Origin: Patescibacteria group bacterium | GTDB taxonomy: Bacteria > Patescibacteriota > Patescibacteriia > Magasanikbacterales > GWA2-37-8 | DNA: 64,000 bases | Assembly: GCA_041661385.1 (NCBI GenBank) | Contig: JBAZUP010000001.1 | Span: 640,907 to 704,906 of the forward strand | Direction: 5' to 3' | Shown here: in pieces, positions 1 to 64,000 of the stretch | Layout: every line of letters starts with the position of its first letter | Position numbering within the stretch: the first letter of the stretch is position 1 | Notes under the pieces: model-generated | Told to the model about the DNA's origin: nothing | Seen by the model: the letters and a program-made list of their open reading frames with translations, nothing else | The model's database searches: none | Position numbers and translations under genes: made by a program

Positions 1-102
1 GCCCTAAATAATTTTGATGGAGCAATTATTTTAGTCAGCCATGCCTACGATTTTATTGAAGAAATAAAAATTGATCAAACCTTAGACTTGGGAGCGCTAT
101 AA
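1..102 (+). CDS. ABC-type ATPase, C-terminal fragment (5' end outside window)
   Basis: ORF runs in from window edge to TAA at 100-102; ALNNFDGAIILVSHAYDFIEE resembles the C-terminal region of ABC-F-type ATPases. Confidence 0.3.
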   Translation, partial: ALNNFDGAIILVSHAYDFIEEIKIDQTLDLGAL

Positions 103-134
103 TTTCTAGCGAGCCAACAAACGAAAATTTATTT

Positions 135-434
135 TCACTTGTGGCGAGCGACGTAATTATATACCCGGTGCGAAGCAGCGGGTATATAAAAATTTTTTAT
201 CAAAATTAACTTTTCCGTCCGGGAAAGTTTTTTTATTTTTATTTCTCTTTTCAGAGCAGCGGAAAGAGTTTTGTATTTTTCAAAATATACTAAATTTACC
301 GGCCTACGGCCGCGGGTATACTTTGCACCGGCTTTACCACCATTGTGGTCACTCAATCGTTTTTCAATGTTGTTCGTGTAGCCGGTATAAAGCGAACCAT
401 CAGAACACCTAAGAATGTATACAGTATACTGCAC
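135..434 (-). CDS. GIY-YIG nuclease family protein
   Basis: 99 aa; YILRCSDGSLYTGYTNNIEKRLSDHN is a canonical GIY-YIG motif. Confidence 0.8.
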   Translation of the reverse strand: MQYTVYILRCSDGSLYTGYTNNIEKRLSDHNGGKAGAKYTRGRRPVNLVYFEKYKTLSAALKREIKIKKLSRTEKLILIKNFYIPAASHRVYNYVARHK

Positions 435-1087
435 ATTTTTAAATTAAAAATACTCACTTTTGCCCTTATTTTACACGATTTTCTCGTTTGCAGCAATTTA
501 AATTAGTTGCGCACCACTTATCCACCGACTGTGCACTTTTTATCAATATAATCCTTGCCAATTATCTCATTGGGTATTTAATAACGAGATAGTGTGTGAT
601 TTTAATCCACGATTCAACTTCAGCAAAACAAACAAACTGATTGTGGCAGTTTCTGCCGAAAAATCAACAAGCTACTAAGCGAACCCCTAAGTTAATCTTT
701 ACAATTAACTTAGGAGCTCATCTTTCCGACTTAACCGAATATTTATCGCTAAGGTTAATAAAGGAAAATATGAAGCAATGGGCAAATAAAACAAGGAATG
801 TTATCAGATGTTTATATTTGAGAATGTTTCGAACACGCATTAATCCGTCAATGCGGGTATTATTTGTTAATTTTTTTGGATTAATATTTTTAAAAAGACA
901 AATTTAGTTTGTCTTTTTTTATTATTATTCAAAAAAATTTAATTATTAACTCGGTTAAACAAAGAGGGTGTCACTTCCACCAAACCAAAAGGTCGAATGG
1001 TATGAGGTGATTATTAAAAAAATTTAACCGGCAACCTAGCTGATTTTTATAATAAATAGGAAAAACCAGCGGGATAATAAATATCAT

Positions 1088-1966
1088 ATGAATAAAAAAA
1101 TATTTTTAAGCTTCGCGATGATTGCAGCGGTCGCAGCGATTGGCATTGGCGCTACTACTGCTTTTTTCGCGGATACTGAAACATCAACTGGCAACACTTT
1201 CACAGCCGGTGCGATTGATTTAACTGTTGATAGCACGGCGCACTACGACGGGCTTATTTGCGTGGCAAATATTGATGCGCCCGGCTACCATTGGGCACTC
1301 GAAAATGCGCAAGTACCTTCAACTCGGCCTGATTTGATTGATAAGGCCTGCGGTGGCAGTTGGCTACTTACCAATCTTGGCCCGACCAATCAATTCTTCA
1401 ACATCAGCGACCTCAAACCGGGCGACCAGGGTGAAAATACTATCTCGCTTCACGTCGATAACAACGATGCGTATGCGTGTGCAGATGTAAGAATCACCTC
1501 CAACGCAGAAAACAGTGTTCTTCAACCGGAAATTGCTGTCGGCGACAGCACTACCACTGTTGGAAACTTTGACGGCGAACTAGCACAGAATGTTAATTTC
1601 TTTGCCTGGGCCGATAATGGCGTTACTAGTACTGACGGCCAAATTGGAAAAGGTGACAATGTTTGGCAAGTTGGTGAACCGGCTCTCTTCACAAACGGTG
1701 TTGGCCCTGCGAGTGATGTGCTTGGCGGCAAAAGCTATATGTTAGCTGGCCCCGGTAATGCACTTCCTAGCGGAAGCACCAGTTATATCGGTCTAGCCTG
1801 GTGTGCGGGCAGCATGACTGCCGTTAACGGTGTCATAACTTGTAACGGAGCTGCGATGGGAAATATTACTCAAACTGACTCCATGACTGCAGATGTTACC
1901 TTTCGAGTCGAGCAGGCCAGAAACAACCCAAACTTCACCTGCGTTCTTCCACAACTTGTTGAATAA
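1088..1966 (+). CDS. camelysin/TasA-family (peptidase M73-like) secreted protein with SipW-cognate signal peptide
   Basis: N-terminus MNKKIFLSFAMIAAVAAIGIGATTAFFADTETSTGNTFTAGAIDL matches the SipW-cognate signal class plus TasA/camelysin N-terminal core (NLKPGD-like motif present); lies upstream of sipW. Confidence 0.8.
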   Translation: MNKKIFLSFAMIAAVAAIGIGATTAFFADTETSTGNTFTAGAIDLTVDSTAHYDGLICVANIDAPGYHWALENAQVPSTRPDLIDKACGGSWLLTNLGPTNQFFNISDLKPGDQGENTISLHVDNNDAYACADVRITSNAENSVLQPEIAVGDSTTTVGNFDGELAQNVNFFAWADNGVTSTDGQIGKGDNVWQVGEPALFTNGVGPASDVLGGKSYMLAGPGNALPSGSTSYIGLAWCAGSMTAVNGVITCNGAAMGNITQTDSMTADVTFRVEQARNNPNFTCVLPQLVE

Positions 1967-1987
1967 TTTATCCTAAGCTTAATTTAG

Positions 1988-2013
1988 CCTACCCTGATTT
2001 AACTCAGGGTAGG
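1988..2013 (+). terminator. intergenic stem-loop between tandem camelysin-like genes (partial terminator/attenuator candidate)
   Basis: cctaccctga-tttaac-tcagggtagg perfect 10-bp stem; no strong U-tract. Confidence 0.3.
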
Positions 2014-2027
2014 TATACAAGGCGAAT

Positions 2028-3434
2028 ATGAAAAAAATAATAATAAGCCTTGGGATAATCCTGAGTATCGTGGCTGTAATCGGAATAACCGGAACAAGGG
2101 CCTTTCTTTCTGACTCAGAAAAGTCAGTTGGCAACACTTTCACAGCCGGAGCCATTGATCTGAAAGTTGATAATGAAAGCTATTACAACGGCGCTATTTC
2201 GCAAGCGACCACTTTTGGTCCGAGCGACCTAATCGACGGAAAATTGCTTATCAACTTTAGAGATTTGAAACCGGACGACGAAGGTGAAGACACCATTTCT
2301 TTGCATGTGAATAATAATGACGCTTGGCTCTGTATGGATATGTCACTCACCACCAATGACGACATTTCCTCTAATGAGCCAGAGCTCGGAACCGGCGACG
2401 CCCCAGAAGATATCAATAATACCTGGGACGGAGAGCTGGCCGACAATGTGCGAATGATCTGGTGGGCCGATGATGGCGATAATGTGCTTGAAGTCGGAGA
2501 ACCGCTGTTAAATGGCGGGGTCAAAACGGTCAAGGATTTCTTTGGCCCGAACCTGACTTCCTCAATAGATCTCGTTGATGCCACGACCAATGTCTGGAAT
2601 CCAAACCAGTTGGGACCAGCGGTAGGCGGCCAAGATTATTACATCGGCAAAGCCTGGTGTTTTGGCACAATGGCTGAAGCTCGCGTCGCACAAGACGGAC
2701 AAGGCAAATTGCCTGATAGTACCAATGGCCCATTAGTTCGGGGAACCGGCACAACCTGTAATGGCGCCGCTCTCGGCAACCAGACACAGACCGATGGCGT
2801 AACCATGAATATTGCATTCCGAGCAATGCAGGCAAGGCACAACACGGGCTATACCTGTGATACAGAGCAACGCCTGGCAACGATTACTGTCACCAAACAA
2901 ATCATCAATGACAACGGCGGCAACAATGTTGTCGGCGATTACCAGTTGTTTGTCAGTGATGGCGCAAACACCATTCCTCTCACTTCCGGAGTTCCAACTG
3001 TAGTGCCAGTAGGCAACTACATCGTTACGGAGACTGGGGTGCAGGGATATGTCGGTTCCTTCGCGGGACCAGATTGCAACTCAGTAGGCCAAATTACTTT
3101 ACTTGAAGGAGATAGTAAAGCTTGCACGGTCGTAAATAACGACCTGCCGCCGAATATCACTTTGATAAAGAATGTGCTTAGTGGAACAGCCAACCCCTCA
3201 ACCTTTGGGTTGAAGGTCGATGGCGCCTTAGTACAAAATGGCTCATCGGTCGCGGTGACATCCAACGCACCTCATGCGATTACCGAAGACGGCTTACCTG
3301 GTTATACGTTTGTCGGACCAATTACCGGCACCTCTAACTACGGTCAATCCTGCCCGACTACTTTGGGTGGATCCATAACACTAGCCGAAGGCGAAGCGAT
3401 TGTTTGCACTATTAATAACGCTCTAACGCCATAA
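2028..3434 (+). CDS. camelysin/TasA-family secreted protein with two C-terminal beta-sandwich (prealbumin/Cna-B-like) repeats
   Basis: N-terminus GITGTRAFLSDSEKSVGNTFTAGAIDLKVDN parallels preceding gene; C-terminal ~90-aa duplicated module (NYIVTETGVQGY... / GYTFVGPITGTSNYGQSCP...). Confidence 0.8.
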   Translation: MKKIIISLGIILSIVAVIGITGTRAFLSDSEKSVGNTFTAGAIDLKVDNESYYNGAISQATTFGPSDLIDGKLLINFRDLKPDDEGEDTISLHVNNNDAWLCMDMSLTTNDDISSNEPELGTGDAPEDINNTWDGELADNVRMIWWADDGDNVLEVGEPLLNGGVKTVKDFFGPNLTSSIDLVDATTNVWNPNQLGPAVGGQDYYIGKAWCFGTMAEARVAQDGQGKLPDSTNGPLVRGTGTTCNGAALGNQTQTDGVTMNIAFRAMQARHNTGYTCDTEQRLATITVTKQIINDNGGNNVVGDYQLFVSDGANTIPLTSGVPTVVPVGNYIVTETGVQGYVGSFAGPDCNSVGQITLLEGDSKACTVVNNDLPPNITLIKNVLSGTANPSTFGLKVDGALVQNGSSVAVTSNAPHAITEDGLPGYTFVGPITGTSNYGQSCPTTLGGSITLAEGEAIVCTINNALTP

Positions 3435-3549
3435 TAATCTCAAAAAATCCTAAAGGCTAAAAAAGAATACGAATTCTTTGAGGCTGCCCCATCGGACCAA
3501 GGCCGAAAGGGACAGCCGATTGAGGATTTGAAAAACTAACTATAATTAA

Positions 3550-4086
3550 ATGAAAATATTCAATATCATCTATTATTTGTTCTTTGGCTGTATCTGCACG
3601 ATTGCAACTCTTTTACTCGTTTCAATTTTTCCGATTACTGGAAATATCAAAATTATGTCCGTACTTTCCGGTTCAATGGAACCGGCAATCAAGACCGGCA
3701 GTATTGTAATTGTTAAACCGGCCGCAGATTATAAAGTCGGCGACATTATCACCTTCGGTAAGATCAGCAGAACGCAAACCCCAATCACACACCGCATCAA
3801 CGAAATCAAAGGCCTGGGCGCAACACGGATATTTATTACCAAAGGCGACGCTAACAATGCGCCTGATAGCAAAGAAGTAAGGCTGGGTGAAATTGTCGGC
3901 AAAGAAATACTAACCGTTCCATATGTTGGTTACGCTATCAACACCGCCAAAAAACCTTGGGGCTTCGCGCTAATAATTATGATCCCCGCTTTGCTTATAG
4001 TCTTTGATGAAGGGAAAAAAATATGGGATGAAATAATAAAAATAAAAAATAATAAAAAAAATGAAATCCAAAATCAAGAAAATTAA
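3550..4086 (+). CDS. sipW: signal peptidase I, SipW/archaeal-ER type (S26B)
   Basis: 178 aa; N-terminal TM, SGSMEP catalytic-Ser box, ITHRI and GDANN boxes; closely parallels Bacillus SipW. Confidence 0.85.
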   Translation: MKIFNIIYYLFFGCICTIATLLLVSIFPITGNIKIMSVLSGSMEPAIKTGSIVIVKPAADYKVGDIITFGKISRTQTPITHRINEIKGLGATRIFITKGDANNAPDSKEVRLGEIVGKEILTVPYVGYAINTAKKPWGFALIIMIPALLIVFDEGKKIWDEIIKIKNNKKNEIQNQEN

Positions 4087-6547
4087 AAAAGCTTTAAACA
4101 AAGCCCGCGCAAAAAAACACTCGGTATTTTTAGTGAAACCTGTTGCGTTTGGTTTTTCCCACCGACCACTGATGCGCGTGTGTGCCACAATTTTACTTTT
4201 CACCATGTGCGCGCTGCAATTGCGCGGCGTAAGTGGCACCCGTGCTTTTCTTTCCAATTTAGAAACATCCACCGACAATACTTTTACTGCCGGCACTTTG
4301 GATTTCAGCCTATCTTCGCAAGTCTCAACCACTTCCACCTGCGCCGCTTTTGGTAAACCTATCAAAAAAACTATTAGCATCACCAATCTTGGCAACTCAT
4401 TCCGATATCAGGCGAAAGCCGGCGAATTAGCCGGCGCGGTTTGCGATTATGTCTGGCTAGAAGCCAGTCTCAGCTCCGAATTAAAATATTCTGGACTCGC
4501 CAAAGATTTTGATTATGGCCTGACTGAATTCACTGACCCAAATGCCTGGGGTTTTTCACTATATTTTTCATCTACCACGCCAGCGAACCTGCAAGGACAA
4601 ACTTGTGAATTTAATTTCGATTTTCTGGGTCAGCAAACTCGGAACAATCTGGTATTTCCAACCGGTTTTTCTGATCGAGAAATTTCTACAACAACCTTGC
4701 AAGCGCCATATTGCGAGGATTTTGAAGTTCGTTCCGTGGGATATTGGAGAACCCATTCATCCATTTATCTTCCACTTTTGCCAGTGTTTCTTGGCGCTAC
4801 TACCACCCTACCAAACGGACAACCGACCAGCACCAACGAAATGATCAATACCCAAACCAAGGTAAATAATATCTTCAATGCCTCCAACAGCATAATGCTC
4901 AACAAACTAAAAAAACAATTGCTTGCAATGAAATTTAATATATTTAATTTCCATATTGATGCCTATGTGCCGCCAGAAAGTTCTGATGATATGGATACGA
5001 TTGTGGCACAGGCCGACGCGCTGCTCCGTCGTATCCCAGCAGCTCCCGATACCGAACTGGAGGTAATGAAAAATCTTTTGGAAAGTATTAATATCGCGAT
5101 TTCATTACGGATTTGCACGTGTGAACCACCCCCGCCACCAAACAGTTGCGCGCTGCGCATTACCAAAACATCTAACAAAACAGAAGTTGCGCCGGGCGAT
5201 ATTATAACCTATCATTTAACGCTAGATAACTATGGCACCAAAGTTTGTACTGGTGGCGGCGTACGTATTGATGATAACTACCCCTCTACGCTTGAATATA
5301 TCGGCTATACCGTTAACCGCACTCTCAGCTACGATAATATATCAACAGGAGTTATTGAGTGGAATTTTGGCAATGTCTATCCCAACGATCCGCTGATTGA
5401 AATAGATCTTAAATTGAAAGTTGCTAACAATGCTGATTATACCAAGGCGGCTTGTGGTTCGATTATAACCAACTCGGCCAAATACTGGTCCAACCAAACC
5501 GATTGGGGCACGCCGGTAACCGCTGAAAGCAAGGTTGTCTGCTCGGCGCCGGGAACACCAACGGTCGTCCTCAATGAATTTTTACCAAACCCCATCGGTG
5601 CGGATAACGCGAATAAACCCGGCGGCGAATGGATAGAACTTTACAACCTAAGCACCAGTTCTGTTGATGTGAACGGCTGGGCGCTTTACGACGAATCCGA
5701 TTTACATAAACTCCTCATCACGCCGGCAATTACTAACACCGGATTAACCGTGATTCCTGGAGGCGGGTTCTTGGTAGTTTATCGCAACGGTAGTTCAAGT
5801 TTTGCTCTGGATAATGTTGGCGGGGATTCAGTCCGACTATTTGATGGTCAAATTTCGAATGGCGCAAATTTAATTGATTCATTTGTTTACTCGGAAGACG
5901 CGCCCGCAGGCAAATCTTTCGCCCGCATTCCTGATGGTTCCAGCAATTGGGTTGATCCAACCCCGACTCCTGGTGAAGAAAACTCTTTACTCGACGCCTT
6001 TGCTTTCTTCGGCCCGGCTGTACCAGAAGAAGGTGAAGACGATTATATTGCACTCATACCAGAACAAATTACTACCGATTCGTTAGCAACAAAAACAAGC
6101 AGTGTCATCATTGAACCAACAACTACTTTAGAAATAGTAACTAGTAGTGAGATCATTGCACCGGTGACCACCTCAACTGAGCCAGTAACAGAAATTTTAA
6201 TAAATAATTCCCCGGACCAAGGTGCGACATCTTCGCCGATGACTACTTCGTCCACGGTAAGTTTACCAACCGCAGAGCCGACTGTGCCGCTTGATGAAAT
6301 AGCAACTCCGCCAATCCAAGAACCGGTAGTTGCGCCTATTATTGAAACAACAATCATACCGGAACCAACTGAACAATCGACAGCTCCAACTACCGAAACA
6401 ATCGAGCCGGTTACTACCCCGGAAACACCGGTGATTCCAGAAAATACAAGCGACACAATTCAAGTCGAAAGCCCGATTGCTACAATGCCACCAGAAGCAA
6501 TAATACCAACGGCACCAACGGTAACCGATAACGGCTCCGGTGCATAA
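4061..6547 (+). CDS. large secreted/cell-surface protein: SipW-cognate signal, camelysin-like core, DUF11-like domain, lamin-tail-like domain, Pro/Thr/Glu-rich tail
   Basis: GVSGTRAFLSNLETSTDNTFTAGTLDF signal; PGDIITYHLTLDNYGTKV... resembles DUF11; LNEFLPNP...GEWIELYNLS...VNGWALYD resembles lamin-tail domain; start may be the in-frame ATG at 4172 rather than 4061 (overlaps sipW). Confidence 0.7.
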   Translation: MKSKIKKIKKALNKARAKKHSVFLVKPVAFGFSHRPLMRVCATILLFTMCALQLRGVSGTRAFLSNLETSTDNTFTAGTLDFSLSSQVSTTSTCAAFGKPIKKTISITNLGNSFRYQAKAGELAGAVCDYVWLEASLSSELKYSGLAKDFDYGLTEFTDPNAWGFSLYFSSTTPANLQGQTCEFNFDFLGQQTRNNLVFPTGFSDREISTTTLQAPYCEDFEVRSVGYWRTHSSIYLPLLPVFLGATTTLPNGQPTSTNEMINTQTKVNNIFNASNSIMLNKLKKQLLAMKFNIFNFHIDAYVPPESSDDMDTIVAQADALLRRIPAAPDTELEVMKNLLESINIAISLRICTCEPPPPPNSCALRITKTSNKTEVAPGDIITYHLTLDNYGTKVCTGGGVRIDDNYPSTLEYIGYTVNRTLSYDNISTGVIEWNFGNVYPNDPLIEIDLKLKVANNADYTKAACGSIITNSAKYWSNQTDWGTPVTAESKVVCSAPGTPTVVLNEFLPNPIGADNANKPGGEWIELYNLSTSSVDVNGWALYDESDLHKLLITPAITNTGLTVIPGGGFLVVYRNGSSSFALDNVGGDSVRLFDGQISNGANLIDSFVYSEDAPAGKSFARIPDGSSNWVDPTPTPGEENSLLDAFAFFGPAVPEEGEDDYIALIPEQITTDSLATKTSSVIIEPTTTLEIVTSSEIIAPVTTSTEPVTEILINNSPDQGATSSPMTTSSTVSLPTAEPTVPLDEIATPPIQEPVVAPIIETTIIPEPTEQSTAPTTETIEPVTTPETPVIPENTSDTIQVESPIATMPPEAIIPTAPTVTDNGSGA

Positions 6548-6558
6548 AAAATAATAAA

Positions 6559-7695
6559 ATGAAAACATCCGAACTAAAATTCCAACTCCTAAAATTATCC
6601 GCGCTTGTTGTCGCGTGGTTATTTGTATTCAATCCATTACCCGCAAAAGCTGGCAACATCGCTGATATATATTTTGAACAGTCACCGCTGTTTGGGTCAA
6701 CAGATATTGTACCAGGTGATACCGTTGCGAAGTGGGTAAGGGTAATAAATAAAGTGAATGATAATCTAATCGTGACGACTGCGGCTTCTAGTGTAATTAA
6801 TGATGATCATTTAGGTGATCGGCTAAATTTAATAATTAAAAAAAATGGCGTTCTAATTTATTCCGGAACAATGTCAGAATTTTTCACAGCCTCTGAAACG
6901 ATACTCGGCACCATAGCTCCTTACCAAACCGGTCAATATTATTTTACCGTGTCATTCGATAATGCTGCGGGAAATAATTTTCAAGAAAAAACCTTATCTT
7001 TTGATATTGCCGTTTCCGCCCAAGTTTCAGAATCAATTGGCGGCGAAACCCAGGCACCTCAAGGTGGTAGCTCCGGCAACAGTGAATATATTATCAGCGA
7101 TTTAAATTTAACAAATATCAGCGCAAACCTTGTATCAAATCTTTCCACTTCTTCTATCACTATTACTTGGCTTACCAATAAGGCGGCTACATCACGGGTT
7201 GTATATGATACTGTGCCGCACCCCGATCTATCTATGGCTCTGCCACCAAATTACGGATATGCTTCTTCCACCATGCTTGATACAAATAAAGTTACGAGCC
7301 ATTCCGTCACAATTTCCGGATTACTCCTCGGGCAAGCATATTATCTAAGGCCGATTTCTGCAGCATCGCCGGAAAAATTTGGAGCCGAGTTGGCAGTCAT
7401 ACCAAGTGGCGCGGAGCAAATAAATAATACCCAAACTTATAAAAATAACAGCGCAACATATGTTCCAGCTGAATCGCCGGAGAATGAAATCAAAAATATA
7501 AAAATTGCACAAACTGTCCCGATTGCTTCGCCAAGGAGTGAAATCAAAGGCATAAAAATTTCCCGTACTTCCGGCGCCAATAACTTAACCGAATCTGGAA
7601 TCGGCCCTCTGGAGATTGTCTTTTCGGGAGTAAGCATCCTGATTTTGTTTTCTCTCAGAATATTATTAAAGAAAAATAGCGTAGTTACAGATTGA
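6559..7695 (+). CDS. secreted protein with camelysin-like N-domain, FN3-like domain and C-terminal TM anchor
   Basis: 378 aa; signal peptide; IVPGDTVAKWVRVINKVNDNL resembles TasA core; ITITWLTNKAATSRVVYDT FN3-like; hydrophobic C-terminus. Confidence 0.55.
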   Translation: MKTSELKFQLLKLSALVVAWLFVFNPLPAKAGNIADIYFEQSPLFGSTDIVPGDTVAKWVRVINKVNDNLIVTTAASSVINDDHLGDRLNLIIKKNGVLIYSGTMSEFFTASETILGTIAPYQTGQYYFTVSFDNAAGNNFQEKTLSFDIAVSAQVSESIGGETQAPQGGSSGNSEYIISDLNLTNISANLVSNLSTSSITITWLTNKAATSRVVYDTVPHPDLSMALPPNYGYASSTMLDTNKVTSHSVTISGLLLGQAYYLRPISAASPEKFGAELAVIPSGAEQINNTQTYKNNSATYVPAESPENEIKNIKIAQTVPIASPRSEIKGIKISRTSGANNLTESGIGPLEIVFSGVSILILFSLRILLKKNSVVTD

Positions 7696-7719
7696 GATTT
7701 TTTCTGTTTAAAAATAATA

Positions 7720-7748
7720 GGCCCTAGGTGCAATTCGCACCTAGGGCC
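7720..7748. terminator. GC-rich perfect hairpin between convergent genes (bidirectional terminator candidate)
   Basis: ggccctaggtg-caattcg-cacctagggcc, 11-bp perfect arms. Confidence 0.5.
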
Positions 7749-7766
7749 GGTCTCCCGATTTGGGAG

Positions 7767-8975
7767 TTACTTCTTCTCCCCCGTTGTGGTGAGCCTCGCG
7801 TCTTCGGCCACCTTTACGCGGTCGAATACATAAACGCACTTCTCACCTTCGGCAGCGCCGCAGGGGTTGTCTTTCCTCTCCTTCACTTTCACCCAGTGAC
7901 CAGTGTCCTTGAGGACGCTGATCTTGGGCACATCGAGCCGGATCTTTTCTTCCACCTTCGGTTCAGGCTTCACTTCAACCTTCACCTCGGGCTTCTTGCT
8001 TGCAAGCTCGATGTCTGCAACCTTCAACGCGGAATTCACGTCGTACACGCAGTCAACAGCGACCACGCCAACGACACCGAGTGAAGAGTTGTTTGAAAGG
8101 CCGAGCCCTACACCAAGCGCCTTGTCGGCGGCATAGTTTGCAGCTCCGCTCGAGCTACCCCCTTGGCCATCTTGGCCGACCGTGAGGTAGACCTGATGAC
8201 CGTAGACGGTGACAATCTTGCGATTGAACGGAGCCGGGATGAGAACCTCATCCACCAGGAACGGCTTTTCATTGTCGAAACCATCGAGCATGCCGTGCAT
8301 CGTCTGCACGCGAACACCCGTCTGCCACAGACCAAAGATCTGTGGAACATGAGCATTGCGCTCGAATGGGCGAACCATGACCCTACGGCCGCAGTCGCCC
8401 ATCTTCTCGAGACGAACACCGCCCATGGCGATGGTGGTCGGAAGCGACGGCGGCTGCACCGGGAAGAAAGTGAGCTCCCGGCTGTTGTCGACATTGGTCG
8501 TGGTCTGATTGACCACCGCACCTCCGCCATTGCCGGAGTTTTCCACCTTCGCCTTGCCGCCCTCAGCGTTTCCGCCAGTTGCATTTCCGCCGGCAGCATT
8601 GCCACCCGCGCCACCAGCACCTCCTTGCGAGGTGGAAGAAGACGAGGCGTCGCCTGTCCTCACATCTCCGGTATGAACCGAAGTGTTCTGGTCACCAGTG
8701 GTGGAGGTCGAGGTAGAACCCGACTGTGCGTTGCCGCCAGTTGCCGTCGAAGCAGAGTTCGACGCCGAGTTGGCATTCGCGGTGACCTGTTGATTCTGGT
8801 CTTGAGACTGATGTTGGTTCTGATCCTGCTTCTGGTTCTGAGTCTGGGTCTGATTCAGGTTGCACGGCTTTCCCTTGGGGTGGCCGTGCTTTTCATCATC
8901 GCAGGCGAAAGCCGACGAAACGAAAAGGAATTGAACGAAAACCGCGAACACTGCCGCAAGCATCTTTTTTGACAT
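7767..8975 (-). CDS. GC-rich secreted protein of unknown function, Gln/Asn/Gly/Ser-rich low-complexity N-half (compositional island A)
   Basis: ATG at 8975 preceded by GGAGG (8983-8987 complement); MSKKMLAAVFAVFVQFLFVSSAFA signal peptide; strong GC3 codon bias unlike flanks; ORF-track start 9047 is an upstream in-frame alternative. Confidence 0.55.
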   Translation of the reverse strand: MSKKMLAAVFAVFVQFLFVSSAFACDDEKHGHPKGKPCNLNQTQTQNQKQDQNQHQSQDQNQQVTANANSASNSASTATGGNAQSGSTSTSTTGDQNTSVHTGDVRTGDASSSSTSQGGAGGAGGNAAGGNATGGNAEGGKAKVENSGNGGGAVVNQTTTNVDNSRELTFFPVQPPSLPTTIAMGGVRLEKMGDCGRRVMVRPFERNAHVPQIFGLWQTGVRVQTMHGMLDGFDNEKPFLVDEVLIPAPFNRKIVTVYGHQVYLTVGQDGQGGSSSGAANYAADKALGVGLGLSNNSSLGVVGVVAVDCVYDVNSALKVADIELASKKPEVKVEVKPEPKVEEKIRLDVPKISVLKDTGHWVKVKERKDNPCGAAEGEKCVYVFDRVKVAEDARLTTTGEKK

Positions 8976-9255
8976 CGAACTGCCTCCGTGGGTGAAAATC
9001 GATTGACCATCAACTTTCTTCATTGCGCAATTGTTGCTTTTGCACAACTGAAGATTCTATCATTTTTTTACCATATTGTCAATGATATATCGATATATTT
9101 AACTGAGCTCCAATCGTATTATCAACCGTAGAATTACCCCAAATCACTTAAAAACCGCCCTTACTTGGTTTATGCACCCTGTTCTACCCTTGATTTTTCA
9201 AAATATTTATGCTATTCTAGTCAAACAAAAATTGATGTTTTTACGCTAATAAAGC

Positions 9256-9341
9256 GGAGAGGTGGCCGAGCGGTTTAAGGCAACAGTCTTGAAAACTGTC
9301 GTGCCTAATAAGCACCGTGAGTTCGAATCTCACCCTCTCCG
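9256..9341 (+). tRNA. tRNA-Ser (anticodon TGA)
   Basis: GGAGAGG...CCTCTCC acceptor, long variable arm, anticodon loop CTTGAAA, T-arm GAGTTCGAATCTC. Confidence 0.9.
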
Positions 9342-9358
9342 CTTTGTTAGTAATAAAC

Positions 9359-9484
9359 GGAGATGAGATTCGAATGGGAAAGGGAGAAAACGGGAGTTTT
9401 TTCTTGATGAGGAAAGCCCACGAAAACCCGAACGGTTTTCGTGAGAGCGAAGCGAGTTCGAATCTCCGATCGCCGCTTTGTTAG
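9359..9484 (+). repeat. tRNA-3'-associated structured element, copy 1
   Basis: begins ggagatgagattcgaa (inverted copy of the tRNA-Ser T-arm and 3' strand). It contains hairpin agaaaacgggagtttttct, core TGATGAGGAAAG, and hairpin GAAAACCCGAACGGTTTTC (9422-9440). It ends gagttcgaatctccgatcgccgctttgttag, a direct copy of the tRNA 3' end and trailer. Confidence 0.6.
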
Positions 9485-9497
9485 TTAAAAATGTAAT

Positions 9498-9584
9498 GGA
9501 GAGGTGGCCGAGCGGTTGAAGGCGTTGGTCTCGAACACCAATAAAGTCGAAAGACTTTCGTGAGTTCGAATCTCACCCTCTCCG
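9498..9584 (+). tRNA. tRNA-Ser (anticodon CGA)
   Basis: same acceptor/T-arm as upstream tRNA-Ser; anticodon loop CTCGAAC; long variable arm aaagtc-gaa-agacttt. Confidence 0.9.
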
Positions 9585-9626
9585 CTAAATTAAATACCAT
9601 CCAATAGGGGTGGTATTTAATTTATT

Positions 9627-9763
9627 GTGAATGATGAGATTCGAACTAAAGATGGAAAGAAACGAAGTTTCTTTCGTGCTGAGGAAAGTTCACGAAAACC
9701 CGAACGGTTTTCGTGAAGCGAATGAAATGAACGTGTTCGAATAGCGAAGTGCTCACCCTCTCC
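9627..9763 (+). repeat. tRNA-3'-associated structured element, copy 2
   Basis: gatgagattcgaac (inverted T-arm) ... gaaagaaacgaagtttctttc hairpin ... TGCTGAGGAAAG ... GAAAACCCGAACGGTTTTC (9694-9712) ... gtgttcgaata...ctcaccctctcc (direct 3' acceptor copy). Confidence 0.6.
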
Positions 9764-9770
9764 ACCAAAA

Positions 9771-9806
9771 CAACGACTCTCTTGTGTGGGTCGTTGTTTT
9801 TGTTTT
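9771..9806 (+). terminator. rho-independent terminator
   Basis: caacgac-tctcttgtgtggg-tcgttg followed by tttttgtttt. Confidence 0.6.
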
Positions 9807-9846
9807 ATAATAACTATATAAATTAAATAAAAATTTTTAGAAATAT

Positions 9847-9954
9847 ATGCGCGTAATATTTATTGTCGGCTTTATAGTGTTGATCATTGCAGTAACCGGT
9901 TTTTATGAATACTTTTCCCCCGACAAACCAAAGTCAAAAGACATTCCTAAATAA
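9847..9954 (+). CDS. possible small membrane peptide (35 aa)
   Basis: ATG...TAA, MRVIFIVGFIVLIIAVTGFYEYFSPDKPKSKDIPK; hydrophobic; below ORF-track cutoff; unverified. Confidence 0.2.
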   Translation: MRVIFIVGFIVLIIAVTGFYEYFSPDKPKSKDIPK

Positions 9955-10003
9955 TATTTAGAAATAAAAAAACACCTCATATGTTTATAAGGTGTTTTTT
10001 TTA

Positions 10004-10636
10004 TTAAACGATATGAAAAAATTTTTCTTTTGGCAGTCGAACTTTTGCGAGTTTTAGATAATCATCACTTTCATCTCTAAAACCCACTGCCGCAATTACT
10101 ACCGTTTTCAAACCCTTCTCCTCGAGCCCTAAGATCTTATCAAACTCCGCCGGATTGAATCCCTCCATCGGCGAAGCGTCTATTCTTCCTTCTGCCGCCG
10201 CTGTCAAAAGCACACCCAGCGCAAGATAAGCTTGCCTGGCCGCCCACTCCTGTCGCTGTTCGTTAGTTCGTGAAGAGATTGTGTTTTTTATCATTGATTC
10301 AAAATCTTTTAAAGCCGCGACTGGCACGCCACGGGTCTTAGAAATCTCCTCCATATATTCATCAACATGTTTTTCGCCCAGATCTTTTTCAATTGCAAAT
10401 ACTAACAGGTGAGAAGCGTCTGTAATCTGAGGCTGTCCAAAAGCGGCGATTTTCAATTTTTCACGTATTTCCGGTTTAGTAATTACTAAAACCTTAAACG
10501 ATTGCAAGCCAAAAGATGACGGTGAAAGGCGAATTGCTTCCATAAGACCTTCAAGCTGTTCCGATGACAATTTTTTCTCTGTATTATATTTTTTTGTAGC
10601 ATAACGCCACAATAACGAGTTAATCGCTGTTTTCAT
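10004..10636 (-). CDS. nitroreductase family protein
   Basis: 210 aa; nitroreductase-fold signature residues (RYATKKY..., SPSSFGLQSFKVLVI, C-terminal GF..ESDDY). Confidence 0.8.
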   Translation of the reverse strand: MKTAINSLLWRYATKKYNTEKKLSSEQLEGLMEAIRLSPSSFGLQSFKVLVITKPEIREKLKIAAFGQPQITDASHLLVFAIEKDLGEKHVDEYMEEISKTRGVPVAALKDFESMIKNTISSRTNEQRQEWAARQAYLALGVLLTAAAEGRIDASPMEGFNPAEFDKILGLEEKGLKTVVIAAVGFRDESDDYLKLAKVRLPKEKFFHIV

Positions 10637-10761
10637 ATATTTTACTACATTATGTCACGTCAAATCCTTAAAGACGCGGCAATTAATTTAATTAATGGAG
10701 GATTTTACATTGTATCCCCTATAGTCTATACTGTCAAAATAAGGGGGTTGGTCAATTATTT

Positions 10762-11181
10762 ATGTTCAAAAAAAGTGGATTAATTTTAGTCGGAATTTTG
10801 ATAATTGTAGCAATGATTTTTTGGGTTAAATTTTTTAGCGCCGAAGATTCTTCTCCCACCGCTCCACTCGATCAAAAACCGCTAGTTTTGCCGCCCCTAA
10901 ACGCCCCCAAACAACTTTCCATCTCCGGTCTTTATGTTTGTTTACCGAGTAAAAATACTAGTCCTCAAACCATGGAGTGCGCTCTCGGACTTATGGCAGA
11001 TGATAATAATTATTATGCGCTCGATACTCAAAAATTAAGTTCATTTATAATTTACCCTACTGGTACTCGCCTTCATATTTCTGGCTTGTTCACACCAATT
11101 GAAATGATCAGCGCCGATACCTGGCGAAAATATAATATTAAAGGAATAATTAGCGTCGAAAAAGTAAATGAAATTGAATAA
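10762..11181 (+). CDS. hypothetical exported/membrane protein
   Basis: 139 aa; N-terminal TM helix; no recognisable domain. Confidence 0.4.
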   Translation: MFKKSGLILVGILIIVAMIFWVKFFSAEDSSPTAPLDQKPLVLPPLNAPKQLSISGLYVCLPSKNTSPQTMECALGLMADDNNYYALDTQKLSSFIIYPTGTRLHISGLFTPIEMISADTWRKYNIKGIISVEKVNEIE

Positions 11182-11206
11182 AATAAATTAAAAGATATTT
11201 ATTAAT

Positions 11207-12271
11207 ATGACAAAAAAAATAAATGTCGCGATTTTATTTGGCGGCAAGTCAGCCGAACATGAAGTGTCGCTTCGTTCGGCAAAAAATGTTATCGAGGCGC
11301 TCGATAAAAGTAAATTTAATCCGATTCTGATTGGTATTGATATAACCGGACACTGGCTTTTAAATGAAAATTCTCGTGAGCTTCTCGAGCACAACATCCC
11401 CCAGGAAATAGCTTTGTTGCCGGAACACCAGGGAGAAATGATAAATTTTTCAGATCTTAATAAAAAACAAAAAATTGATGTTGTTTTTCCAATTTTGCAC
11501 GGACCGTTTGGCGAAGACGGTACCGTCCAGGGGCTCTTAAAATTGGCGGATGTGCCGTTTGTTGGCGCTGGAGTGCTTGGTTCCGCGATCGGCATGGATA
11601 AGGATGTTATGAAAAGATTACTTCGTGATGCCGGACTCCCGGTTGGCAAATTTATAACTTTTAAAGATTTTGAAGTTCCAACCTATAAAAAACTTACCGA
11701 CGAACTCGGTTCGCCATTCTTTATTAAACCGGCCAATCTTGGTTCTTCAGTTGGCGTTCATAAAATAAAAAACAAAATCGGATATGAAAAAGCGCTTGCC
11801 GATGCTTTTCAATACGATCGCAAAATTATTGCCGAAGAATTTATTGAAGGCAGAGAAATTGAGTGTGCGGTTCTTGGCAACGAAGAACCGATTGCCTCAA
11901 CGCCTGGCGAGATTATCGTCAACAGCGAATTTTATTCTTATGAAGCGAAATATCTAGACGACAAGGGCGCAACTCTGCAAATTCCAGCGAAACTTTCCAA
12001 CGAACTCAGCGCGGAAATTCAATATCTTGCCGTTCAAACTTTTAAGACTCTTTGCTGTGAAGGTTTGGGTCGGGTAGATTTTTTTCTGAAAAAAAACGGG
12101 AAGGTGCTCATTAACGAAATCAACACCATCCCGGGTTTTACTTCTATTTCAATGTATCCCAAACTCTGGGAAGAAAGCGGTTTAAAATATTCTGAATTAA
12201 TTACCCGTCTTCTTGAACTAGCTATTGAACGCTACCAGAAAGAATCTAAACTTAAAACTGCCCGCTCTTAA
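11207..12271 (+). CDS. ddl: D-alanine--D-alanine ligase
   Basis: KINVAILFGGKSAEHEVSLRSAKNV N-terminus, ATP-grasp motifs, C-terminal EINTIPGFT. Confidence 0.9.
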   Translation: MTKKINVAILFGGKSAEHEVSLRSAKNVIEALDKSKFNPILIGIDITGHWLLNENSRELLEHNIPQEIALLPEHQGEMINFSDLNKKQKIDVVFPILHGPFGEDGTVQGLLKLADVPFVGAGVLGSAIGMDKDVMKRLLRDAGLPVGKFITFKDFEVPTYKKLTDELGSPFFIKPANLGSSVGVHKIKNKIGYEKALADAFQYDRKIIAEEFIEGREIECAVLGNEEPIASTPGEIIVNSEFYSYEAKYLDDKGATLQIPAKLSNELSAEIQYLAVQTFKTLCCEGLGRVDFFLKKNGKVLINEINTIPGFTSISMYPKLWEESGLKYSELITRLLELAIERYQKESKLKTARS

Positions 12272-13266
12272 ATTTTTGCCACAAACAAATCAAGAAGCAA
12301 TGCCTGGCCTCCTCGGCCAGTCTTTGTTTTTATATCGGTTTCCAAAAGTTGTTCGTATATTGATTCTAAACGCGCCAATGAATATTGGCGTACAATCGCC
12401 AGATTTTTTTTTGCGACAAACGGGTGAACTCCCAACTTTTTTGCAATTTGGTCGCTAGTTAACCCACCCTCTCTTTCAAGCAAGTCGCTCATCTCAATAA
12501 GAATTCTAAATTGCCACAAAATTGTTCCGAATAATTTTCCATCCTCTTCGCCCAGCTCGCGTTGTTCTTCGAGGAGAGTCAGGGCTTTTTTATGGTTTCC
12601 GGAAACCACGGCATCAGTAAAATTAAAAATATTATCATCCAGTTTTGTTTCAGTAAATTTATTAACATCCTCAACCGTGATTGTTCGGCCAGATGAAAAT
12701 GCGAGCAATTGATTTATTATAGCCGCCAGCGTCCAGCTGTCGGCACCTGATTCTGCCATTCGGAAAGCGGCTGGTTTTTCAATTGTCCCGCCCTTTTCTT
12801 TTATTTTTTCTTCAATCCAAACAACCAACTTTGCGCCGCTTAAAAGTTCATGATTTTTACTATATTTTTCTTTAGCCAAAAGTTCATGAAGCTCTTTTGC
12901 TTCTTTTACTTTACTAAGGTTTTCACCTTGCCAAAAAATTAAAACCGTACTTTCCAATACACCCGCTTTAACTTTTTCAATAACCTCTGCCAGTAATTCT
13001 TTATCCGGAGACGTTAATAAATTTTCCACTACGACTAATTTTTTTTCACCAAGAAACGGTACGGTGTTAACTTCCGCAAAGATTTTACTGGCAGCCACTT
13101 TTTTCCCATCTAAAATAACTACATTATACCCTTGCGGATCGCGCTGTTTTTTGAATTTTAAAATCGATTCGCGCAAATATTCACGACTGCCAAAAGTATC
13201 TTGTCCGTAAATATATATAATCATATTATTTTGTTTCCCCCCAACTTTGTCCGGCTCCCACTTCAA
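12268..13266 (-). CDS. holA: DNA polymerase III delta subunit
   Basis: 332 aa; IYIYGQDTFGSREYL N-terminus and overall HolA-like length/organisation; adjacent to polA. Confidence 0.6.
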   Translation of the reverse strand: MKWEPDKVGGKQNNMIIYIYGQDTFGSREYLRESILKFKKQRDPQGYNVVILDGKKVAASKIFAEVNTVPFLGEKKLVVVENLLTSPDKELLAEVIEKVKAGVLESTVLIFWQGENLSKVKEAKELHELLAKEKYSKNHELLSGAKLVVWIEEKIKEKGGTIEKPAAFRMAESGADSWTLAAIINQLLAFSSGRTITVEDVNKFTETKLDDNIFNFTDAVVSGNHKKALTLLEEQRELGEEDGKLFGTILWQFRILIEMSDLLEREGGLTSDQIAKKLGVHPFVAKKNLAIVRQYSLARLESIYEQLLETDIKTKTGRGGQALLLDLFVAKI

Positions 13267-15928
13267 CTTTAACCGGCACTCGAAGTTTTACGACATTTTC
13301 CATTATTTCTTTTAATTTATTACTGATTTCTGCAACTAGTTTTTCTTTTACTTCCAAAACCAATTCATCATGCACTTGCATAATTAACTTGGCATCTTCG
13401 TTTTTAAAATTTTCTTTCAAATATTTATAAACCTCAATCATCGCCATCTTCATAAGGTCGGCTGCAGTGCCCTGCACCGGATGATTTACTGCCATGCGTT
13501 CGGCAGCACTGCGCGCCTGATAATTTGAAGAATTAAGCTCGGGTAAATATCGACGGCGTCCAAATAACGTTTCGCAGTAGCCTTCTTTTTTGGTAAAAAT
13601 TAAAGTCGAATCAATATACTTTTTTACGCCGCTGAATTTTTCAAAATACTTTTGAATAAATTGTTTTGCTTCCCAATGAGTAATATCGGCGCGCCAACTG
13701 AGACCATAAACTCCCATGCCATAAAGCACGCCGAAATTTATTTCTTTAGCAGCGTAACGCATTTCTTTGGTGACTTTATCAAGTGGCACTTCGTGAATCG
13801 CGGCGGCGGTCGCTTGGTGAATATCTTCGCCCTTTTCAAAAATTTCAATCATTTTTTTATCTTCGGCAAGTGAAGCTACTACCCTTAGTTCAATTTGTGA
13901 ATAGTCGGCGCTAATTAATTTATAGCCTTTTTCAGCGACAAATGCGTTGCGGACTTCCTGCCCAAGCTTGGTGCGAACCGGAATATTTTGTAGGTTTGGA
14001 TCAGAACTTGAAAGGCGGCCGGTCGCAGTGATTGCCTGATTAAACGAAGAATGAATGCGTTTTGTTGTAGAGTTAATAAGTACGGGCAAGGTATCAATAT
14101 AAGTATTTTGAAGTTTGGTTAGTTCACGATAAATACTTATTTCATCAACAATCGGATGCAGACCTTTTAATTTATCTAGTTCTTCGGCAGAAGTAGATAA
14201 ACCCGTTTTGCCTTTTTTTATGCCCTCAGTTGAAATATCCAATTTTTCAAACAGCACCTCACGAAGCTGAAGCGGCGAAGAAATATTAAACTCCATTCCG
14301 GCGTGCGAATATATTTTATCAGTAATAATTTTTATTTCTTTTGCGACTCGCGTCGATAAGTCTTTTAAAATTTTAGTATCAACCGCAACACCATTTGCTT
14401 CCATATCGGCGAGAACCGGCACAAGCGGCATTTCAAGTTTTTCAAGCAATCCTAAATTATCTATTTTTTCCAAATCATTTTTTAATTGACCCGAAATTTG
14501 TGAAACTAAATATAACTCATATGTCGCCTGGCGCTTATCAATTCCAAACAAACTTTCTTGTCCGCTGCCTGCCGCCAGTTCTTTACCAAGAATTTTAAAG
14601 ACCAGTCCGGCAATATCATGAGCCCGACTTCCCGGATTAAGAATATATGACGCGATCATTACATCAAATAGCTTATTTTTTATAAAAATGTTTTCGTGAA
14701 TTTCCAAATATTTTACCAGCGGTTTTAAGTCGTGTCCTATTAATTCAAGATCTTTTTCCAAAAAAATTGTCTTGAACTTATCGAACATTTCGGCAGGAAT
14801 AAAATATGATTCACCTCCAACAGCAAGCGCGACGCCATTTAATTTGTTTTTAAATATATCTGTTCCTTCAATTACCAACCGCGCCGCATATTTTTTGGTC
14901 TTTTTTATTTTTTCCACCAGTTCGTCAACCGCTGCTTTTTTGCTTATTTCTGTATATTTATAATCAATTTTTACTGCCGTTTTTTTACCGTTCTTTTTTT
15001 CTCCTCCTCCGGCCTCCGGCGCATCCTTAAACTCAGGAATACGTTTTAACAAAGAAATAAATTCATATTTTTGAAACATTTCAACAAGCTTCTCCCGCTC
15101 AAATGGCTTGACGCGACAATCTTCCAAATTAAAATTTAAATTAGGCACTTTGGTATCTAGCGTAGCGAGCTCATAACTAAGCCTGGCAATTTTTTCATTT
15201 TCCTGCAGTTTTTTTATAAGTGAATCTGTGAAGCCGGCTTTTTTTAAATTTTTAATATTTTTATATATTTGATCTAGTGAACCAATTTTTTTTATTAACT
15301 CTGTTGCGCCTTTTTCTCCGATACCGGGCACGCCAGGAATATTATCCGACGCATCACCGCGAATTGATTTATAATCAATCACTCGATCCGGTCCGAAACC
15401 GTACCGCTCATTTACTCCTTTCGGATCATAAACAACCACATCATTTATTCCTTTTCTTAAAGTATAAACCTTTACTTTTTCTGAAACTAGTTGCAGCGTG
15501 TCCATATCGCCGGTAACAATAAAAACTTCCAACGGTTCTTGCTCGGTCATTTTTACAATTGTTCCAATCACATCGTCTGCCTCATAGCCGGACTTAGAAA
15601 AAATTTGAAAATTAAACGCGCCTAGCACTTCCCTAGTAAGAGGTATTTGATCGTACAGTGCTTGTTCGGCTTTCACCCGAGTCGCTTTATATTTATCAAA
15701 TTTAACATGCCTAAATGTCGGACCGGCTTCATCAAAAGTAACCGCAACATATTCGGGTTTAATTTCATTCAAAACTTTCAAAAGCATCGAAACAAAACCA
15801 TACACTGCATTTACCACGACGCCGCTTCTTGTTGTAAGCGGTGGAATCGCGTGATATGCCCGGTGCACAATAGCATTCCCGTCAATTATCATTAACTTTT
15901 TCATAATCGAATTGAACGAGGAAATCAA
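13226..15928 (-). CDS. polA: DNA polymerase I
   Basis: 900 aa; 5'-3' exonuclease domain N-terminus, C-terminal polymerase motifs (RRAAKEINFGVLYG, VHDELVLEV). Confidence 0.9.
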   Translation of the reverse strand: MISSFNSIMKKLMIIDGNAIVHRAYHAIPPLTTRSGVVVNAVYGFVSMLLKVLNEIKPEYVAVTFDEAGPTFRHVKFDKYKATRVKAEQALYDQIPLTREVLGAFNFQIFSKSGYEADDVIGTIVKMTEQEPLEVFIVTGDMDTLQLVSEKVKVYTLRKGINDVVVYDPKGVNERYGFGPDRVIDYKSIRGDASDNIPGVPGIGEKGATELIKKIGSLDQIYKNIKNLKKAGFTDSLIKKLQENEKIARLSYELATLDTKVPNLNFNLEDCRVKPFEREKLVEMFQKYEFISLLKRIPEFKDAPEAGGGEKKNGKKTAVKIDYKYTEISKKAAVDELVEKIKKTKKYAARLVIEGTDIFKNKLNGVALAVGGESYFIPAEMFDKFKTIFLEKDLELIGHDLKPLVKYLEIHENIFIKNKLFDVMIASYILNPGSRAHDIAGLVFKILGKELAAGSGQESLFGIDKRQATYELYLVSQISGQLKNDLEKIDNLGLLEKLEMPLVPVLADMEANGVAVDTKILKDLSTRVAKEIKIITDKIYSHAGMEFNISSPLQLREVLFEKLDISTEGIKKGKTGLSTSAEELDKLKGLHPIVDEISIYRELTKLQNTYIDTLPVLINSTTKRIHSSFNQAITATGRLSSSDPNLQNIPVRTKLGQEVRNAFVAEKGYKLISADYSQIELRVVASLAEDKKMIEIFEKGEDIHQATAAAIHEVPLDKVTKEMRYAAKEINFGVLYGMGVYGLSWRADITHWEAKQFIQKYFEKFSGVKKYIDSTLIFTKKEGYCETLFGRRRYLPELNSSNYQARSAAERMAVNHPVQGTAADLMKMAMIEVYKYLKENFKNEDAKLIMQVHDELVLEVKEKLVAEISNKLKEIMENVVKLRVPVKVEVGAGQSWGETK

Positions 15929-16110
15929 ATTTATTTGAATTTCCGAGTGATTGAGTTTATATCGAAGATATAAGATATTTTCCCTTATTATACACTAAAT
16001 TAACACAAAATCAACCTATATAAATGATAAGGGCGGCCCAGTTTATGGGCTCGCCCTGTGTGAGGTTTTGCCTGCCCTCAGCAGGCCGCACGGATGCGGA
16101 AATTGGGTAT

Positions 16111-16464
16111 CTACCCGACCACCCCGACAGCTTCGGGGTAAAGAGTCTCGGGGTCGGGCCAGAGGGCCTCATTCACGTCGGCAAGCAAATCACCGAACGA
16201 AATTTCCCTCTCGGGATAGATGCGGTCCGGCTCGAGCCGCACGTAGCCAAGCCGATTGGCCAAAATGACCACATAACGGTGCTTGCCGCTCTTGTTGTAG
16301 ACCGCGAAGGTGAGTCCATCCTTGGTCCCGAAGGTCCCGCCAACCCCGAACTTCCCGGGGATCTTGGCCTTCACTGCCGCAGCGAGTCCGTCCGTTCCGA
16401 AGAACGAAAGCCAGCAAAAGTTTTCGCCAGCCTCAGCAACAGCCACTCTGATGTTAGTCTTCAC
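16111..16464 (-). CDS. GC-rich hypothetical protein (island B)
   Basis: 117 aa; extreme GC3 bias versus flanks; GC-rich hairpins 16031-16056 and 16070-16086 just downstream. Confidence 0.45.
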   Translation of the reverse strand: MKTNIRVAVAEAGENFCWLSFFGTDGLAAAVKAKIPGKFGVGGTFGTKDGLTFAVYNKSGKHRYVVILANRLGYVRLEPDRIYPEREISFGDLLADVNEALWPDPETLYPEAVGVVG

Positions 16465-16864
16465 GTTTTGACTCCTTGTTACTGGGTTTACCCGCCTAGA
16501 AAAGAACGATTTTTAATATTCCAGACCTTTTTATGTGTCTGGAGTGTGGTTTGTTTTGCAAAACACACCTCAAAACATAAAAATGCATAAAAAATCACCC
16601 TTTTTTGAAGGGTGATTATAGTTTTATCGATAAGCGCTACTTCTTAGGCATTTTCAAAAACATAATCACCCCTCTTATAAAAGAAGGCCCAGAAGCTAAA
16701 ATACTGTTGTGATTGATTATGTTTCATAGATTGAATTAAATTTACCCTAAACTTTAGGGGGCGTCAAGTGTGGATAAAATGCCGATAAACTTCAAACTAA
16801 TTTGGAGCTTAATAGGTTGGCAGAGATTAAGCCCTCTGCCATGGCTCCGTCGAAACGGAATGAG

Positions 16865-17185
16865 CTACTTCATAGGGCTCTTGCTGAAGAACCCCTCGCA
16901 GGTTAGGCTGAACAAATAGGCAGCCTCGCTGACCTTGAGATTCGTTCCAGCCTTGAACGAAAGAAGGTTGCCGCCGGAAAACCGGCCCCTCATTCGCGCC
17001 TCGCGCAATTTCTCGATCGTCCCCTCGTCATCGGGCTTCAGTGCACCCGACGCGCACAGCTGCCCCAGCTTGTTGAGCGCTGTCGCTTCATCAGGATCGA
17101 GCACCTGATGAAACACCCCGTAGAAAGATTCGTTCCTGAGCATCGAATCGATCATGAACTTCTGAATCACCGCCGCGTCAATCAT
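16865..17185 (-). CDS. GC-rich hypothetical protein (island B)
   Basis: 106 aa; same compositional class; hairpin ggcagag-attaagccc-tctgcc 16819-16840 downstream. Confidence 0.45.
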   Translation of the reverse strand: MIDAAVIQKFMIDSMLRNESFYGVFHQVLDPDEATALNKLGQLCASGALKPDDEGTIEKLREARMRGRFSGGNLLSFKAGTNLKVSEAAYLFSLTCEGFFSKSPMK

Positions 17186-17224
17186 CGAACTTCTCCTTGT
17201 GAGAGTAAATACAGTTGCTGTGAA

Positions 17225-17590
17225 CTACTTCTTGCTCGCTCGGGAGCTGATCCGCTCGAGGCCGGGCCACACGTTCTTCATGAAGAGTTCCGGCTTGAAG
17301 AACTTGACCGGACGCAGCACGATGGTACGCGCCGCCTCCCTCTCGACCTCCGAGGAGTTTCTGGGGCTATACCAATAACCCCGCTGGATCGCCTTGTGAA
17401 CCATGTCGAGGTCCTCGTCGCTCACGATGATCCGTGACCGATTGGACATGTCGACGAATTCGTCGAGAGACTTCACGACGTTCTCGTCAATCTTCGGCTT
17501 GAAGATGATGAGAAGCCGCTTGGTCACCCGAAGGGAATTCTGCAGCTCAGTGAGAGCCATGTCTTCTGTCTGGAACTGTCCATTTCCCAT
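17225..17590 (-). CDS. GC-rich hypothetical protein (island B)
   Basis: 121 aa; 40-bp gap to next island gene; no recognisable domain. Confidence 0.45.
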   Translation of the reverse strand: MGNGQFQTEDMALTELQNSLRVTKRLLIIFKPKIDENVVKSLDEFVDMSNRSRIIVSDEDLDMVHKAIQRGYWYSPRNSSEVEREAARTIVLRPVKFFKPELFMKNVWPGLERISSRASKK

Positions 17591-17675
17591 TTATTTTACC
17601 CCTTTTTGATGTCTGCCGAGATATTCAGCGGACTAAGAATTCTATCAAAAAAATGGGTTTTTGTCAATGGAAGCC

Positions 17676-17797
17676 GAGGGGAATCGCACTGCTCGGCCTT
17701 CGGCCTGCGCTTTGAGAAACCGTTCGGGTTTCTCAATACTCATCCTCAGCAAGTAAGAGGGCTCGCTGCCCTCTTACCATCTCCCCGTGCGATTCCC
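17676..17797 (-). repeat. tRNA-3'-associated structured element, copy 3 (downstream of tRNA-Cys)
   Basis: read on minus strand: gggaatcgcac (inverted tRNA-Cys T-arm) ... gtaagagggcagcgagccctcttac hairpin ... TGCTGAGGATGAG ... GAGAAACCCGAACGGTTTCTC (17714-17734) ... gagcagtgcgattcccctc (direct copy of the tRNA-Cys 3' end). Confidence 0.6.
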
Positions 17798-17807
17798 AGA
17801 CACAAAT

Positions 17808-17838
17808 AAAAAGATACCTTTTATAAAGGTATCTTTTT
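17808..17838. terminator. perfect palindromic hairpin, bidirectional terminator
   Basis: aaaaagataccttt-tat-aaaggtatcttttt, 14-bp perfect arms flanked by A/T runs; sits between tRNA-Cys 3' end and element copy 3. Confidence 0.6.
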
Positions 17839-17843
17839 ATTTG

Positions 17844-17915
17844 AGGCCCGAGTGGGAATCGCACCCACGCATAGGGGTTTTGCAGACCCCTGCCTTACTG
17901 CTTGGCTATCGGGCC
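17844..17915 (-). tRNA. tRNA-Cys (anticodon GCA)
   Basis: GGCCCGA...TCGGGCC acceptor with discriminator U, anticodon loop CTGCAAA, T-arm GTGGGTGCGATTCCCAC. Confidence 0.9.
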
Positions 17916-17970
17916 AATTTTTTTAACTTTAAACAAGACTATCACAAAAACATCTTTTTTTCAAGCCTTA

Positions 17971-19290
17971 CTACCTGGTATATTTAAGCGGGTTAGCTCT
18001 TGCGCCATTAATAATAATTTCAAAGTGTGAATGAATACCAGTAACACCCCTAACTTTGCCGGTATTTCCCATAAGCGCGATCGTCTGTCCAGCATCAACC
18101 AAGTCACCCGGCGAAACCAAAAGCTTTGAATTGTGGCCATACAAAGATTTTACACCATCACCATGATCAATAATAATGTAACATCCGTAACCGCTATTCC
18201 AACCACATTGCGAAGTTAGAACTACACCGGACTTCGTAGCATAAATTGGTGATTGCCAAGGACCGCCGATATCAATGGCGTGGTGGGTGAAACCATAATA
18301 TTGCGTTATGGTGTGAGCAGAGCTTGGCCAAATAAATCCAGACAAAGACGGTGCAGATCTTGAGCTTGGCGGTGTTGGCACACGTGACGCTGATTGAGTT
18401 ACTCTTCGCACTACCGCAACCTGAGTTACCTGCGCTTTAACTCCGTTTGGCACCGCGATTCGCTCGCCAACCTTCATGTCGCTGCCGTCCGGCTTAAGAT
18501 TATTAAATTCCACAATTTCTTCAGCCTTACCGCCATATAATTTAGCAATTTTCCCCAGCGTATCTCCTTTTTTTACTGTATGCATTACTCCATCAGTTGG
18601 AGGAATATTCAAAACATCCCCCGGTCTTAACACAGAACGAAGCACCAAACCATTGTTCCACATGATAGTAGAAACACTGAGCCCAAAATCATAAGCAATA
18701 CTGCTCAACGAATCTCCTTGTTGAATGGTGTATTTTTCTTCCGTCTGACGTTTCGCGGTTGAAACCCCTCCCGAAATTAAGCCTGGCCGACTAATAGCGG
18801 AACCGCCAGCAATTGGCGCGCCTAAATAATAAATTTCATCCGTTGTCTGTCCGGCCGGCGCTAACTCAGAAATAGATATCGCGCCAGTCTTCCATGAATA
18901 ACTACTTACCGCGCTCTGGTTAGTCGGAGCAAATTCTTCTTCTAATTGAATTTCGTCGGATTCTCCGACCAGAGCATAAGCAAGCGTTTTTTGACCAACA
19001 TATGAAAGATCTTTTTTCCCGGAAATTTTTGTTTGTCCAATAGTAGTCAAAAACAGGGCAACAAAAATTATTACTTGGATAAAATCTCGCTTCCACACCC
19101 ATTCATTGCTTTGAGCAACACCAATTTTTTTAAGAAAAAAACCTATTCTAAGGCGAAGATGAATAATGTTTTGGGTAATTATTCCGGTTACAAAGCCAAT
19201 AACAAAATAAAGGCCGGATCCAACCCGCCAAAAAAATCTCTTTACATAGACCAAAAACTGCAAAAATTTTAACAGTACCCGGTATTTCAT
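17971..19290 (-). CDS. LysM-domain M23 family metallopeptidase
   Basis: two LysM repeats (DSLSSIAYDFGLSVSTIMWNN; DTLGKIAKLYGGKAEEIVEFN) and C-terminal M23 motifs (HHAIDIG, HGDGVKSLYGH, GNTGKVRGVTGIHSHFE). Confidence 0.8.
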   Translation of the reverse strand: MKYRVLLKFLQFLVYVKRFFWRVGSGLYFVIGFVTGIITQNIIHLRLRIGFFLKKIGVAQSNEWVWKRDFIQVIIFVALFLTTIGQTKISGKKDLSYVGQKTLAYALVGESDEIQLEEEFAPTNQSAVSSYSWKTGAISISELAPAGQTTDEIYYLGAPIAGGSAISRPGLISGGVSTAKRQTEEKYTIQQGDSLSSIAYDFGLSVSTIMWNNGLVLRSVLRPGDVLNIPPTDGVMHTVKKGDTLGKIAKLYGGKAEEIVEFNNLKPDGSDMKVGERIAVPNGVKAQVTQVAVVRRVTQSASRVPTPPSSRSAPSLSGFIWPSSAHTITQYYGFTHHAIDIGGPWQSPIYATKSGVVLTSQCGWNSGYGCYIIIDHGDGVKSLYGHNSKLLVSPGDLVDAGQTIALMGNTGKVRGVTGIHSHFEIIINGARANPLKYTR

Positions 19291-19370
19291 ATCTTGACTG
19301 AAACCTTATCTTAGCATAATATAGTGTTCAAATCAACCCTATTTATTTAATTATTTTAACCAGTATAAGT

Positions 19371-21356
19371 ATGGACATTGTGGTTTACACCGCTATTGTA
19401 CCTGCCCTACTCGCGATTTTGTATGGCGGTATTTTAATTCGTTGGATTCTTCGTCTTCCAACCGGAGACGAGCGCATGCAAGCTATATCGCGCGCTATTC
19501 AAGAGGGCGCCCAAGCTTTTTTGAAACGCCAATATACGACTATAGGCATCGTTGCTGCGATACTTTTTCCAATTATCGGACTTTGGGTTGATTGGATTAC
19601 CGCTTTTGGTTTCTTAACCGGAGCAGTCTTTTCCGGAGCAGCTGGTATTATTGGTATGAATGTTTCTGTTCGAGCCAATGTTCGTACTACCGAAGCGGCC
19701 AAAAAAGGTTTCAAAGAAGCCCTTCAAGTAGCAGTGCGCGGCGGTTCCATCACCGGAATGCTTGTCGCCGGACTTGGTCTTTTGTCAGTTGCCGGTTTTT
19801 ATTTAATTACTAAAGATGTTTCCGCCCTAATTGGTCTTGGCTTCGGCGGAAGTTTAATTTCGGTTTTTGCCCGTATTGGCGGTGGTATTTATACCAAAGC
19901 CGCTGACGTCGGCGCTGATCTAGTTGGTAAAGTTGAAAAAGGTATTCCTGAAGACGACCCACGCAACCCCGCCGTTATTGCCGACAATGTCGGAGATAAT
20001 GTTGGAGATTGCGCTGGTATGGCCGCGGATCTTTTTGAGACCTATGCCATCACTATGATTGCCGCGATGGTTCTTGCAAATTTATTATTTCCTGCCAACA
20101 CAAAAATTCTTATCTATCCTTTAGTTCTCGGTGGAGCTTCACTCATCGCTTCGATTGCTGGAACTTTTGCGATTCGCCTTGGTAAAGATAAAAATGTCAT
20201 GGGCGCTCTTTATAAGGGCCTCCTTGCCGCCGGTGTTTTATCACTAATTGCTTTCTACCCAATTACCAACTGGCTCGCCTCGAGCACAACACTAAACCCA
20301 ACCAAATTATTTGGAACTGCTGTGGTTGGTTTGGTTTTGACCGCTATTATGGTTTGGCTAACTGAATATTACACCGCCACCAAATATGCTCCAGTTCGAC
20401 ATATCGCCAAAGCCAGCGTCACCGGTCATGGTACAAATGTTATCGCCGGTTTAGCTGTTTCAATGAAATCAACTGCCCTTCCAGTTATTGCGATTGTTGC
20501 TTCAATTTTAACTTCCTATTCTCTTGCTGGTATTTACGGCATTGCGGTCGCTGCGGTTTCCATGCTTTCTCTCGCGGGTATTATTATTACAATTGATGCC
20601 TATGGACCAATCACTGACAACGCGGGCGGCATCGCCGAAATGGCCGAGCTTCCAGAATCCGTGCGCGATATTACTGATCCGCTTGATGCGGTTGGTAACA
20701 CCACCAAAGCCGTTACTAAAGGTTATGCGATCGCGAGCGCCGGTCTTGCCTCACTCGTCTTGTTCGCGGATTTCACTCACAAAATTCCTTCCACAATAGT
20801 TTTCTCAATCAACGATCCAAAAGTTCTCTCCGGTTTATTTATTGGCGGTCTTCTCCCCTATTTGTTTGGCGCCATGCTAATGGAATCCGTCGGAAAGGTA
20901 GCTCAAAAAGTTGTCGAGGAAGTTCGCAGACAATTCAAAGAAATTCCGGGTATTATGGAAGGCAGCGCGAAACCAGATTACAGCAAAGCCTCAGATATCG
21001 TTACCCGTGACGCACTTCGCCAAATGATCGTTCCGTCTTTACTTCCAATCGTGGTGCCAATTTTAGTTGGCGCATTCCTTGGTATCGAAGCTCTTGGCGG
21101 ATTACTCGTTGGTACTATCGTTACCGGTCTTTTCGTCGCTATTTCCATGACCACCGGTGGTGGCGCTTGGGACAATGCTAAGAAATATATCGAACAAGGC
21201 AATCACGGTGGCAAGGGTTCTTTTGCCCACCAGGCTGCTGTTACCGGTGACACGGTAGGTGATCCATACAAGGACACTGCTGGCCCCTCCATTAACCCAA
21301 TGATTAAGGTTGCAAACATTGTCGCTTTGCTTATCGTTGGATTACTGTTAAAATAA
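19371..21356 (+). CDS. hppA: membrane-bound H+/Na+-translocating pyrophosphatase
   Basis: 661 aa polytopic; [57 protein letters not shown] signature motifs. Confidence 0.9.
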
Positions 21357-21464
21357 ACGGTATACTGCCGTTTGAAATTACGTCGCTCTCCCCAAATAAA
21401 AACACACTTTTACTTGCGGGTTCGCTAGCAATTATAAACTGGTTACTAAACTAATCTAAATCGT

Positions 21465-22028
21465 ATGTCACCAGAACGACCCGGCTTTCGCCCCCCGGAA
21501 ATGAATGACAACCCCAAACCGACGACGGAAGAAATTAAGAACGATGGTTGGCTTGGAAAAATCAGAAAAACTATGGGAGAAAAAATTGCTTTAGCTGGCC
21601 TAGTTGGAACGCTTGCCGGCTCCCCAGAGTCTGCAGAAGCCCAGCCTCAAAAAAATAAAGCTGAACACTCTCATAGACTCAAGGCTTATGATGGTCCGGT
21701 TCTCATAAATGTAAACGCTGAAAAAGAGTACGCCGCGAGACATAAAAAATATCAACAACTCTCAAATCCTGATCAGGCCGAATTGGAAGATCGAATCCAA
21801 ACGGAAAAATCAAATACGCGCGAGCTCGAGCATTTTATTAAAGAAATAAAGAAATCCCATCCTGGAAAAGAAGGCCAAGCAATAATCAACGAACTTCTTA
21901 ATATTACCGGATCAACTGTCGATGGTTCAGGCACAGTTACAAGTACTGTAATGGATGCTTTTGAAGCCCAATACTTAATCAGAAACCACTCGAAGTTTTA
22001 TAAAGTTACCCTGGAATCAGCCAAATAA
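21465..22028 (+). CDS. hypothetical protein
   Basis: 187 aa, charged/low complexity; no recognisable domain. Confidence 0.35.
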   Translation: MSPERPGFRPPEMNDNPKPTTEEIKNDGWLGKIRKTMGEKIALAGLVGTLAGSPESAEAQPQKNKAEHSHRLKAYDGPVLINVNAEKEYAARHKKYQQLSNPDQAELEDRIQTEKSNTRELEHFIKEIKKSHPGKEGQAIINELLNITGSTVDGSGTVTSTVMDAFEAQYLIRNHSKFYKVTLESAK

Positions 22029-22119
22029 ATTATATAATTCGAAATCAAAGTCAGCCCGCTCGGGTTGACTTTTTGTTTTACTTACGCTAAACTCCGTTCA
22101 TAATTTTATTATTCTATTT

Positions 22120-23403
22120 ATGTCTTACGAAGTAAAAAAACTCGACAAATCACAGCTTGAACTTACTTTCACCGTTACCCCAGCTGAATATCAAAAAGAT
22201 ATTGAGGGGGCCGCCGTACGCCTGTCCGAACGCGCTGCCATCAAAGGCTTTCGACCTGGCAAAGCACCATATGAAATAGTTAAACAACAGGTCGGTGAGC
22301 TTAAAATACTTGAGGAAGCAGCTGAGAAAATAGTTCAACGCCTTTATTTTGAAGCAATCAAAACCGAAAAGGCCGCCGCTATCGGCATGCCACAAATTCA
22401 TGTGGAAAAACTTGCACCTGGTAATGATTTTGTGTTTACCGCAACCGTTGCGCTTTTACCGAACGTAAAGCTGCCGGATTTAAAAACCATCTCTGTTAAA
22501 TCTGAACTAAAGGTCGCCGGCGATAAAGATGTAGACGAGGCCCTTGGTCATATTCAAAAAATGCAGCCTAAAGAGGAGCCAAAAGACGGCCCAGCGACTA
22601 AAGACGATAAAATGACGATTGATATGCAGATGTTCCTTGACCGAGTGCCGGTTGAAGGCGGACAGGCAAAAAACCACCAAGTTTACCTTTCGGAGGCCCA
22701 CTATATCCCGGGTCTTGCTGAACAGCTGGTTGGCCTCAAAAAAGCCGATACCAAAGAATTTAGCCTTCCTTTCCCAAAAGAACACTATCAAAAACACTTA
22801 GCCGGAAAAGTAATTGATTTTAAAATTTCGGTTAATGATGTTTACTCTCTTACATACGCGACGCTTGACGATGAATTTGCAAAAACTCTCGGCCAAGAAA
22901 GTCTTGCCAAACTAAAAGAGTTACTGCTTGCAAATATTTCGCGTGAAAATGAAGAACGCGAAAAGCGCCGTTTTGAAGAAGCGTTACTCGAACAGATTAT
23001 TGAAAAGAGCAAGTTTGACGAATTACCAACCTTACTTGTTGATTCAGAAAAGAAAAAAATGTTTTTTGAATTGAAACATGATTTACAACGACGCGGTATT
23101 GAAATGGACAAATATCTTTCTGATATAAAAAAATCTGAGGAACAAATTTATAAAGATTTTGCGGAAGGTGCCGACAAGCGTGCCCGCGCCGCACTGGTCT
23201 CTAGACAGGTCGCTGTAGAAAACAATATTTCTGTTTCAAAAGAAGAACTGGAAAAAGAAATTGCTGAAATTAAACTTGCTTACCCTGGCGACGTTAATGT
23301 CGAAGAAAATTTAAAACGACCGGAAGTTTTAGAAACCGTCGCTTCAACTGTTCAAAACCGTAAAGTGGTGGACTTTCTGCGAGCTGCAGTATCAAAAAAA
23401 TAG
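22120..23403 (+). CDS. tig: trigger factor
   Basis: 427 aa; N-terminal ribosome-binding region with GFRPGKAP motif, overall trigger-factor architecture. Confidence 0.85.
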   Translation: MSYEVKKLDKSQLELTFTVTPAEYQKDIEGAAVRLSERAAIKGFRPGKAPYEIVKQQVGELKILEEAAEKIVQRLYFEAIKTEKAAAIGMPQIHVEKLAPGNDFVFTATVALLPNVKLPDLKTISVKSELKVAGDKDVDEALGHIQKMQPKEEPKDGPATKDDKMTIDMQMFLDRVPVEGGQAKNHQVYLSEAHYIPGLAEQLVGLKKADTKEFSLPFPKEHYQKHLAGKVIDFKISVNDVYSLTYATLDDEFAKTLGQESLAKLKELLLANISRENEEREKRRFEEALLEQIIEKSKFDELPTLLVDSEKKKMFFELKHDLQRRGIEMDKYLSDIKKSEEQIYKDFAEGADKRARAALVSRQVAVENNISVSKEELEKEIAEIKLAYPGDVNVEENLKRPEVLETVASTVQNRKVVDFLRAAVSKK

Positions 23404-23407
23404 TTTA

Positions 23408-23441
23408 CAAAGACACCCCTAAGCCGGGTGTCTTTTTTTTT
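23408..23441 (+). terminator. rho-independent terminator after tig
   Basis: gacaccc-ctaagcc-gggtgtc then ttttttttt. Confidence 0.65.
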
Positions 23442-23475
23442 GCCTTGTTGTATACTATATCAATAGTATTACCCT

Positions 23476-24318
23476 ATGCTTTTTGGTGCTCATGTATCCA
23501 TTGCCGGCGGCATTTTCAACGCCCCGTTAAACGCCGCACAAATTGGTGCGGAAGTTTTTCAAATTTTCTCGCGCTCGCCTCACGGTGGTAAACCCTCCCC
23601 GCTTACACCTTCTGTTTTAAGCTTGTTTAAGCAAAATCTTGCCCTCACCGGTATTCCAGAGTTTTATATTCATACCCCCTACTTTATTAACTTTTCCTCG
23701 AACACAAAACGTATTCAATATGGGTCGATCTCCGTAGTACGCGGCGAACTTGAGCGCGCGACCCTGCTTGGAGCAAAATATGTCATGACCCACCTTGGCA
23801 GCTATAAAGACTTAGGTAAAACGACCGGACTAAAACAAACAATTGAGGGGTTTGAAAAAGTTTTAAAAGGATATCAAGGTACTGCTGAACTGCTCATTGA
23901 AAATTCGGCCGGCGCCGGTGATGTTGCTGGTGATACTTTTGAAGAAATTGCTGAAATTATTTTTGATAAAAAACTTGCTAAATATAAAATTGGCGTTTGT
24001 TACGACACACAGCATGCTTTTGCTAGCGGCTACGACGAGCGTACCGGTGAAGCGGTTAAAAATACTTTTAATAAGTTTGATAAAGAAATTGGTTTGAATA
24101 AAATAAAATTATTTCACTGCAATGATTCTCTGGTTGAGTTCGGTCACAAAACTGATCGCCACGAACATATCGGTAAAGGAAAAATTGGCGCGGCTGGTTT
24201 TGAAGAAATATTTAAATTTTTTAAAAAGAACAAAGTGAATTATATTTTAGAAACAAAACCGGATTTTATTGGTGAGGATTTATCGCTTGTGAAAAGTTTA
24301 CGTGCAAAACTTTTATGA
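23476..24318 (+). CDS. nfo: deoxyribonuclease IV (endonuclease IV)
   Basis: MLFGAHVSIAGG start, xylose-isomerase-like TIM barrel with conserved His/Asp/Glu metal ligands (HCNDS, ETKPD). Confidence 0.85.
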   Translation: MLFGAHVSIAGGIFNAPLNAAQIGAEVFQIFSRSPHGGKPSPLTPSVLSLFKQNLALTGIPEFYIHTPYFINFSSNTKRIQYGSISVVRGELERATLLGAKYVMTHLGSYKDLGKTTGLKQTIEGFEKVLKGYQGTAELLIENSAGAGDVAGDTFEEIAEIIFDKKLAKYKIGVCYDTQHAFASGYDERTGEAVKNTFNKFDKEIGLNKIKLFHCNDSLVEFGHKTDRHEHIGKGKIGAAGFEEIFKFFKKNKVNYILETKPDFIGEDLSLVKSLRAKLL

Positions 24319-24536
24319 TTTTAACTGTAAAAATTTCTCCTCGTTCTTCTCGAAATGAAATTAAAAAAAACTTGGACGGCTCACTTAAGATTTACTTAAC
24401 CTCCGCACCCGTCGACAATAAGGCGAACGAGGCTTTAATAAAAATGCTCGCCGAATATTTTGAGGTTGGAAAAACTAAAATAAAAATTGTCCGGGGCCGG
24501 ACAAGTAAAAACAAAACTATTGAGATCCTTATTTAA
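24315..24536 (+). CDS. DUF167/YggU-family protein
   Basis: 73 aa; LKIYLTSAPVDNKANEALIKMLAEYF typical of UPF0235/DUF167. Confidence 0.7.
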   Translation: MILTVKISPRSSRNEIKKNLDGSLKIYLTSAPVDNKANEALIKMLAEYFEVGKTKIKIVRGRTSKNKTIEILI

Positions 24537-24804
24537 CCGGATCGTCTCCCCCTTTGTTCCACGGATTACATCGTAAAATTCTCCAAGCTGTTAATGGCAG
24601 GCCAACAATAAGGCCTTTTTTTAATATTGTTTGATACCCATATTCACTACAAGTTGGATTAAACCGGCACATTCCATATGGAAAAGCCGCTTTTAACAGC
24701 CCGTGATCGGGTGAAATGGTTTTTTGATATATTTTTATCAGAATCAGTACCGGCATCCTCGGTAAAAATATGATTTTATTAATTACTTGCTTAATTTTAG
24801 TCAT
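24529..24804 (-). CDS. yidD: membrane protein insertion efficiency factor YidD
   Basis: KTISPDHGLL...CRFNPTCSEYGYQTILKKG conserved YidD motifs; in rpmH-rnpA-yidD context. Confidence 0.8.
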   Translation of the reverse strand: MTKIKQVINKIIFLPRMPVLILIKIYQKTISPDHGLLKAAFPYGMCRFNPTCSEYGYQTILKKGLIVGLPLTAWRILRCNPWNKGGDDPVK

Positions 24805-25213
24805 TTATTAATTTTGATTTAATAAATAATAATTTTATTTCTTTGCTAATCTCAGCGAAAGGAATTATATGTTTTATATTTTTAATGGCTGTTTTTGGTA
24901 AATTCGGAACAATCAATATATAACCACCCTCTTCAATCAGTTTTTTTGTGATAAGGGGCTGAACAGCCTCGAAGATCTGTCGGCGTAGTTTATTTCGCTC
25001 AACTGCCTTTTTTGAATATTTTATACCCACCGAAACCGCTATTTTTAGCTGTTTATTAACTTTATCAAGATCTTTTTTTAAAATAATAATCTTGTTTATT
25101 TCGCTAAGCTTCAATAGTTTTAATGATAACTGTTCAGCTTTAAACCATCGTCCATGTTTTAAGACGATTTCGAAGTCGCGTTTTTTTGTCATTCTTAAAT
25201 TTTTTGGCAGCAT
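24797..25213 (-). CDS. rnpA: ribonuclease P protein component
   Basis: 138 aa basic protein directly downstream of rpmH; KKRDFEIV...GRWFKAEQLSL matches RnpA RNR-motif region. Confidence 0.75.
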   Translation of the reverse strand: MLPKNLRMTKKRDFEIVLKHGRWFKAEQLSLKLLKLSEINKIIILKKDLDKVNKQLKIAVSVGIKYSKKAVERNKLRRQIFEAVQPLITKKLIEEGGYILIVPNLPKTAIKNIKHIIPFAEISKEIKLLFIKSKLIND

Positions 25214-25279
25214 GTCATTATTATACCTTGATTTCTCATAATTAAAAAACCCTCACTTGAGATGAGGGTTTTAGAAAGA

Positions 25280-25459
25280 TTAACTTCGGAAGCGGCGGAG
25301 TTTTCCGCGATTTTCATCTGAAACTGTAAGTTTCTTGCGACCCTTGGCGCGGCGACGAGCTAAAACAGTGCGGCCGTTTTTGGTTGCCATTCTCGACATG
25401 AAACCGTGTGCTCTTGCACGCTTGCGTTTCTTTGGCTGATAAGTTCGCTTTGTTGACAT
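25280..25459 (-). CDS. rpmH: 50S ribosomal protein L34
   Basis: Not in ORF track (59 aa). Manual translation [59 protein letters not shown]; classic rpmH upstream of rnpA. Confidence 0.85.
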
Positions 25460-25559
25460 ATAACACTATTCAAATTAAAGTGTGTATATTCTACCTGAAG
25501 ACTTATGAAAAGTCAAGGGTGCCGATCATTCACACCTTTCTTTATAAAGCAAATAAAAG

Positions 25560-25599
25560 TTATCCACATTTTTGCTTTTTTATCCACATTTTATCCACC
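25560..25599 (+). promoter_or_regulatory. three direct DnaA boxes (oriC/dnaA-promoter region between rpmH and dnaA)
   Basis: TTATCCACA at 25560-25568 and 25580-25588, TTATCCACC at 25591-25599; AT-rich tract follows. Confidence 0.7.
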
Positions 25600-25686
25600 G
25601 ATAACTCATTTTTTTGTTTATTCTTAGCCAAAAAAATGTTATAATTTTTTCACTTTGTATATATTTGGCTAATTTTACGCAATATT

Positions 25687-27102
25687 ATGACAAACATTGA
25701 AGTCTGGCAGGCTGTTTTGGCCGAATTAGAGCTTTCTATCTCTAAAGCAAACTTTATTACTTGGTTTAAAAATACAGGAATTATCGCAAACCAGCAGGGT
25801 CAGGTGCTACTTTGTGTACCAAACGCCTTTACTAAGGCCTGGCTTGAAAAGAAATATCACGCCCAAATCGTGAAATCACTAGAACGAATTACCGGTAAAC
25901 CAATAAAAAAGGTAGAATACAAGATTGAAAATATCAAAAACGTTGCTGAACAAACGGAAAACGAACCGGTTTCTGACCTCAACCAAGCCACCCAGCAAAA
26001 AAGTGAAGCTTTTTCTCAAACTCCTTCATCTCCTAGTGAACCACTTACGCGCCCCCTTCCAGTCAATGGTGGTTTTTCAATCAATCCAAAATACACTTTT
26101 GAGAGTTTTGTTGTTGGTAAAGGCAGCGAACTTGCTTACGCGGCTGCCCAAGCAGTTACCTCAAGGCCTGGCGAGTCCTACAATCCATTATTTATATATG
26201 GCGGAGTTGGTCTTGGAAAAACTCACCTTATTCAAGCGGTAGGCAATGCGTTACTTAAGAAAAATCCTCGGATGAACATTATGTATGTTAGCGCGGAGAA
26301 ATTTTCTAATGATTTTATTTCTTCTATTAAAGAAGGTGCCGCCCGCGACTTTCAGAATCGTTATCGTCATATTGATTTGCTTCTTATTGACGATATTCAA
26401 TTTATCGCCGGTAAAGACCGAACTCAAGAATCTTTTTTCCACACCTTTAATGAACTCCACCAACAAAATAAACAGGTTATAATAACCTCCGATCGTCCAC
26501 CCAAAGCAATTCCAGCACTTGAGGATCGCCTTAAGTCGCGTTTTGAGTGGGGAATGATTGCCGATGTTTCAGCTCCTGATTTTGAAACCCGCACCGCGAT
26601 TTTAGAAAAAAAATGCACCGAAAAGAACTTTCCTTTACCAATTAAGATTTTGGAATTAATAGCGGTTACTATTCAAAGCAATATTCGTGAATTAGAGGGC
26701 GCTTTGAATAAAATTATCGTTTTTCACCAACTCAAGAACATTCCTCCTTCTCTAGAATCTGTTAAAGTCTTGTTGTCTAGCGCAACGTCTAATTCCGGTC
26801 GTCGTTCGCTTTCTCCAACTCAATTAATTGATGTGGTAGCAGACTTTTTTTCGCTAAGTAAAGAGGAATTAACCGGTAAAAAGCGAGAAAAAAAGATCTC
26901 TACACCAAGACAAATTATCATGTACTTGATGAGAGAAGAGTTAAAAATGTCTTACCCAGCAATAGGGGAGGAGCTTGGGGGGCGAGACCACACCACCGCG
27001 ATGCATGCACATGAGAAAATTAAAGACGATTTAGAGAAGTTTCCACAGGTTGGAAAAGACTTAAGTGAAATTAGACAGCGCTTGTTTGTTAATAACGTTT
27101 AA
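25687..27102 (+). CDS. dnaA: chromosomal replication initiator DnaA
   Basis: 471 aa; Walker A GGVGLGKTHL, sensor/box VII, C-terminal DNA-binding domain (KKISTPRQIIMYLMRE...TTAMHAHEK). Confidence 0.95.
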   Translation: MTNIEVWQAVLAELELSISKANFITWFKNTGIIANQQGQVLLCVPNAFTKAWLEKKYHAQIVKSLERITGKPIKKVEYKIENIKNVAEQTENEPVSDLNQATQQKSEAFSQTPSSPSEPLTRPLPVNGGFSINPKYTFESFVVGKGSELAYAAAQAVTSRPGESYNPLFIYGGVGLGKTHLIQAVGNALLKKNPRMNIMYVSAEKFSNDFISSIKEGAARDFQNRYRHIDLLLIDDIQFIAGKDRTQESFFHTFNELHQQNKQVIITSDRPPKAIPALEDRLKSRFEWGMIADVSAPDFETRTAILEKKCTEKNFPLPIKILELIAVTIQSNIRELEGALNKIIVFHQLKNIPPSLESVKVLLSSATSNSGRRSLSPTQLIDVVADFFSLSKEELTGKKREKKISTPRQIIMYLMREELKMSYPAIGEELGGRDHTTAMHAHEKIKDDLEKFPQVGKDLSEIRQRLFVNNV

Positions 27103-27118
27103 AATTTGTTAATAACAC

Positions 27119-27378
27119 TGTTGATAAAGATGTTGATAAACTCTTAATAAGGCCAAATAATAATCCACAGTAGAAATTTTTTAAGACTTACTTATCCACA
27201 CTAAAAATATTTAATCTAACTTATCAACACTTAGACGATAAACTACTAACAAAAAATATTTTTTTTACCCACACGGTTTTCCGCTCTGATTAAAGTAAAT
27301 TTCGACTTATCCCACCTTTCCACACCCCTTATTATTATTAATTCAATATATATATAAATAATTAGTATACTATTAATA
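27119..27378 (+). promoter_or_regulatory. oriC candidate: DnaA-box cluster plus AT-rich unwinding element between dnaA and dnaN
   Basis: TGTTGATAA x2 (27119, 27131), TTATCCACA (27192), TTATCAACA (27221), TTATCCCAC (27307); aattcaatatatatataaataatt AT-rich DUE 27331-27378. Confidence 0.7.
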
Positions 27379-27388
27379 GACGTGTTGT

Positions 27389-28513
27389 ATGAAAATTTCT
27401 TGCACCAAAGAAAATCTAACACAGGCTCTTACATTGGTAAGTGGGGCGACTGGTAAAAATATTAACTTGCCAATTTTAAATAACATCCTAATTAAAGTTT
27501 CTGAAAACAAAACTGAATTTATAACAACAAATTTAGAACTTGCTGTAATAGTAGTGGTAAGAGCAAAAATAGAAGAAATTGGATCTTTTACTGTTCCTGC
27601 TAGAACCTTAACAGATATAGTTAATCTGTTACCAAATGAAAATATTCAATTTTCTGTTAAAGATAATGAATTAATAGTTACTTGTGGAAAATCATCAACA
27701 AAAATAAAAGGCACCCTAGCAGATGATTTCCCGATAATTCCATCTCTACCAACCGGAAAAGGGTATTTATTGAATGCGGTTTCTCTAAAACAGGGGCTTT
27801 CTGATGTTTTATCATCAGCGGCGAAAAATGATATTAGGCCTGAATTATCGGGTATTTTCTGTTATTTTGATACAAATGAAAAAAGAGTTGTTTTGGCCGC
27901 GACAGATAGTTATCGATTAGCTGAGAAAAAAATTAAATTAGAACAAGGAGATGAAGAATTAAAAATTATCATCCCCGCAAAAAGCGCCCAAGAAATTAAT
28001 CATTTACTTAATACAACCAGCGAAGAAGGAGAAAAAGAAAAAAACGCCAAAATTTTAGTAGGGGACAATCAAATTGTTGTTTCTTTTAATAATGCTCAAA
28101 TTATTTCGAGGCTAGTTGAGGGTCAATATCCGGATTATACACAAATCATCCCCAAAGACTTTAATATTATAATAACAGCTGATACAGAAAAATTTATTAA
28201 GGAAATGAAGGCGGCTGGTCTTTTTACTACAACCGGTGTAAATTCAATTGCATTAAATATAAAAGCAAAAACTGGTGTTGTGGAAATTTCATCAGTATCA
28301 AGCCAAACCGGTGAATATAAATCAGAATTGCAAACTGAAATAAAGGGCGGAGATGGAACGATTATGTTGAATAATAGATATGTACTTGATGGTTTAAATA
28401 ATTTTAACAGCGCCGAGTTACAGTTGAAAATAATAAATGCTGATAGTGCTTGTGTGATAACTCCAAAAGGAGATGAAAGTTATTTGTATATTGTAATGCC
28501 GATCCGACAATAA
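27389..28513 (+). CDS. dnaN: DNA polymerase III beta sliding clamp
   Basis: 374 aa immediately after dnaA; three-domain clamp architecture. Confidence 0.9.
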   Translation: MKISCTKENLTQALTLVSGATGKNINLPILNNILIKVSENKTEFITTNLELAVIVVVRAKIEEIGSFTVPARTLTDIVNLLPNENIQFSVKDNELIVTCGKSSTKIKGTLADDFPIIPSLPTGKGYLLNAVSLKQGLSDVLSSAAKNDIRPELSGIFCYFDTNEKRVVLAATDSYRLAEKKIKLEQGDEELKIIIPAKSAQEINHLLNTTSEEGEKEKNAKILVGDNQIVVSFNNAQIISRLVEGQYPDYTQIIPKDFNIIITADTEKFIKEMKAAGLFTTTGVNSIALNIKAKTGVVEISSVSSQTGEYKSELQTEIKGGDGTIMLNNRYVLDGLNNFNSAELQLKIINADSACVITPKGDESYLYIVMPIRQ

Positions 28514-28519
28514 TTTATA

Positions 28520-28547
28520 AAAAAAACCGCCACGTGGCGGTTTTTTG
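28520..28547. terminator. bidirectional rho-independent terminator
   Basis: aaaaaaccgccac-gtggcggtttttt palindrome between convergent dnaN and nrdB. Confidence 0.7.
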
Positions 28548-28558
28548 TTTTATATTGT

Positions 28559-29593
28559 TTACCAGTCTAATGTACCACCGACTTTGTATTCTGTAACTCT
28601 AGTCTCGAAGAAGTTCTTTTCTTTATTTAAATCAATCGCTTCCGACATCCAGGGGAATGGATTTGGGGTATTATACTGAAGTGGAAGATTAACGCGCGCC
28701 AGTCGTCGGTCGGCAATATATTCGATATATTTTTGAAAACCTTCCGCATTCATACCAAAGATACCTTTTGGAAACACCTCAACCGCGAATTTTACTTCTA
28801 AATCAACTGCTTGTTTTACGAGTTTTATTACTCTTTCTTCAAACTCTTTAGTCCATAGCTCCGGCTGTTCTTCTCTAATGCCGTTAATAATATTAATGCC
28901 AAAATTAAGGTGTTGAGATTCGTCGCGCATTATATATTGGATCTGTTCAGCTGCGCCAATCATTTTATTTTGTCTTTGGAATCCGAACATTACCGCAAAA
29001 GAACTGTAAAAAAAGATTCCTTCTAGAATTAATGAAAAAACAACCATGTTTTCTAGAAACTTCTGATCACTTTCAAAAGTGCCGGTCTTAAAATTCGAAT
29101 CAAAAATTCCTTCATTAAAACTTAAGATGAAAGCATCCTTATTATAAATTGCATCAACCTCACGGTACATGTTAAATATTTCACTTCCATCTAAGCCGAG
29201 GCTTTCTACGATATATTGGTAAGAGTGGGTATGAATCGCTTCTTCGTAGGCTTGGCGAAGTAGATACATTCGACACTCTGGCGAAGTGATATGTCGATAC
29301 ATCGCAAGCACGACATTGTTCGCGGCAATCGAGTCGGCAGTCGTGAAGAACCCTAGAACTGTTTTAAAGGCCTTGCGCTCGTCTTCGGTGAGCGCTGTGG
29401 GTGATTTCCACTGTTCGATATCTTTTTGCATGCTAACCTCGGTAGGGAGCCAGTGGTTGGCATTGCCGGTGTTGTATGCCTCCCATGCAAAGGTGTGTCG
29501 CATTGGGTATAGCTGAATTACATCGGCATTCACGCCATTAATAATTCGGCGTTGGTTGATATCTACTTTTTCTGTGGTTTTTGTAATAGGCAT
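28559..29593 (-). CDS. nrdB: ribonucleoside-diphosphate reductase beta subunit (class I R2)
   Basis: diiron ligand motifs (EAIHTHSY, EGIFF, DESQHL) and C-terminal tail. Confidence 0.9.
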   Translation of the reverse strand: MPITKTTEKVDINQRRIINGVNADVIQLYPMRHTFAWEAYNTGNANHWLPTEVSMQKDIEQWKSPTALTEDERKAFKTVLGFFTTADSIAANNVVLAMYRHITSPECRMYLLRQAYEEAIHTHSYQYIVESLGLDGSEIFNMYREVDAIYNKDAFILSFNEGIFDSNFKTGTFESDQKFLENMVVFSLILEGIFFYSSFAVMFGFQRQNKMIGAAEQIQYIMRDESQHLNFGINIINGIREEQPELWTKEFEERVIKLVKQAVDLEVKFAVEVFPKGIFGMNAEGFQKYIEYIADRRLARVNLPLQYNTPNPFPWMSEAIDLNKEKNFFETRVTEYKVGGTLDW

Positions 29594-29598
29594 ATATA

Positions 29599-32448
29599 TT
29601 ATGATTGACAGGATTCACAAGTTGGATCGTCGATGGCGCAGGCTTTGCCAACAACTATTGCGGGAGCGGTGTTTTCAGGAATGGTCATGGTCGGGGCGGT
29701 AGTCGGAAATGAAGAGTTTTGAATTGGTTGTGATACAGGAGTGACAAAAGAAGGGCTAGATTTGCGATTATGAGTCGAACCAAAGTCGGTAGTATTTACA
29801 GTAGACTTCTCGACTTGGGACATGGCCAAAGTCCGAAGATAATAGGTTGTTTTAAGACCCATTTCCCAGGCATAAACATAAATCTCGCTTAGATCTTTTC
29901 CAGAAGTGCCGTTAAAATAAATATTCAGAGATTGGCTTTGGTCAACCCATTTGCCGCGGTAAGCGGCTGACTTGATTAACCAGCGCGGATTTATTTCAAA
30001 AGTTTCTTTGTATTTACGACGGATAGTTTCCGGAATTTCATTTATTTCCGCGACACTGCCGCCGTGGTATTTAATTTTTCCAAGCATTTCAAAATCCCAA
30101 AGATTAAGTTTTTTTAGATCTTCGACCAAATAAGGATTGATGACGATGAAATCTCCGGCCTGGTTGGCTTTGACATAAAGATTTTTATACATTGGTTCAA
30201 TAGTTGGAATACAGCCGACAATGTTCGCGGTTGTAGCGGTCGGGGCAATCGCGAGACAGTTTGAATTTCTCATGCCGTGTTCGCGGACCGACGCTTTTAC
30301 GATGTCCCAGTTTAATTTTCCGCCTCTTTGCACATCAATTTTTTGTCCGCGCTCTTGTTCTAGTAAATCAAGCGTATCGACCGGAAATATTCCCCGGTCC
30401 CACTTTGATCCGCGAAAGGTTTCGTAAGCCCCGCGCTCCGCGGCAAGTTGAGACGAACCGAGAATTGCATAGTATGAAACAACCTCCATGCTGTAATCGG
30501 CAAACTCTACGCACTCATCAGAATCAAAATTTATATTAAGTCCGTACAGGGCATCTTGAAACCCGCGAATGCCGAGACCGACCGGTCGATGGCGCAAGTT
30601 GGAATTTTTGGCGTCTGTTGTCGGGTAATAATTAATATCAATAATATTATCAAGCATTCTCATCGCAGTTGTTACAACTTCTTTTACAAGCGGTTCATTA
30701 AATTTGTTATTACTGACAAATTTTGCAAAATTTAGCGAGCCAAGATTGCAAACGGCGGTTTCGGTTTCGGAGGTGTTGAGGGTTATTTCAGTACAAAGGT
30801 TGGAGTTATGAACAACACCGACATGATCCTGGGGGGAGCGGATATTGGAAGGATCTTTAAATGTAATCCAAGGGTGGCCGGTTTCAAACAACATGGCGAG
30901 CATTTTTTTCCAAAGATCGCGCGCTTGTATTTTTTTGAATAAAGTTATTTTGCCTTCATCAACCATTTTCTCGTAGCGAGCATATCTTTCTTCAAAACGC
31001 TTGCCATAAATATGGTGCAAATCCGGAGTTTCTTCCGGAGAAAACAAAGTCCACGGACCGTCTTCTTTAACGCGTTTCATAAACAAATCCGGAATCCAAT
31101 TCGCTGTATCCATATCATGAGTACGGCGCCTTTCGTCACCGGTATTTTTTCGTAACTCTAAAAAGGCTTCAACATCATAATGCCAGGCCTCTAAATAGAC
31201 GCAGGCGGCGCCGCGGCGGCGGCCGCTGCGATTGATTGCGACTGTTACATCATTCGCAATTTTAAGAAAGGGAATTACTCCTTGTGATTCTACCCCGGTA
31301 CCCTCAATAAATGCGCCAGTACCGCGGATGTTGGTCCAATCGGTGCCAATACCGCCAGACCATTTGGAAAGCTGGGCGTTGTCAGAATAGGTTTTAAAAA
31401 TATTATCAAGCGAGTCAGAAGCTGTGTTTAGGTAGCAAGAAGACAGCTGTGGCTTAAGAGTGCCGGCATGGAAAAGAGTCGGAGTAGACGGAGTGTAATA
31501 AAGCTTAGACATTATTTCGTAAAATTTTATGGTGTGTTCAAGTTTGTTTTTTTCGTTTACCGCCGCACCCATGGCAATACGCATCCAAAATGCCTGAGGA
31601 GTTTCAAGGGTTTGTTTGGTTTCATGGTCGGCGACAAAATATCGATCGGTAAGAGTTTGCAGGCCCATGTAAATAAACAGATCGTCGCGATCGATTACTA
31701 AAGCCCGGCTTAGCGCTTCAAGATCAAAGGCAAGGAGACGTGGATCAAGCCGGCCAATTTCAACGCCCTTTTTGAGGTTGTTAATAAAAGCGCTGCGGTA
31801 TTGTTTGTCGAGTTGATTAAAATCAATATTGTCTGCTCCGATTACTTCTTTATAGTTGGTAAACAATAAAAGACGAGCGGCGATGGTTGCATAGGCCGGA
31901 TCTTGTTCGATCATTGCGCGCACGGTCATAATTAAAGCGCGCTCAACATCCTTGGTTGTTATTCCTTCGTAAAGCTCAGAGCGACACTGGTTAATAATAT
32001 TTCCAGCGTCAACAATCGACTCAAACCCTTTGATCGCAAAACCAAGCGAGCGGCGAAGTTTAGCGTCAGAAAACACTTCGGTTTTTCCGGAACGCTTGGT
32101 GACAGTAAGAGTATGTTTTTCTATTTTTTCAAGAAGAATTTTTTTATTTTCTTCGCGCTCTTTGGCGTGTTCATAACGATAAAGAATGTAAGCTTTCGCG
32201 ACGTCGTAAAATCCTAATTCCATAAGCTCACGTTCTACTAAGTCTTGAACATTTTCCACTGTCGGATTGCCGGAATGAAAAAGTGTTTCGATTTGCGCGA
32301 CCACGCGTTCGGTCAAAGCTTCGAGCTTGTTTTGTTCGTAGCTGCCGCGAACTGCGGTGAAAGCTTTTTGAACGGCCAGAATAATTTTTGCCGAATCAAA
32401 CGCCACGATTGAGCCGTTGCGTTTTTTTATTTTTATTTGTTGGGACAT
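29599..32448 (-). CDS. nrdA: ribonucleoside-diphosphate reductase alpha subunit (class I), ATP-cone, long low-complexity C-terminal tail ending in CxxC
   Basis: 949 aa; N-terminal ATP-cone (VIKRNGSIVAFD), catalytic NLCTEI, PTATTANI, C-terminal CESCQS. Confidence 0.9.
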   Translation of the reverse strand: MSQQIKIKKRNGSIVAFDSAKIILAVQKAFTAVRGSYEQNKLEALTERVVAQIETLFHSGNPTVENVQDLVERELMELGFYDVAKAYILYRYEHAKEREENKKILLEKIEKHTLTVTKRSGKTEVFSDAKLRRSLGFAIKGFESIVDAGNIINQCRSELYEGITTKDVERALIMTVRAMIEQDPAYATIAARLLLFTNYKEVIGADNIDFNQLDKQYRSAFINNLKKGVEIGRLDPRLLAFDLEALSRALVIDRDDLFIYMGLQTLTDRYFVADHETKQTLETPQAFWMRIAMGAAVNEKNKLEHTIKFYEIMSKLYYTPSTPTLFHAGTLKPQLSSCYLNTASDSLDNIFKTYSDNAQLSKWSGGIGTDWTNIRGTGAFIEGTGVESQGVIPFLKIANDVTVAINRSGRRRGAACVYLEAWHYDVEAFLELRKNTGDERRRTHDMDTANWIPDLFMKRVKEDGPWTLFSPEETPDLHHIYGKRFEERYARYEKMVDEGKITLFKKIQARDLWKKMLAMLFETGHPWITFKDPSNIRSPQDHVGVVHNSNLCTEITLNTSETETAVCNLGSLNFAKFVSNNKFNEPLVKEVVTTAMRMLDNIIDINYYPTTDAKNSNLRHRPVGLGIRGFQDALYGLNINFDSDECVEFADYSMEVVSYYAILGSSQLAAERGAYETFRGSKWDRGIFPVDTLDLLEQERGQKIDVQRGGKLNWDIVKASVREHGMRNSNCLAIAPTATTANIVGCIPTIEPMYKNLYVKANQAGDFIVINPYLVEDLKKLNLWDFEMLGKIKYHGGSVAEINEIPETIRRKYKETFEINPRWLIKSAAYRGKWVDQSQSLNIYFNGTSGKDLSEIYVYAWEMGLKTTYYLRTLAMSQVEKSTVNTTDFGSTHNRKSSPSFVTPVSQPIQNSSFPTTAPTMTIPENTAPAIVVGKACAIDDPTCESCQS

Positions 32449-32598
32449 AGTATTAAATTATTTTTTAGAGATTATAATACTATATCACAGTTTGAATACT
32501 AGCAGTAGTGTTATACCTGTGGATAAACCACTAAATATTATTTATTTTGGCTAAGAATAAGGTGGTAAATAAAAAAACGGCGGTTTGCCGTTTTAATA

Positions 32599-32735
32599 TT
32601 GTGGACCATGTGGAAGCGAACTCGTACTGCTTTGGCAGTACTCTTTGGAAAACCTTCGGGTTTTCCAATACCTTTCCTCGGCAAGTAGGAAAATTCTTTT
32701 CCTACCACCTTTGGTTCGCTTCCGATTGTTAATTG
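32599..32735 (-). repeat. tRNA-3'-associated structured element, copy 4 (downstream of tRNA-Ala-TGC)
   Basis: read on minus: cggaagcgaacc (inverted) ... gtaggaaaagaattttcctac hairpin ... TGCCGAGGAAAGG ... GGAAAACCCGAAGGTTTTCC (32647-32666) ... gagttcgcttccacatggtccacaa (direct copy of tRNA-Ala 3' end ggttcgattccgacatggtccacaa). Confidence 0.6.
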
Positions 32736-32809
32736 TGGACCATGTCGGAATCGAACCGACGGCCTCCGCGTTGCAAACGCGGCGCTCTAGCCAGCTGAGC
32801 TAATGGCCC
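32736..32809 (-). tRNA. tRNA-Ala (anticodon TGC)
   Basis: GGGCCAT...ATGGTCC acceptor with G3:U70, anticodon loop TTTGCAA. Confidence 0.9.
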
Positions 32810-32849
32810 ATATAGGCGATAAATATACTATTTATTCACAAAACAGTCA

Positions 32850-33320
32850 ATGCATGATATAATTCACCTCGATATTAACCATATATTTATGGAACAATCT
32901 GTTTTAACTCAGTTAATTTTCAGCGGCCAAATTCTCCTTTCAATTGGACTTGGTGCGATTCTTGGTTGGCAAAGGGCGCGTTGGGGAAAGTCAGCCGGAC
33001 CACGTACTTATGCCTTAGTAACGGCCGGATCAACGCTTTTTACGCTGCTTTCGAGGTTTGGCTATGATGCTACCATGACCAGTTCCGCAAATATAGCCGG
33101 TCAAATTGTCACCGGTATTGGCTTTCTTGGGGTCGGTCTTATTTTTCACCGCGAGAATCATGTGGATGGTTTAACGACCGCCGCGGGTCTCTGGGCATCG
33201 GCAGCGATTGGTATGTCGGTAGGTCTTTCGTTTTATATTCTCGCAATATTAACGACGACGATATTTTTCTTTGTACTCATGATGGATGAAAAAAAATTAA
33301 GCATTATAAAATCGGAGTAA
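32850..33320 (+). CDS. MgtC/SapB-family membrane protein
   Basis: 156 aa, four TM helices, GQIVTGIGFLGVGLIF...GLTTAAGLWASAAIGM pattern typical of MgtC family. Confidence 0.65.
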   Translation: MHDIIHLDINHIFMEQSVLTQLIFSGQILLSIGLGAILGWQRARWGKSAGPRTYALVTAGSTLFTLLSRFGYDATMTSSANIAGQIVTGIGFLGVGLIFHRENHVDGLTTAAGLWASAAIGMSVGLSFYILAILTTTIFFFVLMMDEKKLSIIKSE

Positions 33321-33414
33321 AGAAATAATTTTAAAAGCAAATATAAAACCGACTACTTCAAAGGGTCGGTTTTATAATGACTGTAATTTGAATATTATGA
33401 AAGATCCAAAGAGT

Positions 33415-33912
33415 TTATTTTAAATATATGTTGCCAAGAAAAAAAAGTAAGCCAGCATAAAGAAAATGAAGATGCAGACGCTTCAAAAGATTAAGGCAAT
33501 AAATAATGAACACAAACGGATAGCAAAGCAAAGCGAGCGGATTATGTCGAAGCTTTCTTGAGGCGATAGACGCGAGGGTGCTAGCGTCGCCGTTTGAAGG
33601 AATGGAATGAAGCGCCGAAACAAAACCCAGCCAGGCTAAAATAAAATTTTGCCAAATATAATATGGCGAAGCAATCCTCGCAAACAAAATTAAACTGGCA
33701 AATGAATTAAAAGTTAACGGACCAAAAGATATTAAAACACTTTGAACAAGACTGGACGGCTCGGCATGTTCAACAAAGCCGGCAGTTTTTTTAAAACTAA
33801 AAAGTTTCACCCGAAACACTTTTACACCGGATACCAGGCAAAAAAATAAATGTCCAAGTTCATGAAGAATAACTCCAGGAGCGCCAAGTAGCTTTAAAAT
33901 ATTTTGTCTCAT
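33415..33912 (-). CDS. small polytopic membrane protein with HExxH motif (putative metalloprotease-like, DUF3267-like)
   Basis: 165 aa; HELGHLFF near N-terminus within TM context. Confidence 0.4.
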   Translation of the reverse strand: MRQNILKLLGAPGVILHELGHLFFCLVSGVKVFRVKLFSFKKTAGFVEHAEPSSLVQSVLISFGPLTFNSFASLILFARIASPYYIWQNFILAWLGFVSALHSIPSNGDASTLASIASRKLRHNPLALLCYPFVFIIYCLNLLKRLHLHFLYAGLLFFLGNIYLK

Positions 33913-35150
33913 GCTGCTTCTTTAACTTTAATAATGTAAGCAGTTAAAATCCAAAACATCATCGCAAGATCGTTTTTAAAATATGGAACATCGACCAAGC
34001 CGTGTACAATAATTACGGTAATAATCCCAAGGCAGGCCGCGGCCGCAACCAGTTGTTTTTTTTGCAAAATATATTGAGAAAAAGCAAGTAAATTAGCCAT
34101 AATAGCAGCGAAACCCAAAAGACCAATAAAGCCGATTTCAGTCCAAAAATTAAGAAAAATATTATGCGGATAAATCAAGCGTTCCATTTTTTCTGAATTA
34201 TAATAAGGCTTTTGAATCTTGCGAAAAAATTGCCTAAGCCCGGTGCCAAAAATATAATTTTTAGGAGAAGCGGTCAGGTAATCAAAGGAATAAGTCCAAA
34301 GAGTAATTCGGTTTTGAAAGGATTGAAATTTTTGATTGGAGACATTAACCATTCGATAAGAAATGATAGAGCTTAAGACCAGGGCAACAACAATTGCCGC
34401 GGCAAAATTTCGTTTGCCTATTATTATAAACATCACAACCAGCGCGAAGATAAGTCCGATTACAGTGCCAAGAGAGCGCGTAAAAACAACCGCCAAGGCG
34501 GAAGCCGTGATTAACCAGAACTCAGGAATTTTGACCAAGAATAAATAATTGTTTAAAAATTTATCTTTTTTATCATAAAGTTGCTTAGTAAGCAAAACCA
34601 TAAGTGGCGCCAAATATAAACCGACCGCATTAGGAGAGGTGAAAAAAGACACCGCCCGACCGCTGTCGTCTAAGCCAAAATCAAATAGTTTTTGAATAAT
34701 TGCGTAAAGGGCAACGCTCGCCGAAGACCAGCAAAGAGCGCGAAGCAAATCGTGGTAAGAAAGGTTATCATCTCGACCGATGAAAATAAAAAATAATATT
34801 ATGGGTTCTAAAAAGTAAGCTCGCCACTGACCAAATGAATACCACCACATGTCGCTGATAAAGATGCTAATAAGAGAAGAGACAAAAAACAACGCCAGTG
34901 AATAGGAAAAAATACGATGTTTTACAAGAAACATCCTAATATTTTTATAATCCGTTAAGGCATAACGAATTAACCAAACAAGCGTCAAAAAACCAAATGC
35001 GACCTCAAGCGCGGTAGAAGGCAGGGGCCCAATATTAATACGAATCAGATAGGTCGGAAGCAAGCAAATAAATATTTGTGCAGCCAGACGAAAGTTTTTA
35101 TAAGCGACAAACCCAAAAACCAAACCCAAAAATATTATTAAAAGTGACAT
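33909..35150 (-). CDS. O-antigen ligase/polymerase-like polytopic membrane protein
   Basis: 413 aa, ~10 TM helices with a larger loop in the C-terminal half, typical of Wzy_C/O-antigen ligase family; low sequence-level certainty. Confidence 0.45.
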   Translation of the reverse strand: MSLLIIFLGLVFGFVAYKNFRLAAQIFICLLPTYLIRINIGPLPSTALEVAFGFLTLVWLIRYALTDYKNIRMFLVKHRIFSYSLALFFVSSLISIFISDMWWYSFGQWRAYFLEPIILFFIFIGRDDNLSYHDLLRALCWSSASVALYAIIQKLFDFGLDDSGRAVSFFTSPNAVGLYLAPLMVLLTKQLYDKKDKFLNNYLFLVKIPEFWLITASALAVVFTRSLGTVIGLIFALVVMFIIIGKRNFAAAIVVALVLSSIISYRMVNVSNQKFQSFQNRITLWTYSFDYLTASPKNYIFGTGLRQFFRKIQKPYYNSEKMERLIYPHNIFLNFWTEIGFIGLLGFAAIMANLLAFSQYILQKKQLVAAAACLGIITVIIVHGLVDVPYFKNDLAMMFWILTAYIIKVKEAA

Positions 35151-35151
35151 A

Positions 35152-35754
35152 TTATTTTATGTTTGATTTTTTTGATAAAACGTAATAACCGGCAAGTATA
35201 ATGACTATTGCCGCTAAAGAAATTTTTTCATAACGCACAAACAGCTCAAGATAAAACCTCCAGCGGTGACTGACAAAGACGCCAATTGCTACATAAAAAA
35301 TCGCTGAAGCAACATTGCTAAAAATATCAATCGGAATAAAAACGCGCCGACGCATTTTTAATAAACCCGCGGCGAAGGGAAGTAGTGGTCGAAGCGGGCC
35401 GATAAAGCGATGAGCGACGACTCCGGCGACACCATATTTTTTAAAAAAAATTTCGGCACTTTTAAGACGATCCGGCTTTAAATATTTTTCAATAATCTTT
35501 AAAATTCTTTTTCCACCTCTGCCCAGATAAAAACTTAAGACATCTCCAGCAATGCCGCCGAGCGATAGAGTGAGTACGGAGAGCGCAAAGTTTAGTTGGC
35601 CACGTGAAACTAAATATCCAACGAAAACCATTAAAGTTGTGCCGGGAAATGCTAGGCCCACAACAACGAGTGATTCAATGAAGGCAAATAAAACAACCAC
35701 CGCGTAAACAATGGCTGATCCGTGAAGTGATTGAATGATAGCAAGTATATTCAT
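35152..35754 (-). CDS. DedA/VTT-domain membrane protein
   Basis: 200 aa; GLAFPGTTLMVFVGYLVSRG and later G-x-x-x-R-F-x-G region typical of DedA family. Confidence 0.7.
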   Translation of the reverse strand: MNILAIIQSLHGSAIVYAVVVLFAFIESLVVVGLAFPGTTLMVFVGYLVSRGQLNFALSVLTLSLGGIAGDVLSFYLGRGGKRILKIIEKYLKPDRLKSAEIFFKKYGVAGVVAHRFIGPLRPLLPFAAGLLKMRRRVFIPIDIFSNVASAIFYVAIGVFVSHRWRFYLELFVRYEKISLAAIVIILAGYYVLSKKSNIK

Positions 35755-35906
35755 AATAAATTTGGCTAACCTTAGCCAAAAAACAGTTCAATAAAACTTT
35801 TTATGCTTTCGCTATTATAATATAAAAATCATAAATATTCAATCTGAATATAATACTTTGATAAAAATTGAAGATGTGGTAAAGTAAACTTGTTATCATT
35901 TATACT

Positions 35907-36296
35907 ATGAAACAAACTAGCTTAAAAAAAGTTTTAATTATCGAGGATGATGTATCGCTTTTGAAAGTTCTTTCATCCGGTTTATCTAATCAGGAATTTG
36001 AAGTAATAACCGCGGTAGACGGTGAAGAAGGGCTTGCAGTAGCGCTTAGAGAAAAACCCAATTTAATCTTGCTTGATCTTTTCATGCCAAAAATGGATGG
36101 GATCACAATGTTAAAAAAATTACGCGAGGATGAGTGGGGAAAGAAAGTTAAAGTTATTATTTTAACTAACATTGAAGATCGGGAAAAACTTGCCGCTGCG
36201 GTGGAAAATCGGGTGTACGATTATATGATTAAAACAAATTGGAATATAAGCGATGTCTTAAAGAAAATCAGGATTGAACTTAAATATACAGAATAA
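35907..36296 (+). CDS. response regulator receiver-domain protein (stand-alone CheY-like)
   Basis: 129 aa; KVLIIEDD, conserved phospho-acceptor Asp (LILLDLFMP), T and K positions. Confidence 0.75.
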   Translation: MKQTSLKKVLIIEDDVSLLKVLSSGLSNQEFEVITAVDGEEGLAVALREKPNLILLDLFMPKMDGITMLKKLREDEWGKKVKVIILTNIEDREKLAAAVENRVYDYMIKTNWNISDVLKKIRIELKYTE

Positions 36297-36310
36297 ATAA
36301 ATTTAAATTA

Positions 36311-36343
36311 AAAAACCAGCCGACAGTTGTGGCTGGTTTTTTT
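36311..36343. terminator. bidirectional rho-independent terminator
   Basis: aaaaaccagcc-gacagttgt-ggctggttttttt. Confidence 0.7.
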
Positions 36344-36354
36344 GTAAAACAGAA

Positions 36355-36612
36355 TTATTTAGAAAGTTTCTTTACTTTGGCCATAAGACGGGAAAGCCGG
36401 CGGCTGGCGGTATTTTTCTTAATTACTCCGACCTTGGCGGCTTTATCAAGAGCCTTTTGAGCGGCGATAATTAATTTCTTAGCTTCCTCAGCAGATTTGG
36501 CCTTAATAACGTTTTTTACTGCAGCTTTGTAGGCATCGCGGCGGGCAGCATTTTGTATGGCGTGGGTTTTTGTTTGGCGCAGTGCTTTTTGCGCGCTGTG
36601 TTTATTTGGCAT
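36355..36612 (-). CDS. rpsT: 30S ribosomal protein S20
   Basis: MPNKHSAQKALRQTKTHAIQNAARR matches S20 N-terminus; 85 aa basic. Confidence 0.85.
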   Translation of the reverse strand: MPNKHSAQKALRQTKTHAIQNAARRDAYKAAVKNVIKAKSAEEAKKLIIAAQKALDKAAKVGVIKKNTASRRLSRLMAKVKKLSK

Positions 36613-36725
36613 AATTTGAAAATTTGTTAAAGGTTAGCCGTTTGCAAACGTTAGAGAGCATGTCTGCAATATACTTAAATTTAAATCTTGGCTTATTCTA
36701 TACTAAAAATTGATTTATGTCAAGA

Positions 36726-37040
36726 TTACTGAATATACTTTCGGCCACAAAAGGTTGTTTGTAGGGCAAGTATTAACGACTCAATTTCATTAAGATCGGT
36801 TGTTTTGTTATAACCACTCTCGATTTCGAGCTTTATTTTGTTAAGTTCAGATAAGCCGTTGTTTATTTTTTTACGTAGTTCTTGGTTTGAAGAAAAATGT
36901 TTCCAATCGTATTTATCTAGTAAATGACGCAGTTCTACAAGATTATTTTTATCGAAAACCCCATCAAACAGGCGATCGGCAAACTCTTTGCTTGGTCTGA
37001 TCTTTAGTTCGGGCTGAAATCCTTTTTCAACGTTATTCAT
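36726..37040 (-). CDS. hypothetical protein
   Basis: ORF-track ORF 36726-37103 overlaps rmuC 3' end; internal Met (MNNVEKG) at 37040 avoids overlap. Confidence 0.35.
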   Translation of the reverse strand: MNNVEKGFQPELKIRPSKEFADRLFDGVFDKNNLVELRHLLDKYDWKHFSSNQELRKKINNGLSELNKIKLEIESGYNKTTDLNEIESLILALQTTFCGRKYIQ

Positions 37041-37044
37041 ATAA

Positions 37045-38127
37045 TTATTCAATATCAATAACCGGACGATCGATTTGAAGGGTTTCAACCGATTTTTCGC
37101 CACCGGTAATTTTTACAACATCTTTGTCAATTTTAACAAACTCCTTGTAAGAGTCGTTAAAAGCATTAACAGTGGTATCAAGGTTTTTACCCATCTTTTT
37201 CATGTAAATTTCGTATGCTAGCAAGTGTTTGCCGAGTTGCTCCACGCCTTTTCTAATCTCCTGGGCGGTTTCCTCGATACGTAAAGCCTTAAGTCCTTGC
37301 AAAACCGTCTGTAAGTAAGCTAAAAACGAGGTTGGGGAAACAATAATAACGTGGTATTTGCCGGCAGCTCTTTGAATTAAGCTTTCCGTGTCGTCTTTTA
37401 AAGCGCCGATTTTATTTATAATAAGATCGTAGTATATTGCCTCGTGCGGAATAAACATAAAGGCAAAATCCATAGTATTTTGGTTGGGCTGGATATATTT
37501 TGATGTCTCAGTAATTCGTTGCTTTAAATCGTTCACAAATATTTTCTCTAGTTTTTCCTTTTCAACAGGATTTCTTTCCTCAATTATGCGATTATAGTTT
37601 TCAAGCGAAAACTTAGAATCTATTGGAATAATTTTATCTTTTACAAAAACCACAGCATCAACGATGGTTCCATCTGCCATTGGGTACTGCATTTGAAAGC
37701 TTCCCGGCGGAAGTACGTTTTTCAATAAAGTTTCTAAATAGTATTCGCCAAGTATGCCGCGTTGCTTAGGGTTTTTTAAAATATCTTGTAATGATTGAAG
37801 CTGGTCGGCAAAGGACATTACTTGCTTGTTCGTTTCATCAAGTTTGGTTAGACGTTCGGTCACATCGGTTATTACTTTCATGCTTTGACCAAATTGTGTT
37901 TGGACGGTTTTGTTTAAATTATTTTGAGTTTCACTCATTGCCTTGTGGGTGTCGGTCATTTTCTGGTCAACAAGCCGGGATAACTCTTGAATTTGCTGCT
38001 GCATAAGGACAAACAAATTACTGTCATTTTTTGGCTCAGCTCCGCCAAACTTACGCATAACAAAAAAAAGTATACCAACTATCGCGAGAAGAAGAAACAG
38101 GGTTATGATTGCAAGTAAATTTTCCAT
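37045..38127 (-). CDS. rmuC: DNA recombination protein RmuC
   Basis: N-terminal TM, long coiled coil, C-terminal RmuC nuclease-like domain (FAFMFIPHEAIYYDL...HVIIVSPTSFLAYLQTV). Confidence 0.75.
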   Translation of the reverse strand: MENLLAIITLFLLLAIVGILFFVMRKFGGAEPKNDSNLFVLMQQQIQELSRLVDQKMTDTHKAMSETQNNLNKTVQTQFGQSMKVITDVTERLTKLDETNKQVMSFADQLQSLQDILKNPKQRGILGEYYLETLLKNVLPPGSFQMQYPMADGTIVDAVVFVKDKIIPIDSKFSLENYNRIIEERNPVEKEKLEKIFVNDLKQRITETSKYIQPNQNTMDFAFMFIPHEAIYYDLIINKIGALKDDTESLIQRAAGKYHVIIVSPTSFLAYLQTVLQGLKALRIEETAQEIRKGVEQLGKHLLAYEIYMKKMGKNLDTTVNAFNDSYKEFVKIDKDVVKITGGEKSVETLQIDRPVIDIE

Positions 38128-38260
38128 AAGATAATAGTTTTAGTAAACGCATTGTAACACAGTGTAATGAAAATTTAAAGTATAATTTTTAACAATATTT
38201 CACCAAGCAACAGGGCTTGCCAAAGTGTGTTTATTTGAGTAAAATGTGCAGGCGTGACAT

Positions 38261-38332
38261 GCCCTCGTAGTTCAATGGATAGAACATTCCCGTCCTAAGG
38301 GACAGATGTGCGTTCGATTCGTGCCGGGGGCA
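38261..38332 (+). tRNA. tRNA-Arg (anticodon CCT)
   Basis: GCCCTCG...CGGGGGC acceptor, anticodon loop GTCCTAA, T-loop TTCGATT. Confidence 0.8.
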
Positions 38333-38482
38333 CTAAGTCTCAGTTACGTCCTATATTACTAAATATAGCGCGTCGCTCGCAAAATAGAAACAGGTTTCAT
38401 TTTATTACTCACTAGGGTTATATCGCCAAGATATAGACCCGTCGCTCGGATAAAATGAATAAATTCATTTTGATCCTCACAA

Positions 38483-38553
38483 GGGCCTATAGTACAGCGG
38501 TAGTACGGGGCATTCGCATTGCTCAGACTCGAGTTCGATTCTCGATAGGTCCA
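38483..38553 (+). tRNA. tRNA-Ala (anticodon CGC)
   Basis: GGGCCTA...TAGGTCC acceptor with G3:U70, anticodon loop TTCGCAT. Confidence 0.85.
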
Positions 38554-38562
38554 CAAATAGAT

Positions 38563-38587
38563 CAGCCGGTTCAACGGCTGGTTTTTT
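38563..38587 (+). terminator. rho-independent terminator after tRNA pair
   Basis: cagccg-gttcaa-cggctgg followed by tttttt. Confidence 0.7.
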
Positions 38588-38589
38588 AT

Positions 38590-39205
38590 TATTGCTATTC
38601 TTCACAACTTCTTTTACCAATTTTGTTCGCGCAAAACATCCATCTCGTTGTCGCCCGCCTGCAACGCTATGCGTAGCATTGCGGGCAGGCTCAATCAATT
38701 ATTCATTTACCTTAATTTATATTTCCTTAGCCCTCGCCGGGCTGGCGATACTTTCATAACTGAAAGTATCCAAAGGTTTTGGGGAGATCGTCGATATAAC
38801 CACTCATTCGCGAGAACTCGGGATATCGACTTCCCCAAACCCCCATTGGTTGGCCAGTTACCAACTGGCTTCCGAGCCTTTGTGTAACGAGAGCGAAATG
38901 GCCGGCGAAATTAGATTTTTTCAATGTGATTATGCGCTTTTGAAAAAATCGTTTTGATTTCACCGTGACATTTGCCGAGTGGAACAACTGCGAGGCAATT
39001 TTGGGGGCACACCTTTTGTTGCCAAAAGGGGTGCAAAAGAGTTTTGATTGAGTGATAGCTAGGTTGAAATAAATAAAAAATCGACCGCCTGTGGCGGTCG
39101 AACTGGGGATAACTCTGTGTATAAGATGACACTATTGTGGATGTTTGTATACGTTATCCTATACAAATATTTTTTAAAATTTATGAATTTAAAATGTTTC
39201 ACATG
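38590..39205. other. ~600-bp hairpin-rich non-coding tract (candidate structured ncRNA; identity unknown)
   Basis: Successive stem-loops include gatactttca-taact-gaaagtatc (38738-38765), an imperfect long hairpin ggggagatcgtcgatat...atatcgacttcccc, gccagtt-acc-aactggc, and tcgaccgcc-tgt-ggcggtcga (39085-39107). Only short overlapping ORFs without RBS. Confidence 0.3.
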
Positions 39206-39208
39206 AAA

Positions 39209-39847
39209 CTATCCTTTAATCATGGTAGAAATACTGCTCGCTATATCACTATTTTGTACAACTGTTATATGCGGTGTCGTAGAAATAGGTATGATTGCTA
39301 TTTTATCCAACCATAAAATGAAGTAACAGTTGATAGAGCGCCTTGGGTGAATAAAAACCCTAGTTAATTTATCGTCTGTGTTTTTAATATTATCAAAAAA
39401 GACTTTGATCATCTCTGGGTCCCCTGGCTTAGATCCATAAAAAGTTAGGTTGTCTGTATTCAATAACTTTGTTAGCAGCTCAGAGATGCTTGCCTCTGTA
39501 CTATAAAATGTAACCTGAGGCTTTAAGGAGCCTCGATTGTAGACGGCTTCAAGTTCCGGCATTACTGCTTTTGCTATTCTTGACTTTGATTCGATATAAT
39601 CATCAATTGCAAACAGCTCAGTTGCTGCAAAGGCAACCTTATTACCAAGAACTTGCTTACTAATGAGTCCTTTTTGAAGAAGCTGCCTTATTACATAGTA
39701 ACAATTTGATCTAGCAATTTTTGTTCCATGTGAAACATTTATTACCGTAGATATACCATTTCTGAGTAAATACAGATAAACCACAACCTCTGATTTGTGA
39801 AGTCCAAGTTCTCGTAAGGAAGAATTGAGGGACATATGTAATGTCAA
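39209..39847 (-). CDS. TrmB-family-like HTH transcriptional regulator
   Basis: N-terminus LRELGLHKSEVVVYLYLLRNGISTVINVSHGTKIARSNCYYVIRQLLQKGLI resembles TrmB winged-helix; C-terminal sensor-like domain. Confidence 0.5.
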   Translation of the reverse strand: MTLHMSLNSSLRELGLHKSEVVVYLYLLRNGISTVINVSHGTKIARSNCYYVIRQLLQKGLISKQVLGNKVAFAATELFAIDDYIESKSRIAKAVMPELEAVYNRGSLKPQVTFYSTEASISELLTKLLNTDNLTFYGSKPGDPEMIKVFFDNIKNTDDKLTRVFIHPRRSINCYFILWLDKIAIIPISTTPHITVVQNSDIASSISTMIKG

Positions 39848-39928
39848 AAATATTTATACTTAATTATATACTATAATAAGCAAAAAATAATGTCAAATGC
39901 ATGTAAATGTCTAAAATTTCTATATAAA

Positions 39929-39984
39929 ATATACAAAATTTGTATACAATAGTCTATACAAGTTATCCACAATGACTATAGTCA
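39929..39984. promoter_or_regulatory. cluster of palindromes in divergent promoter region (operator candidates)
   Basis: atacaaa-a-tttgtat (39931-39945), tgtataca (39941-39948), tatacaagttatcc, tgactatagtca (39973-39984); related TTTGTATA-cgttatcc-TATACAAA at 39144-39167 on the other side of the regulator gene. Confidence 0.35.
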
Positions 39985-39998
39985 CGATGTAGTAAAAC

Positions 39999-42900
39999 AT
40001 GTATAATTTAAACGTTAATGTTCTTATGGTGCTTGTCGAGAACATCGCTAAAAAATCCAAGAGACTTGGCAACTGTTTATATAGCCGAGGAGTTTTAATT
40101 TTAACATTGTCGCTATTTGCGGCAATTTTTATTTTTTCCATTAAAACTACCGCCGCAACACCGCCTCCATTCATTACTTATCAAGGACGGCTTTATGTTG
40201 GCACTGCTCCGGCGACCACTACTTTGAATATAAGTTTTACAATGTTTGATGCGCCGACTGCCGGTACGGCAATTTATACCGCATCAGGAACGGTGGGGGT
40301 TCCTGCGGCAGTAAGTACCACACCAGTAAACGGATTATTTACCGTGTATCTAGGTGACACCGGAACAAACGCTCTTGATCCAACTTTGTTTCAGAACAAC
40401 AGCAGTGTTTATTTGGAAGTAGTCGTAAATGGTGAAACATTATTGCCTCGTAAAAGAATTATTTCAACTCCGTTTGCATTTAACGCAAAATATTTAGATG
40501 GTATTGGCGCGACGAGCGCCGCTTCAACTTCTGCCTACATTCCAGTTTCAGATTCAAGCGGAAATTTTAATTTAAATAAAGTTACTTCAACTGGTTTAAA
40601 TGTAACCGGTCAGTCTTCGTTTGCCACCTCAACATTTACCTCAACGACAGTCGCAAACGGAAATATCACAAATTTAATTGCGGGTTCAATTACAACAACA
40701 AATTTTAACACAGTATCTTTTGGCAGTACCAACGCAACTTTTACAAATGTTACTTCAACTAATATTTCTGGTACAAATGCTAACTTAGTTAGTTTGACTT
40801 CGACAAACCAGTTTGCAATTGGCTTAGCCGCGACAAACTTTAATAGTGTCAACGCCACTTCGACTAATAGTTATTCTTCAAATTTTGGTGCGTTAAATTT
40901 GGTCGCTACAAATGTAACCTCAACCAATATTTTTTCTTCGGGCCTGTCATTTACAAACTTAAGCGGCACATCGGCAAATGTAACCAACGTAACAACAACA
41001 AACTTTTTTTCCTCTTCACTAGTTGTAACAAATGGAACAATTACAGATTTTAATTCGACAAACGCTTCTACTACAAATCTATATGTTTCGGGGCTTGTGA
41101 ACTTGCCCGCGAATTCAGTGACAGATGCCATGATTTTTTCGGCAACAACTTGGAACGCAAAACTCGGCCCCAGTTATCCAGCCCTCGCCACCTCATCATT
41201 CTTATATATCGGTTATCAAGCGCTTGCTTCTTCGACTTATTTAACAAACTCCTATTCTGCGCTTGCAACTTCATCGTTCCTCGGTGTTAGTTATCCAGCC
41301 CTTGCTACATCGACATTTTTAACAATTGCCAATTCTACCTCTCTTGCTTATCTTGGACAAAATTATCCGTCGCTTGCTAGCTCAACATTTTTAAATCAAA
41401 ACTATACCGCAATAGCGACTACGACTTTTGTTTCTTATGCTGGAGCAAATAGTAATGTTGATCTTGGCAGTCATGGCATTACTTTTTTAAATGCAACGGG
41501 TACCTCACTTACCTCAACAAATATTTCCGGCACTAATGGTATTTTCGCGAACCTTACTTCAACCAATTCATACATTAGCAATCTTTCAGTTGGGAATTGT
41601 GTCGGCTGTTCTGGTGGTGGGGGCGGAGGCGCGGTGAATACTTCTACTGGGAACTATTTTTCTTATTATTTAAATAGTACCTCCGTTACGGGTACGCCAT
41701 TTATGGTTTTAAGCGGGAGCACAATTGCCATATCCGGCGGTTTAGATGTTACAGGTATTTCTTCTCTTGCTACGACCACCATCACGTCATCAACTATTTC
41801 ATATTTAAACGCAACCAACGTTACTTCGACGTATGCAACTATTACAAATGCCACGTTAACAAATTTAGCTTCTCTAAATCTTTCAGCTACAAATATCGCG
41901 GCAACAAATATTCAATCTACGAATGCAACATCCACCAATCTTGGTATATTGGGGTTGTTTAGTTATGCAAATGCTAGCGGTGTGTCGCTTACCTCGACAA
42001 ATTTATACACTCCAGGACTCTCTTTTACAAACGCAACCGGTACTAATCTATATTTATCAGGACCTGGCAACTCTTTAAATATAGCGAACAATGCAAACAT
42101 TAACGGAACTCTTAGCGTCGGCACAGTTTCTTCTACTAATTATATTGGCAATGCTCAAAATTTATCATTAGCACGTATTGGACAATCAACCTACTCAACA
42201 ATTCAACATTTACAAGATATATTTCATTCTTCCGGTTGGGTAGCCGGCGGCGTAATTGCTGATATTGGAGCCGGTAATGTTAGTGTAGCGGGTGGAACCG
42301 GTTTAATAAGAGGGCAAAATCAAGCAACAACAACTCTGTATTATTTCGATTGGACAGCTTCTTCTAGTATTACAATCGCTGTAAATACAATTCGATATTT
42401 GGGTGTTGAATATAATGGCGGTTCACCGCAAGTGGCACTAAGAACAACTGGAAATTGGAATTATAAAACAGATTTTCCACTTGGTAGAGTTGTAAATGAA
42501 AATGGCACGCTATATATTTCAAATGATGTTCAGGGGGTCGGAGATCATGCCGCCAATATGATTTTAAGAGAGTATGAAACTATGCCGCTCGCGCGTGACG
42601 AAAGAAATGGCGGTCTAATGTTGGGTGAAACCGGAACAAGAAATATTACAATGACAGCGGGTGCTCTTTGGGATCGCTTAAATCGATATCCAATTTCAGC
42701 AATTAATACTGGTGTTAGTGGAAATTTTGATATTTATGTCGGAGCAACGCTAAGCTCTTCCACGCAAACACAATGGCCAAATGCTTATTTTGATAATGCA
42801 GGCGTGCGCACAGTAATGACGAATAATCGTTATGCAAACTTATGGTTTTTCGTTGAGATGGACGGACGGTTGGTAATGGTATATGGAACAAATCAATATT

Positions 42901-45900
42901 CATCAGCAGCCGCTGCGCAGGCTGAAACCATGCCAGTCACTCTTCCGGACCGATTAATTTCCGACGGAAAATTAATTGGTAGAATAGTGTTTTTAAAAAA
43001 TGCCGCTACCGCAACGACAGTTGACTCTGCATTTGATATGGCGTTATCTGTTTCGCAGGCAACGAACCACGCCAATTTGTCGAATCTAGACTATGCTTCA
43101 TCGAATCATACTGGTTTTCAGGCCGCGATTACTACCGGTAACACTGCTCAATATTTCCGCGGTGATTTATCTTTAGCAACTTTAAATCAGGCAGCTATCG
43201 CTGGACTTACAATAACCGACAGTCCGACATTTTTTGGAGTTAGTACTACAAACGCAACAACAACAAACTTTCTGACCACCAATGCAACCTCCACCAATCT
43301 TAATATATTAGGATTGTTTAGTTATGCAAATGCGAATGGTACTTCACTTACCTCGACCAATTTATACACTCCAGGACTTTCTTTTGTGAATGCAAACGGC
43401 ACCTCACTTACCTCGACCAATATATTTACGAGTTTATTTAATGCAACAAACGGAAACTTTACAAATGTTACTACCACTAATCTCTCAGTCGCAACTAGGC
43501 TTTCTTTTGTAAACGCAACTGGTACGAATATTACTTCAACTAATATTTATAATAGTAACCGTTTCGTTTCAATGGGCGATGTAATGATCGGAACTACAAC
43601 ACCGGGCCGGTCACTCGTAGTTTCTAAAGATCAGGCGAACCCTACCGGAATTAATATTTCAAATAAAACTAATGGCGCGGCGTCTAATGCCGGATTATTT
43701 CTTTCAAATGACACTGGTAATGATGACGGTCAATTATTTAAATACGCATCTGGCAATATTGGTTATAAAACTTTAGCTGGTAGCGATCTAGGTTTTTATA
43801 ATGCCGTCGGAGGTAATATTTCGATCTTGAATGATTATGCTTCGGGAAATATAAATTTTGCCGCCGGAGCTGTATCATCGCCACAGCTTATTATTTTACC
43901 AACGGGATTGGTTGGTATTGGTACTGCGGCACCTTCCTCAACACTTCATGTTGTTGGTAATGGTATATTTAGCGGAATATTAACTTCAACAAGTTTTGTT
44001 GCAACCAGGGCGACTACTACCAATCTTGCTGTTACTACCGGGCTTTCATTACCAAACACCAGTGTTACCGATGCCATGATTTCTTCGGCAGCTACCTGGA
44101 ACGCCAAACTCGACTCAAGCTATTCGGCGCTTGCAACTTCTACGTTTCTTAATCAAAGCTATACCGCACTCGCTACCTCAACTTTTCTTTCACTCACCGG
44201 TGGCACGCTGACGGGTGGTTTAAACTTTACTAATGCGACCGGTACCAATCTCAATCTCACCGGCCTATTTAATTTCGTTAATGCAACTGGCACTTCTATC
44301 ACTTCCACCAACGCCACCTTCTCAAGTTCGATTAAGCTTTCATATATAGCAAGCTGTAATGCAAGCAATCAGGCGCTCCAAACTGCTGCTGATGGTTCGG
44401 TATCTTGTGGCACGCTGACTGTTGGCGGTGGGGGTGGCGGAGGAGTAAACACTTCCACGGCCGGATATTTTACTTATTATTCAGGTGCAACTTCGGTCAC
44501 GGGTACTCCATATATGAGTAACGTTGGAAATACTATTGCTTTCACTACTAATACTTCTTTCACCACTTCATCATTTTCTGGTTCGATTGGTGTCGGCACT
44601 ACTAATCCGACATCCAAACTCCATGTATATGATGGAACTTTGTCAGTAGATAATCCGGTTCATCCGAGATTAATTACAACGTATTCCGAAGGGACAATTA
44701 GTGACGCTACTCATCTTATTGTGTCTGGAAAATATGCCTATATAACCGATTATAATAATAATTCACTAACTATAATGGATATTTCTAATCCTGCTTCAAT
44801 GCAGCTAGTTGGCAGAACAGCGAGCGCGTCAAAATTATTAAACGCGAATTATGTTTATGTGGCAGGAAAATATGCTTATGTCGTAGCCTATGGTGTAAAT
44901 GGTCTTGCTGTCGTTGATGTCTCAGATCCGGGCGCACCTACAACCTCAGGTTTTGTAAGCGACCCTACATTACTAAGTCAGCCAGATAAAGTTTATGTTT
45001 CAGGAAGATATGCTTATGTGTCTTCTAACGGCAATAATGGATTAACGATAGTTGATATTTCAAATCCAAAAAAACCGACTATTGCTGGATCGATATCAGA
45101 TGCAACAAATTTGGGGGGAATATCTGGTGTTTATGTGGTTGGTCATTATGCCTATGTGACTTTTGGTTGGGCACCTGGAGGCATGTCCATTATTGATGTT
45201 GCAAATCCGGCTAGTCCGGTAGTGGTCGGTCATACTGAACATCCATACTATTTCAAAGGGCCGTTTTCTATTTATGTTTCGGGCAAGTATGCGTATGTTA
45301 CAACTAAAGACAGTAACGGTCTTGCAGTAGTTAATATTTCTAGTTCGACCGCTCCAACTACGACCGGATTTACTTCATCGACTTATTTAAAGGCTGCGGT
45401 AGATGTCCAGGTTTCTGGAAATTATGCTTATGTTGGAAGTTATGGGGTAGTGGGTGGGGGTATTGCTGTCGTTGATGTCTCCAATCCGGCTGCACCGACC
45501 ACGACCGGAGGGTATACGAGTGCTAGTGTTGGAAATTTGAATTCAATATCTGTTTCGGGTAAGTATGCTTATGTTGTAGCTAGGTGGAGTAATTGGATTT
45601 CATCTTTTGATCTAGAGGGTGCAAATATTTCTACCGCCAATATTGGCAATGTTGCGGCAAGTGATTTGACGGTTTGGGAAAACGCAGAAATCGGAAATAA
45701 TTTGTATGTCGGAAGTGGGTTGAATGTGGGTCTGAACGGAATTAGTACGATGGGACAATTAAACGTGTTTTCTACTACCACCCTACTCGGACAAGTAAAA
45801 ATTGGCACCACGACCGCGCTTTCTACTGCGATGCTTCATGTTGATGCTGGTACCTCCACCGCCTATGGTCTTGCGATAAATGGTTTTGCTCGCGCAACGG

Positions 45901-46883
45901 GTGGATTTTTCGCAAGCACTTCCCTTGATCTTGCGGAACGCTACCCGGTTGATCCGAACTGCGAAGCAAATGGCAATTGCCCGACTGCGGGGGATGTTAT
46001 TTGTCAGGTGGAAAACACTTCTTCATTATATATAGAAAAATGTTCAGTAACATCGAGCCCAATGGCGCTCGGTATAGTTTCAACCGATCCTGGGTTCGTT
46101 CTCGAAGGAGGATTTGCCGAAAGCAACTCGCGCAAAATTGCTCTCGCTGGTCGTGTGCCGGTTAGGGTTTCTACTGCTAATGGGAATATTAAACCCGGAG
46201 ACTTGCTCGCGCCATCGGGTATTTCCGGTATCGCAATAAAAGCTACTGAACCGGGAGTTACTGTCGGTAGAGCACTTGAAAACTATAATCAAAGCACCGT
46301 AAACGGATTTATAATTGCCTATGTTCAGTTGGGTTGGAATCATGTTGAAAACAAAACTATAAATAACTCAGCTTCATCTACTAGCACAATTTCTTCTTCA
46401 CTTTTCGAAAGTATTATTGATGCCTTCAGACAATTTGGAATAATTATTGAGCAGGGAATATTGCGAGTAACTAATTTCTTTGCAAATAAAGTTACCACCG
46501 ACGAATTATGTGTTGGCAACACTTGTGTTAATGAAACGCAATTGATTGAGTTGTTAAACAAGAACAACATGACACCAACTGCACCGGCACCGGCAGTTAC
46601 CCCAGTAGTTGACACAAGTACGCCAGCAGAAACCACCAGTTCAACCGCGCCGGTTATTGATACAACAACCGTAATTAATTCATCGACCACTACCCAACCG
46701 ACAGATACAGCGACAGATACAGGAACAACGCAGCCTGTTGACCCAGTGGTAACACCGCCAGCAGAAACCGTTTCTCCACCATCAACGGAAACAACTCCAG
46801 TCGTTCCGATTGAAACAGCGCCGACTCCAGTCATCGATGTTGCTCCAGCTCCATCAAGTGAACCCGCACCGGCCGCCCTGTAA
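39999..46883 (+). CDS. giant cell-surface fibre/adhesin-like protein (2294 aa): N-terminal TM, tail-fibre-like Ser/Thr/Asn repeats, eight LVIVD beta-propeller repeats, Pro/Thr-rich C-terminus
   Basis: N-terminal hydrophobic anchor, then a conserved beta-domain (ITYQGRLY...LPRKRIISTPFAFNAKYLDG). Long TSTN-type pseudo-repeats with an internal ~110-nt near-identical duplication (~41930 vs ~43290). Repeated GKYAYV..GL.VVDVS.P units (LVIVD repeats) 44650-45600. Start could be Met at 40026. Confidence 0.75.
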   Translation: MYNLNVNVLMVLVENIAKKSKRLGNCLYSRGVLILTLSLFAAIFIFSIKTTAATPPPFITYQGRLYVGTAPATTTLNISFTMFDAPTAGTAIYTASGTVGVPAAVSTTPVNGLFTVYLGDTGTNALDPTLFQNNSSVYLEVVVNGETLLPRKRIISTPFAFNAKYLDGIGATSAASTSAYIPVSDSSGNFNLNKVTSTGLNVTGQSSFATSTFTSTTVANGNITNLIAGSITTTNFNTVSFGSTNATFTNVTSTNISGTNANLVSLTSTNQFAIGLAATNFNSVNATSTNSYSSNFGALNLVATNVTSTNIFSSGLSFTNLSGTSANVTNVTTTNFFSSSLVVTNGTITDFNSTNASTTNLYVSGLVNLPANSVTDAMIFSATTWNAKLGPSYPALATSSFLYIGYQALASSTYLTNSYSALATSSFLGVSYPALATSTFLTIANSTSLAYLGQNYPSLASSTFLNQNYTAIATTTFVSYAGANSNVDLGSHGITFLNATGTSLTSTNISGTNGIFANLTSTNSYISNLSVGNCVGCSGGGGGGAVNTSTGNYFSYYLNSTSVTGTPFMVLSGSTIAISGGLDVTGISSLATTTITSSTISYLNATNVTSTYATITNATLTNLASLNLSATNIAATNIQSTNATSTNLGILGLFSYANASGVSLTSTNLYTPGLSFTNATGTNLYLSGPGNSLNIANNANINGTLSVGTVSSTNYIGNAQNLSLARIGQSTYSTIQHLQDIFHSSGWVAGGVIADIGAGNVSVAGGTGLIRGQNQATTTLYYFDWTASSSITIAVNTIRYLGVEYNGGSPQVALRTTGNWNYKTDFPLGRVVNENGTLYISNDVQGVGDHAANMILREYETMPLARDERNGGLMLGETGTRNITMTAGALWDRLNRYPISAINTGVSGNFDIYVGATLSSSTQTQWPNAYFDNAGVRTVMTNNRYANLWFFVEMDGRLVMVYGTNQYSSAAAAQAETMPVTLPDRLISDGKLIGRIVFLKNAATATTVDSAFDMALSVSQATNHANLSNLDYASSNHTGFQAAITTGNTAQYFRGDLSLATLNQAAIAGLTITDSPTFFGVSTTNATTTNFLTTNATSTNLNILGLFSYANANGTSLTSTNLYTPGLSFVNANGTSLTSTNIFTSLFNATNGNFTNVTTTNLSVATRLSFVNATGTNITSTNIYNSNRFVSMGDVMIGTTTPGRSLVVSKDQANPTGINISNKTNGAASNAGLFLSNDTGNDDGQLFKYASGNIGYKTLAGSDLGFYNAVGGNISILNDYASGNINFAAGAVSSPQLIILPTGLVGIGTAAPSSTLHVVGNGIFSGILTSTSFVATRATTTNLAVTTGLSLPNTSVTDAMISSAATWNAKLDSSYSALATSTFLNQSYTALATSTFLSLTGGTLTGGLNFTNATGTNLNLTGLFNFVNATGTSITSTNATFSSSIKLSYIASCNASNQALQTAADGSVSCGTLTVGGGGGGGVNTSTAGYFTYYSGATSVTGTPYMSNVGNTIAFTTNTSFTTSSFSGSIGVGTTNPTSKLHVYDGTLSVDNPVHPRLITTYSEGTISDATHLIVSGKYAYITDYNNNSLTIMDISNPASMQLVGRTASASKLLNANYVYVAGKYAYVVAYGVNGLAVVDVSDPGAPTTSGFVSDPTLLSQPDKVYVSGRYAYVSSNGNNGLTIVDISNPKKPTIAGSISDATNLGGISGVYVVGHYAYVTFGWAPGGMSIIDVANPASPVVVGHTEHPYYFKGPFSIYVSGKYAYVTTKDSNGLAVVNISSSTAPTTTGFTSSTYLKAAVDVQVSGNYAYVGSYGVVGGGIAVVDVSNPAAPTTTGGYTSASVGNLNSISVSGKYAYVVARWSNWISSFDLEGANISTANIGNVAASDLTVWENAEIGNNLYVGSGLNVGLNGISTMGQLNVFSTTTLLGQVKIGTTTALSTAMLHVDAGTSTAYGLAINGFARATGGFFASTSLDLAERYPVDPNCEANGNCPTAGDVICQVENTSSLYIEKCSVTSSPMALGIVSTDPGFVLEGGFAESNSRKIALAGRVPVRVSTANGNIKPGDLLAPSGISGIAIKATEPGVTVGRALENYNQSTVNGFIIAYVQLGWNHVENKTINNSASSTSTISSSLFESIIDAFRQFGIIIEQGILRVTNFFANKVTTDELCVGNTCVNETQLIELLNKNNMTPTAPAPAVTPVVDTSTPAETTSSTAPVIDTTTVINSSTTTQPTDTATDTGTTQPVDPVVTPPAETVSPPSTETTPVVPIETAPTPVIDVAPAPSSEPAPAAL

Positions 46884-46912
46884 ACTCACGAAGAAGTTGA
46901 ATAATTGATGTT

Positions 46913-47539
46913 ATGATTAAAAAAATAATAATTTTATCTTCGTTTTTAACACTGTTTATTCCACAGTTGGTTTTTGGTGTCATGACCTCAACAAATTATA
47001 GTATTATTTTCGATTCAGTTGGGCTTGCGGGCGGCGACAATCTTACTTCAACCTCATATTCACTTAGTGAAACAATCGGCGAAACACCAGTGCTTACTAG
47101 CTCAAGCACTACTTATCAGATTCAGGGTGGTTATCAGGCTTCAATTTTTGGCTCCTTAGGCATTTCACTCAATACCAATTCTTTAAATCTTGGGACGCTT
47201 TCAGACACTGCTGTAAATAGCGCTACGGCGATTGCGACAGTAACAAGTGAATCTGCCGGTTATTTACTTACTGTTAATAGTGCGACCGGCGTAATGCCGG
47301 CCGCGGTTGTTGGCGGCACAGTGACTGCCGGTACCGAAGGATACGGCTTTAGCGCAAGTGGTCCGAATAGCGCGATAGTTGGAGATGTGCCGGTCGTGGG
47401 TGGAACAATCATCGCCTCAACCACGGCTCAAGTAATTAACGATCAAAACACTTTGACATTTAAGGCAGCCGCGAGCAGCACTAGTGTTGCCGGTACTTAT
47501 AGTCAATCTGTTGATTTAGTCGTATCTCCAAATTATTAA
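46913..47539 (+). CDS. secreted hypothetical protein
   Basis: 208 aa, signal peptide MIKKIIILSSFLTLFIPQLVFG; Ser/Thr/Gly-rich. Confidence 0.5.
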   Translation: MIKKIIILSSFLTLFIPQLVFGVMTSTNYSIIFDSVGLAGGDNLTSTSYSLSETIGETPVLTSSSTTYQIQGGYQASIFGSLGISLNTNSLNLGTLSDTAVNSATAIATVTSESAGYLLTVNSATGVMPAAVVGGTVTAGTEGYGFSASGPNSAIVGDVPVVGGTIIASTTAQVINDQNTLTFKAAASSTSVAGTYSQSVDLVVSPNY

Positions 47540-47540
47540 T

Positions 47541-48404
47541 ATGAAAAAATTATACACGATAATATTTTCTACGTTGCTTGCCCTACTCGTTGTGACTGGG
47601 GTGGCTGCTTTTTCAGTTAGTCCAATTGGTTTTAAAACTACCATTGAGCCGGGCGGTAAGCAAAACTTTAGTATTCAAGTAAATAATAATGAAAAAGGAA
47701 AACATAAATATAGTGTAAATATTAATTCAATTCGAAACACTGAAGAAGGAAAAAGATATTATGAATCAGGAGCTGATCCCGCAGAATTTTGGGCGAAAGC
47801 CGAACCACAAAAATTTAGCTTGTCATCGGGCGAGAGTCAAACGGTAATCATTACTTTTAATATACCAGCTGGTACCGCGCCGGGTTCGCACCATTTGGCA
47901 ATAATGGTTGCTTCGGAAAGTTTGTCGCGAGGAGAAATCGGCCTCACCGCGCGCAGTGCGATTCCAATAAGTTTGACGGTGGCGGGCAACGTGACTGAAA
48001 AACTGGTTTTAAAAAAATTCGAGCCGGTTGATAAATATACCGGTAAAATAATTTGGCCATTTAATATCGAGATATATAACGAAGGAACGATGGAGGTTCA
48101 GTCTGCTGGTTGGATGCAAATAAAAAACATGTTTGGCAAAGAAATATTAAGTCAGCCGGTTGTGCTTGGTAATGCAATTTATCCTCAAAGCTTAAGACGA
48201 CTGCAGCAAAATATTGAAATGCCGCCCGGGATGTGGCCCGGCAAATATACTGCAAAACTTGCAGTGCAGTTTGGCGCCTCTAAAACATCCATTGCGGCAG
48301 AAACTGTAATATGGTTTTTTCCGGTTTGGCTATGCGGAGTAGGATTTGTCTTGGTAACTATTTTAATTATTTGGTTGTGGAAAAGAAGAAGCATTTCTTC
48401 CTGA
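47541..48404 (+). CDS. cell-surface protein with N-terminal signal peptide and C-terminal TM anchor (DUF916-like)
   Basis: 287 aa; FSVSPIGFKTTIEPGGKQNFSIQVNNNEK resembles DUF916 N-terminus; C-terminal FFPVWLCGVGFVLVTILIIWLWKRR. Confidence 0.45.
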   Translation: MKKLYTIIFSTLLALLVVTGVAAFSVSPIGFKTTIEPGGKQNFSIQVNNNEKGKHKYSVNINSIRNTEEGKRYYESGADPAEFWAKAEPQKFSLSSGESQTVIITFNIPAGTAPGSHHLAIMVASESLSRGEIGLTARSAIPISLTVAGNVTEKLVLKKFEPVDKYTGKIIWPFNIEIYNEGTMEVQSAGWMQIKNMFGKEILSQPVVLGNAIYPQSLRRLQQNIEMPPGMWPGKYTAKLAVQFGASKTSIAAETVIWFFPVWLCGVGFVLVTILIIWLWKRRSISS

Positions 48405-51400
48405 TGCGGCCCGGTGGAAAAGCCGCAATTTTTACTGGTGTTTTACTTTGCGCCATATTTTTGGTTACTGCTACTTATGCGCAGTCAGATACTTTAAATG
48501 TTGGTCTCACAATTCCAACCTTTAATCCGCCACCACCTCCGCCACCTCCGCCACCGCCTGTAGATAACCCTCCGGTAATTACCTCCGTTACCTCTACGGT
48601 TTCTCTAACGAGCGCTACAATTAGTTGGACAGCGACCGATGATAAGGGTCTTGGAAACTCAACCATTGTTTATGGTCAGACTACCGGCTATGGCTCAAGC
48701 GGCACGGTAACCGGTTCATATACCACATCTCTTGCTAGTCTTGTTTCTGGTACGACTTATTATTTTCAAATTAATGTTACGGATACGGGAGGAAATAACG
48801 TAGTTTACACTGGAACATTTAACACTCTCGCGGCGGATATTACCGCACCGAATATTTCTTCGATAGTTGTCACGACTTCATCTAATAGCGCCAATATTTC
48901 CTGGAATACCAATGAAGCGGCCGACGCTCAGCTACAATATGGAACCAGTGTTGCCTATGGTTTTTCAGTTTCCAATACCGCCTTTCTTTTAAATCATTCA
49001 GTCGTAATTAATTCGCTTGCTCCAGTAACCCAATATCACTATCGAATAATTGCTACAGATTCAGTCGGGAATGCTACTTCGACACCAGATCGTACTTTTA
49101 CAACCGCACCAGATGTGACTCCTCCGGTTGATGTAAGCAATCTAAATTTAAGTGCTACGACCAGCACTATTTCATTGACTTGGATAAACCCGAGTGACGC
49201 GGATTTTTTAAATGTTCGAGTCATACGAAAAGCCGGCAGCCAGCCAACAACACCCGCCGACGGCACCCTGCTTTATAATGGCGCAAATACTTTTTTGAAT
49301 GATTCAACCGCAGTCGCCAATGTTCAGTACTTTTATATGGTGTATTCGTATGACACCTCTGGCAATCGTAGTGGCGGCACATTTGTAAATGGAATACTCG
49401 CAACTCCGCCAAATGAAATATGTAATAATAATATTGATGATAATTTTAACGGTTTAATCGACTGCGCCGATTCCGTATGTACCAATTCGCCGGTTTGCGC
49501 TCCGCCTCAAAACGAAATATGCAATAACGGCATTGATGATAATCAAAATGGTTTTACAGATTGCGCTGATTCCGCTTGTTCAAATACGGCAAGCTGCGTA
49601 CCGACACTAATAGAAATTTGTGGAAACGGCATTGATGATAATAACAATAATCTTATTGACTGTGCTGATTCGGCTTGTGTAAATAATCAAGCTTGTAAAT
49701 CACCGGGCGGCGGCGGATCAATAACTCCACCGGAAATGTGCAGCAATGGTTTTGATGATGATAATAATGGAAAAGTTGATTGCGCGGATTCCGCTTGTAT
49801 TGGCTATCCGGGTTGTATATTTATTCCTGCGACCACCACCACGCCCGGCACCACCACAACTGTTCCAGTTGTTCCGGAAGGCAATGTTCCATCAAGTGCA
49901 AAACTATCTGCAAATGATTTCCAATTTTTTACCGGCAATCGGCGTATCGAAGCTAAACAGTACAATGGAACTATTACTAGTTTAGCAGGAACAAATTTCA
50001 CAATTGGCATCGCGGTTGAAAAATTATCATCTAAGCCGGAATCAATTCATATTACTTTTGATGAAACTAACCACGCTTTTGGTCTTGATTCATCGGAAAA
50101 AAATTATTATGCAGACTTTGCCTTCCCACAAATTGGCAGCCATGAGGCGATAATCGAAATTATATATAGCGAAGGGAAGCAAGATGTTATAAAGATAAAT
50201 CTTCAAAGCCTTCCGCTAGGTCAGGTTTTAGCTGGTAAAACACCGCTGGTTGATTCTACCGTAACATTATTTGATTTGACGTCGAACAAAGAATTTGAAG
50301 CCGGATCATATGGTCTTCATAACCCCACTCAAAGCTCAGTAAACGGTACCTTTGGTTGGGTGGTGCCAAATGGCAAATACTATATAACTGCGGTAAAAGA
50401 TGGCTATTATACTCGAAAAACACCAGTATTTACGGTTACAAACAACGTTGTAAATTCTCAAATCATTCTTATCCACTTTCCTCCTAAACTTGATCTAAAT
50501 CCGGCAAATATTGCGAAAATAGTTGAAATCGGGGCCCAAATCGGCATTCAAAAAATTACCGATACATTGGTTGGGGTTATGGATATTGCTGCCAATCCAC
50601 AGGTGCAAGAAACTATGACAACTGTGGTTGCTCCGTCGGTAGTAGGCGTGGTCGCGGTTGGAACTGTCGCTGTCGTGTCTTGGGCAAACATTATTCCCCT
50701 GCTTCAATTACTGTTCCTGCAACCTTTGGTATTTTTCGGCAATCGGCGCAAACGAGAGGCTTGGGGTCAGATTTACAATTCATTAAATAAACTGCCGGTT
50801 GATCTCGCCACTGTTCGCCTTATTAATAATGAAAGCGGAAGAGTAATTCAATCAAAAGTAACTGATAATCAAGGGCGCTATGCTTTTGTAATAAATCCTG
50901 GTACCTATCGGATTCAAGTATTAAAAAATAATTTTATCTTTCCGTCGGAATTATTAAAAGATGCGCAAAATGATGGAAAGAAAATTGATATTTATCATGG
51001 TGAAGCTATTTCGGTTTCAGAAAAAGAAGCAATCATCACCGCCAACATTCCTCTTGATCCGGTGGGTGAGCATATGACTCCGACCCGCATCCGTTTACAA
51101 AGGGCCGTTCATAACGGGCAAATGATTATTTGGTGGGTGGGTTTATTTATTAACGCAGCGGCAATTTATTTTTCGCCGCGCTGGTATTTATGGATACTGT
51201 TAGCTCTGCAGTTTGTTTTCTATGCACTACTAAGATATATGGCAGCACCGGCGAAAATTAAAAGCTGGGGAATTGTTTATGATATTACCAACAAGCAGCC
51301 GGTTGAAAGAGCGATTGCGCGCCTGTTTAGTTTGCAGTTTAATAAACTGGTCGCTTCACAAATTACCGATAGTAAGGGCAGGTACTATTTCTTGGCGGGT

Positions 51401-51577
51401 GATAACGAATATTTTATAACTTACGAACATCCGAGGTTTAATCCTCAAAAAACTGCCACCATCGATCTTAAGGGGCGGCCGACGGAGGCTATCAATGTGG
51501 ATATTGGTCTTCATCCACAGGTTGAGAAGGAAGTAGAGCACGATATTGAAGTTCAACCGCCACAATCGTTAAAATAG
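48404..51577 (+). CDS. large surface protein: poly-Pro, three FN3-like domains, five tandem Cys-rich Ca-binding-like repeats, prealbumin-like domains, two membrane segments
   Basis: ATG at 48404 overlaps upstream stop (ATGA). PPPPPPPPPPPPVDNPP, FN3-like SATISWTATDD.../ANISWNTNEAADAQLQYG.../ISLTWINPSDADF..., 5x C-N-N-x-I-D-D-N-x-N-G-x-x-D-C-A-D-S-x-C repeats. ORF-track start 48311 overlaps preceding gene. Confidence 0.7.
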   Translation: MRPGGKAAIFTGVLLCAIFLVTATYAQSDTLNVGLTIPTFNPPPPPPPPPPPVDNPPVITSVTSTVSLTSATISWTATDDKGLGNSTIVYGQTTGYGSSGTVTGSYTTSLASLVSGTTYYFQINVTDTGGNNVVYTGTFNTLAADITAPNISSIVVTTSSNSANISWNTNEAADAQLQYGTSVAYGFSVSNTAFLLNHSVVINSLAPVTQYHYRIIATDSVGNATSTPDRTFTTAPDVTPPVDVSNLNLSATTSTISLTWINPSDADFLNVRVIRKAGSQPTTPADGTLLYNGANTFLNDSTAVANVQYFYMVYSYDTSGNRSGGTFVNGILATPPNEICNNNIDDNFNGLIDCADSVCTNSPVCAPPQNEICNNGIDDNQNGFTDCADSACSNTASCVPTLIEICGNGIDDNNNNLIDCADSACVNNQACKSPGGGGSITPPEMCSNGFDDDNNGKVDCADSACIGYPGCIFIPATTTTPGTTTTVPVVPEGNVPSSAKLSANDFQFFTGNRRIEAKQYNGTITSLAGTNFTIGIAVEKLSSKPESIHITFDETNHAFGLDSSEKNYYADFAFPQIGSHEAIIEIIYSEGKQDVIKINLQSLPLGQVLAGKTPLVDSTVTLFDLTSNKEFEAGSYGLHNPTQSSVNGTFGWVVPNGKYYITAVKDGYYTRKTPVFTVTNNVVNSQIILIHFPPKLDLNPANIAKIVEIGAQIGIQKITDTLVGVMDIAANPQVQETMTTVVAPSVVGVVAVGTVAVVSWANIIPLLQLLFLQPLVFFGNRRKREAWGQIYNSLNKLPVDLATVRLINNESGRVIQSKVTDNQGRYAFVINPGTYRIQVLKNNFIFPSELLKDAQNDGKKIDIYHGEAISVSEKEAIITANIPLDPVGEHMTPTRIRLQRAVHNGQMIIWWVGLFINAAAIYFSPRWYLWILLALQFVFYALLRYMAAPAKIKSWGIVYDITNKQPVERAIARLFSLQFNKLVASQITDSKGRYYFLAGDNEYFITYEHPRFNPQKTATIDLKGRPTEAINVDIGLHPQVEKEVEHDIEVQPPQSLK

Positions 51578-51632
51578 CAAAAATTATCCTTCAAAAAAAT
51601 TCAATTTTGCTAATTTTAGCCAAATTTACCTA

Positions 51633-51661
51633 TTGACTTTTTGGCTAAAATATGCTATAAT
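51633..51661 (+). promoter_or_regulatory. sigma70-type promoter (TTGACT-17-TATAAT)
   Basis: ttgact 51633-51638, 17-nt spacer, tataat 51656-51661; falls inside the 5' end of ORF-track ORF 51641 (TTG start), so the real CDS must start downstream. Confidence 0.6.
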
Positions 51662-51784
51662 ATCACTGTTAAGCTTAACAATTTACATACCTCACAGCCC
51701 CTAGTTTTAACTAGGGAGGGTGGTGGGCGAAAAACGTCTAAAAAACACATTTTTGGAGTTATTCGCAAGTTTCTTCTTCACCAT

Positions 51785-52537
51785 ATGTCAATTGTCGTTA
51801 AGCATTGCGACGCATTACTTGCGAAGCATCATACTCGGGTTTCACCCATTGTTTTGTCGGTTGCTTCCTTGTTAGTTTTCGGCTTAATCAGTCCTACACT
51901 GTTATATGCCGCAGAAGTAACATCGAGCGCTTCAAATTTATCGCCCGCACCATTGGAATTTCGGCCGGAGCGACCAAGAATACTTTTTGGTTCTTCCACG
52001 CCAGCCTCAATGTTAGCTTCGTCCACCGTCCCATTTAGGGAAGGAGCGGAGCGAGAAAAAGGTTTTTCAAGTTCGTCTACAGCGCGAGTTATACAATTCA
52101 AAACCGCGCGTATTCAACTTATGAAAGAGGCGCTCGCCAAAATCGAGCAGCAAGCCAGGGATTTAAGAATCCAATTGGAAAATCTTCAATATGCGAGCAC
52201 ATCTTCAACCGAAGCGTTGAATGTGGGACAATTTAATCAAAAAATTAATGCTTTAATCCTAGTTTTTAGGAAAGTTAATTTCAACTATGAATTAACAAGA
52301 CTTAAGACTGATTTAAAGAGTGAGTTTAATAAACGCGATCTGCAACTAAAAAAAGAATTGCAGAAAGAACAAGCGGAAGCCGCTCGCGAACTATACAAAA
52401 AACAAACGGAGCTCAATAGGGAAACCTTAAAAAAAGAGCAAGAATTATTGAAGGAGCAGAGGGAACATAATTTACCCGGAGCAGCCAGTACTTCTCCGGA
52501 GCAAGCCTCAGCATCTTCGACCACTTCTAGTCCGTAA
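51785..52537 (+). CDS. hypothetical membrane-anchored coiled-coil protein
   Basis: start moved to ATG 51785 because promoter overlaps 51641; TM helix then coiled-coil/low-complexity (KELQKEQAEAARELYKKQTELNRETLKKEQELLKEQ). Confidence 0.45.
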   Translation: MSIVVKHCDALLAKHHTRVSPIVLSVASLLVFGLISPTLLYAAEVTSSASNLSPAPLEFRPERPRILFGSSTPASMLASSTVPFREGAEREKGFSSSSTARVIQFKTARIQLMKEALAKIEQQARDLRIQLENLQYASTSSTEALNVGQFNQKINALILVFRKVNFNYELTRLKTDLKSEFNKRDLQLKKELQKEQAEAARELYKKQTELNRETLKKEQELLKEQREHNLPGAASTSPEQASASSTTSSP

Positions 52538-52574
52538 GTAAAAAATTCTTTAACAATTAATTATGAAAAAATAA

Positions 52575-52640
52575 ACCGCCCCAGAAGGGCGGTTTTGTAT
52601 TTTAAAATAGAAAGTCCCGGACGCACATACTTGCGTCCGG
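52575..52640. terminator. paired hairpins between convergent genes
   Basis: ccgcccc-agaa-gggcgg then gtcccggacgca-catact-tgcgtccgggac (GC-rich 12-bp stem). Confidence 0.55.
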
Positions 52641-52818
52641 GACTTAGTTTCAAACCCCATTAGGGGCTACTCCTATTTTTTTTCGATAATCTTTTTTGCG
52701 ACCTGAATCGCCCTGTCCCGATATTTGGCCGGGATTTTTTGCAAGGCTGAAGCCAGTTCGCGTAGTCCAACCGACAGGGTGGTTGCTTCCGCGATAGGTT
52801 CTGCGCCCAATTTCAGCA

Positions 52819-53922
52819 TTACCATGGCAACCTGGAATATCTGATTTTCGTCGGCATGCGCCAGCGTGCCATGCAGAACGGGCGAAATAGTGACCGCCGT
52901 TCCCGATGTTTGGGTTGTGGGCGTGGTAGCGCCGTTCTTAAAGCGGTAAGACCGCTTAACACCGACCTGAATTTTTCCAGGTGGTGTCTGTCCACCAGTT
53001 GCCGCAGGCTTTGTCCGACGGACCGGAGTGATGCCGGGCCGGAATAAACCTCGTCGTCACACAGCAGTTTGAAAACTTCTCGGGTCGTGACGGATTTGGT
53101 TTTGCCGCCGAGTTTCTCGACACAATCCAGAATAATTTTATCAGGAATGACACTCATGGTTGTCTCCGGGTTGGTTTGTTGTTTGGATTCCTCAAGCTCA
53201 GCTTGAAAGAAAGACCCGCTTTCAACTTTTTTAGAACGAATGCCGAAATGCGTTTTTTTGCTTTGCTTATTTGCAAGGTTTGCTTGCCAGTTTTTTATAC
53301 CTTTACGCAGGGTATTTATTGCCTTTGCTTCTATTAGGCGGATTCCTTCGCGCGAAATTATATCTCCGCTGCGGCCAAGAATTGATTCGCCCACGGATTG
53401 AAGCGAAGGAATTTCTTCTCCGGAAAAATAACGAAGTTTTATTACTTCGCGCTGTTTTCCATGAAGTAAGGCAATAACCGCTTGTTGAAGAAGTTGAACA
53501 TCACCCTCGGTGTTTAATCCAAGTAAATTTTCCGGTCCGGAAAATTTATCTGGAATCTCGTCTTTTAGAGTGGTGTCAGAATCCTCATAGAGAGGCGCAT
53601 CAAGTGATATTTCCACCGGATGCTTTTTTAAATAACGCCTCATGAAAGCGAGAATCCACCATTGCGCGTAGGTTGCGAACCGGTTCTTATAAACCGGATC
53701 ATATTTTTCAACTGCTTGAATGAGTCCAAGGAAACCTTCTTGCGTTAGTTCTTCACCAAGATGCTTGTTTGCTCGGCTTAGTTTAAAAGCAAGACTCCGA
53801 ACAAATCCAGTACAGGACAAAATAAGTCTGTCCCGGGCTTTTAGGTCGCAGGAGGTTTTCCAGCGTCTTGAAAGCTCTCTTTCTTCACCCGGAAGCAATA
53901 CAGCTAAAGGAAGTTGGGGCAT
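52819..53922 (-). CDS. sigma-70 family RNA polymerase sigma factor (regions 2 and 4) with ~110-aa C-terminal extension that is GC-rich (possible fusion or separate gene from 53157)
   Basis: region 2 LGLIQAVEKYDPVYKNRFATYAQWWILAFMRRYL; region 4 REVIKLRYFSGEEIPSLQSVGESILGRSGDIISREGIRLIEAKAINTLRK; in-frame ATG at 53157 with GGAGA 5 nt upstream; GC content rises sharply downstream of ~53050. Confidence 0.6.
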   Translation of the reverse strand: MPQLPLAVLLPGEERELSRRWKTSCDLKARDRLILSCTGFVRSLAFKLSRANKHLGEELTQEGFLGLIQAVEKYDPVYKNRFATYAQWWILAFMRRYLKKHPVEISLDAPLYEDSDTTLKDEIPDKFSGPENLLGLNTEGDVQLLQQAVIALLHGKQREVIKLRYFSGEEIPSLQSVGESILGRSGDIISREGIRLIEAKAINTLRKGIKNWQANLANKQSKKTHFGIRSKKVESGSFFQAELEESKQQTNPETTMSVIPDKIILDCVEKLGGKTKSVTTREVFKLLCDDEVYSGPASLRSVGQSLRQLVDRHHLEKFRSVLSGLTALRTALPRPQPKHRERRSLFRPFCMARWRMPTKIRYSRLPW

Positions 53923-54010
53923 GGCATTCTCCCTGATTATGCGTTGGAAAAGAGCAAATTTGTGTAGTCACCCTATCATAAGGTGGTTTTAAGTCAACAA
54001 TCGCCCATAA

Positions 54011-54039
54011 TTGACAATTCAAGCGTTTATATATATAAT
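54011..54039 (+). promoter_or_regulatory. sigma70-type promoter (TTGACA-17-TATAAT) for tRNA-Ala
   Basis: ttgaca 54011-54016, 17-nt spacer, tataat 54034-54039, tRNA begins 54054. Confidence 0.65.
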
Positions 54040-54053
54040 GTGAACACAATTTT

Positions 54054-54127
<74 letters not shown>

Positions 54128-54354
54128 CAAATGAACAGAGATTTTAATCTCTGTTTTATTTTGTTTTTAATATTGACAAAAGCGTAATTTTGTGATATTA
54201 TGTTATGTTGCTTTTTACTCTATTTTTAGCAAAAAAAGCGATAAATGCTCATTAAAATGCAGTTTCAGCTGTGCAAATAGCCCATGTTTCGTGGTTTGTT
54301 TGCACGGGTGAACTGCAGTCAACTAGTTCGCGCTATAGGGGCGCAGGAGGAAAC

Positions 54355-54930
54355 ATGACCGTGTTTCGGATTCTTGGCAGGTGGCTGTTCGGCGTCATCA
54401 GTACTCTCGCATTCTTCGGCATCGTGTACGGTGTCGTTTGGTACTTCTTCGGAGTTACCGTAGTCACGTCGAAGTGCGAAAACCAGGACGTGATTTCGAA
54501 GGTGTACATCAACAACGAATACCGGGGCGAAACGCCCCTCAGTGTCCGTCTGGGTATGGGAAATCACATCGTGAAGATCGAGCCTCCCGAAGGTTATCGG
54601 GGTCAGCATCTTTACATGGAGTTCTGGAGTATGGGTCGCGGTATAAATTTCGCCGAGACTCTTACCAAGCTTGACTACCAGGTCACGCTTCACAGTCCTG
54701 CCAGTCAGCCTGGCAACTTCATGGTGATGGACGGAGCCGGAAAACCCATTGGAGCCTGTGGCGGCGTTGTATGTTCAATCCCTCTTCCGGGTCCAGGAAC
54801 CTACCGCGCCAAGCTGGAGCAAATTTGCTGGTCCAGTAACGGGACCCGATGGTGCACCGGCGGCGACGAAAAAGCGATGGACTTTGCTGTCCATCCTGAT
54901 CAGCCGACGGCTGAGATGACGTGGAACTAA
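54355..54930 (+). CDS. GC-rich PEGA-domain membrane protein (island C)
   Basis: AGGAGG 54345-54350 then ATG 54355; N-terminal TM; VYINNEYRGETPLSVRLGMGNHIVKIEPPEGY matches PEGA domain; strong GC3 bias; ORF-track start 54271 is upstream alternative. Confidence 0.6.
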   Translation: MTVFRILGRWLFGVISTLAFFGIVYGVVWYFFGVTVVTSKCENQDVISKVYINNEYRGETPLSVRLGMGNHIVKIEPPEGYRGQHLYMEFWSMGRGINFAETLTKLDYQVTLHSPASQPGNFMVMDGAGKPIGACGGVVCSIPLPGPGTYRAKLEQICWSSNGTRWCTGGDEKAMDFAVHPDQPTAEMTWN

Positions 54931-55180
54931 AGTAATAGCCGATTCCTGAACGGCTTTAAACATCTGTATCTGAAAACGCGTGAGCGTTGGCAGGTCGGTC
55001 AGGAAGACTCGTCTATGACGAGTCGCCGATTTCAATTGCGAATTTCGTAGTTGGTGAGGCGAGTTATATTCTAAAAACACTTCTACGAATAAAGTGTTTT
55101 TTTACTCAACCATTTAATAAAATTAATAAACAATCGGAATAGTTGATTAATTGGCGAAAGTTTAGTATAGTTGTGCAACT

Positions 55181-56251
55181 ATGTCATTCTCAATCGGAAT
55201 TGTCGGTCTTCCAAACGTGGGTAAATCCACTTTGTTTAACGCGCTCACTCGCAGTAAACAGGCTAATGCCGCCAACTATCCATTTTGTACGATTGACCCA
55301 AATGTTGGCGTGGTTGAGGTACCCGATGAGCGACTCGCCAAACTTTCAGAAGTTTCACATTCCAAAAAAATTATTCCGACCACAATTGAATTTGTTGATA
55401 TTGCCGGCTTGGTAAAAGGCGCTTCGGAAGGTGAGGGGCTCGGAAATAAATTTTTATCTCACATTCGCGAGGTAGATGCTATTGCGCAAGTGGTAAGGGC
55501 TTTTTCTGATGATAATGTTATTCACGTTCATAATCGGGTTGATCCAAAAGACGATGCCGCGATTATAAATACCGAGCTTGCTATTGCCGATTTACAAACG
55601 GTAGAAAAGCGCCTCGAGACAACCAAGCGAAATGCCAAAGGTGCTGGGGCTAAAGAGTTTGGTTGGCAAGTGGATGTTTTCCAAAAAGTTTACGATCAAT
55701 TACAAGATAGCAAACCGGCGAGAGATTTAGTTTTCAATGAAGAAGAATTACGAATCGTAAATGAATTACACCTTCTTACAATGAAGCCAATGTTGTATGT
55801 GGTAAATACCGACGAGGGAGCGAAACAGGTTGAACGGATTAGTGAAAGTGCGGAGCAAATTAATGTCAGCGCGAAACTTGAGGCCGAACTTGCCGAACTC
55901 TCCGAGTCTGAAGCCAGGCAGTATTTAAATGAGCTTGGAATAACAGAAACCGGTCTTGATAAGCTTGTTACTGCCGGTTATAAAATGTTAAACTTAATTA
56001 CTTTTTTGACTTCCGGCGAACCGGAAACTAGAGCTTGGACAGTAAAAGCCGGCGCCAAAGCCCCGGAAGCAGCAGGGGTAATTCATACCGATTTTATTAA
56101 GGGGTTTGTGAAGGCCGATGTTGTTGATTGGCGCGATTTTGTGGCTGCCGGAGGCTGGCACAAAATAAAAGAAACGGGTAAGGCCCGTCTCGAAGGTAAA
56201 GATTATATTGTAAAAGATGGTGATGTGGTTTATTTCCACGTGAGCGCCTAA
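55181..56251 (+). CDS. ychF: redox-regulated ribosome-binding ATPase YchF
   Basis: MSFSIGIVGLPNVGKSTLFNALT G1 motif, C-terminal TGS domain. Confidence 0.9.
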   Translation: MSFSIGIVGLPNVGKSTLFNALTRSKQANAANYPFCTIDPNVGVVEVPDERLAKLSEVSHSKKIIPTTIEFVDIAGLVKGASEGEGLGNKFLSHIREVDAIAQVVRAFSDDNVIHVHNRVDPKDDAAIINTELAIADLQTVEKRLETTKRNAKGAGAKEFGWQVDVFQKVYDQLQDSKPARDLVFNEEELRIVNELHLLTMKPMLYVVNTDEGAKQVERISESAEQINVSAKLEAELAELSESEARQYLNELGITETGLDKLVTAGYKMLNLITFLTSGEPETRAWTVKAGAKAPEAAGVIHTDFIKGFVKADVVDWRDFVAAGGWHKIKETGKARLEGKDYIVKDGDVVYFHVSA

Positions 56252-57454
56252 TTATTTTAGTTTGAATTTCCAGATCTCACGGCCGACTAGCTGGTCGCTA
56301 CGGCGATATAAAACGAAAGGTGAAAGTGAAACTTCTTTTGGAAGAAGCGGTTCAACCGTAAATCCAAATTTTTGAACAATTGGAATAAGTTTATCGGATA
56401 TAACAACCGGCTGAACTTTGGTAAAAAACTCCGGAATAACAAATACAACGCGTCCACCCGGGCGCAGTATTTTTTTAAATTGCTCAAAGGCCGCAGAGTA
56501 GAGCGAAAGCAATTCGCCGGCCTGAGTTTTAATTTCCATTTCCGATTCGTTTCCGCGAAGCGGTTTGCCCAGGTAAGGCTCAGTCACAATCGCATCAATT
56601 GAGTCAGGTTTGATTTTGCTGCTGATATTTTTTACATCTTGAAAATATATTTGTACGGTTGCCTTAGAAATTTCTGGATTCTTGTTGGTCAGCCACTCAA
56701 TATTAGTTTTGCTGTCTGTAATGGCTTTTTCCGATAAATCCGTGCCGATGATATTTGTATGTCCCTGAAGCAAAGCTTCGGAAATAATTGTGCCGGATCC
56801 GCAAAACGGATCTAATAAAACCTCGCTTGGCTTAATTTGAGCAAGATTAGACAGCATCAGGGCGAGCTTGGGTGGCAACATGCCGCTTTCACTATCTCTT
56901 CCAGGCCGGCCAAAATCACGGGCGCCAAAACTTTCAAACGGCTGAACAGCCGAAGTGATAGCAATACTGTATTTATCTTTGTATTGCAGGATCATGAATT
57001 CACGACCGCCCTCGGCCAGTTTATTTTTTTCAACCGTTACCGAAGAAAGAGTCGCTTCATTATTAAATACATACCGCACCGAATGTCCGCCGGCTTTTAA
57101 TTCCTTTTTTAAATTTTTACCCCATGTTTCAACTTGTTTAGGTGTCGTGTTTTTTCCATAAAGACTGATGCCAAAGGTAATTTTGCCGTCAATCACTTCG
57201 AGTTCATTCTTCATGGCATCAAAGAGCTCTTGGCCAGAAAGATTTTCACCAAGCTCTACGCCGGTTTTTATTGTTCCGCCAAGCCGGTTGATAAAATCTT
57301 TATTAATTTCGCCCTGATAAAATAAAAACGGCGGACTGAATTCAAATGAAGAGTCGCTATTAATTTTTAACAAAGAAAAAAGTTCCGCTGCGGATAACAG
57401 CGGCTCTCTTCCTAATAAAAACCAAATTTTATTGTTGGCTGGTTGTGGAGACAT
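56252..57454 (-). CDS. class I SAM-dependent RNA methyltransferase (Trm11/RlmL-like)
   Basis: GMLPPKLALMLSNLAQIKPSEVLLDPFCGSGTIISEALL = methyltransferase motif I/post-I of the Trm11/UPF0020 group; start taken at internal Met (MSPQPANN) rather than ORF-track 57616. Confidence 0.55.
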   Translation of the reverse strand: MSPQPANNKIWFLLGREPLLSAAELFSLLKINSDSSFEFSPPFLFYQGEINKDFINRLGGTIKTGVELGENLSGQELFDAMKNELEVIDGKITFGISLYGKNTTPKQVETWGKNLKKELKAGGHSVRYVFNNEATLSSVTVEKNKLAEGGREFMILQYKDKYSIAITSAVQPFESFGARDFGRPGRDSESGMLPPKLALMLSNLAQIKPSEVLLDPFCGSGTIISEALLQGHTNIIGTDLSEKAITDSKTNIEWLTNKNPEISKATVQIYFQDVKNISSKIKPDSIDAIVTEPYLGKPLRGNESEMEIKTQAGELLSLYSAAFEQFKKILRPGGRVVFVIPEFFTKVQPVVISDKLIPIVQKFGFTVEPLLPKEVSLSPFVLYRRSDQLVGREIWKFKLK

Positions 57455-57830
57455 ATCCGGAGACAGGTGAAGTGGTGGTAATTGGGGAAGCTGGAACGAC
57501 CGCAGGAGAAGAAGTGTTGAAGACAAAAATATTTCGCAAATTGCGGTCAATCTCGGAGCGAGTACTTTTAAGTTTGATTGCGTCAACCGCTCGTTTGTAC
57601 ATATCAAGATTAACATTATTTACAACCGTGTCTGTGTTTAAAAGCACAATCGTGTGAGCGTCTTCTAAAGTGCGGAAAGTATAATTATAAATTATAATCG
57701 AACTAAGCAAAAGACTGCCAATCATTAGGCCAAACATAAGATAGGTGATGATGCTCCACCACTGAAACTGATTCTTCATTGAAATTTTTACTTTTTGGCT
57801 AAGGAATGACATAGAGATTAAAATCAACAT
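57429..57830 (-). CDS. hypothetical membrane protein at distal end of pilus operon
   Basis: 133 aa, one TM helix; Pro/Thr/Ser-rich C-terminus. Confidence 0.4.
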   Translation of the reverse strand: MLILISMSFLSQKVKISMKNQFQWWSIITYLMFGLMIGSLLLSSIIIYNYTFRTLEDAHTIVLLNTDTVVNNVNLDMYKRAVDAIKLKSTRSEIDRNLRNIFVFNTSSPAVVPASPITTTSPVSGYVSTTSQQ

Positions 57831-58344
57831 TCATGATGACGCCGTCTGTAATAGTTGGATCTTTTTTGTCGTAGAATGGGGTAAGTGAAACGTGTGTGAC
57901 ATTTATAAAATACGGAAGGTGTTCAAGTTCATCTAAATAAGTGAGAGCTTTGTGGTAGGAGCCGGAAACAGAAATGGAAACCTGAATTCGTTGATTGGTA
58001 ATGTTGTCTAATGAAGAATTTGTGATTCTTTGGCTCACACCAGTTCTGGTTGCGAGCGACTCAAGGGTGGTGATAAGTCTAAGTTCGTCACCATTATTAA
58101 ACAGATAGTCGTTAAAAGGAGGCATTTCTTTTCTTAAACGATCGAGTTGTTTAACCGCCAAACGATAGCCGGTTGCTTGTTCATTTTTTCGTTCAAGAGT
58201 GACGCGTAGTTGATAGGTGTCTTTGTCGAGCTCGCGGATCTGCAAAACCGTGGGCATAATAATGGCGCCAATGATAAGACCGGCAATACCGACAAAGATG
58301 GCAATGGTAATTAAAATTCTTTTTTCAAGAATAGAATGAAGCAT
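57799..58344 (-). CDS. pilO: type IV pilus assembly protein PilO-like
   Basis: 181 aa, N-terminal TM then coiled-coil and ferredoxin-like C-domain; position after pilN. Confidence 0.5.
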   Translation of the reverse strand: MLHSILEKRILITIAIFVGIAGLIIGAIIMPTVLQIRELDKDTYQLRVTLERKNEQATGYRLAVKQLDRLRKEMPPFNDYLFNNGDELRLITTLESLATRTGVSQRITNSSLDNITNQRIQVSISVSGSYHKALTYLDELEHLPYFINVTHVSLTPFYDKKDPTITDGVIMNVDFNLYVIP

Positions 58345-58350
58345 AAAAGC

Positions 58351-58902
58351 CTAGTTTTTTTTCAATGCCGGCAACCCGCCTAGGGTGCCACGAATTTCAA
58401 AATTAATATTTTCTTTTTGGAAAAGCTGTGAATTGGGAGCAGTGACGCCTTGAATCCAGGTTATTTCAGTGACAATTCTTTGAAAATTTAGAAGCGCATC
58501 ACGAGTCGAAGCAGTGCCCGAAATAACTACCTTATTATTTTTGCGATCAAGATCAATGCCGGCAATTTTGATGTCGCCAGGCAGGGCAGTCGCGAATTCA
58601 ACAATTTTAGTTGTTAATTGGGCAAAATCTTGACTCGAAAGATAAACATTTCTCGTTTTGTTATTCATTTCGGCGATATCGCGGTTAATCGGCGGTGCTT
58701 CCCGATTAATAAGTAAGGCGCTTGAAACCACGTCGCTCATTGCCTGTGTAATGACCCACCAGGCAAATAAATACATCATGGCGAGAATGGAAACCGTAAA
58801 AATAACAAATTCCATCATTTCTTTAATGAACAAAAATCGCATGACAACACCAAAGTTCTTCTTTTTATCCGGGGATAATAAATTTAAGCGAAGGGACATC
58901 AT
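58351..58902 (-). CDS. pilN: type IV pilus assembly protein PilN-like
   Basis: 183 aa; N-terminal LNLLSPDKKK (INLLP-type motif), single TM; overlaps pilM stop by 4 nt. Confidence 0.55.
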   Translation of the reverse strand: MMSLRLNLLSPDKKKNFGVVMRFLFIKEMMEFVIFTVSILAMMYLFAWWVITQAMSDVVSSALLINREAPPINRDIAEMNNKTRNVYLSSQDFAQLTTKIVEFATALPGDIKIAGIDLDRKNNKVVISGTASTRDALLNFQRIVTEITWIQGVTAPNSQLFQKENINFEIRGTLGGLPALKKN

Positions 58903-60011
58903 AAGGAAGAGTTCATTAGTGGATTTTGAACAGCGCGCAGTCCGAGACCGATCGCAGTAGCGTAAGATAAGCCGCGGCGTTTTTCTTCGTCGGTTATTTC
59001 ATCGGTTACTTCTTTGGGAGCAAGGTTCTTCCAGACATTTCCGGGCCGAGTGGAAATCTTAATTTTTTGGGAAAGTACGGTATCGAGATCAATAAGGTTT
59101 GAGGATCCACCGCACATGGTAATATGAGTGACCGGGTTCGCATCGCTAAAATGCTCATCGTAAAATCTCAGCGTGCCTTTTATTTCTTCCACTAGTTTTC
59201 CGAGCATCGTATCAACAATTGTGACGTAGTTCGCGTGTTCCTTGTTATATTTTACACCAGTCGCGAGTTTAAGTTTTTCAGCTTCTTCTCGTTCAATTTT
59301 TAACCCCTGGGCAATTGCAGTGGTGAACATTTCACCGGTGAAATTAAGGGTTTTACTGAACTGAATGCTTTCATGATCATAAATAATAATACAGGAACGA
59401 GCGCCGCCGATGTCGATCATTGCCCTAGCCATGCCGGTGTAGTCTTTGGTGGAAGTAATAAGCGCCCGCGCTACCGCTACCGCCTCTGCTTCGAGGGCGA
59501 GTGGTGAAAGTTCGGCAGCTTCGAGTAAGTAGGTATATGAATCGGCAATAACTTTGGGTACCGCGGCGATAAGCACATGTGAAGTGGCGTCTTCGGAATT
59601 TGGATTCAGGGTTTGCCAATCTAGGTAAGTATCTGCTAATTCGAAAGGTAAATGCTTACTCGCATGAAAACTAATTTCGTCGTACATCAAATCTTTGGAA
59701 GGGGTTGGAATGTCGATAAGTTTAAGAAAGGTTTGTGGTTCAGGAAGATTTGCTACAACCCAAGGAGTTCCAATTTTGGGGTAAGCCCCGTCTTTACCGA
59801 GTAAGTGTAAAATTTTCTTGCGTACGATTTCCGGTTGTTGAATTTCACCATTGATAATAACTCCGGTTGGTAAAGATACGCTACGCAAAGTATCCGGAAA
59901 ATAATATGCCGGCCGATTTAATGAATGGCGTTTGCGCAGTTGGACCAACTTTACGGAAGTATCTCCGATGTCTAGACCAAATGCTCCTGGAAAAGGGTTG
60001 GTAAGAAACAT
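58899..60011 (-). CDS. pilM: type IV pilus assembly ATPase-like protein PilM
   Basis: actin-like fold, GLDIGDTSVKLVQL N-terminal motif; start set at internal Met 60011 to avoid overlap with pilC. Confidence 0.75.
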   Translation of the reverse strand: MFLTNPFPGAFGLDIGDTSVKLVQLRKRHSLNRPAYYFPDTLRSVSLPTGVIINGEIQQPEIVRKKILHLLGKDGAYPKIGTPWVVANLPEPQTFLKLIDIPTPSKDLMYDEISFHASKHLPFELADTYLDWQTLNPNSEDATSHVLIAAVPKVIADSYTYLLEAAELSPLALEAEAVAVARALITSTKDYTGMARAMIDIGGARSCIIIYDHESIQFSKTLNFTGEMFTTAIAQGLKIEREEAEKLKLATGVKYNKEHANYVTIVDTMLGKLVEEIKGTLRFYDEHFSDANPVTHITMCGGSSNLIDLDTVLSQKIKISTRPGNVWKNLAPKEVTDEITDEEKRRGLSYATAIGLGLRAVQNPLMNSSL

Positions 60012-60015
60012 AAAT

Positions 60016-61122
60016 CTACATGCTTGAAGAAAGAGAATAAATCGGCATGATAACTGATACGGCAATGCCGGCGACACCGACACCAAGTATTAAGATAAGA
60101 ACTGGTTCGATAATAGTGGAGAAATTTCTCATTGTATTATCGACTTCTTCAGAATAATAATTTGCAAGTTCTTTAAGCATGGCTTCCACTTCACCAGATT
60201 GTTCTCCGACCATAATCATCTGTACAACCATAGGAGGAAAACGGCTTGGCGATCGTCCAAGCGCTTCACTTAATGGTTCACCTTTTTTTAACGCTTCAGA
60301 AACTGCAATAAGGTCGTCGCGATATTTTACATTGCCTTCTACTGCTGAGGTAATTTTTACCGCTTCAATAATCGGAATCGCACTTTGAAGTAAAGAGGAA
60401 AGAGTAAGGGTAAAGCGGGCGATGTTAACTTTTTTAATAACCGGTCCAAAAATCGGCAGTTTAAGCATGAGGTTATGGACGACGTCTTTTACTTTAGGTT
60501 TTTTCATGAGCCAAACACCGAGAACTATGAGCGCGATAAACCCAATCAGCATAAAGATGCCGTAGTTTTGAAATGCATTGACCACAAAAATAAGCATGCG
60601 GGTGGTAAGCGGAAGTTCGACATCCATTTCTGTAAACATGCCTAAAATTTTTGGAAGCACGAAAGTGACCATGCCGATACCGACGCCGGCCATCGCGACT
60701 AAAACTACTGCCGGATAAATAAGCGCTCCTTTAATATGAGAAGTCAGTTCGTAAGATTTTTTCATTTGACTGCTCACTTGGGTAAGTGATTCTTCCATTT
60801 TACCAGCCGCTTCACCGGCGCCAATCATGCTAACATAAATTGCCGGAAAGACCTGTGGGTAGTCGGCAAGCGCTTCACTGAGTTGGCGGCCTTTTTCAAC
60901 TTGGGCTTTTACCAAAGAAATAACTTTTTTTAATCTTTTATTTTCAACTTGTTCAGCCAAGATGCGCAAACCATCCACAATTGAAAGACCGGCTTTGACC
61001 ATAATCGAAAGATTGTGGACAAAAAGAATCTTTTGCATGATTGGAATGCGAGTAAGGTGGTCGGTGAGCCAGATTTCTAACGCACTTTGCTCTTTTGGTT
61101 TTTTCTCTCCTTTTGGTGCCAT
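60016..61122 (-). CDS. pilC: type IV pilus inner-membrane platform protein PilC (GspF family)
   Basis: 368 aa polytopic; GspF-family repeats (IYPAVVLVAMAGVGIGMVTFVLPK...). Confidence 0.8.
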   Translation of the reverse strand: MAPKGEKKPKEQSALEIWLTDHLTRIPIMQKILFVHNLSIMVKAGLSIVDGLRILAEQVENKRLKKVISLVKAQVEKGRQLSEALADYPQVFPAIYVSMIGAGEAAGKMEESLTQVSSQMKKSYELTSHIKGALIYPAVVLVAMAGVGIGMVTFVLPKILGMFTEMDVELPLTTRMLIFVVNAFQNYGIFMLIGFIALIVLGVWLMKKPKVKDVVHNLMLKLPIFGPVIKKVNIARFTLTLSSLLQSAIPIIEAVKITSAVEGNVKYRDDLIAVSEALKKGEPLSEALGRSPSRFPPMVVQMIMVGEQSGEVEAMLKELANYYSEEVDNTMRNFSTIIEPVLILILGVGVAGIAVSVIMPIYSLSSSM

Positions 61123-61125
61123 ATA

Positions 61126-62853
61126 TTACTCCTTAGTGACACGTAAGACTTCACTGATTGTAGTCACGCCCATTTTGGCTTTAATAAGTCCGTCTTCAAG
61201 CATGGAAAGCATGCCTTGTTTGCGAGCCGCATCGTAGATGTCGGCGGCGGTGGCGCGTTGATTAATAAGTTTAATAATTTCCGGAGTATTTTCCAAAACT
61301 TCATAAATACCCTGGCGGCCTTTGTAGCCGGTTTCTCCACAACGACGACAACCTTCGCCCTGATAAAATACTGAGGTATCTGAAGAATTGATTTTTGCTT
61401 CAGGCGGAATGTTATTTTTAAAAAGTGTTGAAAGTTTTTCGTTGGTAAATATTTTACCAAGTTCAAGCGAGGCGGCGGTATCAAGTTTAAATTCTTTTTT
61501 GCAAAAGGTGCAAATGCGGCGCACCAGACGTTGAGCAACGATAATGTTCGCAGTATAAGCAATAAGGAAAGGCGGCACGCCCATATCGGTTAGACGAGGC
61601 AGGGTAGTCGCAGCATCATTGGTATGCAGAGTGGAAAGTACCAAGTGTCCGGTCATAGCGGCGTTAATAGCAATTTCCGCCGTCTCTTGGTCACGAATTT
61701 CACCGACCATAATAATATTTGGATCTTGACGAAGCAGGGCGCGTAAACCAAGCGCGAAAGTAAAACCAACTTTTACATTTACCTGGCTTTGGTTTACACC
61801 CGCCATACGGTATTCAATTGGATCTTCAACGGTAGAAATATTTACATTTGGCTGGTTTAGCATGCCGAGAACAGAATACAAGGTGGTAGTTTTACCGGAA
61901 CCGGTTGGGCCGGTAACCAGAATAATGCCGTGCGGTTTGAGAATATTTCTTTCCATTGCCGCGCGCGGGCCAGGCAAAAAGCCAAGACCATCGAGGGTAA
62001 GCGGTTTGGTTCCTTCATGCAGAACGCGCATAACAATTTTTTCTCCGTCGTAGACCGGTAGAAACGAAACACGAAAAGCAACTCGTTCATCCTGAATTTG
62101 AATTTTGAAACGTCCGTCTTGCGGTATCATGTGTTCGTCGAGTTTTACAACCGCCAAAATTTTGATACGAGCGACCACGCCGTTCTGTAAAGATTTCGGC
62201 AAAGTCATGATTTGTTTAAGGATGCCATCAATGCGATAACGAACTAACAATTCCTTTTCAGTTGGTTCGATGTGAATATCAGACGCGCCTTCGTAAACGG
62301 CATTTTCTAAAATACTCGAAACAACATTGATAACTGAAATAGTTTCAGCCGCTTTTTTTAAATCGCTGCCGGCGGCTTCTTCGCCGCTTTCTTGAATGAT
62401 ACGCAATTGTTCACCTTCTAGTTCAGAGTGGTAACGGCGCAATGCTTCTTTCAGGTCAGTGGGTGGAGTAATGTAAACTTTTGGTTCAAGACCGGTTTTA
62501 CGGCGTAAAAATTCGATGGTTTGAATATCGGTCGGATCGGTCATGGCCAATTTTATTTCCGACGGAGTTTTATCGAAGGCGACTACCTGATGAGTACCGG
62601 CGACTGGACCCGGGATAAGTGCTAAAACTTCTTTTTTAATTTCGCGTCCCTTTAAGCTGATGTAGGGAATATTAAGATAGTCGGATAATTTTTGATAAAG
62701 TTCTCCTTCTTCGGCAAGACCATCTGAATACAAAACCTCTTCAAAGGTCTTGTTCATTTTTATGGCTTTAGCTTCGGCCGCCCGAATTTGGGTAGGAGTA
62801 ATTTTGAGATCGTATTTTCGAAAAACTTTCTTTAGTGTTTCTACGCTAATCAT
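61126..62853 (-). CDS. pilB: type IV pilus assembly ATPase PilB (GspE family)
   Basis: 575 aa; Walker A GPTGSGKTTT, Asp box, His box, Walker B; C-terminal tetracysteine CRRCGETGYKGRQG. Confidence 0.9.
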   Translation of the reverse strand: MISVETLKKVFRKYDLKITPTQIRAAEAKAIKMNKTFEEVLYSDGLAEEGELYQKLSDYLNIPYISLKGREIKKEVLALIPGPVAGTHQVVAFDKTPSEIKLAMTDPTDIQTIEFLRRKTGLEPKVYITPPTDLKEALRRYHSELEGEQLRIIQESGEEAAGSDLKKAAETISVINVVSSILENAVYEGASDIHIEPTEKELLVRYRIDGILKQIMTLPKSLQNGVVARIKILAVVKLDEHMIPQDGRFKIQIQDERVAFRVSFLPVYDGEKIVMRVLHEGTKPLTLDGLGFLPGPRAAMERNILKPHGIILVTGPTGSGKTTTLYSVLGMLNQPNVNISTVEDPIEYRMAGVNQSQVNVKVGFTFALGLRALLRQDPNIIMVGEIRDQETAEIAINAAMTGHLVLSTLHTNDAATTLPRLTDMGVPPFLIAYTANIIVAQRLVRRICTFCKKEFKLDTAASLELGKIFTNEKLSTLFKNNIPPEAKINSSDTSVFYQGEGCRRCGETGYKGRQGIYEVLENTPEIIKLINQRATAADIYDAARKQGMLSMLEDGLIKAKMGVTTISEVLRVTKE

Positions 62854-63205
62854 ACCTTAATTTGAATATACGAATAGGTTGTCCAAAAAAATGGACGAGT
62901 AAAAAATACTATGGCGTTAGTATAGCATAAATTTTGGAGTGGTCATAGTGGAAAAACAACGGAGCAGGCAAACTTGACATTTTAGCAAAATATGTTAATA
63001 TAAGCGGGCTTTAAAAAGCAAAATAATTATTTTTTGGCGCCTGCTGCAGTCAAAAAATGTTTCTTAATTCATTACATTTCACGCCTTATTTTGACCCCTC
63101 GACCCGTATCTACCTTGTTGGTTCTCATCCAACCTGGTTTCGCCGGTGTCAAAATACCCATTTTATCGCTGTTTTAGCGGTGAAAGGCGCGGAAACATAT
63201 ATCTT

Positions 63206-63688
63206 ATGAGCAAAAAATACGAACTTTTGCTGGTTTTGCCGGGAACTTTTGACGACAAAGAAGTCGTTGGAAAGGCCGACGAAATAGTAAACATGGTAAA
63301 AGAGCTCGCAACTGATGTTGAGCTTAATTCTATGGGCAAAAATCGGTTAGCGTATCCGATCAAACAAATTCGCTATGGTTACTTCCACGCCATCACTTTT
63401 ACCGCTGAACCAGCGGCTTTAAAGGTTTTGGAAGACAAATTACGCTTACATCGTGAGGTTTTGCGCTTTTTGGTCAGTCATTTCAGCACAAATTTGACCG
63501 CCCAGCAAAAAATCGCCTATACTACCGATGCGAGCGGCATAACCCGCATGGTTGAGCGAGAAAACACTGTTTTCACCCCAGCGGTTACCCCAGGTTTAGC
63601 CCCTGAAGTAAAGGCTGAAAAGCTTAATATTGAAGAAATCAACAAGAAACTTGAAGATTTGATCGGCGGCGAAGTTGCCGGTGAATAA
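63206..63688 (+). CDS. rpsF: 30S ribosomal protein S6
   Basis: YELLLVLPGTFDDKEV...RLAYPIKQIRYGYFH typical S6; ORF-track GTG start at 63146 extended upstream; followed by ssb. Confidence 0.8.
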   Translation: MSKKYELLLVLPGTFDDKEVVGKADEIVNMVKELATDVELNSMGKNRLAYPIKQIRYGYFHAITFTAEPAALKVLEDKLRLHREVLRFLVSHFSTNLTAQQKIAYTTDASGITRMVERENTVFTPAVTPGLAPEVKAEKLNIEEINKKLEDLIGGEVAGE

Positions 63689-63709
63689 TAAATTACTTAC
63701 TTTAATCAT

Positions 63710-64000
63710 ATGGACTTAAATCGCGTAATGATTATCGGACGACTAACCCGCGACCCAGAACTTCGAAGTTTACCGAGCGGTAGAAGTGTAGCCAGTTTTT
63801 CTGTTGCTACCAACCGCCAGTGGACTGACCAAGCCGGTCAAAAACAGAAGCAGGTTGAATATCATAACATTGTGGCTTGGGCCGGTCGCGCAGAAACTGC
63901 GAGTCAATATCTTCGCAAGGGTTCACAGGTATATGTCGAAGGACATTTACAGACCCGCGACTGGACTGCGCAAGACGGCACCAAGAAAAGCCGCACCGAA
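63710..64000 (+). CDS. ssb: single-stranded DNA-binding protein (3' end outside window)
   Basis: MDLNRVMIIGRLTRDPELRSLPSGRSVASFSVATNRQWTDQAGQKQKQVEYHNIVAW OB-fold signature; runs to window edge. Confidence 0.85.
   Translation, partial: MDLNRVMIIGRLTRDPELRSLPSGRSVASFSVATNRQWTDQAGQKQKQVEYHNIVAWAGRAETASQYLRKGSQVYVEGHLQTRDWTAQDGTKKSRTE

Follow-up and report, generated by a model that had tools for sequence, protein, structure and literature searches.

Regulatory C-terminal extensions of sigma factors have a general precedent, and in ECF sigma factors that carry one, the extension replaces the anti-sigma factor and acts through conformational change, protein interaction or proteolysis (PMC8999054). 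We analysed a window of 64,000 nucleotides from a contig of a Patescibacteria group bacterium, in which one gene shares the layout of these group 4 proteins: sigma2 and sigma4 domains that continue, in a single polypeptide, into a conserved extension longer than 100 residues, which is specific to the family and lacking in the closest ordinary sigma factors. However, its sigma domains look more like those of groups 1-3, the best NCBIfam matches being to region 2 of RpoS/RpoD/RpoH and its region 4 matching Sigma70_r4 rather than r4_2, and an extension of the winged-helix (wHTH) plus helical type is not mentioned in the review of ECF proteins (PMC8999054). Free-standing winged-helix regulators of the Fur/Zur/PerR, PadR and BlaI/MecI types have the H1-b1-H2-H3-b2-b3 topology that is predicted for this extension, and PadR also places C-terminal helices after its wHTH, as the extension does. 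In contrast to those free-standing domains, however, the wHTH studied here is fused to a sigma factor, its DNA binding is a prediction, and its sequence similarity to the Fur, PadR and BlaI domains is absent or marginal.

Two further comparisons are relevant. A nested in-frame start that releases a C-terminal domain is reported for Cas11b, which is made from within cas8b (PMC11899642); the present gene likewise has a conserved in-frame ATG with a Shine-Dalgarno (SD)-like motif at a domain boundary within a longer reading frame. In addition, genes in metagenome-assembled genomes (MAGs) may be split by a single-base homopolymer indel, leaving a junk tail upstream and a remnant called 'hypothetical protein', and the gene described below differs from these in nothing essential. 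Our literature searches turned up neither a sigma-wHTH fusion nor frameshifted sigma factor genes in Patescibacteria. Taking the evidence together, we consider it probable that an ancestral gene for a sigma2-sigma4-wHTH-helical protein was split in this genome by an A6 to A5 mutation, with a putative regulatory role for the extension and a presumed allele replacement of its coding region.

A sigma factor with an ancestral C-terminal extension

The sigma factor gene lies on the minus strand, and its reading frame of 367 codons (52819..53922) is present as the preliminary description reported it, from 53922 down to 52819, with profile matches that bear out its assignment to the sigma-70 family. 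Codons 1-255 (53158..53922, minus strand) have a host-like composition and carry all of the Pfam and NCBIfam matches: sigma2 at residues 36-101 (PF04542, Sigma70_r2, 47.7 bits against a cut-off of 24), sigma4 at residues 151-207 (PF04545, Sigma70_r4, 19.4 bits, just below the cut-off of 24.1) and then a poorly conserved linker at residues 208-255. PF04545 is on record for the orthologues, and TIGR02937, the NCBIfam model for sigma2 plus sigma4, scored 67.2 on the 367-residue protein against a cut-off of 42.9. The linker between sigma2 and sigma4 is only about 50 residues long, and the Pfam and NCBIfam profiles gave no match to region 1.2 or region 3. Therefore, the protein is a short two-domain (sigma2-sigma4) alternative sigma factor and not a housekeeping one, and the label of an 'essential-type' regulator does not fit it. 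Many sigma factors align with it through residues 207-218, and more than 40 ordinary ones stop 1-18 residues past the position aligned to these residues. No recognisable anti-sigma gene adjoins the sigma factor gene in the window, and neither the GC-rich segment nor the sigma part has paralogues or repeats elsewhere in the window.

A search with the 367-residue protein returned two close homologues, P0002 (399 residues) and P0003 (398 residues), which cover 87% of the query, and a fourth member, P0121 (410 residues), was also recovered. These three orthologues are 44-50% identical, lie in different genomic contexts and read through from the sigma domains into the extension in one frame, without a stop at the boundary. 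The extension comprises about 160 conserved residues, made up of a winged helix, a disordered linker rich in Pro, Thr and Ala and a small four-helix domain. When a HMMER profile of the extension was searched against 1.84e9 (1.84 billion) cluster representatives, it matched only P0003, P0121, the 367-residue protein (profile positions 1-65), a 50-residue protein encoded downstream in the window (positions 116-162) and a 35-residue fragment at a contig edge, in addition to two low-complexity matches. Thus, only about five members came to light among these representatives, and none of them is a free-standing homologue of the extension, which indicates a tiny family that is always fused to a sigma factor where the gene is complete. 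The profile of the C-terminal domain (CTD) matched residues 256-320 of P0001, the window protein, with E = 6e-22. When the extension alone or a three-sequence alignment of it served as the query, word-index protein searches returned nothing, the window's own protein included; because HMMER found the family, these negatives reflect the sensitivity of the tool. Metagenome contigs searched with the full-length alignment yielded only distant sigma factors matching region 2. As three diverged orthologues carry the extension in frame, the fusion is, by this comparison, ancestral to a small Patescibacteria subfamily, and neither foreign DNA inserted in this genome nor a stop lost from it gave rise to the fusion.

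The AlphaFold2 prediction made from the family alignment, which has four sequences only, assigns residues 258-330 to a winged helix (H-b-H-H-b-b, pLDDT 74-88), residues 331-357 to a disordered linker and residues 358-415 to four short helices (pLDDT 60-70); the full-length model is poor (pTM 0.31) and gave no prediction of contacts between the extension and the sigma domains. Foldseek comparison with the PDB retrieved the winged helices of Fur/Zur/PerR, PadR, BlaI, TubR and histone H1, all top matches being wHTH domains, with an rmsd of 1.6-3 A over about 70 columns, a probability of 1.0, E values of 2e-3 to 3e-2 and TM scores of up to 0.7-0.8 relative to the isolated domains. At the sequence level, the extension of the window protein has no Pfam or NCBIfam match, no Pfam family covers the extension, and a PDB sequence search with its profile found nothing meaningful; one orthologue matches Pfam HTH_12 (E = 8e-4). 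In this four-sequence model, the extension carries the wHTH fold H1-S1-H2-H3-S2-S3. By analogy with sigma factors that carry C-terminal extensions, and from this fold, we infer that it is a cis-acting regulatory or additional DNA-binding module.

A single-base shift at the start of the wing

The first 62 codons of the extension (residues 256-317; 52972..53157, minus strand) encode helices H1-H3 of the winged helix, as supported by AlphaFold2, Foldseek and the CTD profile. Directly after them, at the site G-AAAAA-T (52971..52977, minus strand; A5 run at 52976-52972), one base is missing relative to the family frame, and everything downstream is in the -1 frame. The last homologous residues in the sigma frame are LVDRHHLEK, and homology resumes in the -1 frame at IQVGVKRSYR; it runs to ...LRQLVDRHHLEK in the former and from IQVGVKRSYRFKNG... 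to the stop at 52673 in the latter. The invariant residues L315 and K317 lie in the sigma frame and the invariant residues Q319 and G321 lie in the -1 frame, so that the shift is placed within G-AAAAA-T (52977-52971). Consistently, BLASTP alignments of the 367-residue protein with P0002 and P0003 end at query residue 320 with 97-98 subject residues remaining, and the family alignments depart from the sigma frame at residues 318-320. Three-frame translation revealed that the frame of the 50-residue protein is open for 77 more codons upstream without any ATG, GTG or TTG, and such a start-less open stretch in a third frame is the signature of a frameshift. Insertion of one A yields a protein of 416 residues whose alignment with P0002, P0003 and P0121 runs from end to end. 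The suggestion of a gene fusion was thus right, since a single protein comprises both the sigma domains and the GC-rich part. One base of the A run, at the start of the wing hairpin, is lost in this sequence (A6 to A5 at 52976-52972).

The true continuation, as established by three-frame translation and by the end-to-end alignment of the repaired protein, consists of 99 codons and a TAG (52673..52972, minus strand; stop at 52675-52673) and encodes the beta-hairpin of the wing, the P/T/A-rich linker and the C-terminal four-helix domain of about 58 residues. By contrast with these codons, the out-of-frame tail of the 367-codon frame (52819..52971, minus strand), 49 codons reading FRSVLSGL...SRLPW followed by TAA, has no homology to the family. 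An independent protein of 112 residues, which had been proposed to start at the domain boundary, is therefore no real product, since its first 62 residues are homologous and the other 49 are out of frame. The small reading frame of 50 codons (MVMLKLGAEP...; 52673..52825, minus strand) does overlap the stop of the shifted frame with its pair of ATG codons (ATGGTAATG) and does lie in a different frame, as had been noted; it is not a further gene, however, but encodes the final 50 residues of the C-terminal domain of the family, displaced by the shift. A 48-residue version of this product (P0122) matched positions 116-162 of the CTD profile with E = 7e-18, Met369 is invariant across the four-member alignment, and in the NCBI annotation the small frame stands as a hypothetical protein of its own (WC725_03440). 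Similarly, the 150 bp or so past the annotated stop are indeed GC-rich, which the frameshift explains, as the gene is still coding there, up to its true stop. A terminator scan placed two intrinsic-terminator-like hairpins on the minus strand (52573..52645; one at 52645-52612 and a bidirectional one at 52595-52573), and these come after the frame-corrected stop at 52673 and not after the annotated stop at 52819.

Under normal decoding, the ribosome would leave the conserved frame after residue 317, read 49 nonsense codons and stop at 52819, and 99 conserved codons would be stranded in the -1 frame, the last 50 of which have been called as a separate small gene. Because the shift comes right behind the recognition helix, where the first wing strand lies, the wing is lost along with the linker and the helical domain, and the predicted product is a sigma2-sigma4 protein with a wingless, truncated wHTH and without the C-terminal helical domain. 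Loss of the extension would change, and probably deregulate, the activity of the sigma factor.

Composition of the 3' half and alternative explanations

A step in composition between the AT-rich sigma part and the GC-rich 3' end had been pointed out before, and it is real and confined to this genome. Change-point analysis and the composition profile define a GC-rich tract at 52698..53112, wholly inside the region that codes for the extension, with a GC fraction of 0.56 against 0.40-0.43 in the flanks. The maximum-likelihood change points, 53112 and 52698, separate segments of 0.43, 0.56 and 0.40, and in the 150-nt windows from about 53150 to 52700 the GC fraction reaches 0.52-0.57, up from 0.40. 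At third codon positions (GC3), the change point falls at codon 267 (support 232-276), where GC3 increases from 0.35 to 0.59 (LLR 11.4). GC at codon positions 1 and 2 is nearly flat (0.47 versus 0.49), and thus the step lies in the synonymous sites and does not stem from the amino-acid content. In 160-codon windows of the other genes, GC3 is 0.37 +/- 0.08 and only 3% of the windows reach 0.57, all of them in three other GC-rich genes. Comparison of the N-part with the extension gave GC3 values of 0.35 and 0.57 for the window gene, 0.53 and 0.68 for P0002, 0.49 and 0.52 for P0003, and 0.55 and 0.55 for P0121; the step is specific to the AT-rich window genome, the other family loci being at 43-51% GC. 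In the sigma part, the window protein, P0002 and P0003 are about equidistant (55-62% identity). In the wHTH, the window protein is 32-37% identical to P0002 and P0003, which are 60% identical to each other, and in the helical domain it is closest to P0003 (66%); these segment-wise identities are incongruent among the N-part, the wHTH and the helical domain, in small numbers of sequences. The composition and the identities together suggest that the 3' half may have been replaced by a homologous allele from a GC-richer member of the family; searches of genome contigs and metagenome contigs found no donor of the GC-rich half. The other GC-rich blocks of the window each adjoin a tRNA gene, which shows that GC-richer DNA does enter this genome.

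Three other explanations of these features can be weighed against a recent mutation in an ancestral fusion gene. According to the one implied by the preliminary description, a foreign GC-rich fragment was inserted in frame, or a stop was lost, to give a new chimeric sigma factor, or else the segment is an independent foreign gene with its own ribosome-binding site. The sharp synonymous-site step in this genome only, the SD motif and ATG at the boundary and the GC-rich blocks beside tRNA genes are what such an event would leave, yet we regard it as extremely unlikely. The comparison with orthologues that had been named as the refuting test found the same stop-free architecture in three diverged relatives with other contexts, and two of these, P0003 and P0121, have no compositional step between the N-part and the extension; at 44-50% identity, it is implausible that they are recent transfers of the window chimera, and no free-standing relative of the extension was present among the 1.84e9 representatives. 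Because the architecture is shared, any foreign DNA took the place of a homologous segment and was not the origin of the fusion. A sequencing or assembly artefact, with an A6 run and an intact 416-residue gene in the true genome, is also very unlikely in our estimation, although a single-base homopolymer difference is the classic type of error and the gene is perfectly intact once repaired. The 367-residue product is encoded exactly in at least three other assemblies, namely the ENA assembly ERZ27249449, a megahit assembly, and Logan assemblies of the different SRA runs SRR18595301 and SRR6484324, all of which are 100% identical to the window over the 1.7-1.8 kb compared; the frameshift site is identical in L001-L003, and two NCBI MAG protein records carry the 367-residue product, each beside a 50-residue hypothetical protein. 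Moreover, short-read platforms are not prone to errors in runs of five bases. Searches of genome contigs and metagenome contigs with the DNA pattern around the frameshift, allowing A4-A7, found no match and no A6 allele, and a peptide-pattern scan of genome contigs was likewise without a match. All of the frameshifted copies are identical and represent one clone, not independent lineages. Reproducible across data sets, the frameshift is probably a genuine mutation of a single clonal population, as seen in its assemblies, although a systematic error or a mixture of A5 and A6 in the population may lie behind them.

The remaining explanation is that the shift is decoded, either by a -1 ribosomal slip on G_GAA_AAA_U or by addition of an A by RNA polymerase, to give both the 367-residue and a 416-residue sigma factor, which we consider very improbable. 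The shift does fall exactly on the A5 run, where the A-site tRNA-Lys would re-pair perfectly on AAA in the -1 frame, the site lies within a strongly structured stretch (z = -5.5), and the stranded 99 codons have not decayed. However, programmed -1 frameshift sites have a slippery heptamer of the form X_XXY_YYZ, stimulation by a structure that lies 5-9 nt downstream or by an upstream SD-like element, and a shift that is conserved among diverged relatives, and the site in the window differs in each respect. Its heptamer, G_GAA_AAA, does not have this form, and P-site re-pairing from GAA to GGA would be imperfect. The A run sits in a hairpin loop and not upstream of a hairpin, the nearest downstream hairpin begins 14 nt past the run, and the 122 nt downstream are no more stably folded than shuffled sequences (z = -1.4). 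For transcriptional slippage, five A residues are short. P0002, P0003 and P0121 are encoded in a single frame without an A run at the frameshift position, whereas every frameshifted copy is of the same clone. An Rfam scan of 52300-54300 reported only a tRNA-Ala, with no frameshift element and no leader RNA. Programmed -1 slippage is thus not supported. In favour of the preferred reading, a recent mutation, the stranded 99 codons are 54% identical to P0003, compared with 50% between P0002 and P0003; this conservation, equal to that between intact orthologues, means that the mutation happened recently or that translation of these codons continues. From this lack of decay and from the recurrence of the same sequence in several independent assemblies, we infer that the frameshift is both real and recent. 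The undecayed state of the stranded part would fit continued translation by slippage or re-initiation equally well.

A conserved internal start and leader

The boundary between the sigma part and the extension carries the in-frame ATG at 53157 with a preceding GGAGA that had been observed in the window, and this arrangement is conserved in all four orthologous genes. In the window gene (53155..53167, minus strand), the SD-like GGAGA (53167-53163) is followed by a 5-nt spacer and the ATG of Met256 (53157-53155), which is codon 256 of the 367-codon frame. Across the four genes, the SD-like motif lies 4-5 nt upstream of the internal ATG, and the regions read GGAGAcaaccATG in the window, GAGGActcaATG in P0002, GGAGGGtctcATG in P0003 and GGAGGAaaatATG in P0121. 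Met256 and Glu253 are invariant in all four members in a linker that is otherwise unconserved. The anti-SD duplex energies at the internal start are -6.6, -5.8, -10.0 and -9.5 kcal/mol in the four genes, which in each gene is the strongest pairing of any internal ATG and is comparable with true starts; only 10% of codon positions score -6 or lower. In every gene, the 30 nt preceding the ATG contain few G residues outside the SD motif, and only two of the genes have little local RNA structure. Compared with the nested start of Cas11b, the present case is known from four sequences, with low local RNA structure in two. These features suggest that separate translation of the extension from the internal start is plausible. 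Such translation may hold as an added feature of the family, and not as a foreign gene.

Upstream of the gene, pattern matching identified a promoter-like element on the minus strand (53970..53997), TTGACT-N16-TAGGGT with TG one base upstream (extended -10 type), whose promoter function is putative. This pattern has a single match in the window against 0.03 expected by chance, and the element is conserved in the nucleotides upstream of the orthologues in L004 and L009 (alignment A5). Between it and the SD sequence of the gene lies a conserved leader block, TGCTCTTTTCCAAC (53943..53956, minus strand), of which L004 and L009 have a near-identical copy. The block has a single occurrence in the window and could be an operator or a leader. 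As the promoter and leader motifs have no second copy in the window, they point to no regulon. It is conceivable, if rather unlikely, that the one frame yields both the sigma-wHTH fusion and a free wHTH-helical protein acting as an antagonist or autoregulator, for example at TGCTCTTTTCCAAC, and that the frameshift removes this brake or splits the module. If this dual-product reading were true, the frameshift in the sampled strain would have taken away the brake; alternatively, it would have left a truncated sigma factor and a re-initiated helical peptide of 48 residues at AUGGUAAUG.

In summary, the frameshift, the split annotation and the compositional step are ordinary events of genome evolution, and the annotated sigma factor of 367 residues and the hypothetical protein of 50 residues should be read as one frameshifted gene for 416 residues. 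The combination of sigma2-sigma4 with a winged helix and a small helical domain is a very rare sigma factor architecture in Patescibacteria, in whose reduced genomes regulation is poorly understood. With its conserved internal start and its promoter-leader region, the family may offer a tractable candidate for a self-contained sigma/regulator module.

Genomic setting of the sigma gene

In the orthologue loci (L004, 2172-3633; L009, 6300-8844; L035/L036), the gene for the sigma-winged-helix fusion is followed on its 3' side by genes for an ECF-type sigma factor and for a DUF5667 protein or a large unannotated protein, with infC and rplT lying further downstream. None of these genes is found downstream of the sigma gene in the window, where a 298-aa ORF convergent with the sigma gene stands in place of these neighbours. 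The remaining GC-rich gene blocks of the window, at GC3 values of 0.55-0.80 versus the genome-typical value of ~0.35, are each adjoined by a tRNA gene: tRNA-Ser (9256-9342) for the block at 7767-9047, tRNA-Cys (17843-17915) for that at 16024-17590 and tRNA-Ala (54054-54128) for that at 54271-54930, a gene whose product has a PEGA domain. The occurrence of GC-rich blocks beside tRNA genes is a pattern typical of small integrated islets.

Promoter-leader and linker of the sigma gene

Upstream of the sigma gene, the promoter-leader shows nucleotide-level conservation between the window (53925-54000, minus strand), L004 (880-960) and L009 (4920-5000), even though the flanking genes of the window are non-syntenic with those of both loci. 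The conserved block reads, in order, GTTGACTT-N12-TGATAGGGT, 8-12 nt, TGCTCtTTTCCAAC and an SD; it could represent a housekeeping-type promoter that has been conserved together with an operator.

The linker that joins sigma4 to the C-terminal extension (53158-53300) is 17-21 residues longer in the window protein than in the orthologues P0002 and P0003 (FGIRSKKVESGSFFQAELEESKQQ), and its composition is AT-rich and host-like. A word-index protein search with extension-only queries returned zero matches; because the protein of the window itself is in its database, as are two orthologues that share long stretches of identical or similar sequence, and none of these was retrieved, negatives of this search for short-domain queries are not to be trusted.

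RNA structure at the frameshift and a possible restart downstream

Within 52900-52990 (minus strand), an imperfect hairpin of 13 bp (GACACCACCUGGA / UUCAGGU-CGGUGU) has as its loop the A5 run at which the frameshift occurred; it is directly followed by a perfect 7-bp hairpin, AAGCGGU-CUU-ACCGCUU. Folded together, the two hairpins reach -34.6 kcal/mol (z = -5.5), and the pair may have favoured slippage during replication. By eye, the inverted repeat is absent from the corresponding codons of the orthologues. Further downstream, at 52819-52825 (minus strand), the sigma frame, once shifted, ends in a stop that overlaps the codon of Met369, a residue invariant in the family (ATGGTAATG, that is, UAAUG). 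Such an overlap is a termination-reinitiation arrangement, from which a peptide of 48-50 aa, matching most of the conserved helical domain, could arise.
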